32,000 nt of DNA, taken from assembly GCF_000012805.1 (NCBI RefSeq), contig NC_007484.1, positions 2,826,883 to 2,858,882 on the forward strand. The letters are read 5' to 3'. Each line of letters opens with the position of its first letter. Within the stretch, counting starts at the first letter, position 1. Position numbers and translations under genes: made by a program. Under the pieces are notes generated by a model that searched no databases, had not been told where the DNA came from, and saw only the letters and a program-made list of their open reading frames with translations. This stretch comes from Nitrosococcus oceani ATCC 19707. GTDB taxonomy: Bacteria; Pseudomonadota; Gammaproteobacteria; Nitrosococcales; Nitrosococcaceae. Positions 1 through 32,000 of this stretch are shown piece after piece.

Positions 1-1262
1 AGCGTGGCAACAATAATTTTCAGGCTCTCGTATCCTGGAATAGGCAGTTTAAAATAGCGTCTTCCCAGGATCACACTCAGTACTAATGCCGACAGATAGG
101 CGCAAGCCGTTCCATAAGCGGCTCCCATGATGCCAAGCTTAGGAATCAGCCAGAGATTTAAGATTAAATTGATGGTGGCCGCTACCAACGCAATCCAAAC
201 CTGCGCTAGGGTGCGCTGACCAAGCTGGAAAGCCAAATCGAAATAATAAGCCTTGATACCAGCCAGGAATGAGGCCATTGCAATCCAGAAGCTAAGCGCT
301 ACCGCGGCTTTTCTGAATTCAATGCCAAGCACCACCTGGGCGATATTGGGCGCCAGAAGGATCAAGCCAACGGTAGCCGGCAAGGCGATACATAAAAGGC
401 CAATAGCATTTTTTTTCAGCTGTACTTGCGCAGCCCCCCAGCCTTCCTGCTCTAGTGCATGAACGGCAAGGGGATAAGCAGCTAAATGAACTACCATCAT
501 CAATACTCCCAGAATCTGGTGAGGCAGGTCATACCCCACCGCATACAGCCCTGCCGAATGAGACCCCTGCAACCATCCCAGCAGCAAGCGGTCTGAACTG
601 CTCACCACAAAAGTCAGCGCAAAAGTGGCAGTGAGGGGAAGACCATAGGAGATCAATTGCCCCATCAACTCTTTATCAACATAATAAGGGCTAAGATGAC
701 GCCATTCCTCTCGCGCCCAGATTACGATGGCAAGGATGAGCCCCCCAGTAAGTCCCCAGAGAACACCGGTTGCACCAAATCCCCACCAAGCAAGAATACT
801 GCCTAAGGTAAGCGAAGTCAGCGCCTTAGTGATAGCCAGCAACCCATAACGCTGGGGAGTCAGCTGGGAGGCAGTCATCTGTAGATGAGCATCAAAGAGA
901 GCCTGGGCCCATAAAAAAAGAATTCCTAAACCAATCAGCGATCGCATCTCGGGCTCTGGCCAAATACCCCACAAAACTAACCCTACCATTGCACTGAGCA
1001 ATACGACCATCAGATAACCAGCCGCCAAAGTAGAAAGAAACCTCGGTTTACAATCTCGATATCTTGCCAGATATCGCAAAAGCCCTAAGTTTAGCCATTG
1101 AAACAGGACTGCATTGGCGAGTCCTACCGCGGCAATGACAAGGGCGTAACGACCATATTCATCAGGGGCAAGCAAGCGCGTGTATACTGCTAGTGCAGCA
1201 AAATTAATCAGCCCAGGCAGACCACGGGCAAGGGTGTATAAGGCGCTATGTCGTAGTAACAT
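1..1262 (-). CDS. Polysaccharide biosynthesis / oligosaccharide flippase family membrane protein (Wzx/MOP-like), C-terminus cut by window edge
   Basis: Not in the supplied ORF track because it runs off the window. My own codon-by-codon reverse-strand translation from ATG 1262-1260 stays open for 420 codons down to position 1. It begins MLLRHSALYTLARGLPGLINFAALAVYTRLLAPDEYGRYALVIAAVGLANAVLFQWLNLGLLRYLARYRD and ends ...IPKLGIMGAAYGTACAYLSALVLSVILGRRYFKLPIPGYESLKIIVAT. The product is a very hydrophobic multi-helix protein whose N-terminus is typical of PST/Wzx exporters. Confidence 0.6.
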   Translation of the reverse strand, partial: MLLRHSALYTLARGLPGLINFAALAVYTRLLAPDEYGRYALVIAAVGLANAVLFQWLNLGLLRYLARYRDCKPRFLSTLAAGYLMVVLLSAMVGLVLWGIWPEPEMRSLIGLGILFLWAQALFDAHLQMTASQLTPQRYGLLAITKALTSLTLGSILAWWGFGATGVLWGLTGGLILAIVIWAREEWRHLSPYYVDKELMGQLISYGLPLTATFALTFVVSSSDRLLLGWLQGSHSAGLYAVGYDLPHQILGVLMMVVHLAAYPLAVHALEQEGWGAAQVQLKKNAIGLLCIALPATVGLILLAPNIAQVVLGIEFRKAAVALSFWIAMASFLAGIKAYYFDLAFQLGQRTLAQVWIALVAATINLILNLWLIPKLGIMGAAYGTACAYLSALVLSVILGRRYFKLPIPGYESLKIIVAT

Positions 1263-1456
1263 AGGAGAAACCTACCCCTATCTTCAAGTGGCTCTGGTTA
1301 GACAAGATACGCCAAAATAGCTTAGAAAAGCCTTGGAATAGCCGCAATCAGTGGGTACCGAGCGGTAAAAATCAATTAAAGAGAGTTCATGGCGGTAGCC
1401 GGTTAATCACACCTCTGCAACGATTCCATGATACTTTATTATTCGCCCCCCCGCAG

Positions 1457-2095
1457 TCACACTTGAACCATAGGCTTAACCGGTTTAGCCGCTCCCTCAG
1501 GGATAATACCTCGGCATTTTAGTAAATGGATAACCATCTCTACATTTTCTTCCACGGCATGGGAGCCTGTATCAACCACTAATTCTGGCCTTTCTGGTTC
1601 TTCATAGGGGGAGGAGATTCCGGTAAATTCAGAAATCTCTCCAGCACGGGCTCGCCGATAAAGGCCCTTCACATCCCGCTGCTCACAGATGGCAAGAGAG
1701 GCTCGGCAGTAAATTTCCAGAAAATCGCCTTCGGCCACTAAATCCCGTACCCTCTGACGATCTCGCCGAAATGGAGAAATAAATGCTGTCAGAGCAATGA
1801 CCCCGGCGTCCACAAAAAGCTTACACATTGCTCCGATACGGCGGATATTCTCGGCCCGATCCTCTTCAGAAAAACCTAAATCGGTACATAGTCCATGACG
1901 CACGTTATCACCATCGAAGACAAAAGTCTGGCATCCCATTTGGAAAAGCCGTGCCTCAACCGCATGAGCTAACGTGGACTTACCCGCGCCAGAAAGGCCG
2001 GTAAACCATAAAATCGTGCTCTTGTGATCATTTAGCCGTTCTCGATCCGTGCGCCTAACGATAGGCTTATGCCATACAGTGTTACTCGAAGGCAT
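1457..2095 (-). CDS. cysC: Adenylylsulfate (APS) kinase
   Basis: 212-aa ORF with the P-loop GLSGAGKST and full-length APS-kinase character ([21 protein letters not shown]). Confidence 0.9.
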
Positions 2096-2328
2096 GATTT
2101 TCCCTTCCGTAAAAATTATGATCGAATATCCCTTCCCTATGAAGGTGCATAGCAGGAACAGTATTAACCGATCCTGGCATTGTCAACCCACTTGTTAGCG
2201 CTTTTAAGACTAGAAGCATTAACCTTTCAAGCCAGAAGGAGGTACGATAATATTTGTCGGCAAATCAAGAGGACTTGCCCCATAATAAAAATTAAAACCC
2301 AAATTTATAAGCCATGATGCGATAATAT

Positions 2329-2340
2329 GGTGGTAGCTTG
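2329..2340 (+). promoter_or_regulatory. ops-like element (GGTGGTAGCTTG), candidate RfaH recruitment site in the manC leader
   Basis: Matches 11 of 12 positions of the ops consensus GGCGGTAGnnTG, with C3 replaced by T. It is on the sense (non-template) strand, 26 nt upstream of manC ATG 2366, and rfaH is the next gene downstream. Confidence 0.3.
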
Positions 2341-2365
2341 ATTGATGCAATTTAAGGATAATACT

Positions 2366-3835
2366 ATGCGTCTGCAACCTGTAGTGCTTTCGGGCGGTTC
2401 AGGAACACGTCTTTGGCCTCTCTCCAGGGAGCATTTTCCTAAGCAGCTTTTGCCCTTAGTGGGAAGCCGTACTATGCTCCAAAACACTGTCACTCGGCTT
2501 AACGATGGTTTCTTCAAGTTTCCATTGCTCTCTCCCCTGGTCGTGTGTAACGAAGAACATCGTTTCTTGGTTGCTGAACAAATGCGGCAAATCGAGGTGA
2601 TTCCCCGCCAGCTCATCCTAGAGCCCTTTGGCCGCAATACTGCGCCTGCCCTTACCTTGGCTGCGTTTTCCGCTTTGGAAGCGGGTGAGGATTGTATTTT
2701 ATTGGTGATGCCAGCAGATCACATTATCGCTGACATCCCAGCATTCCAAGCTGCAGTTCAAACGGGATATCAGTTAGCCCAAAACAATCATGTAGTGACC
2801 TTTGGCATTGTTCCCACTCGTGCCGAGACAGGGTATGGCTATATTGAAATGGGTCAACCGCTACCCATAATGGCAATGGACTCAGCGTCTATACCAAAAG
2901 CCTTTAGGATAAAGGCTTTTGTGGAGAAACCGGATCAGGAAACCGCACAGAACTATTTACAATCGGCTAACCATTTGTGGAATAGTGGCATGTTCATGCT
3001 TCGGGCCTCCATATGGATAAAAGAAATTGCAGCCCATGCCTCTGAGATCGAACGGGCCTGCCATCAAGCTATCACAGAGGGAAGCCAAGATGGCGATTTT
3101 TTTCGAATTAAACACGCTGCATTTGAGACTTGCCCCAGCAACTCCATTGATTATGCAGTGATGGAGAAACTTACTACAGAAAAAGAAAATCACCCTTCTG
3201 TCGTGGTTTCCTTGGATGCTGGCTGGTCTGATGTAGGAGCATGGCCTAGTCTGCTAGAGGCTAGTCCGCGAGACCAAGACGGTAATATGGCCCGGGGTGA
3301 TGTTTATCTCGAAAACTCTCGAAATACCTTGCTTCTGGCGGAACATCGTATGGTAGCTGGCATTGGCCTTAAAGACCTCATGGTTATCGAGACATCGGAT
3401 GCGGTGCTCGTGGTCCATAAGGAACATGCCCAGCACGTCAAAAATGTAGTATCTCAGCTTAAAGAGGCGGGACGAGAGGAGCACATTAAGCACCGAAAAG
3501 TGTATCGTCCGTGGGGTTGTTACGAAAGCATCGATTACGGCACCCGGTTCCAGGTTAAGCGGATCACGGTAAACCCTGGCGCTTCCCTCTCTTTACAAAT
3601 GCATCATCATCGGGCCGAACACTGGATCGTTGTCAAAGGAACGGCACGGATTATTCGGGATAATGAAACCACCCTGCTTTCTGAAAACCAATCGACCTAT
3701 ATCCCGCTAGGCGTCAAACATCGCCTGGAAAATCCTGGCAAGCTGCCTTTAGAAATTATCGAAGTTCAATCAGGGAGTTATTTAGGAGAAGACGATATTG
3801 TCTGTTTCGAAGACCATTATGGCCGAGTCGGGTAA
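2366..3835 (+). CDS. manC: Bifunctional mannose-1-phosphate guanylyltransferase / mannose-6-phosphate isomerase (type II PMI)
   Basis: Has the N-terminal nucleotidyltransferase motif VVLSGGSGTRLWPLSR and a C-terminal cupin (QMHHHRAEHWIVVKGTA, YIPLGVKHRLENPG). The ORF track starts at TTG 2342. ATG 2366 (MRLQPVVLSGG) is preceded by AAGGA at 2353-2357 and fits family N-termini better. Confidence 0.9.
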   Translation: MRLQPVVLSGGSGTRLWPLSREHFPKQLLPLVGSRTMLQNTVTRLNDGFFKFPLLSPLVVCNEEHRFLVAEQMRQIEVIPRQLILEPFGRNTAPALTLAAFSALEAGEDCILLVMPADHIIADIPAFQAAVQTGYQLAQNNHVVTFGIVPTRAETGYGYIEMGQPLPIMAMDSASIPKAFRIKAFVEKPDQETAQNYLQSANHLWNSGMFMLRASIWIKEIAAHASEIERACHQAITEGSQDGDFFRIKHAAFETCPSNSIDYAVMEKLTTEKENHPSVVVSLDAGWSDVGAWPSLLEASPRDQDGNMARGDVYLENSRNTLLLAEHRMVAGIGLKDLMVIETSDAVLVVHKEHAQHVKNVVSQLKEAGREEHIKHRKVYRPWGCYESIDYGTRFQVKRITVNPGASLSLQMHHHRAEHWIVVKGTARIIRDNETTLLSENQSTYIPLGVKHRLENPGKLPLEIIEVQSGSYLGEDDIVCFEDHYGRVG

Positions 3836-4019
3836 TGCACCCCCGGATAAGCGCTTTTAAAAATAACAATTTTGCACTGAGGCCAAAAAAATATGCTTGA
3901 AAAACACGGTACATGGGGCTCATAGGTAATGCTTCGGCACTAAAGAGCTCTTTTGAAATGGCTTCCGGGAACGATATCCATAGATCATAGGCCGCACCAA
4001 TTAAGCGAATAATTCAGAA

Positions 4020-4544
4020 ATGGAATCTTCACCTTCTTCTAAGAAATTTTGGTATCTCATTTATTGTAAGCCGCGGCAAGAACGCTTGGCTCAGGAAAAC
4101 CTCGAGCGCCAGAATTTTGAAACCTACCTTCCCCTTGTACGACAGATGCGCCGCCGCGCATACCGGCGTATAGCAACGGTTGAGCCACTCTTTCCCCGTT
4201 ACCTATTTATCCACCTAGATACTGAAAAGGACAATTGGGGCTCAATACGATCCACGATTGGAGTCATTTCTCTAGTCCGATTTGGAGCCCAACCGGCCCA
4301 CGTGCCAGATACGCTAATCCGCGAATTGCAAACCCATGAGGGCTCCGATGGTATTCAGGATTTAGCAAGTCCCGACTTTCGAAAGGGGCAACAAGTCCTA
4401 GTCGAAGAAGGGTTGCTAGCGGGGCATGAAGGCATCTGGCTTACTTCCAACGGAAAAAAACGGGCTCATATTCTGCTGGAAATCATGGGTAAGCAAATTA
4501 AAACCGAGGTGAACGAAAATTGGCTGAAGCGCCTGGAACCCTAG
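4020..4544 (+). CDS. rfaH: RfaH-type transcription antiterminator (NusG paralog)
   Basis: 174 aa. WYLIYCKPRQERLAQENLERQNFETYLPL, EPLFPRYLFIHLD and VRFGAQPAHVP align along the whole length with my recollection of E. coli RfaH. A KOW-like C-terminal half is present. Confidence 0.85.
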   Translation: MESSPSSKKFWYLIYCKPRQERLAQENLERQNFETYLPLVRQMRRRAYRRIATVEPLFPRYLFIHLDTEKDNWGSIRSTIGVISLVRFGAQPAHVPDTLIRELQTHEGSDGIQDLASPDFRKGQQVLVEEGLLAGHEGIWLTSNGKKRAHILLEIMGKQIKTEVNENWLKRLEP

Positions 4545-5096
4545 TTAATACATGCCCGTCTGGATCTTAGCAGCCTCAGACATCATGCTGTAATTCCACG
4601 GCGGATCGAAAACCAATTCGACATTAGCCACCCCGATAGCGGGAATAGCCTCAACTTTTTCCTTTACATCCTGTACTAGAACTTCACCCATTCCACAGCC
4701 AGGAGCGGTTAAAGTCATCTTGATATCCACTTCCTTTTGCCCTTCAGGCAAGGAAGAAATGGAACACTCATAAACCAAGCCTAGATCTACGATATTGATG
4801 GGAATTTCAGGATCAAAGCAAGTTTTCATCTGCTCCCAGGCTAGCTTTTCAAGATCTTCCTCAGAAGCATTCTCTGGTAATTCAGGAGGTGCAACCGGTT
4901 CTAAACCCAAGGCATCAGCATCTTTACCTTCTATCCGGGCCAAATTCCCACTCACATAAACAGTATAGCTTCCTCCCAGATCCTGGGCAATCACCACTTC
5001 CGTATCTTTAGGGATAATAACCTTATCAGCCATCGGTACTAGCACGGCCTCGCAATCACGGTTCAGAACAATAGGCTCACGATTATACATATTCAT
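4545..5096 (-). CDS. sufT: SufT-like Fe-S assembly protein (long form, C-terminal DUF59/MIP18 domain)
   Basis: 183 aa and the last gene of the suf operon. The C-terminal half (CFDPEIPINIVDLGLVY...LTAPGCGMG) is a typical DUF59. Confidence 0.75.
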   Translation of the reverse strand: MNMYNREPIVLNRDCEAVLVPMADKVIIPKDTEVVIAQDLGGSYTVYVSGNLARIEGKDADALGLEPVAPPELPENASEEDLEKLAWEQMKTCFDPEIPINIVDLGLVYECSISSLPEGQKEVDIKMTLTAPGCGMGEVLVQDVKEKVEAIPAIGVANVELVFDPPWNYSMMSEAAKIQTGMY

Positions 5097-5113
5097 TTCT
5101 CCCTTGAAGGGGG

Positions 5114-5566
5114 CTACTCCGTCGTCGCCATCTTATTTTCATGTGCCAGGGCGGCATGCAAAGTATGCCATGCAAGCGTCGCGCACTTCACGCGCATGGG
5201 GAACGCCTTAACACCAGCGAGCACCCCTAGTTTTCCCAAGGAGAGTCCTTCTTCTCTATGAGTCGACTCATCCGTCACCAAGTCATGAAATTTACCGAAC
5301 AAGCCTTCAGCTTCCTGGGAACTCTTGCCTTTAAGAGATTCGGTCATTAGCGATGCCGAAGCTATAGAGATGGCGCACCCCTCACCCTGAAAGCTCACAT
5401 CCTCAATAATTCCATTATGCATTTTAAGAAAGACGGTTACCCGATCTCCGCATAGGGGATTATGGCCATCAGCCTGAAAATCTGCATTTTCCATGGAATG
5501 AAAATTCCGCGGCCTCTTTCTATGATCCAGGATGACCTCTTGATATAAATCTAGCAGTTCGCTCAT
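5114..5566 (-). CDS. sufU: SUF-system NifU/IscU-like protein (SufU-type sulfur acceptor/scaffold)
   Basis: 150 aa with three conserved Cys contexts: NPLCGDRV, GEGCAISIASAS and VKCATLAWH. Its start overlaps the sufS stop by 1 nt (TAATG). Confidence 0.8.
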   Translation of the reverse strand: MSELLDLYQEVILDHRKRPRNFHSMENADFQADGHNPLCGDRVTVFLKMHNGIIEDVSFQGEGCAISIASASLMTESLKGKSSQEAEGLFGKFHDLVTDESTHREEGLSLGKLGVLAGVKAFPMRVKCATLAWHTLHAALAHENKMATTE

Positions 5567-6831
5567 TATCCCAATAACTCTCCTACCCGCTTAATTCCAG
5601 CTGCCAGAACATCCATTTCAGCCTTAGTATTGTAAAATGCTAGGGAGGCTCTTGCCGTTGCGGGAATATTAAAACGTTCCATTACCGGCTGGGCGCAATG
5701 ATGTCCTGTGCGAATGGCAATACCTTCATGATCAAGAATGGTACCGATATCATGAGGATGGACGCCCTCCAAGACAAAGGATAATACCCCTACTTTTTCT
5801 TGGGCTGTGCCAATAAAACGCAGTCCGGGAACTTGAGCCAGAACCTCTGTCCCATAGTTAAGCAATTCCTGCTCATAGGCCGCAATGTTTTCCATCCCTA
5901 GGGTCTCTAGATAATCTATCGCTACACCCAGGCCAATGGCTCCAGCGATATGAGGAGTTCCCGCCTCGAACTTATAGGGGAGATCGCTATAAAGCGTTTT
6001 ATCAAAACTTACCGACAGAATCATATCTCCGCCGCCCTGATAAGGAGGCATAGCTTCTAGCCATTCGCGCTTGCCATAGAGCACGCCAATACCTGTGGGT
6101 CCTACCATTTTATGAGCTGAAAAAGCGTAAAAATCACAGTCCAGCTCCTGGACATCCACGGGCATGTGGGGAACAGTCTGGGCCCCATCTAGCAACACCG
6201 GAATCCCACGGGCATGGGCTAGCTCAATGATTTTTTGTGCTGGATTGATAGTTCCCAAAACATTAGAAGCATGCACCATGGCTACCAGCCGGGTGCGAGG
6301 TGACAAACACCTCTCGTACTCATCTAAAAGCAATTCCCCGGTATCATCGATAGGAACGACTTTAAGCACTGCCCCCGTCTGCTCGCATAGGAGCTGCCAC
6401 GGCACAATGTTAGAGTGATGCTCCATATGGGAGAGCAGAATTTCATCACCCGCTTGCAACCGGCTTCGGCCGAAGCTTTGGGCGACTAAATTGATTGCTT
6501 CGGTAGTGCCCCGTACAAACACAATTTCTTCCCGCCGAGCAGCGTTAATAAAGTGTTGCACTTTATTCCTCGCCGCCTCGTATGCTTGGGTCGCCCGTTC
6601 GCTAAGTTGATGCACAGCACGGTGGATATTGGCATTATCCCAACGGTAATAGTGATCAATCGCCTCAGTAACTTGTCTAGGTTTTTGCATAGTCGCCGCA
6701 TTATCTAGATACACCAAAGGCTTCCCATGTACTTCCTGTTGCAAAACAGGGAAGTCAGCGCGGGCCCGCTCAATCTCAAAAGGGACACTTGCTATAGGTA
6801 CTTCAGCTGCGATGTTTGCAATGGTCATCAA
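5566..6831 (-). CDS. sufS: Cysteine desulfurase, SufS type (class V aminotransferase)
   Basis: 421 aa with the PLP-lysine context [13 protein letters not shown] and the active-site loop RTGHHCAQP. It overlaps the sufD stop by 4 nt. Confidence 0.92.
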
Positions 6832-8168
6832 CCCACCTCCTTGCGCTGTGGTTCAGAAAATTGTGCGCTTAATCTATGTTCGATACGGGCGCGGATAGGA
6901 CGTAGTTTGATGCGCCTAACAATTTCTTCGACAAAAGCATAGGTCAAGAGCTGGCGCGCTGCATCCTCTTCCATCCCGCGGGAGCGAAGATAGAAAATTT
7001 GATCTTTATCCAATTGTCCGACCGTGGCCCCATGAGCACACTTAACATCGTCAGCGTAGATTTCAAGTTCTGGTTTGGTATCGACTTCAGCCCCTTCAGA
7101 CAGCAGCAAATTGCGGTTGGCCTGGCGGGCATCCGCTTTTTGCGCATGAGGGTGAACAATCACTTTGCCATTAAAGACTGCCCGCGATTTACCATCTAAA
7201 ATTCCTTTGTAGAATTCCTGGCTAGTGGTATGTGGCTGTTGATGGTCAACTCTCGTATGGTTATCTACGTGACGTACACCATCTAAAACATAGAGTCCCT
7301 CCAAAATGCACCCGGCGCCCTCCCCTGCCAATACGCTATTGATATCGTTGCGGGCTAACCGCCCCCCCAAAGCCAGATTACGGGAAAGAAACTGCGCATC
7401 CTGTTCCTGCTGGACCTGTATCGTAGCAATATGAAAGCTTTTAGCCGATTCCTCTTGCAATTTGATATGCTCAACATTAGCCCCCTTTCCCGCGGCTATT
7501 TCGGTGACCGTATTCGTGAAATATACGGCATCATTTAACCCAGCATAGTGCTCAATAACCGTCAGTTCACTCTCCGGCTCGAGAACTATCAAATTACGGG
7601 AGTGAGTCACGACGGCTTCGCTACGCCCCGTAGTCAGGAATATCAGATGTACCGGCTTGGCCAGTACGGTCCTGGGGGGTAAATAAAGATAAGCGCCATC
7701 GGCCATGAAGGCAGTATTAAGCGCGGTGAAAGGCTGGTTTTGATAGTCCGCATAACTGGCCAATACCCCGCGCAGGCTTTCCCCCTGCTGTTTGAAACAG
7801 CCGGCTAAATTGCCCACCACCGTACCAGCCGGGAGATCTTCAATCTCTGATAACCCCGGAGCAAAGCAACCATCAACAAATACCAACCGAAAACAGGGCG
7901 TCTCTGCTAAAAAATACCTTTGACATTGCTCTAAACTGACCGCTACCGATGAAGAAACCGCCGAGTTAAATGCAGTCTCGGCCAGCGCACGGACTCGCGT
8001 ATATTTCCAATCCTCATTCTTGAGACCAGGAAAGCCGAGGGAGATAAAACGGGCCAATGCCTGCTGGCGTAATTCTCGCAGCCAGGGTAGATTCGCCCCC
8101 GCCAGATCCGGTTCCAGGCGGGCATAGGAATCCACATAGGGCTGCCAGGCCTCACTGATCCCCTTCAT
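6828..8168 (-). CDS. sufD: Fe-S cluster assembly protein SufD
   Basis: 446 aa between sufC and sufS with a SufB/SufD-family C-terminal region ([23 protein letters not shown]). It overlaps the sufC stop by 4 nt. Confidence 0.9.
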
Positions 8169-8941
8169 AATGCGGCCGCCCCCGCCGGAGTGGCACCTTC
8201 ACCTTGCTCAATCCAACCGTAACCTTCCTTCTCCAGTTCCAGAGCTAACGTTTTATCTCCAGATTTCACGATACGGCCCAGGGAAAGTACATGGACATAA
8301 TCTGGCACAATGTAATCTAGGAGGCGCTGGTAATGAGTCACAAGGATAAGCCCCCGCTCTGAACTCCGCAGGGCATTGACTCCATCGGCAACAATCTTAA
8401 GGGCATCGATATCCAACCCTGAATCGGTCTCATCCAAAATCGCCAATGCGGGCTCCAAAACCGCCATCTGCAAAATCTCGTTACGTTTCTTTTCCCCTCC
8501 TGAGAAGCCTTCATTAACCGCCCGCTGCAGGAAACTTTCGTCCATTTTCACCAGTTTCATTTTTTCCCGCACTAGAGTTAAAAAATCTATGGCATCAAGC
8601 TCAGGAAGTCCACGGTGCTTGCGCACAGCATTCAAAGCCGTTTTCAACAAATAGACATTGCTTACGCCAGGAATTTCCACGGGATATTGGAAAGCCAGGA
8701 AAACTCCCGCGCAAGCACGCTCTTCCGGGGCTAAATTCAATAAATTCTGGCCTTGATAGAGAACCTCCCCCGCAGTTACTTCGTAACCCTCGCGTCCCGC
8801 CAGCACATTTGCCAAGGTACTCTTGCCCGAACCATTGGGTCCCATAATGGCATGTACCTCGCCGGGATTCACTTGCAAATCAATACCCCGCAAGATGGGT
8901 TTATCATCCACCTGGGTATGTAAGTTTCTGATAGTTAGCAT
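8165..8941 (-). CDS. sufC: Fe-S cluster assembly ATPase SufC
   Basis: 258 aa with Walker [13 protein letters not shown] signature FSGGEKKR and Walker [11 protein letters not shown]. Confidence 0.95.
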
Positions 8942-8979
8942 TTAAGAAAACCTCTTACTCTCATGCAGGCCAATAACGT

Positions 8980-10428
8980 TTAGCCTACTGCTCCTTCCAG
9001 GCTCACGCTCAATAGGTTTCGGGCTTCTACCGCAAACTCCATGGGCAATTCCTTGAAGACTTCCTTACAAAAGCCATTCACAATCATGGAAATGGCATCC
9101 TCGGCGGAGATTCCCCGCTGTTTACAGTAAAACAGCTGATCCTCGCTAATCTTAGAGGTCGATGCTTCATGCTCCACCTGCGCCGAAGGGTGTTTTACCT
9201 CGATATAGGGGAACGTATGGGCACCGCACCGATCTCCTAACAGGAGAGAATCACACTGAGTATAATTACGTGCGCCTACGGCAGTGGGGGTTACCCGCAC
9301 CAATCCCCGATAGGCATTTTGTCCTTGCCCAGCAGAAATTCCTTTAGAAATAATAGTGCTACGGGTATTCCGTCCCATATGAATCATCTTGGTGCCCGTA
9401 TCCGCTTGCTGGAAATTATTGGTAAGGGCAACCGAGTAGAATTCCCCCACCGAGTTATCTCCTTGCAGAATAACGCTCGGGTATTTCCACGTGATGGCTG
9501 AGCCAGTTTCTACCTGAGTCCAAGAGATTTTGGCGTTTGCTCCCCGGCATGCCCCTCGTTTAGTCACAAAATTGTAGATTCCACCCCGGCCTTCTTCATC
9601 GCCTGGATACCAATTTTGTACCGTGGAATATTTAATTTCGGCATCACCCAAGGCCACAAGCTCTACCACTGCGGCATGAAGCTGGTTCTCATCACGCATC
9701 GGAGCGGTACAGCCTTCGAGGTAGCTAACATGGGCGCCTTCATCGGCAATGATAAGCGTGCGCTCAAATTGGCCCGTTTGGGCGGCGTTGATGCGGAAAT
9801 AGGTGGACAGCTCTAGGGGACAGCGAACCCCCTTAGGCACATAGACGAAAGAACCATCACTAAAAACGGCTGAATTTAAAGCGGCATAAAAATTATCCCG
9901 GTAGGGTACTACCGTGCCAAGATATTTTTCTACCAATTCGGGATAGTCCCGTACCGCCTCGGAAAAAGGGCAGAAAATTACGCCTGCCTCAGATAGTTTC
10001 TCCTTGAAAGTAGTCGCTACCGAAACGCTGTCAAAAACCGCATCCACGGCAACTCCCGCAAGCCTCGCCCGTTCATGCAGCGGTACCCCGAGTTTCTCAT
10101 AGGTTTCAAGTAATTTTGGATCGACTTCATCCAAACTTTTAGGGCCATCTTTTTTTGACTTGGGCGCGGAATAATAAATAATGGATTGATAATCCACAGG
10201 CGGATAATGCACATGCGCCCACTCCGGCGTTTTCATCTCCAGCCAATGACGGTAGGCTTTGAGGCGCCATTCCAGCATAAACTCTGGCTCATTCTTCTTG
10301 CTAGAGATAAGGCGAATAACGTTTTCATTGAGTCCTGGTGGAATAGAATCCGCCTCAATATCGGTGACAAAACCAGCCCGATATTCTTTTTGAACAAGAT
10401 TTTCAACCTTAAGGGTCGAATTAGTCAT
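8980..10428 (-). CDS. sufB: Fe-S cluster assembly scaffold SufB
   Basis: 482 aa with full-length SufB character ([30 protein letters not shown]). Confidence 0.95.
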
Positions 10429-10443
10429 AGCCTACTCCCGCAG

Positions 10444-10920
10444 TTATCTCGTCGTATTATCTGTAGGTAACGGTCCCGAATGCCTGGTAAGTTGGCGAAA
10501 TCGGATAGGATACGCTCCCATTGGCTGAACCATATCAGACAATTTGATCTCATTTAATGCCCCGTAGACCGCTTGGTTAATCTGTTCCCAGTGAGCACGG
10601 GTGGAACAATGGGCTTCCTGACCGCACTCCCCCGGTGTACTGACACACTCCGTTAAACCAATAGGTCCCTCTAGGATCGTAATAATTTCAGCTACTGAAA
10701 TTGCCTCGGGCGGCCTTCCTAAACTGTAGCCGCCTTGGGCGCCCCGGGCCGACAGTAACAACCCTGCCCGGGCCAATTGTTTGAGAATTTTGCTGACCGT
10801 AGGCAAGGGCATTTCTACTTGAGCGGATAAATCCGCTGCGGCATGCTGGCCCTTCGGATCCATCGCCAAGCGCGTCATCAGCACGATAGCGTAATCGGTC
10901 ATTTTGCTCATGCGGAGCAT
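10444..10920 (-). CDS. Rrf2-family (IscR-like) transcriptional regulator with a Cys cluster
   Basis: 158 aa with an N-terminal winged HTH (MTDYAIVLMTRLA..., TVSKILKQLARAGLL) and CVSTPGECGQEAHC, a Cx6Cx5C candidate Fe-S ligand set. GGAGG lies 5 nt upstream of ATG 10920. It is the first gene of the suf operon. Confidence 0.85.
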   Translation of the reverse strand: MLRMSKMTDYAIVLMTRLAMDPKGQHAAADLSAQVEMPLPTVSKILKQLARAGLLLSARGAQGGYSLGRPPEAISVAEIITILEGPIGLTECVSTPGECGQEAHCSTRAHWEQINQAVYGALNEIKLSDMVQPMGAYPIRFRQLTRHSGPLPTDNTTR

Positions 10921-10940
10921 AGGAGCCTCCGGTTCTAATG

Positions 10941-10959
10941 TAGGACTATTATAGTCCTA
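10941..10959. promoter_or_regulatory. Perfect palindrome TAGGACTAT-T-ATAGTCCTA, candidate Rrf2/IscR operator
   Basis: Has 9-nt perfect arms around a single central base, 21-39 nt upstream of the rrf2 start codon. It contains the GACT...AGTC core I recall from IscR type-1 sites. Confidence 0.5.
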
Positions 10960-11260
10960 ATTAAGTTCAAAACCAAGTAATTCAGTAAAGTATTTCCTGG
11001 TTAAAGATATCTCAATATAGTTCAATTAAAATTTTCAATTTTGTCTGGCAAATTTCCGCCTAGATGCATGCTTTACTAGATTTCGCACTCAATACCTAGA
11101 AACCAAATACATCCCCCTAAGAAGCGTTGCTACCCCCTAGTTTTTTCAGAGCAAAGCTGAAAAATGACCGATAATAGGGTAAAGTGCGCAAATTTGCTGA
11201 GCCGAAAACCATCTAGATCTAAACAGCCAATAGATATTCTGTAAATGAGGTGTAATAAAT

Positions 11261-11932
11261 ATGGCCAATTATAAAATTGCCCCTTCTATCCTATCAGCCG
11301 ATTTCGCCCGCTTGGGGGAAGAAGTGACTGCAGTATTAGAAGCGGGTGCCGATATGGTGCATTTCGATGTAATGGATAACCATTATGTCCCAAATCTAAC
11401 TATCGGCCCTCTCGTCTGCGAAGCCCTACGCAAACATGGCATCACCGCTGATATCGACGTTCATCTCATGGTAAAGCCAGTGGATCGAATCGCCCCTGAT
11501 TTTGCCAAAGCGGGGGCAAATTATATTACTTTTCATCCGGAAGCTTCCGAACATATTGACCGAACTCTACAGCTAATCCGCGATGAGGGCTGCAAATCCG
11601 GCTTGGTATTCAATCCAGCGACTTCCCTTGATTATCTCAAATACGTCATAGATAAAGTGGATATGGTGCTTATCATGTCGGTGAATCCAGGTTTTGGTGG
11701 GCAAAAGTTCATCCCCACGGCGCTTGACAAACTGCGCGAAGCACGGCGGATTATTGATGCCAGCGGCTACCCTATCCGCCTTGAAATTGATGGAGGTATC
11801 AAGATAGATAATATCCAGCAAGTTGCAATGGCGGGAGCAGATACCTTTGTGGCGGGTTCCGCTATCTTCCAAAGTGAAAACTATAAGACCACCATTGGCG
11901 AGATGCGCGCCGAGCTAGCCAAGGTAGGATAA
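11261..11932 (+). CDS. rpe: Ribulose-phosphate 3-epimerase
   Basis: 223 aa with [42 protein letters not shown] and EIDGGI. Confidence 0.95.
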
Positions 11933-11980
11933 ACAAACAATATATAAATTTACCTTCAAAAGACAAAATAAATAGCGAGC

Positions 11981-12658
11981 ATGCTGAAACAACCTGAAAT
12001 GATTCTTATTGACGTGGACGGTACCTTAGTAGATAGCGTACCGGATCTGACCTTTTGTACCGATACCATGATGGAACGGTTGGGTCTGCCCCTGCGGGGA
12101 GAAACCAAAGTCCGGCAATGGGTGGGCAACGGGGTAGAACGACTCATCAAGCGGGCCTTGGTCGATAATATGGAGGGAGAACCGGAAGAAGATTTATATC
12201 AAAAGGCTGAAACCATTTTTCTGGCTCTCTACGCAGATAACACAAGCAAGCGTAGTCATCTCTACCCGGGGGTAAACGAGGGATTAGCCTGGTTAAAATC
12301 CCAAGGGTATCGTGTAGGCTGTGTTACTAATAAGGCAGCCCAATTTACTTATCCTCTACTTACGGAGCTAGGGATAATTGATTATTTCGAGATAGTCATT
12401 AGTGGCGATACATTACCGGAGAAAAAACCTCATCCTGCCCCCTTGCTCCATGCGGCCAGCCACTTTGGCATCGCTCCTGAGAAAGCGCTAATGATTGGGG
12501 ATTCCATTAGTGACGTAAAAGCAGCGAGGGCGGCCAACTTCCAGATTGTCTGCCTCAGTTATGGTTATAATCATGGCGTGGATATCCGTGATAGCCAACC
12601 GGATAGCGTCATCGATTCTCTAATTGAAATTAAGAATTTATTGAGCCAAGCAGCTTAG
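11981..12658 (+). CDS. gph: Phosphoglycolate phosphatase (HAD superfamily)
   Basis: 225 aa with HAD motif I LIDVDGTLVDS, motif II VTNK and motif IV IGDSISDV. The position directly after rpe is the classic rpe-gph pairing. Confidence 0.85.
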   Translation: MLKQPEMILIDVDGTLVDSVPDLTFCTDTMMERLGLPLRGETKVRQWVGNGVERLIKRALVDNMEGEPEEDLYQKAETIFLALYADNTSKRSHLYPGVNEGLAWLKSQGYRVGCVTNKAAQFTYPLLTELGIIDYFEIVISGDTLPEKKPHPAPLLHAASHFGIAPEKALMIGDSISDVKAARAANFQIVCLSYGYNHGVDIRDSQPDSVIDSLIEIKNLLSQAA

Positions 12659-12775
12659 GAACACAACCATGGTTATTGACTTCCAGGCGAATAGTTTATG
12701 GGGGAGAATAAAACGATGGTGGGGCTGATCTCCCGCTAAATCCGCCGAAGTTTTCTAACGCTGGAAGTCGAGACT

Positions 12776-14254
12776 ATGGAAGCCCAACAATTCAAACAGC
12801 TTGCTGCTCAAGGTTATAATCATATTCCCCTCATGCGGGAGGTTTTAGCTGACCTAGATACTCCACTTAGCACTTACCTCAAACTGGCTAATGGCCCTTA
12901 CTCCTATTTATTAGAATCCGTCCATGGCGGCGAGAAATGGGGCCGATATTCATTTATCGGCTTACCTTGCCGCACGGTAGTTAAGGTGCAAAAATATGAA
13001 ATAGTCGTTGAAACCGATCACCGCATTGAGGAAACTCATCACAGCGATGATCCCCTGGCTTGGATAGAAACCTTTAAGCAACGCTTTAAAGTCCCGGCCA
13101 TTGCCTCTTTGCCTCGCTTTACAGGCGGCCTCGTAGGATACTTTGGCTATGATACGATCCGCTATATCGAACCTAAGCTTGCCCATTGGAAGAAGCCCGA
13201 TTCCTTGGAAACGCCGGATATACTATTACTTGTTTCCAACGAAATTGTTGTTTTTGACAACCTGAGTGGCAAGCTCTACTTCATTATTCATTGCGGCCCC
13301 GAAGACTATACAGAGGGCCTGCAACGCTTGGATGCCCTAGAAGATCGCCTACGGGCAAGCGTCCCTGCCCACCATACCGTTACTCCCTCCCGCCTAGTCC
13401 TAGAAGATGATTTTATCTCTGGATTTACGGAGCAAGGCTTTAAGGGGGCGGTTGATAAAACGCGTCAATACATTACTGACGGTGATGTGATGCAAGTAGT
13501 GCTCTCACAACGACTCTCGGTGCCTTTTTCTGCCTCTCCCTTAAACCTATACCGGGCGCTACGTTGCCTCAACCCTTCTCCCTACATGTACTATTTGAAT
13601 CTAGAGGATTTCCATGTGGTGGGCTCATCTCCCGAGATCCTAGTACGCTTAGAGGATGGTGCCGTTACCGTACGCCCCATCGCTGGCACCCGGCATCGTG
13701 GCAGAGGCGAAGAAGAAGACCGAGCGCTAGAGCAAGAATTACTCGCTGACCCTAAGGAATTAGCGGAACACCGGATGCTTATCGATCTTGGCCGAAATGA
13801 TGTTGGCCGGATAGCCACCATTGGCAGTGTCAACGTAACCGAAAAAATGCTTATCGAACGCTATTCTCATGTCATGCATATCGTCTCTAATGTAACCGGT
13901 CAACTTAAACCGGAGTTCTCGGCCATGGACGTTTTACGTGCAACTTTTCCTGCAGGTACGGTTTCTGGCGCTCCCAAAATTCGAGCGATGGAAATCATTG
14001 ATGAATTAGAACCTATTCAGCGGGGAGTCTATGCGGGTGCCGTGGGCTATCTTGCTTGGTCAGGCAATATGGATACAGCAATCGCTATTCGTACCGCAAT
14101 CATTAAAGATCAGATTCTTCATATTCAAGCAGGTGCGGGAATCGTCTATGACTCGGTACCGCAGAGCGAGTGGGAAGAAACCCTGAATAAAGGGCGAGCT
14201 ATCTTTCGAGCAGTGGCTTTGGCCGAAGCTGGCCTAGATGGTTCCTTCCGCTAG
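12776..14254 (+). CDS. trpE: Anthranilate synthase component I
   Basis: 492 aa with LESV...GRYSFIG, the chorismate-binding C-terminal domain ([25 protein letters not shown]). Confidence 0.95.
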
Positions 14255-14265
14255 GGGAGTTGAAT

Positions 14266-14847
14266 ATGCTGCTTATGCTCGACAATTATGATTCATTTAC
14301 CTACAATCTGGTCCAGTATTTAGGCGAATTGGGCGAAGAAGTTTGCGTCTTTCGCAATGATCAAGTCAGTACGGCAGAAATAGAGAGGCTGCGCCCAAAA
14401 CGTTTAGTTATTTCTCCAGGCCCTTGCACGCCCAACGAAGCCGGTATTTCTCTTGAAATTATCCGTCATTTTGCCGGCAAGATCCCACTATTAGGAGTAT
14501 GTCTTGGTCACCAGTGTATCGGCCAGGCTTTTGGCGGCCGAATAGTGCATGCCAAGGCTATTATGCATGGTAAAACCTCAAAAGTGCATCACAATCATAA
14601 AGGCGTATTCCAAGGCCTTGATGATCCCTTCGAGGCAGCTCGTTACCATTCTTTAGTCATCGATCAGGCAAGTCTTCCGCCATGTTTAGAGGTCACCGCT
14701 TGGACTAAAACCGATACGGGAGAGCTAGACGAGATCATGGGTATCTACCACAAAGAGCTAGCAATCGAAGGCGTACAATTTCATCCTGAGTCGATTCTTA
14801 CTCAGCAGGGGCACAATTTACTTCTCAATTTTCTTAAACGAACCTGA
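14266..14847 (+). CDS. trpG: Anthranilate synthase component II (glutamine amidotransferase)
   Basis: Has [11 protein letters not shown], the catalytic GVCLGHQ and HPES. The ORF track starts at TTG 14260. ATG 14266 sits 6 nt after GGGGAG (14254-14259) and gives the family-typical N-terminus [11 protein letters not shown]. Confidence 0.92.
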
Positions 14848-14877
14848 GCATCATTTCCAAAGGTTTTAATAAACGCA

Positions 14878-15894
14878 ATGGATATTCAAACCGCCCTTCG
14901 TACCGTTACCACGAGGCGTAACCTCACCAGTGAGGAAATGACATCGGTCATGAATCTCATCATGAGTGGCCAAGCAACCCCCGCGCAGATTGGCGGCTTG
15001 CTTATTGGGCTTCGGATGAAAGGAGAAACGGTGGAAGAAATTGCTGCTGCCGCCAGGGTGATGAGGGAATTGGCGACTAAAGTGACAGTAACAGGCCCCC
15101 ACCTCGTTGATACCTGCGGTACTGGTGGGGATGGCGCCAATACTTTCAATATTTCGACAGCCAGCGCTTTTGTTGTTGCCGCGGCAGGAGGAAGAGTCGC
15201 CAAACATGGCAACCGTTCTGTCTCCAGCCAATGTGGCAGTGCTGATGTGCTTGAAGCAGCCGGTATTAAACTCGAACTTACCCCCGAACAGATTGCTCGC
15301 TGTATTGAAGAACTTGGCGTAGGATTTCTGTTCGCCCCTTGCCACCATAGCGCCATAAAATTCACTATAGCTCCACGGCGGGAAATGGGGATTCGCACTT
15401 TATTTAATCTCTTAGGGCCTCTAACTAACCCGGCCCATATTCCTAATCAAGTAGTAGGGGTCTTTAGTGACGAATGGCTGGAGCCACTTGCTTGGGTTCT
15501 GCACCGTTTAGGCTGCCAGCATGTACTTGTTGTCCATGCCAAAGATGGTCTGGATGAAATTAGTATTGGAGCTGAAACTCAGATCGCTGAATTAAGAGAT
15601 GGGGCTGTTACAAGTTATTTCATCACACCCGAGCAATTTGGCATCGAGCGGGTTTCCATCAGTTCTCTGGCCGTTAACAGTACGCAAGAAAGTCTCAATA
15701 TTTTACGCTCCGTTCTAGCAAACCAGCCCAGCCCAGCCCGTGATATCGTCGCTTTGAACGCGGGGGCAGCTATCTATGCAGCCAATCTAACTCCTACGCT
15801 GGAAAGAGGGGTAAAGAGAGCATTAAAAGTTCTCTCCGAAGGCAGAGCCCAAGAGAAATTAGCCGCTTTAATTACATTTACCCAAGCCTGTTAG
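14878..15894 (+). CDS. trpD: Anthranilate phosphoribosyltransferase
   Basis: 338 aa with [16 protein letters not shown] and KHGNRSVSS. Confidence 0.95.
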
Positions 15895-15923
15895 CCAATC
15901 AACAATAGTAAGATACCCGTGAT

Positions 15924-16739
15924 ATGAACGAGATACCCAATATCTTGAAAAAGATTCTCCAGCGGAAAGCCGAAGAGATCAGCGAACGTGCCCAAAAGCT
16001 TTCAATCCAAGAACTTAGCCAGAAAGTGGAAGAATCGCCCCCAGTGCGCGGTTTCTTTAAAGCCCTTGCTAAAAAGATAAGCGAGCATCAATCTGCTGTC
16101 ATCGCTGAAATCAAAAAGGCCTCTCCTAGTAAGGGGCTTTTATGCGAATCTTTTCATCCGGAGGCGATTGCCCAAAGCTACGAAAAAGGAGGAGCAGCTT
16201 GCCTTTCCGTGCTCACAGACCAGGATTTTTTTAGGGGTAGTGAGGCGGATCTACAGAAGGCCCGCAGCGCCTGTAATCTGCCTGTTTTGCGAAAAGACTT
16301 TATTATCGACCCCTATCAGGTCTATGAAGCACGGGTAATAGGCGCCGACTGCATTCTGCTAATTGTAGCAGCGTTGGGTGATGCCCTTATGTTAGAGCTA
16401 GCTCAACTCGCCGAACACTTAAATATGGATGTACTCATAGAAGTCCATGATTCCGAAGAGCTAGAGCGAGCGCTGGTTCTCGATACACCACTTATCGGCA
16501 TTAATAATCGCAATTTAAAAAGTTTCGAAACGAGATTAGAAACTACTTTTGAGTTACTCTCCCAGATACCTTCTGAGCGCTTAGTGGTCACCGAAAGCGG
16601 AATTCATAGTCCCGCAGACGTAAGGAAAATGAAGAAAAATGGAGTTAACGCCTTTCTTATCGGTGAAGCCTTCATGAAAGCGGAAGACCCCGCAGCTAAA
16701 CTTGCAGCATTATTCCAAAATACAAAGATAGCTTTCTAA
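15924..16739 (+). CDS. trpC: Indole-3-glycerol-phosphate synthase
   Basis: 271 aa with [28 protein letters not shown] and GINNRNL. Confidence 0.95.
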
Positions 16740-16785
16740 GAGAAAGGAAACCATATAAAAAAGGATACCAAAAAACTCATCCCTT

Positions 16786-17223
16786 CTAATCCAGTATTCC
16801 GGCACGGTAAAGGCGCCAAGTATAGGCACAAGTACCAAGCAATATTACCAACACCAGGAGCAATCCTTCTCCACCTATTCCCGCTGAAAAAACCGCAGCC
16901 AAGGAACCCTTTTTAAAGGCTATTAATAAAAGCCTCCCGAGATCAGCTACTATAGCAGCAAGAAAGAAATAAAGGGCTAACCGACGATGCAAATAAAGAG
17001 CTAATGCTGCAATAAAAATTGTGGCGTTAATTAATAAAGTTAATCCTACCTCTGGCCATGCTAAAGTATCAATCAGCAGTTGTTGTTCAAGAGAAAGCCT
17101 TTTAGCTCCTGTAATCGTGAAAAGATAGCCTATTAGGGCGATACCAGAGGCAATAGCAAGGAAAATAGACAGAAAAATCGTTATCGGGTGGCGCTGCTCT
17201 AGACGAGCTTGAGTTTCATTCAT
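16786..17223 (-). CDS. Hypothetical integral membrane protein (about 4 TM helices)
   Basis: Contains four hydrophobic segments (ITIFLSIFLAIASGIALIGYLF, VGLTLLINATIFIAALALYL, LALYFFLAAIVADLGRLLLIAF, GLLLVLVILLGTCAYTW) and no recognisable family motif. The ORF track start is TTG 17244 with no SD. ATG 17223 has GAGG about 9 nt upstream, so I prefer it. Confidence 0.5.
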   Translation of the reverse strand: MNETQARLEQRHPITIFLSIFLAIASGIALIGYLFTITGAKRLSLEQQLLIDTLAWPEVGLTLLINATIFIAALALYLHRRLALYFFLAAIVADLGRLLLIAFKKGSLAAVFSAGIGGEGLLLVLVILLGTCAYTWRLYRAGILD

Positions 17224-17269
17224 TAAAAAATACCTCGAAGCCAAAAATTAAATGTTTGGCTTAGGATAA

Positions 17270-17296
17270 GCATACCTGCCTACTAGACAGGTATGC
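17270..17296 (-). terminator. Hairpin GCATACCTG-(9 nt)-CAGGTATGC after the lipoprotein gene
   Basis: Perfect 9-bp stem located 15 nt downstream of the lipoprotein stop (17311). The trailing T-tract is weak, so terminator function is uncertain. Confidence 0.35.
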
Positions 17297-17310
17297 CTCT
17301 CCCTAGAAAA

Positions 17311-17820
17311 TCATTTCTCTTTAGTATAGACGATCGTTTCAGGTACACCAATTACGTCATCGAAATCACCATCTAGATTATAATCTTCCATTAAAGTAAG
17401 TTTATCACCCTCAATGGAATAGTAGATGGCATAGTCATTGGTTGCAGACTTCATATTAACCGGACTCCAAGCTTGGGTTCCTTTATTATATTCTGCTGTA
17501 CCATAAGATTTAGCCGTCCACTCCATGTAGTCAGATGATACAGAAACGCTTCCAGTTTCTCTCGCAGTCTCCGACCAATTATGGATTATAGAGCCATCTT
17601 CAGCGATAAGTTTTTTAAACCAAGAGTATTTATAAGTATTGCCAGAGAAGGTAACTTCTGCTTTGCTTTTCAAGGTTTCGCCATTTTCCTGCTTGGGTTC
17701 AAACTCCGTCACCCAGGTTCCCGTAAGTCCAAAATCTTCCACGCTTGGACCACCTGATTGGCAAGCTACCAACCCTAAAGCAAGGACAGCTGCACACAAC
17801 ATCAAGAGAAACTGTTTCAT
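17311..17820 (-). CDS. Hypothetical lipoprotein, lipocalin-like beta-rich domain
   Basis: 169 aa with a signal peptide and lipobox LGLVAC (MKQFLLMLCAAVLALGLVAC-QSGG). A GTW motif sits early in the mature part, and the composition is rich in Tyr, Trp, Ser and Thr. AAGGAG lies 5 nt upstream of the ATG. Confidence 0.7.
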   Translation of the reverse strand: MKQFLLMLCAAVLALGLVACQSGGPSVEDFGLTGTWVTEFEPKQENGETLKSKAEVTFSGNTYKYSWFKKLIAEDGSIIHNWSETARETGSVSVSSDYMEWTAKSYGTAEYNKGTQAWSPVNMKSATNDYAIYYSIEGDKLTLMEDYNLDGDFDDVIGVPETIVYTKEK

Positions 17821-17998
17821 CTAAGCTCCTTATTCTATTGATTAGTAATGAGATAGCCCATTAGAGCAAACAGGCTGCTAGCATGAATTTTTATTACCCA
17901 AAAATACGCGATTATATCAACATAATAAGCATTAGATTATCAACTTCTGTATAGATTATCCAATTTAGCATACCACCCAAGGTAGCAGGAAATTGGAA

Positions 17999-18040
17999 TT
18001 CCCCGGCATTCCATTATTTGGATAATGGAATGCCGGGGAA
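17999..18040 (-). terminator. Strong hairpin terminating the amo transcription unit downstream of amoD
   Basis: Perfect 19-bp inverted repeat TTCCCCGGCATTCCATTAT-ttgg-ATAATGGAATGCCGGGGAA, 68 nt downstream of the amoD stop. In minus-strand sense it is followed by TTCCAATTTCC. Confidence 0.7.
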
Positions 18041-18107
18041 CTTCCTTCTATTATGTTCTAAACGCTGTGAATACTATTTAAAGTATCCAATTCCAATTGG
18101 ATTGAAA

Positions 18108-18671
18108 CTAGGATGCCTTGGCCTCTTTTCCGCCACGGCGACTATACCAAAAAATAAGCCCCAGAATAAGAGCACCGCCAGCGATCGAGGCGATCCACTG
18201 AACGGTCTGCTCTCCCTGGAGACCCACTCGAAGAGGTGCTTTGAAGACCATCGGTTGATCACCACCAAGAATAACTACCGCAGTGTATTCTCCTGCTTTG
18301 GTAAAATCGGTATCAAGCTCAATAGTTCCCTTTGGATATTTTTGAACCGGACGCTCTACTATGGGATTATAATTTGACGGGCCAGCGGCCGTTTTCTGCT
18401 CTTCAACGATCCGAACCTCAACCGGCCGATCACGCAATATCCTATCCACTAAATCAAACACTAAAATGGTGCTTCCCGTCATCGGCAAGTCCCAGCACAG
18501 CTCTTCACCACCAGAAGTTTCCGGTTGGTAAGCAGAAAAATGCATTCGGTAATTACCGATATTGACAACGCACTGATCTGTTTCAATTCCTCCTCCCCCA
18601 TGGGCCATGGCGGAAGTATTTAGCAACAATAATCCAAACGATACAAGGCAGCTAAGTAGTACTTTTTTCAT
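18108..18671 (-). CDS. amoD: AmoD/PmoD-family periplasmic copper protein with C-terminal membrane anchor
   Basis: 187 aa located directly after amoB. It has a signal peptide (..LLLNTSAMA-HGGGG), a Cys/Met/His cluster CVVNIGNYRMH, a beta-rich domain, and a C-terminal TM helix WIASIAGGALILGLIFWY plus a basic tail. Position and architecture match the amoD/orf5 (pmoD) family of ammonia and methane oxidizers. Confidence 0.8.
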   Translation of the reverse strand: MKKVLLSCLVSFGLLLLNTSAMAHGGGGIETDQCVVNIGNYRMHFSAYQPETSGGEELCWDLPMTGSTILVFDLVDRILRDRPVEVRIVEEQKTAAGPSNYNPIVERPVQKYPKGTIELDTDFTKAGEYTAVVILGGDQPMVFKAPLRVGLQGEQTVQWIASIAGGALILGLIFWYSRRGGKEAKAS

Positions 18672-18775
18672 AAGCTAATACCTTTTTGCTCTGAGGGATT
18701 AACTAAAACGCAGCTTCAGAGCCTGAAAAGACCGAGCCACAAGATAAAAAAAAGAATGGAAAGGACAGCAAACAA

Positions 18776-18810
18776 CCGGCCCTTCGTCCAGCCATGGGAC
18801 GAAGGGCCGG
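18776..18810 (-). terminator. GC-rich hairpin in the amoB-amoD spacer (intrinsic terminator/attenuator)
   Basis: Perfect 14-bp stem CCGGCCCTTCGTCC-(7 nt)-GGACGAAGGGCCGG. In mRNA sense it is followed by TTGTTTGCTGTCCTTTCCATTCTTTTTTTT. Confidence 0.6.
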
Positions 18811-18893
18811 TGTTTAAGTCAATGGGAACAGTTTAATCTACCATATTGCTGTCGTACACCACATGCAACATAGATAGTTAAAGATACTTCTTT

Positions 18894-20144
18894 CTAGACA
18901 AACGTGGGAACTAATGGACCGCCGATAGGTATCGGAATCTCATTCCCCTCTGGATCAACGAAGAAGATCAAGCCCGCAAAGCGGCTGTCTGGATCATAAA
19001 TGACGTCGGCCATACGCTGAACTTCCCAGGCGGCATCGGTGGCGGAGATGTCAACAACTACGGTTTCACCTGGAGCGATATCCTGTTGACTCACTTCCAA
19101 CCCTTCCGGTGCCAACAACTCCTCAGGATAATCCGTCTCATCAACCCGCACATTTGCATTCATGAATCGAATGCCCCCAGTATTGAACTCGCCAATAGAA
19201 ATCACCTGGTCAGTATGGTTAGTGATTTCAACCGTCATGCTGATAGTCCGCCCCGGCACCCGATAGTTAGCCTTAAGCACGTTAGCGCTTACCATCGAAT
19301 TATAATCCACCGGCAAGGAGTCAATAGTGCCCAGCAGCCCAGCCTGCAACGGAATGGTGACTGGGAATTTATCCTCAGCACTCTTGAAGCCGAACAAAAT
19401 AATGAGCAGGACGCCCACAAGAACGCCTATAGTCAATTTTTTGTCCTGGGCAGTTACTAGATCATTAGCCTCGCCCGCCTCTATTCTCATGTAGCGGGGC
19501 AAGAACATGGGACGGCGGGCCCACCACCAAATCCAGGCGATACCAAGAACGTACCAGAACAGATGCCAACCAATAACCGTGCCCGTGGCCATGGTTTCCA
19601 GGTTGACCGTATTACCGGTCAGATCCGTGATTTTGCTCTCAAAATCAGCCATATCTCCGGTAATGGTGATGTATTTACCTGGACCGATGAGCGGCCCCCC
19701 TCCTTGGACATTTAGCAAGGTATGAACATGCCACGTCCCAGGACGGCGCCCTTGCATCGTCATCTCAAACTCGTAATCGCCGCCCAATTCAAGACCTATC
19801 GAACGAGGGACGAACATACCATTGACGTAGGAAGTAAGCCGAGCCGTGACTGGACCAGGTTGACCCGCATTTAAAAAGGATACATGGGGTTTTTCGACTG
19901 CTTCCGGCCAATCCTCAAAAACCCGGAACTTCCCGCTTATGGTATAGGTCTCATTAACCGCAATGGTATCCTTGGACCATACCATGTCATACCAATGGAT
20001 TGTCCGCATGCGCAGGAAAGCTGCCTGCGCCTTCTCGCCATGGGCAGCTACTGTCGGAATATAGAAAACGCTTGAGGCTATCACCGCAGTAAACCCAATG
20101 GCTAGCCACTTTCTGGCTCGATTTGTTATATGGGTACCTTTCAT
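18894..20144 (-). CDS. amoB: Ammonia monooxygenase subunit B
   Basis: 416 aa. The mature N-terminus HGEKAQAAFLRMRTIHWYD and the HxH motif TWHVHTLL correspond to the PmoB/AmoB copper ligands. Two central TM helices separate the two cupredoxin-like domains. Confidence 0.95.
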   Translation of the reverse strand: MKGTHITNRARKWLAIGFTAVIASSVFYIPTVAAHGEKAQAAFLRMRTIHWYDMVWSKDTIAVNETYTISGKFRVFEDWPEAVEKPHVSFLNAGQPGPVTARLTSYVNGMFVPRSIGLELGGDYEFEMTMQGRRPGTWHVHTLLNVQGGGPLIGPGKYITITGDMADFESKITDLTGNTVNLETMATGTVIGWHLFWYVLGIAWIWWWARRPMFLPRYMRIEAGEANDLVTAQDKKLTIGVLVGVLLIILFGFKSAEDKFPVTIPLQAGLLGTIDSLPVDYNSMVSANVLKANYRVPGRTISMTVEITNHTDQVISIGEFNTGGIRFMNANVRVDETDYPEELLAPEGLEVSQQDIAPGETVVVDISATDAAWEVQRMADVIYDPDSRFAGLIFFVDPEGNEIPIPIGGPLVPTFV

Positions 20145-20209
20145 GTTCTCCGTCTCTCTTTTTGTATTTTAGAATTTTAGAATTATTATCCTCATTATCA
20201 CAAACGATT

Positions 20210-20953
20210 CTACACTTGGTCGATATGGTAGTCCTTGGAGAACCAGCGGCCAACAAAGTGCCACACAAAGTACATTACCATGGCAACAAAACCCGAGAAG
20301 AAAGCTGAAACCGGGACCACGTCCTTACCAAACGTTCTCAAGGTACCTTTCTCAATCATCCGGATATACTCAGGAGTACCGGTCCGGACGTATTGGTAGC
20401 CCATAATATCGGCCAAAGACATTACTACTCCATTGTACTCAGCAGGCACATGGAATGCCGAAAGCAGCGGCCAGTTAGCGGGATACATCAACAAACCGTA
20501 CATTAATCCACCCACTACCGCCGTCAAGCCGTAGCTCTTGGAAATCGCAAGCATGGCATCCAAGAACAGCGCCATGGGCAGCAGAATGGTCGGCCATACG
20601 AAATTAATCGGAAAATAGGTAAACCCTACGAAATTAAAGTAGCGGTTAGCCCACTCACCTGCTAACACCCCTAGCGTTACAAGGGTAGCACCAAAGGGAA
20701 GGCGGAACTTCTCCCAAAAAAACGCCTGTGCAGCAGCGGGGTAAGCAACCGATACAATGGGAACTACGGTGACCCAAAAACGCCGGTCTTTCCAGTCAAC
20801 CCAGAAATCCCAGTCGCCCATTAAAAGCATGACGTGAACGTGGTGGGAAGCCAGCAAAATCATAAAAAAAGCCCCTAACGCTATAAAATCCAACGTTCTA
20901 GAGACTTTAGCAGCTTCCTCCGGTGTACGAACCGCAGACGTAAGTGCACTCAT
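20210..20953 (-). CDS. amoA: Ammonia monooxygenase subunit A
   Basis: 247 aa polytopic membrane protein with full-length AmoA/PmoA character (GDWDFWVDWKDRRFWVTV, YPINFV, TPEYIRMIE). AGGAGGG lies upstream of the ATG. Confidence 0.97.
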   Translation of the reverse strand: MSALTSAVRTPEEAAKVSRTLDFIALGAFFMILLASHHVHVMLLMGDWDFWVDWKDRRFWVTVVPIVSVAYPAAAQAFFWEKFRLPFGATLVTLGVLAGEWANRYFNFVGFTYFPINFVWPTILLPMALFLDAMLAISKSYGLTAVVGGLMYGLLMYPANWPLLSAFHVPAEYNGVVMSLADIMGYQYVRTGTPEYIRMIEKGTLRTFGKDVVPVSAFFSGFVAMVMYFVWHFVGRWFSKDYHIDQV

Positions 20954-21163
20954 TAAACCTGCCCTCCTAAAAATATTAAGGGTTCTATTTAAACTAATTT
21001 ATGATTATTCATTCATCGGATCCAGAAATCCATGAATTCTAAAGGTATGCTTCCTGCCACCTATTTTAACAGCTACTTTCTCATTAGGTTGCTTACTTCC
21101 ATTTCTTTCAACCCGATATAGATAAGCGTATCCCTAATAAAATTTCTGTACAGCACTTTATAC

Positions 21164-21211
21164 AAAAAGGCGGCCACGATCTCATTAACTATTCCGGAGA
21201 TTGCGACCGCC
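21164..21211 (-). terminator. Hairpin plus T-run about 50 nt downstream of amoC (intrinsic terminator/attenuator)
   Basis: In mRNA sense the sequence is GGCGGTCGCAATCTC-(13 nt)-GAGATCGTGGCCGCC. That gives 12 Watson-Crick pairs plus 1 G:U out of 15, with a GGCGG/CCGCC clamp. TTTTTGT follows immediately. Confidence 0.55.
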
Positions 21212-21262
21212 CTTCTATTCAACCCTTCGCTAACTGAAAATCAAATATGATAATCTTAAATA

Positions 21263-22048
21263 TCAGCTACGGGCATAGTCCTCGCTCTGCTGCAGCTCTC
21301 TGCCGATCAATTCCTTCATACGGGGCTGAACCTGCAGAAACACCCCGAATACTGCAAGGATAAACCAAGCAAAGAATACAAAACCCCAGTGCAGAGGTGC
21401 CACAAACAGCTCCTCCATAAACCAGAAGGTGTGACCCCATTCATTCAGACCCACATTCGGGAAGATCATAAAGGGTCCAAACACCAACATGAGGTAGGGT
21501 ACAGACCAGCCCTTTGCAAAATAAGGAATACGGGTCTTAGCATACGTGAACGAACCTAAACCTACCATTACGTAGATCGGGTAGCTCATGTAGAACTCAA
21601 TAATATGGCTTGGGGTGAAGTCTGTATCCCGAACTACGGTCTGATGCCAAGCACCATCCTGCTCGGTAAAGAAGCTCGCGCCCCAGAATAACCCAACGCC
21701 ATAAACAACCCACCACATATAAAGGGTGCAGTAACGGCGCAGCTCCTCGCGGGGAGTCATGGCTTCCATATTGCGATCCCGGGTCTTAATTAGGTAAGAA
21801 ACCAGGGCTGCTGTTGCCAGTGCCTCAACAACGAGCTCAATGTACAGCAGATTCATCCAGTATGTTTGGAATTCCGGCGAAAAGGCATCTAAACCATACT
21901 TCCATCCATAAACACCTTCATACCAACGCACACAGATGTAGAACGCGAAAAAGGCCGCGACCGCTAACCACATGCCACGCCAGGCAAAGAGATCAGCAGT
22001 TTCTTTCTCGGCTACTCCTTGCGCTACAGCTCTACTAGTTGCAGCCAT
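21263..22048 (-). CDS. amoC: Ammonia monooxygenase subunit C
   Basis: 261 aa polytopic membrane protein with full-length AmoC/PmoC character (NEWGHTFWFMEELFVAPLHWGF carries the conserved metal-site residues). AGGAGG lies upstream of the ATG. Confidence 0.97.
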   Translation of the reverse strand: MAATSRAVAQGVAEKETADLFAWRGMWLAVAAFFAFYICVRWYEGVYGWKYGLDAFSPEFQTYWMNLLYIELVVEALATAALVSYLIKTRDRNMEAMTPREELRRYCTLYMWWVVYGVGLFWGASFFTEQDGAWHQTVVRDTDFTPSHIIEFYMSYPIYVMVGLGSFTYAKTRIPYFAKGWSVPYLMLVFGPFMIFPNVGLNEWGHTFWFMEELFVAPLHWGFVFFAWFILAVFGVFLQVQPRMKELIGRELQQSEDYARS

Positions 22049-22209
22049 ATTGATAGCCTCCTATTTGACTGAAACCATTGTAATAGTGATGACACTTGAC
22101 CAGCCATGAAACACCGGCCCTTAGGCCCTCACTTCCTATATGCTTCCCTCGTTTTAAGTTTATTACTTTGAGGGAATATCAAATCCTTTCTTATAACCAT
22201 GCAAGTCCT

Positions 22210-22425
22210 TTAGCAACTAAGTGTAGCACTCGTGTAAAGCCTGTCAAGCCATAATAAACACGAATTTTTAATACTTTTTTCACCATCTACTTTTGGAAAA
22301 ATCCAATGGCTCGTACAGTATGGAGAGTTCATCATAGCTGATAACGCCCACGAGCTTGGGGCACCATTAATCTGCTGGAAAGGGACAGCCTGTCTCCTCA
22401 CTTCTTTGGTGCTTCTATTTCTCAT
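22210..22425 (-). CDS. amoR: Small ORF upstream of amoC, candidate amoR (orf1 of the amoRCABD nomenclature proposed for Nitrosococcus oceani)
   Basis: 71-72 codons in the position described for amoR, 161 nt upstream of amoC. Coding evidence from the sequence alone is weak: there is no SD before ATG 22425 or TTG 22428, and no recognisable domain or motif. Confidence 0.35.
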   Translation of the reverse strand: MRNRSTKEVRRQAVPFQQINGAPSSWALSAMMNSPYCTSHWIFPKVDGEKSIKNSCLLWLDRLYTSATLSC

Positions 22426-22486
22426 CAATCTTTTTTTGGAATGTTATGATTTGGGATCTCTATAATTTCGGTAAAAATTCTCATCC

Positions 22487-23323
22487 ATGGCTACGCTTAT
22501 TCTTCAAGGACCCCGATTAACTCTGGATCTCGCTAATAAAATTTCCCAACAAACAAATACCGAGCTTCACTCACACGGAGCCCATTATCGGCTTTATGGC
22601 AAGCAACCATTTTCCCCTCAAACCTTGGCGACACTGCGCTCAACCCATAATAGCCTTGATATTAACCTTTTTCCCGAGAACTACCACCCTGAGCAGATAC
22701 GCCTTTTTGTTACTGACATGGATTCCACTTTTATTAACATCGAATGTATTAATGAAATCGCTGCCTTTGCCGGTAAAGAAGCACAGGTCAGCGCGATTAC
22801 CACCGCCGCTATGCGGGGTGAAATCAATTTCGAAACTTCGCTCATCCAACGAGTCAAGCTATTGGCAGGTATTTCTATCAATGTCCTCGCCGAAATCTAT
22901 GAAAAACGTCTTACTATCAATCCGGGCGGGGAATGCTTACTGGCCGCACTCAAACAACGTGATATTAAGATCGCCTTGGTCTCCGGCGGCTTTACCTACT
23001 TTACCGAACGTTTGAAGCAAGAATACGATTTGGACTATACGTTGGCCAACCAGCTAGAAGTTAGGAATAATCGGCTTACCGGTACCCTTGCAGGCCAGAT
23101 TGTAGGAGCCAGTGCTAAGGCTAGGTTTTTGCTTATGTTATGCGAAAAATTAGCCATCAAACCTCGGCAAACAATCGCCATCGGTGATGGAGCTAATGAT
23201 TTGGAGATGTTGAAGGTCGCGGGACTTAGCATAGCTTACCATGCTAAACCAAAAGTACAGGCAGCAACCCAGGTAACTCTTAACCATACTACCCTAGATG
23301 GAATTTTGCCGTTTTTATTATAA
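22487..23323 (+). CDS. serB: Phosphoserine phosphatase
   Basis: 278 aa with HAD motif I VTDMDSTFI, motif II SGGF and motif IV GDGANDLEM, plus the N-terminal regulatory-type extension typical of SerB. Confidence 0.9.
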   Translation: MATLILQGPRLTLDLANKISQQTNTELHSHGAHYRLYGKQPFSPQTLATLRSTHNSLDINLFPENYHPEQIRLFVTDMDSTFINIECINEIAAFAGKEAQVSAITTAAMRGEINFETSLIQRVKLLAGISINVLAEIYEKRLTINPGGECLLAALKQRDIKIALVSGGFTYFTERLKQEYDLDYTLANQLEVRNNRLTGTLAGQIVGASAKARFLLMLCEKLAIKPRQTIAIGDGANDLEMLKVAGLSIAYHAKPKVQAATQVTLNHTTLDGILPFLL

Positions 23324-23499
23324 AAACAGCCATTCTGGGTCGAATAAATTTCTTATGCCCCACCCTACTACAAGTAAGGATTTAACGATCTCTCAGCCAA
23401 AATTTTGAAAATAGAGATGAGGCATCGAAATAAATAAACTCTTCTTGGCTAGCGTTAAGCAGCAGAGTGCTCTGCGGGATCGAATGTTGGGTCTTCGCG

Positions 23500-23540
23500 C
23501 TTACCTGTATTTGCGTGCCCCGTCTGCAAATACAGGTAAG
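23500..23540. terminator. Hairpin between convergent serB and the cupredoxin gene (possible bidirectional terminator)
   Basis: Perfect 15-bp stem CTTACCTGTATTTGC-(11 nt)-GCAAATACAGGTAAG, followed by TATTTCTTCG on the plus strand. Confidence 0.5.
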
Positions 23541-23635
23541 TATTTCTTCGCTACTTGACTATTTTATTATTTAGCTTCTTGCATGGGGCTTTACCCCAAT
23601 TTACTACCCAGAGTAGTAGCCAACAGGCTACTTGA

Positions 23636-24655
23636 TTACAAGCGCCACCGTTTGCGCTGTTTGGTTTCTGGCCCAAAATTCTGTACTTGCTCCGATGATT
23701 CTCTACGCTTTTTGCTAAGTCGCCCCAAACCGATCATCGCCAGAGCCAAACCTATTGCCCCTGCGCCTAAAGAAGAACCTATGACGCTCCAGCTCGCTTC
23801 CATTTGATAGGAATCCGGATAGTTTGGGGCTGTTAATCCTGGAATGCTAGGAAAGTCCTGATCCCCACTCCCTACTTTCAATTGGGCTTTCATCCCTTTT
23901 TCTGTATGCTGAGCGATATCGCAATGGACAAAATAAGTTTTCTCAACGCTCGGCACAATAAAAGTTCCCGTCCGGCGACCGGGGCCAGCTAATTCGAGGT
24001 GAAACATTCCCTGAGGATAAAGATACCCCGGCAACATGTGAACCATCCACTGGTGGCGAATATCGTCTTCATTGATAAAGGTGACCGTGATTCGAGTACA
24101 GGGCTTGACCTTCCATTCATGCTGATCATAACCAAATACCGTTCCCGGAAAATCCTTAGCATACTTAGTTCCTGCTCGCACCGTAATTTCCACATCACCT
24201 GCAAGTTTGGGGCAGTCGCGAGGCAGGTTATCCGTATTCTCATTCATGACCATACCATGAGCATCCATGTCCATCATGTGGTGTTCGTGTTCAAATTCAT
24301 GATGAATATGGCCTTCTTCTTCCTGCGGAGGGGCAGTTACCTTAACATCTGCCGTCCTTGGGCCATGTTCATGGTGATGGTGGTGCATTGGCTCCTCTTC
24401 AGTTGCCGCTGATTCTTCCTCGGTCGAAACATCTGCTGCTGGAACCTGGGCAGAAGCTTTTTCTTCCGGCGCGGGTTCCAGCCGCCCCTTCTCCTGGGAT
24501 TCCACGTCCCTAGGATGCTCGTGATGATGATGCTCCGGCGCGGCAGCCTCCGATGGCAATTTATCCTGCTTTGGGCCGTCAGCCGATTCCACAGCGGCGG
24601 CACCTAACGAAAGCATAAGCGCCGCACTAAATATGAATAATTGATAACCCATCAT
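23636..24655 (-). CDS. Membrane-anchored periplasmic cupredoxin (type-1 copper-like site) with a long His/Met/acidic N-terminal region
   Basis: 339 aa with a signal peptide and His tracts EHHHHEH, MHHHHHEH, HIHHEFEHEHHMMDMDAHGMVM. The cupredoxin domain carries candidate ligands H201 or H206 and HCDIAQHTEKGM (C245, H250, M255). The C-terminal TM helix is WSVIGSSLGAGAIGLALAMIGLG, followed by a basic tail. Confidence 0.75.
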   Translation of the reverse strand: MMGYQLFIFSAALMLSLGAAAVESADGPKQDKLPSEAAAPEHHHHEHPRDVESQEKGRLEPAPEEKASAQVPAADVSTEEESAATEEEPMHHHHHEHGPRTADVKVTAPPQEEEGHIHHEFEHEHHMMDMDAHGMVMNENTDNLPRDCPKLAGDVEITVRAGTKYAKDFPGTVFGYDQHEWKVKPCTRITVTFINEDDIRHQWMVHMLPGYLYPQGMFHLELAGPGRRTGTFIVPSVEKTYFVHCDIAQHTEKGMKAQLKVGSGDQDFPSIPGLTAPNYPDSYQMEASWSVIGSSLGAGAIGLALAMIGLGRLSKKRRESSEQVQNFGPETKQRKRWRL

Positions 24656-24662
24656 GTTCTAT

Positions 24663-26354
24663 TTATACCTCCTTGGAGCGCCGCTTCAAGATCATGATTG
24701 AGCGAATCCCAATGACGATACCCCCGAGCAATAATCCCACGCCAAAAGCAAGCAAAGCAGGCTGAATGCGAAGTTGATCTGGTACTTTACTAATCTCGCC
24801 AAACAGATTTTCTTGATCAAAACTTGCCCATACCGGCACTTCCTTTTGATAAAATTCCTTACTAAAATAAGGTTTTAAATCAACCCCCCTACCGAGCGGC
24901 ATACCCTCTTCGCCGAGAAATGACTCATAAACAATGCTGGTCACGTCTCCGCCAGGATTCATCCCATCAGTGGTAACGGCCCGCTCCGTATGATCATGCA
25001 ACAACCAGATCCCTTCCCCATAGCTGTGGAAACCATCAATACTGGTATTCAGAGCAAGATCAATGCGCTGGGCGGGTCCTAGCTCATAAACATCCCGCGT
25101 GATCCATGCCTCTGGGTTATGGGGGGCCCCATCATAAGCGGTAATGGTCATTTTATGGCCATGGCTGTGAATGTAGGCAGGATCTTGGCCCGCGTTCCCC
25201 ATCCGAATCTTTACCAACTCATTGGGTTTCACCACTACCAGCGATTCCCGCAGGGTATAGGGAAAAGAACGGCCATTAAGCAGAAAATAATTAGTTGGAT
25301 TCTCAGTGATATTATAATCACGGTTAATCGCCTTGGAGATCAACCGCGCATCATTAGCGATCTTAATCTTATCCGCCAAGGTCTTGTCAACGCTCTGATA
25401 AAGAAGATCATACTCCCGATCATAGGTCTCTTTCACCGCTACTGAGGGATGACGTACATGCCCTCCCCCTACATTCAGGGTCTGGACCCAATTACTGGGA
25501 CGATTTTCTTCCACCACCATCAACCCTACCAACCCCATTCCAATATGGGCATGGGGCTGAACATGGCAATGGTAAAGCATGGTCCCCGCATGCCGGGGAG
25601 TCATCTCATAAGTACGGCTCTCTCCCGGCATTAAGGGCAGCTCGCTGGTCTGGGGAACCCCATCGTTCCCTTCACCCGCCGCATTCACGAAGGGGTGATC
25701 GACCCCATGAAAATGGATCGTATGGGGAAGATAATGGGTATTCTCGAGAGTAATTTTTATGGTATCTCCCTGCTCAACGCGGATAACGGGAGAAGGCGCT
25801 CGCAGATAAGCATTAGCTTGCAAACTCTCGAAGTTAAGGGTGGACATACCGCGGGTCTTGGGGGCAAAAACCCAGAACCCAGGCTGGACACCCGGTGCAA
25901 TCGAATAGGCAGGAATAGGCTCCGGAGTATCCGGCGAGAATCCGTTTAGCTCGGCCACTTCTAACCGAAGATGGATGACATCCGGATCCCCATCCCCATC
26001 GCGGTCCTCACCTTTGGTGACCGCATCCATCGCAAGCTGGGTCTCCATAATGGTGTCATGGGAAACATTGTTCGTGCCTTTGACGAATGCAGCAATATCT
26101 GCTGGGTTATCCGGGCTGCAAAAAGGTGATGCTTCCACGAGCATCCCCTCAATCACCTGACGCTCTCGCCAAACTGGATCCACATCGGGGCACATCGGCT
26201 CGATCTCCAACTCAGCAAGGTTGAAACTCTCAGTTGCTGGGGGCCGTTGGTAGGGAGCCGACCGCACTATGGAAGGGAACAAGAGAACAAAGCTCCCTAA
26301 CCCTATCACAACGGCAAAGAAGGCATGACGTATATTCATCATTTGCATACACAT
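24663..26354 (-). CDS. Two-domain multicopper oxidase (type-C-like motif order) with C-terminal membrane anchor
   Basis: 563 aa. Copper motifs are HFH (aa 214-216), HCHVQPHAHIGM (aa 262-273), HSH (aa 396-398) and HDH (aa 453-455). The N-terminal signal lacks an RR motif. The C-terminal TM helix is LLAFGVGLLLGGIVIGIRSIMIL followed by KRRSKEV. Confidence 0.85.
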   Translation of the reverse strand: MCMQMMNIRHAFFAVVIGLGSFVLLFPSIVRSAPYQRPPATESFNLAELEIEPMCPDVDPVWRERQVIEGMLVEASPFCSPDNPADIAAFVKGTNNVSHDTIMETQLAMDAVTKGEDRDGDGDPDVIHLRLEVAELNGFSPDTPEPIPAYSIAPGVQPGFWVFAPKTRGMSTLNFESLQANAYLRAPSPVIRVEQGDTIKITLENTHYLPHTIHFHGVDHPFVNAAGEGNDGVPQTSELPLMPGESRTYEMTPRHAGTMLYHCHVQPHAHIGMGLVGLMVVEENRPSNWVQTLNVGGGHVRHPSVAVKETYDREYDLLYQSVDKTLADKIKIANDARLISKAINRDYNITENPTNYFLLNGRSFPYTLRESLVVVKPNELVKIRMGNAGQDPAYIHSHGHKMTITAYDGAPHNPEAWITRDVYELGPAQRIDLALNTSIDGFHSYGEGIWLLHDHTERAVTTDGMNPGGDVTSIVYESFLGEEGMPLGRGVDLKPYFSKEFYQKEVPVWASFDQENLFGEISKVPDQLRIQPALLAFGVGLLLGGIVIGIRSIMILKRRSKEV

Positions 26355-26595
26355 ACAACCTTATGAAGGATTCAACTTGGTATTTAGCGGCAGCCTGAAC
26401 CCCATATCCAGACCTGCTTTTTAGCTAAAAATCAACAATATTAGTTCTCTTTACCACTGCTTAGTTCCCTGATGACAAAGTTTTTAAAGAATTTCCTATT
26501 TCAAGCTTGCTGTTGGTAAAGATAGAGAATGCGGGAAAAACGGATAACCGCAATAGCTAATTTAAAATATTGGAAGATTTCTGTTTTGAGCAAAC

Positions 26596-26660
26596 GGTTA
26601 GAAGACGCAAAGGCACACTTGGACTAACTTAACGCTTTTGTGTCCCTGCGTCTTCTTACC
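26596..26660. other. 65-nt imperfect long hairpin in the MCO upstream region (structured RNA, or a terminator lacking a U-tract)
   Basis: GGTTAGAAGACGCA (26596-26609) pairs with TGCGTCTTCTTACC (26647-26660) at 13 of 14 positions. An inner extension pairs CACA with TGTG. No T-run follows on either strand. Confidence 0.3.
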
Positions 26661-26824
26661 AATAGATTAGATGTGGGATGCTTAATTTCTTAACCTGTTA
26701 AGGAGACTCTACCCCTAGAATTTTTTAACCCCACTCTAACAATACGCACTTCAATGGGAACATAGTCAGATTCGTCAGAAAACGGCTATTTCCTATCCCC
26801 TCTCATGCATGCTAGCTTTCTAGC

Positions 26825-26938
26825 CTAATCCTTCATAAGCCAGCGGACAAAGTAGTAAATGCCGGCGATTATTCCTATAGTCACGACAAATCCAATGGGG
26901 GTGAACATTTTATCGACTAATTCAAGGATTGCTCCCAT
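26825..26938 (-). CDS. Unlisted 37-aa single-TM small protein
   Basis: Below the ORF-track size cutoff. My translation is MGAILELVDKMFTPIGFVVTIGIIAGIYYFVRWLMKD*. A strong SD AAGGAG lies 8 nt upstream of the ATG, there is one clear hydrophobic helix, and a sigma70-like promoter sits about 70 nt upstream. Confidence 0.45.
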   Translation of the reverse strand: MGAILELVDKMFTPIGFVVTIGIIAGIYYFVRWLMKD

Positions 26939-27007
26939 TCTATAATCTCCTTACATTTTAATGATTTTATATTGCGCAATTTAGCCAGATAGCGACTAAA
27001 GTGGCGT

Positions 27008-27036
27008 AGTATAGTAACGATCATACTTCCTGACAA
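27008..27036 (-). promoter_or_regulatory. Sigma70-like promoter TTGTCA-N17-TATACT directed at the smORF (and possibly beyond)
   Basis: In minus-strand sense the -35 TTGTCA is at 27036-27031, the spacer is 17 nt and the -10 TATACT is at 27013-27008. Each hexamer matches consensus at 5 of 6 positions. The promoter lies just after the spoVR stop. Confidence 0.4.
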
Positions 27037-27052
27037 GTCCATCCATTTATGG

Positions 27053-28489
27053 TCAGCGAAACCGGCCTAGCGTTTTTTGCACAAAACCGTCCTCCCCATA
27101 ACCCATGCAAACTTTCCTGTCATTCATCCGGGTTTCTAACCATACATCCCGACCCCATAGCTGATAAAGGTGGGAGAGGGTTTTCTCGGCATATTCCGCC
27201 TGTAGATCCCGTCCGTCATGGTCATGTTTAAGGTAGAGTTGCCGGTTACGCCCGTAATCGGCATCTTCGATCCGGATGACGGGGATACTCCCCATACCTA
27301 CATTTTTTAGCAAAGTTGTTTTGATCTCACGCCAATGTTCTTCATCAGAGACCTTACTAATGACCAAAGCCTCTCCTTTAGGTTGATACTCAAACATATC
27401 CATCTCGCGCATCAACTCTTCGGTTAGAAAGCGGCGCAAAAATGAAGCATCCCGATCAACTTCGCGAACCTGGAAAATTCCTTCGCGGCCTCCCTTCCGT
27501 GGCTTACCGACATGCTCCTCTTCTGCAGAGACTTGACAATGGCGGAAGATATCATGCCAAAGTTTAAAACCTAAATAGTATGGATTAATATCGCCCGGAT
27601 GGGGGCGTACCACCTGGTTGTGATGAACGAGGAATTCAAGATAAAGATCTTGGGGTAAATCTATACTATTCATGAGCTTATGATGCCAATAGCTAGCCCA
27701 ACCCTCGTTCATAATCTTGGTTTCAATCTGAGGGATAAAATAGCGTGCTTGTTCATGCACAATAGTAAGCAAGTCCCGCTCCCAATCGGCAAGATAAAGG
27801 TTATTATCCCGCATAAACAGCAGAATATCCTCTTCAGGAAACAAAGGAAAACGATTCAAATCGGGCTCTACATACTCAGGCTGCTTATGCAATCTTTGAT
27901 AGGGATCATGCGTAGGATGAGCGGCAGCCACAACCTGCTCTTTCTGCTCGCTGGCACTCAATTTACGTATCGCTTGATTCCTGCTGCACTGCAAAGATAA
28001 AGCGTGGGCCGCATCAAGCACCCTTTCTGTTTTATGAAGTCCGATAGAGGGATCTTCAATATAGCCCCGTACTCGATCAGCGCGAAGTTTAAAGTTAGAA
28101 AGAGTCAATTCAGGTTGAGTATCGCGAAAGGTAAAATTATTTTTGAAAAAATCATTGTGACCATAGACATGAGCAATAGTCAGAATTTGCAAACACAAAG
28201 AATTCTCCTGCACTAAATAGGCTAAAGCAGGATTTGAATTGATCACCATTTCATAGGGCAGCCCGCTCATCCCATGCTCGTAAAGAGTCTGAAGCTTCTC
28301 GTAGGCTTTGCCATAAGACCAGTGAGGATAATGGGCCGGCATACCCGAGTAGGCCATATAGCCTAGCATTTGGGTATGGTCGCAAATCTCAAACTCCTGG
28401 GGAAAACAAGAAAGGCCAAATTCCTCGGCTTTTTCACGAATCTTGTCATCCCAATATTTTAGATCCTCAATCGTCCAATGACTGGCCAT
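27053..28489 (-). CDS. SpoVR/YcgB-family protein
   Basis: 478 aa with full-length SpoVR-family character (MLGYMAYSGMPAHYPHWSYGK, IAHVYGHNDFFKNN, NEGWASYWH). It is the third gene of the prkA-yeaH-spoVR triad. Confidence 0.9.
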   Translation of the reverse strand: MASHWTIEDLKYWDDKIREKAEEFGLSCFPQEFEICDHTQMLGYMAYSGMPAHYPHWSYGKAYEKLQTLYEHGMSGLPYEMVINSNPALAYLVQENSLCLQILTIAHVYGHNDFFKNNFTFRDTQPELTLSNFKLRADRVRGYIEDPSIGLHKTERVLDAAHALSLQCSRNQAIRKLSASEQKEQVVAAAHPTHDPYQRLHKQPEYVEPDLNRFPLFPEEDILLFMRDNNLYLADWERDLLTIVHEQARYFIPQIETKIMNEGWASYWHHKLMNSIDLPQDLYLEFLVHHNQVVRPHPGDINPYYLGFKLWHDIFRHCQVSAEEEHVGKPRKGGREGIFQVREVDRDASFLRRFLTEELMREMDMFEYQPKGEALVISKVSDEEHWREIKTTLLKNVGMGSIPVIRIEDADYGRNRQLYLKHDHDGRDLQAEYAEKTLSHLYQLWGRDVWLETRMNDRKVCMGYGEDGFVQKTLGRFR

Positions 28490-28523
28490 AACTTTTATCC
28501 CAGCCTTTCACTTTAACCAAATT

Positions 28524-29708
28524 TTACTCATCATATTTGCTGCTCTCCGACTCTCGGGACAACAGCTGCCTAAAACTAGGCCAGATATCTTCCTTACGTT
28601 GGATTAACACCGACTGGAAATTGTCCATCCGCACACTACGGAACAAATCTAGCATGGTCCCTTCATAGAAGCCCGAGGGACGTGGTTTAATTTCACCATA
28701 ACCAAATAAGTTACAGACTTGACATAGCACTTCGGCAGCTTTTAAGGTAGCGGCGTTATCACTATCAAAATTGTCGCCATCCGAGCAATGAAAAGCGTAA
28801 ATATTCCACAGCGAGGGATGATAACGATTCTGAATAATTTCTAAAGCCTTGCTATAGCCTGAAGAAATAAAGGTACCCCCCGCTTCACCTTTATGAAAAA
28901 ACTCTTCCTCCGTCACTTCTCTGGCTTTAGTATGATGGGCAATAAAAACCACATCCACATTAACGTAACGGGAACGGACAAACTGGTAGAGCAAAAAGAA
29001 AAAACTCCGCGCTAGATATTTCTTTAATGTATCCATAGAGCCAGAAGTATCCATAATACAAAATACTACCGCATTCGACTGAGGACGCATATCCTCCCGC
29101 AGCCGATGATAGCGCATATCATCCCGATGGAAGGGGAAACGGTGCTTTGTCTCATTATCTTCAGCATCTTTATCGCTTGCTAAACGCCGTCGAATACGAG
29201 ATTTAGCCGTGCGCCGCTTATCCATATGGACTCGCACGCCAACCCGGCGGAAGCCTTTTCGTTTACTGGTACGCTCCGATAACACTTCACGGAAACGTTT
29301 ACGTTCCATATCTGGCAACTCCAGGTCTTCAAGCATGATCTCGATCAGTTCTTCCAGAGTGATTTCAGTCTCATAATAATCCATGCCAGGACGATCACCC
29401 GCATGACCCGGACCGCCATCTCCTTGGGGCACCTGGCCAACAGTTTGGCCTGGCTCCGAATCCCCTTGGCCTGTGCCTACCCCTGGCGTATTCTGTCCAT
29501 AAACAAAGCGATATTCCCGGATACCTCGAATGGGAACTTTAATAATACGATCACGGCTTTGGCCAATAATTGATTCCTCAGCAACAATGTCAGCCACATT
29601 ATCACGGATCGCTTTGCGGACCTTTTGCCGATGCCGCAACCGATCCTTTGCACTGCGATCAGAGCGTAAGGCATCCGATTGAGAATAAGCACGAAATACT
29701 GTGGTCAT
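28524..29708 (-). CDS. YeaH/DUF444 (UPF0229) protein with vWA-like C-terminal half
   Basis: 394 aa with the N-terminus SDRSAKDRLRHRQKVRKAIRDNVADIV typical of YeaH, and CIMDTSGSM (a MIDAS-like DxSxS). Confidence 0.9.
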   Translation of the reverse strand: MTTVFRAYSQSDALRSDRSAKDRLRHRQKVRKAIRDNVADIVAEESIIGQSRDRIIKVPIRGIREYRFVYGQNTPGVGTGQGDSEPGQTVGQVPQGDGGPGHAGDRPGMDYYETEITLEELIEIMLEDLELPDMERKRFREVLSERTSKRKGFRRVGVRVHMDKRRTAKSRIRRRLASDKDAEDNETKHRFPFHRDDMRYHRLREDMRPQSNAVVFCIMDTSGSMDTLKKYLARSFFFLLYQFVRSRYVNVDVVFIAHHTKAREVTEEEFFHKGEAGGTFISSGYSKALEIIQNRYHPSLWNIYAFHCSDGDNFDSDNAATLKAAEVLCQVCNLFGYGEIKPRPSGFYEGTMLDLFRSVRMDNFQSVLIQRKEDIWPSFRQLLSRESESSKYDE

Positions 29709-29778
29709 AGCCTTTTCATCTTTTTTCAGACACTTCTATTCCAAACCCGGTACAGGCAAGGTGCCTTCCCTTTTATCC

Positions 29779-31710
29779 CTAATCCTTCCAAAGATTATTT
29801 GCGGCATATTTCAACACCACCTCTGCTGAGTGCTCGTTATAGCCCCGCTCCAGGAGATTCTTAACCAAATCATCGTACTTCTTGGCCTGCTCCTCATCTC
29901 GGGTACGAGATTTGGTAATAATACGGCTTAAATCCCGTACCGAACTGGTCAATTTCTTCTCTATCGCTTCCTTTAAAGGCTCATAGGATTGATAGCTTAC
30001 CTTCTCGCCACGGCGGGTAGCCGCCCAAAGAAAGGCAATCACTTCTTGCCGGAAACCATCAGCAGCGCTACCGACGATAGCGATTTGCTCTTCAACTGAC
30101 TTCAGAAAATTTTCATCGGGCTGTAATTCCTCCCGCGTATCCCAATCTTTAACCCGAGTCTTGTTCACATAGGCCTCAGCATGATCCAGATAATTTTGAA
30201 ATAAGGTTTCTGCCTGTTCCTCATAGGAATAGACAAAAGCTTTGGTAATTTCTTTTTCTAGGATTTCAAGATAGACCTTGTGCAAGGTATCTTGGAGCAA
30301 CTCCAGATAGTGCTTCCGGGTATCGTCCGCCAGCTCCGATTGTTTGACCATCACAATCAAGGCTTCGCGGACATTGATAGGATTGATCCCCTCTTCGCTA
30401 TCCGCCAAGGCATTGTCTAGGGCCTTCATAATAAAGCGGGTCGAAATGCCAAACATCCCTTCCCGTGAAGCTGCCTCCTGGAGCTCTTTAGCATTGATCT
30501 TGAGCGTTGACCCCTTCTCTACCACCTCCTCGCCATTATAAAGCCGCAGTTTGGTTATTAAGTCACATTTAGGGGTAGGCTCTAGGCGGGACAAAATCGC
30601 AAACATAGAAGCCACTTCAAGAGTGTGGGGCGCAATATGCGCCCGAAAATCAGAATGATGTAAAAGTTTCCCGTAGATCTTGATTTCTTCTGATAGGCGT
30701 AAATTATAGGGCACTTTAACCACGACGATCCGATCGAGAATAGCCTCGTTAGTATGGTCGGCTTTGAATTTCTGCCATTCGGCCTCATTAGAATGAGCAA
30801 CGATACAGGTATCCACATATACAGTACCGTGGCGGCCGGGAGCAGGGACAAATTTCTCCTGGGTCGCGGTAATCATGGAATGGAGATATTCCGTCTCGTT
30901 CTTAAAGACCTCAATAAATTCCACCACGCCCCGGTTGCCCACGTTGAAAGCGCCATTTAGATCCAATACCCGAGGATCGCCTTCGGAATACAGATCCAAT
31001 TTGGAGATATCCTCTGATCCAATTAACACTGAGGTATCCTGGTTATTGGGGTCCACCGGCGGTACAACGCCAATACCCCGGCGATCCCGCTTGGAAAAAT
31101 CTACCGTGATAACAGGCACGTCTTCATAACGGCCATCAAACTCTTCTTTGAGACGAAAACGGCATACCGGGCATAAATCACCCTCAATATGCACATCCAG
31201 CATCTTTTCAAATTCCTTACGTAAATGGCGCGGTAGGAGATGCAAGGGTTCCTCCCGCATGGGACAGCCTTCAATGGCATAAATAGGCTCCACATTCTCC
31301 AAACCCCGATGCAAGCGTTCGATAAGAGAACTCTTACCGGCCCCCACGGGACCCATCAGGTAGAGAACTTGCCGACTCTCCTCTCCATGCAGGGATGCGG
31401 AATGAAAATAACGCACCAATTGAGCTAGAGTCCGTTCAATACCAAAGAATTCATCCTTGAAAAAAGAATATACTTTAATCGGCTCATCTCCGTAGAGGCG
31501 CTTGACATGAGGGTCATCCGCGGCATTGATATCTTCGGCCCCCTTCCGCATGATCATGTCGTAAACTCGGGAATGGGCTAACCTAGCAAGTAGGGGCTCC
31601 TTTTTGACTTTTTCTAAGTAATCAACAAACGTTCCCCGCCATTCTTGGCGCTCTCGCCTCGCCCGGTCCTTTTGAATAATTTCAGTAAATCCATTTTTTG
31701 TATCGGCCAC
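29779..31710 (-). CDS. prkA: PrkA/YeaG-family serine protein kinase (AAA-like N-domain)
   Basis: Has Walker A MGPVGAGKSSL and PrkA-family character throughout. The ORF track starts at TTG 31737. GTG 31710 is preceded by GGAGG (31721-31717) at 6 nt and gives 643 aa, close to the 644 aa I recall for E. coli YeaG, so I prefer it. Confidence 0.92.
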   Translation of the reverse strand: MADTKNGFTEIIQKDRARRERQEWRGTFVDYLEKVKKEPLLARLAHSRVYDMIMRKGAEDINAADDPHVKRLYGDEPIKVYSFFKDEFFGIERTLAQLVRYFHSASLHGEESRQVLYLMGPVGAGKSSLIERLHRGLENVEPIYAIEGCPMREEPLHLLPRHLRKEFEKMLDVHIEGDLCPVCRFRLKEEFDGRYEDVPVITVDFSKRDRRGIGVVPPVDPNNQDTSVLIGSEDISKLDLYSEGDPRVLDLNGAFNVGNRGVVEFIEVFKNETEYLHSMITATQEKFVPAPGRHGTVYVDTCIVAHSNEAEWQKFKADHTNEAILDRIVVVKVPYNLRLSEEIKIYGKLLHHSDFRAHIAPHTLEVASMFAILSRLEPTPKCDLITKLRLYNGEEVVEKGSTLKINAKELQEAASREGMFGISTRFIMKALDNALADSEEGINPINVREALIVMVKQSELADDTRKHYLELLQDTLHKVYLEILEKEITKAFVYSYEEQAETLFQNYLDHAEAYVNKTRVKDWDTREELQPDENFLKSVEEQIAIVGSAADGFRQEVIAFLWAATRRGEKVSYQSYEPLKEAIEKKLTSSVRDLSRIITKSRTRDEEQAKKYDDLVKNLLERGYNEHSAEVVLKYAANNLWKD

Positions 31711-32000
31711 ACTCCACCTCCTCACCGAAAATGCCAATTAGGACGCTACAACACCCGCTACAGTAAAGACACAACAGACCCCTTTGGAGTTCCAAGCCTC
31801 TGCTTGCAAAAAATACTAAAAGAACCTGATAAATTAAGAAATCTCTTTTGCGTTTATAAGACACAGCCATTGCCCTAAATTGTTTTTCAAAATGTTGGCA
31901 ACCGTACTGAACATGCCCGCATAAACACAAGAGGCCGTACTCTCAGTATAGCCCCTAAAAAAAAATCTAAAGAGGAAAAGGAAAACAACCGTGCGTTGCC

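What the first reader, a model, noticed from the sequence alone, without database searches (positions are those of the whole stretch)
23636..26354. Tail-anchored two-domain multicopper oxidase plus His-rich cupredoxin gene pair next to the amo cluster
Seen in sequence: two minus-strand genes separated by 7 nt encode predicted periplasmic copper proteins. Each has an N-terminal signal sequence, a single C-terminal TM helix and a short basic tail. AmoD in the neighbouring operon has the same topology. Only the oppositely oriented serB (about 0.8 kb) separates the pair from amoR/amoC. No copCD, sco or pCuAC-like gene is present in the window. Established knowledge: in betaproteobacterial ammonia oxidizers amoCAB is followed by amoE/D-copCD, and a two-domain MCO heads the nirK cluster. 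Hydroxylamine oxidoreductase has been reported to release NO, which leaves the NO-to-nitrite step enzymatically unassigned, and copper proteins have been discussed as candidates. Inference: this pair could be (a) a membrane-tethered oxidase plus electron-carrier module acting on NO, NH2OH or another N-oxide at the AMO membrane. Alternatively it could be (b) a Cu(I) oxidase plus copper-buffering module of the CueO/CopA plus CopI type that supplies or protects AMO. The sequence cannot decide between these.
Basis: partly seen in the sequence, partly recalled or inferred. Interest (0 to 1): 0.75.

Follow-up and report, generated by a model that had tools for sequence, protein, structure and literature searches.

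The report
Copper-handling oxidase pair beside AMO genes
Two co-transcribed, membrane-tethered copper proteins next to the ammonia monooxygenase genes of Nitrosococcus oceani belong to a conserved gene pair that recurs beside copper monooxygenase and copper-trafficking genes in many bacteria, so they most likely manage copper for the enzyme and do not oxidise nitrogen compounds.

Summary
Window 24663-26354(-) encodes a 563-aa multicopper oxidase (MCO). Seven nucleotides downstream, 23636-24655(-) encodes a 339-aa His-rich type-1 cupredoxin. Both have an N-terminal hydrophobic segment and a C-terminal TM anchor. The window is Nitrosococcus oceani ATCC 19707.

The pair is not specific to nitrifiers. 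Of 57 MCO+cupredoxin modules with enough upstream sequence, 26 have a PmoD/AmoD homologue or a CuMMO (pmo/amo-like) gene directly upstream on the same strand. These come from Binatia, a Methylomirabilota-labelled MAG, Alpha- and Gammaproteobacteria MAGs and Methylococcales. Elsewhere the pair lies beside CopCD-YtkA, CusF, YcnI or Sco1.

The cupredoxin always carries a His/Met-rich motif. Different lineages add poly-His, a CusF domain or HvfA-type KCG repeats. It also occurs fused to CopC-CopD and fused to the MCO.

Best reading (about 0.55): a two-subunit, CopI/CueO-like cuprous oxidase and copper-buffering module recruited to CuMMO operons. The NO/NH2OH-oxidase option (a) is disfavoured. The PmoD-MCO proximity was already noted by Fisher et al. 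2018. The partner family, the fusions and the breadth of the CuMMO linkage were not found in the literature searched.

The parts
24663..26354 (-). MCO gene (563 aa from the first ATG; public annotations start at 26348 or 26342). It encodes a membrane-tethered type-C-like two-domain multicopper oxidase with an extra N-terminal domain.
   Evidence: ORF. Pfam Cu-oxidase_3/_2/Cu-oxidase. 100% identity to the N. oceani ATCC 19707 protein. Nearest solved structures are 2zwn and 3g5w.
26256..26336 (-). N-terminal hydrophobic segment of the MCO (residues 7-33). It is either a signal sequence or an uncleaved signal anchor.
   Evidence: Kyte-Doolittle maximum of 2.43. AF2 predicts a helix at residues 2-29. 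No clear cleavage motif was seen.
25815..26255 (-). Conserved N-terminal extra domain of the MCO (residues 34-180), with invariant C55, C79 and the D117-x-D-G-D-G-D-P-D125 motif.
   Evidence: Invariant columns. pLDDT is 75-94 for residues 60-135. No Pfam match.
25491..25808 (-). Cupredoxin domain 1 of the MCO (residues 183-288). It carries the T1 site and half of the trinuclear-cluster ligands (H211, H214, H216, H262, C263, H264, H270, M273).
   Evidence: Pfam stretch 186-284. Motifs. Invariance.
24927..25307 (-). Cupredoxin domain 2 of the MCO (residues 350-476), with H396-x-H398 and H453-x-H455.
   Evidence: Pfam Cu-oxidase stretch 350-437. Motifs and invariance. Aligned to domain 2 of 2zwn and 3g5w.
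24684..24773 (-). C-terminal TM anchor of the MCO (residues 528-557), followed by the basic tail KRRSKEV.
   Evidence: Hydropathy. The TM is conserved in all 20 homologues. AF2 predicts a helix at 526-562.
24668..24674 (-). AAGGAGG ribosome-binding site for the partner gene, inside the 3' end of the MCO gene. It suggests an operon with translational coupling.
   Evidence: Sequence read. In related loci the two ORFs are contiguous or overlap by 4 nt.
23636..24655 (-). Partner gene (339 aa). It encodes a membrane-tethered type-1 cupredoxin with a His/Met-rich N-terminal region.
   Evidence: ORF. Homologues. Invariant ligands. Cupredoxin fold, with weak matches to auracyanins.
24311..24580 (-). 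Lineage-specific His/Glu-rich low-complexity extension of the partner (residues 26-115; HHHHEH and HHHHHEH runs).
   Evidence: Composition. Present only in Nitrosococcus, Nitrosoglobus and close relatives; most homologues are about 225 aa.
24236..24310 (-). Family-wide His/Met motif of the partner (residues 116-140: HIHHEFEHEHHMMDMDAHGMVMNEN). M128, D131, G134, V136, M137 and N140 are invariant.
   Evidence: Alignment. The 24 residues ending at the GMVM motif have a median of 38% His+Met, against a background of 5.6%.
23870..24235 (-). Cupredoxin core of the partner (residues 141-262), with the C148/C186 pair, H201, H206, H244, C245, H250 and M255.
   Evidence: Invariant columns. hhalign places H201 on MCO H211 and H206 on MCO H216. 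Homologues pass the Pfam Cu-oxidase_2 threshold.
23726..23788 (-). C-terminal TM anchor of the partner (residues 290-310), followed by a basic tail.
   Evidence: Hydropathy. AF2 predicts a helix at 289-321. Conserved in the alignment.
18108..18671 (-). amoD (PmoD/AmoD family, Cx8MHxnC class). It is the family whose members lie directly upstream of the MCO in many other genomes.
   Evidence: ORF and topology. Noc_2500 is listed in the Fisher 2018 supplement. PmoD homologues lie upstream of the MCO.
18894..22048 (-). amoCAB (amoC 21263-22048, amoA 20210-20953, amoB 18894-20144). This is the CuMMO with which the pair is linked.
   Evidence: ORFs. The same layout with AmoC/AMO/Monooxygenase_B Pfam labels occurs in N. 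halophilus and Nitrosoglobus.
26825..26938 (-). Conserved 37-aa TM mini-ORF upstream of the MCO gene. It may be part of the same transcription unit.
   Evidence: Sequence. Called as a gene in N. halophilus. The ORF, its RBS and the upstream promoter-like site 27008-27036 are nearly identical between the two species.

Best explanation
The two genes encode the subunits of a membrane-tethered periplasmic copper oxidase module that handles copper ions for the neighbouring copper membrane monooxygenase (AMO).

Proposed mechanism:
1. The small subunit captures Cu(I) on its flexible His/Met-rich N-terminal region. This region is extended by poly-His runs in Nitrosococcus.
2. The small subunit passes the electron through its type-1 copper site. 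This may involve a bound-copper site formed by the conserved H206 and H244 next to C245.
3. The electron moves on to the type-1 site and then the trinuclear cluster of the two-domain MCO, which reduces O2 to water.

The outcome is Cu(II) held on, or handed to, periplasmic copper carriers (AmoD/PmoD here; CopC/CopD, YcnI, CusF or Sco1 elsewhere). This supplies the CuMMO with copper and keeps toxic Cu(I) low in a cell that moves a lot of copper.

Shown: the gene anatomy, the ligand sets, the family-wide synteny and the fusions. Inferred: Cu(I) as the substrate, the electron route, and the hand-over to AmoD or AMO.
For: 1. Anatomy. The MCO has a complete T1 site plus an 8-His trinuclear-cluster ligand set, invariant in 20 homologues. 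It has a type-C two-domain MCO fold. The partner has an invariant T1 set and an invariant His/Met motif.

2. Operon. The gap is 7 nt with an internal RBS. The partner lies directly downstream of the MCO in 22 of 31 genome loci and in most metagenome loci.

3. Linkage to CuMMO regardless of substrate. Nitrosococcus and Nitrosoglobus share the amo-adjacent layout. Of 57 modules with at least 900 bp of upstream sequence, 26 have PmoD or a CuMMO gene directly upstream. PmoD, CuMMO genes and (in 6 loci) a PQQ dehydrogenase are the recurrent neighbours with a metabolic meaning; the other recurrent families are an unannotated lipoprotein, two membrane proteins and lineage-conserved housekeeping genes.

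4. Copper-binding modules on the partner. The region before the GMVM motif is 38% His+Met. A CusF_Ec domain is present in L039 and L003. HvfA-type KCGExKCG repeats are present in L064, L071 and L093, above the NCBIfam cut-off.

5. Fusions. CopC-CopD-partner and MCO-partner single chains both exist.

6. Contexts without CuMMO. These are canonical copper-trafficking clusters: YcnI with a CopCD-partner fusion, the MCO and Sco1; CopCD-YtkA, CusF, or COX2-COX1-Sco1.

7. Literature. A PmoD subclass lies near MCO genes, and the M. capsulatus pmoD(MCA2130)/MCO pair is copper-activated (PMC6189053 supplement and PMC6688271). [quoted passage not shown]
Against: - No biochemical or expression data exist for this family or for the N. 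oceani genes; a literature search for the presumed locus tags Noc_2505/Noc_2506 (inferred from Noc_2500 = amoD, not verified) found nothing.
- The MCO itself has no Met-rich region of the CueO/CopA kind. It scores far below the NCBIfam CueO and CopA cut-offs (38-44 bits against 478-525).
- I could not verify that the copper-activated M. capsulatus MCO belongs to this family.
- About half of the modules have no PmoD or CuMMO gene directly adjacent. Whole-genome co-occurrence with CuMMO could not be tested.
- The sampling was not random.
- A type-1 cupredoxin next to PmoD, which can form a CuA site, is equally compatible with pure electron transfer.
- The structure models are of moderate (MCO, pLDDT 65.6) and low (partner, 55.9) confidence.
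Confidence: 0.55

Rival explanations
1. Electron-relay or terminal-oxidase module. In this reading the tethered type-1 cupredoxin, together with the CuA-forming PmoD/AmoD, shuttles electrons between periplasmic dehydrogenases (HAO or cytochromes in nitrifiers, PQQ alcohol dehydrogenases in methane and alkane oxidisers) and either the CuMMO or the MCO. The MCO would act as a periplasmic O2-reducing safety valve. Copper ions would not be the substrate.
For: - The partner has an intact T1 site and weakly resembles auracyanins, which are membrane-tethered electron carriers.
- PmoD can form a CuA site and has been suggested to transfer electrons (PMC6189053; PMC8262859).
- PQQ dehydrogenase genes flank the module in 6 loci.
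- In Nitrosomonas sp. HPC101 the pair is followed by COX2-COX1-Sco1.
Against: - An MCO with a complete trinuclear cluster would send electrons to O2 and waste reductant.
- The partner's accessory regions (CusF, HvfA-type Cys repeats, poly-His/Met) and its fusion to CopC-CopD are hallmarks of metal-ion handling, not of electron carriers.
- Nitrosococcus has no PQQ dehydrogenase at this locus.
Confidence: 0.15
2. General copper-tolerance system with no specific relation to AMO. In this reading the pair is simply a variant cop/cue-type periplasmic detoxification oxidase, and its position beside amoCAB in Nitrosococcus is inherited synteny without functional meaning.
For: - The pair occurs in CopCD, CusF, YcnI and Sco1 clusters and in a haloarchaeal contig with no CuMMO gene in the locus.
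- About half of the modules have no adjacent PmoD or CuMMO gene.
- The amo-adjacent MCO is decayed in a Nitrosoglobus MAG.
Against: - A PmoD or CuMMO gene lies directly upstream in 26 of 57 modules, across several phyla and at least three CuMMO types. That is far more than chance for families this rare.
- At least 26 of the 31 genome loci come from taxa known to carry CuMMO or have CuMMO genes in the locus itself.
- Most of the 'unlinked' loci share Methylococcales-type synteny.
Confidence: 0.15
3. N-oxide oxidase. In this reading the MCO plus cupredoxin oxidises NO, NH2OH or HNO released by HAO or AMO at the membrane, for example as the missing NO-to-nitrite enzyme.
For: - The pair sits next to amoCAB in three gamma-AOB genera or species.
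- An archaeal two-domain MCO with a fused cupredoxin domain (Nmar_1354, PDB 9cck) consumes NH2OH (PMC13058606) and is a fold neighbour.
- The partner's H-x4-H ... H-C pattern is the pattern of the NirK T1 and T2 ligands.
- The Nitrosomonas sp. HPC101 pair lies beside a COX2-COX1-Sco1 cluster that resembles sNOR. That resemblance rests on my own recollection, not on a test.
Against: - The same module, at 55-65% identity, follows methane- and alkane-type CuMMOs and sits in plain copper-trafficking clusters.
- Among AOB, the named hits were Nitrosococcus, Nitrosoglobus and one Nitrosomonas species only.
- The amo-adjacent MCO is a pseudogene in an obligate ammonia oxidiser.
- The NirK model scores 40.7 bits against a cut-off of 296.
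- The partner profile does not match the cupredoxin domain of 9cck.
Confidence: 0.07
4. Laccase or manganese oxidase, as some automatic annotations say ('manganese oxidase', 'FtsP/CotA-like').
For: JGI labels on several homologues. The nearest solved structure, mgLAC (2zwn), has laccase activity according to its deposition title.
Against: - The MnxG model scores 13 bits against a cut-off of 3100, and the laccase model scores 35 bits against 559.
- No neighbouring gene points to phenolic or Mn metabolism.
- The labels are similarity-based and untested.
Confidence: 0.03

Closest known systems
Type-C two-domain multicopper oxidases: metagenomic mgLAC (PDB 2zwn) and Nitrosomonas europaea blue copper oxidase (PDB 3g5w)
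   Same: Both have two cupredoxin domains, with the T1 site and HCH in the first domain and two HxH motifs in the second. They are the best sequence-profile hits (E about 1e-38) and the best Foldseek hits (TM about 0.7 on the target).
   Different: Identity is only 24-25%. The present family adds a conserved N-terminal domain of about 150 aa and a C-terminal TM anchor. It is encoded with a dedicated cupredoxin subunit and lies beside CuMMO, PmoD or copper-trafficking genes, not in a nirK cluster.
CopI of Rubrivivax gelatinosus (periplasmic copper-tolerance cupredoxin)
   Same: Both are single cupredoxin domains with a His-Cys-His-Met site, a conserved His/Met-rich segment and a variable N-terminal His-rich segment. 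CopI is proposed to bind Cu(I) and oxidise it at the cupredoxin centre (PMC13308877). The partner protein has the same three-part logic.
   Different: No sequence relationship was tested, because no CopI model or sequence was available. The partner is membrane-anchored and is always paired with, or fused to, an MCO, PmoD or CopCD. Its His/Met motif is N-terminal to the fold, whereas CopI's conserved His/Met region is internal.
CueO and CopA/PcoA three-domain cuprous oxidases
   Same: They are O2-reducing MCOs used for periplasmic copper homeostasis, with Met/His-rich Cu(I)-binding segments close to a T1 site. The repeats in the Nitrosoglobus partner (HEHHMMDMDAGMDMNGHQ...) resemble the MDH/MxxM repeats of CopA/PcoA; that comparison rests on my own knowledge.
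   Different: The present system has two domains plus a separate subunit instead of three domains. Here the Met/His region sits on the partner and not on the oxidase. NCBIfam CueO and CopA scores are far below their cut-offs. No twin-arginine signal is evident.
PmoD/AmoD-MCO gene neighbourhoods noted by Fisher et al. 2018 (e.g. M. capsulatus MCA2130 next to an MCO)
   Same: A PmoD homologue lies directly upstream of an MCO with Pfam Cu-oxidase_2/_3. That pair is copper-activated. The same PmoD-MCO order is seen in more than 20 loci here.
   Different: That work recorded the proximity by Pfam label only. It did not describe the MCO family, the downstream cupredoxin, the fusions or the placement after CuMMO operons outside methanotrophs. 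N. oceani's pair fell outside its window of 5 genes on each side. Whether MCA2129 belongs to this family was not verified.
copCD downstream of amoCAB-amoED in betaproteobacterial ammonia oxidisers
   Same: These are copper-trafficking genes appended, together with PmoD-family genes, to a CuMMO operon. The partner domain is found fused to CopC-CopD, which links the two arrangements.
   Different: The proteins and their chemistry differ: CopC is a Cu(II) chaperone and CopD a membrane transporter, whereas this module is an oxidase. Nitrosococcus has no copCD in the window.
Nmar_1354 of Nitrosopumilus maritimus (PDB 9cck), a two-domain MCO/NirK-like protein with a C-terminal cupredoxin domain
   Same: It combines a two-domain MCO core with an extra cupredoxin, in an ammonia oxidiser. 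It is a fold neighbour, and MCO-partner fusions exist in this family too.
   Different: Identity is 15-19% (18-19% for the MCO, 15% for the partner model). The partner profile does not detect its cupredoxin domain. Its reported NH2OH activity has no counterpart evidence here.

Membership tests
Multicopper oxidase superfamily | Cupredoxin domains carrying a T1 site (His, Cys, His, axial Met) and a trinuclear cluster bound by eight His in four HxH-type motifs | tested here: met
   Pfam Cu-oxidase_3, _2 and Cu-oxidase score above their cut-offs. H211/H214/H216, H262-C263-H264, H396/H398 and H453/H455 are all invariant.
Two-domain MCO, type C (mgLAC / N. europaea BCO kind) | Exactly two cupredoxin domains, with the T1 site and the HCH motif in the N-terminal one | tested here: met
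   Motif positions. The best PDB sequence and fold matches, 2zwn and 3g5w, cover both domains. There is also an extra non-cupredoxin N-terminal domain and a TM anchor.
Two-domain MCO, type C (mgLAC / N. europaea BCO kind) | Homotrimer with trinuclear clusters at the subunit interfaces | not testable with these tools
   Only single-chain AF2 models were available.
CueO / CopA(PcoA) cuprous oxidases | Three-domain MCO that reaches the curated NCBIfam score, with a Met-rich segment on the oxidase | tested here: not met
   CueO NF008205 scores 38.4 bits against a cut-off of 525. CopA TIGR01480 scores 44.5 bits against 479. The protein has two cupredoxin domains only, and the Met/His region is on the partner.
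Copper nitrite reductase NirK | T1 plus a mononuclear T2 site (three His), and the curated TIGR02376 score | tested here: not met
   TIGR02376 scores 40.7 bits against a cut-off of 296. The MCO has the full 8-His trinuclear-cluster set. The partner has a NirK-like H-x4-H/H-C pattern but is a single domain.
Mn-oxidising MCOs (MnxG etc.) and laccases | Curated family score | tested here: not met
   MnxG scores 13.4 bits against a cut-off of 3100. Laccase scores 34.8 bits against 559.
Type-1 (blue) copper cupredoxins - partner protein | Cupredoxin fold with His, Cys, His, Met ligands in the C-terminal loop | tested here: met
   H201, C245, H250 and M255 are invariant or nearly so. Homologues pass the Pfam Cu-oxidase_2 threshold. 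There are weak profile and fold matches to auracyanins. Copper binding itself was not tested.
CopI-type copper-tolerance cupredoxins - partner protein | Sequence homology to CopI | not tested
   No CopI model or full sequence was available. The resemblance is architectural only.
CopI-type copper-tolerance cupredoxins - partner protein | Conserved His/Met-rich segment plus a variable N-terminal His-rich segment | tested here: met
   The HxHHxMxMDxxGMVMNEN motif is invariant and the extensions are variable.
CuMMO-associated accessory module (PmoD/AmoD neighbourhood) | Recurrent same-strand adjacency to PmoD homologues or CuMMO subunit genes | tested here: met
   26 of 57 modules overall, and 18 of 38 with at least 5 kb of upstream sequence. 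In the window itself the pair is separated from amoC by serB.
CuMMO-associated accessory module (PmoD/AmoD neighbourhood) | Restriction of the family to genomes that encode a CuMMO | tested here: not met
   Members occur in a haloarchaeal contig and in CopCD, YcnI and Sco1 clusters with no CuMMO gene in the locus. Whole genomes could not be scanned, so absence of CuMMO elsewhere in those genomes is unproven.

The most novel reading that the evidence does not exclude
PmoD/AmoD, the tethered cupredoxin and the tethered two-domain MCO together form a dedicated copper redox and insertion machine. It would dock on copper membrane monooxygenases and load, re-oxidise or repair their active-site copper. 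If so, it is one of the 'missing components' that explain why isolated or heterologously expressed AMO and pMMO are poorly active. The CopCD of beta-AOB amo operons would be its functional counterpart.
Probability: 0.22. Interest if true: 0.85.

Novelty: new variant of a known kind. Interest (0 to 1): 0.6.

Why it matters
How AMO and pMMO acquire and keep their copper is unresolved, as is the question of which accessory proteins they need. This limits both the biochemistry and the heterologous expression of these enzymes, which matter for the climate.

This analysis turns an unannotated 'hypothetical protein' and a generic 'multicopper oxidase' into a defined two-gene module. The module travels with PmoD and CuMMO operons across phyla and is tied by gene fusion to CopCD, CusF and HvfA-type copper binders. 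That gives concrete candidates for co-expression with AMO or pMMO, and for knock-outs in methanotrophs.

It also removes one candidate from the list of possible NO-oxidising enzymes in ammonia oxidisers. This is useful for the open NO-to-nitrite question.

Tried and rejected
1. M. capsulatus membership. I tried to confirm that the copper-activated M. capsulatus MCO next to MCA2130 belongs to this family by searching with a Methylococcaceae member. The top 120 hits held only Methylomarinum, Methyloprofundus and Methylococcales MAGs, so the question is unresolved.

2. Literature. A search for the presumed locus tags Noc_2505/Noc_2506 (inferred, not verified) and for MCA2128/MCA2129 found nothing relevant. 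The N. oceani comparative-genome paper and the Binatota paper do not mention the pair.

3. Partner against solved structures. The partner profile gave only marginal auracyanin hits. hhalign of partner against MCO gave 1.6% probability and was useful only for ligand register. The AF2 model of the partner was of low confidence, so its Foldseek hits carry little weight.

4. Promoters and terminators. The scan found no more sites than in shuffled sequence. Only the promoter-like site upstream of the 37-aa ORF gains support, from conservation.

5. 'Manganese oxidase', laccase, NirK, CueO and CopA labels. All were rejected on curated scores.

6. The idea that the partner supplies missing trinuclear-cluster ligands to the MCO. 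This was rejected because the MCO already has all eight His.

7. Strict restriction of the family to CuMMO organisms. This was rejected after finding the haloarchaeal MCO-partner fusion and CopCD/YcnI/Sco1 contexts with no CuMMO gene in the locus.

Full report
**What is in the window.** The window is Nitrosococcus oceani ATCC 19707, because the larger protein is 100% identical to that strain's annotated 'Multicopper oxidase, type 3'. The two minus-strand ORFs lie at 24663-26354 (563 aa) and 23636-24655 (339 aa). They are separated by 7 nt. An AAGGAGG site for the second gene lies inside the end of the first. Downstream, after the oppositely oriented serB, lie amoC, amoA, amoB and amoD. Upstream lie SpoVR, DUF444/YeaH and PrkA. 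Pfam scans of every large ORF in the window found no CopC, CopD, Sco or PCuAC. Hydropathy analysis confirms an N-terminal hydrophobic segment, one C-terminal TM helix and a basic tail in both proteins and in AmoD.

**The large protein.** It passes the Pfam thresholds for all three MCO models. It carries H211-x2-H214-x-H216 and H262-C263-H264 in one cupredoxin domain. It carries H396-x-H398 and H453-x-H455 in the next. All of these residues are invariant in an alignment of 20 homologues whose mean column identity is 62%. The best matches are the type-C two-domain MCOs mgLAC (2zwn) and the N. europaea blue copper oxidase (3g5w). This holds both for a profile search of PDB sequences (E about 1e-38) and for a Foldseek search with the AF2 model (mean pLDDT 65.6; TM about 0.7 on the target; 24-25% identity). 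Curated NCBIfam models for CueO, CopA, NirK, laccase and MnxG all score far below their cut-offs. Two features set the family apart from the solved two-domain MCOs. One is a conserved N-terminal domain of about 150 residues, with two invariant Cys and a DxDGDGDPD motif. The other is a conserved C-terminal TM anchor.

**The small protein.** It has no Pfam hit. Only 188 representatives exist among 1.84 billion 50%-identity cluster representatives, so the family is narrow and tightly conserved.
- The alignment shows an invariant Cys pair (C148, C186). It shows a T1 set (H201, C245, H250, M255; the Met is Leu in a few members).
- Two further invariant His are present, H206 and H244. In the only hhalign-aligned stretch, H201 falls on the MCO's T1 His and H206 on one trinuclear-cluster His. 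The pattern H-x4-H ... H-C is the one NirK uses for its T1 and T2 ligands; that comparison is my own knowledge. I infer that H206 and H244 could hold an additional copper next to the Cys-His electron path.
- Immediately N-terminal to the fold lies an invariant motif, HxHHxMxMDxxGMVMNEN.
- Several homologues pass the Pfam Cu-oxidase_2 threshold. Profile and fold matches to auracyanins are weak, and the AF2 model is of low confidence.

**The pair is conserved and widespread.** The partner lies directly downstream of the MCO in 22 of them. Of the other nine, three are cut by the contig end and six have no partner despite downstream sequence. A metagenome scan with the partner alignment found 543 true relatives among 600 candidate stretches, and the best 80 were kept. 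The Nitrosococcus His/Glu-rich extension is lineage-specific, because most partners are about 225 aa.

**Synteny.** N. halophilus has the same layout as the window. A Nitrosoglobus MAG does too, but there the MCO has decayed to fragments while the partner is intact. Three distant homologues were picked only for sitting on long contigs. All three lie directly after AmoC-AMO-(small ORF)-Monooxygenase_B and a PmoD-like ORF, on the same strand. The same arrangement appears in a Binatia genome, an Alphaproteobacteria MAG, a Gammaproteobacteria MAG and several metagenome contigs.
- Across 118 loci, 57 MCO+partner modules have at least 900 bp of upstream sequence. In 26 of them a PmoD homologue or a CuMMO subunit gene lies immediately upstream on the same strand. 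The figure is 18 of 38 when at least 5 kb is available.
- ORF clustering showed that PmoD, the CuMMO subunits and a PQQ dehydrogenase (6 loci) are the recurrent neighbours with a metabolic meaning. The other recurrent families are an unannotated lipoprotein directly upstream of the MCO (11 loci), two membrane proteins downstream of the partner, and lineage-conserved housekeeping genes.
- Other architectures exist. PmoD-MCO-partner is common in Methylococcales-like contigs.
- PmoD-partner without the MCO also occurs. Partnerless MCO paralogues are seen too, and in a tree they sit next to the PmoD-MCO-partner clade. I read this as relocation and not loss.
- The associated CuMMOs are of at least three kinds. 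They are the Nitrosococcus AMO, CAB-type enzymes 43-49% identical to it, and divergent CAxB-type enzymes about 33% identical. The Binatota study assigns CAxB enzymes to TUSC and butane-monooxygenase-like clades.
- The association is therefore with copper monooxygenases in general, not with ammonia oxidation.

**Evidence for copper handling.**
- The 24 residues ending at the GMVM motif contain a median of 38% His+Met, against 5.6% in all ORFs of the loci.
- Lineage-specific N-terminal additions are all copper-binding types. Nitrosococcus and Nitrosoglobus have poly-His and MDM repeats. Two partners that follow CAB-PmoD-MCO have a CusF_Ec domain. Three marine partners have HvfA-type KCGExKCG repeats that score above the NCBIfam cut-off.
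- The representative search uncovered fusions. Some are CopC-CopD-(FixH/YtkA-like)-partner proteins. Others are single chains of the MCO followed by the partner.
- One CopCD-partner fusion lies between a DUF1775/YcnI gene and a bona fide family MCO, with Sco1 nearby.
- Other loci without CuMMO genes show CopC-CopD-YtkA or a CusF protein directly upstream. In Nitrosomonas sp. HPC101, COX2-COX1-Sco1 lies downstream.
- An MCO-partner fusion also sits in a haloarchaeal contig.

**Comparison with what is known.** Fisher et al. [quoted passage not shown] They also noted that the pmoD/MCO pair of M. capsulatus (MCA2130) is copper-activated. N. oceani's pair fell outside their five-gene window. I could not verify that the M. 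capsulatus MCO belongs to this family.

CopI of R. gelatinosus has the same logic as the partner: a T1-type site, a conserved His/Met segment and a variable N-terminal His-rich segment. It is proposed to bind Cu(I) and oxidise it. None of the papers I could search describes the partner family, the fusions, or the module's placement after CuMMO operons outside methanotrophs.

**Interpretation.** The best-supported reading is a two-subunit, membrane-tethered copper oxidase and buffer. It belongs to periplasmic copper-trafficking systems and has been recruited repeatedly, together with PmoD/AmoD, to CuMMO operons. Proposed mechanism, all inferred:
1. Cu(I) binds the His/Met region of the partner.
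2. The electron passes through the partner's T1 site, perhaps via a copper bound at H206 and H244.
3. The electron moves on to the MCO's T1 site and then to its trinuclear cluster, and from there to O2.
4. Cu(II) remains available to AmoD/PmoD, CopC or the monooxygenase.

I give this about 0.55.

**Rivals and caveats.**
- A pure electron-relay role is possible (0.15), but it is hard to reconcile with CusF, HvfA-type repeats and CopCD fusions.
- A generic copper-tolerance role unrelated to AMO (0.15) conflicts with the adjacency statistics.
- The NO/NH2OH-oxidase idea (0.07) conflicts with the module's presence beside methane- and alkane-type CuMMOs and in plain copper clusters. It also conflicts with the patchy occurrence of the pair among ammonia oxidisers and with the pseudogene in Nitrosoglobus.
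- The laccase or Mn-oxidase labels (0.03) rest on similarity only.
Whole-genome co-occurrence was not testable. No experimental data exist for this family.

**Verdict.** This is a new variant of a known kind, namely MCO-based periplasmic copper handling. It is of moderate-to-high interest because it nominates concrete accessory factors for AMO and pMMO copper supply.

Noticed in passing
window 26825-26938 (-), promoter-like site 27008-27036 (-): A 37-aa single-TM mini-ORF (MGAILELVDKMFTPIGFVVTIGIIAGIYYFVRWLMKD) lies between SpoVR and the MCO gene. The ORF, its RBS and an upstream TTGTCA-17-TATACT site are almost identical in N. halophilus, where it is a called gene. It may head the MCO operon.
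   Followed up: partly
window 23500-23540: A perfect 15-nt inverted repeat (CTTACCTGTATTTGC / GCAAATACAGGTAAG, 11-nt loop) lies about 95 nt after the partner's stop codon, with no T-run. It could be a terminator or a protein-binding site.
   Followed up: no
L036 9051-9897 (Nitrosoglobus MAG): The amo-adjacent MCO gene is reduced to three fragments of 43-56% identity, with residues about 115-293 missing. The partner gene next to it is intact and carries expanded HEHHMMDMDAGMDMNGHQ repeats.
   Followed up: partly
L033 10001-11698 (N. wardiae); L034 10001-11668 (Nitrosoglobus): A partnerless paralogue of the MCO (65% identity) sits among H4MPT/formylmethanofuran C1-transfer genes (FTR, 4HFCP_synth, GXGXG) near the replication origin genes.
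   Followed up: no
P0372, P0392, P0393 (proteins); L120 10001-12301: The partner cupredoxin domain occurs as the C-terminal domain of CopC-CopD fusion proteins. In L120 this fusion is flanked by DUF1775/YcnI, a family MCO and Sco1.
   Followed up: yes
P0400, P0420, P0423 (proteins); L121 10001-12139: Single-chain MCO-partner fusions exist. One lies in a contig with haloarchaeal HalOD1 genes, so the family extends to archaea without an obvious CuMMO.
   Followed up: partly
L064 9740-10471, L071 6693-7472, L093 1057-1905: Some marine partners carry EGKCGEGKCG repeats that match the NCBIfam HvfA 'KCGExKCG_twice' domain of oxazolone/thioamide RiPP metallophores. Whether these Cys repeats are post-translationally modified in this context is unknown.
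   Followed up: partly
L011 6176-15827 (Nitrosomonas sp. HPC101): The pair is followed by COX2-like, COX1-like and SCO1/SenC genes. From memory, this arrangement recalls the sNOR norYS-senC cluster. A second, unrelated MCO lies upstream on the other strand.
   Followed up: no
window 17311-17820 (-) and 16786-17244 (-): Two unannotated genes follow amoD: a 169-aa lipoprotein and a 152-aa multi-TM protein. They have no Pfam match. Genes of similar size and without Pfam hits occupy the same position after amoD in the N. halophilus and Nitrosoglobus loci; their sequences were not compared.
   Followed up: no
L029 9420-9959 and 10 other loci (family F8): In one Methylococcales clade a 179-aa lipoprotein of unknown family, not PmoD, lies directly upstream of the MCO.
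   Followed up: no
L001, L037, L038, L040, L045, L048, L049, L083: The divergent CuMMO operons that precede the module have the order PmoD-C-A-x-B, with a conserved small ORF of 110-126 aa between A and B. Several are flanked by a PQQ dehydrogenase.
   Followed up: partly
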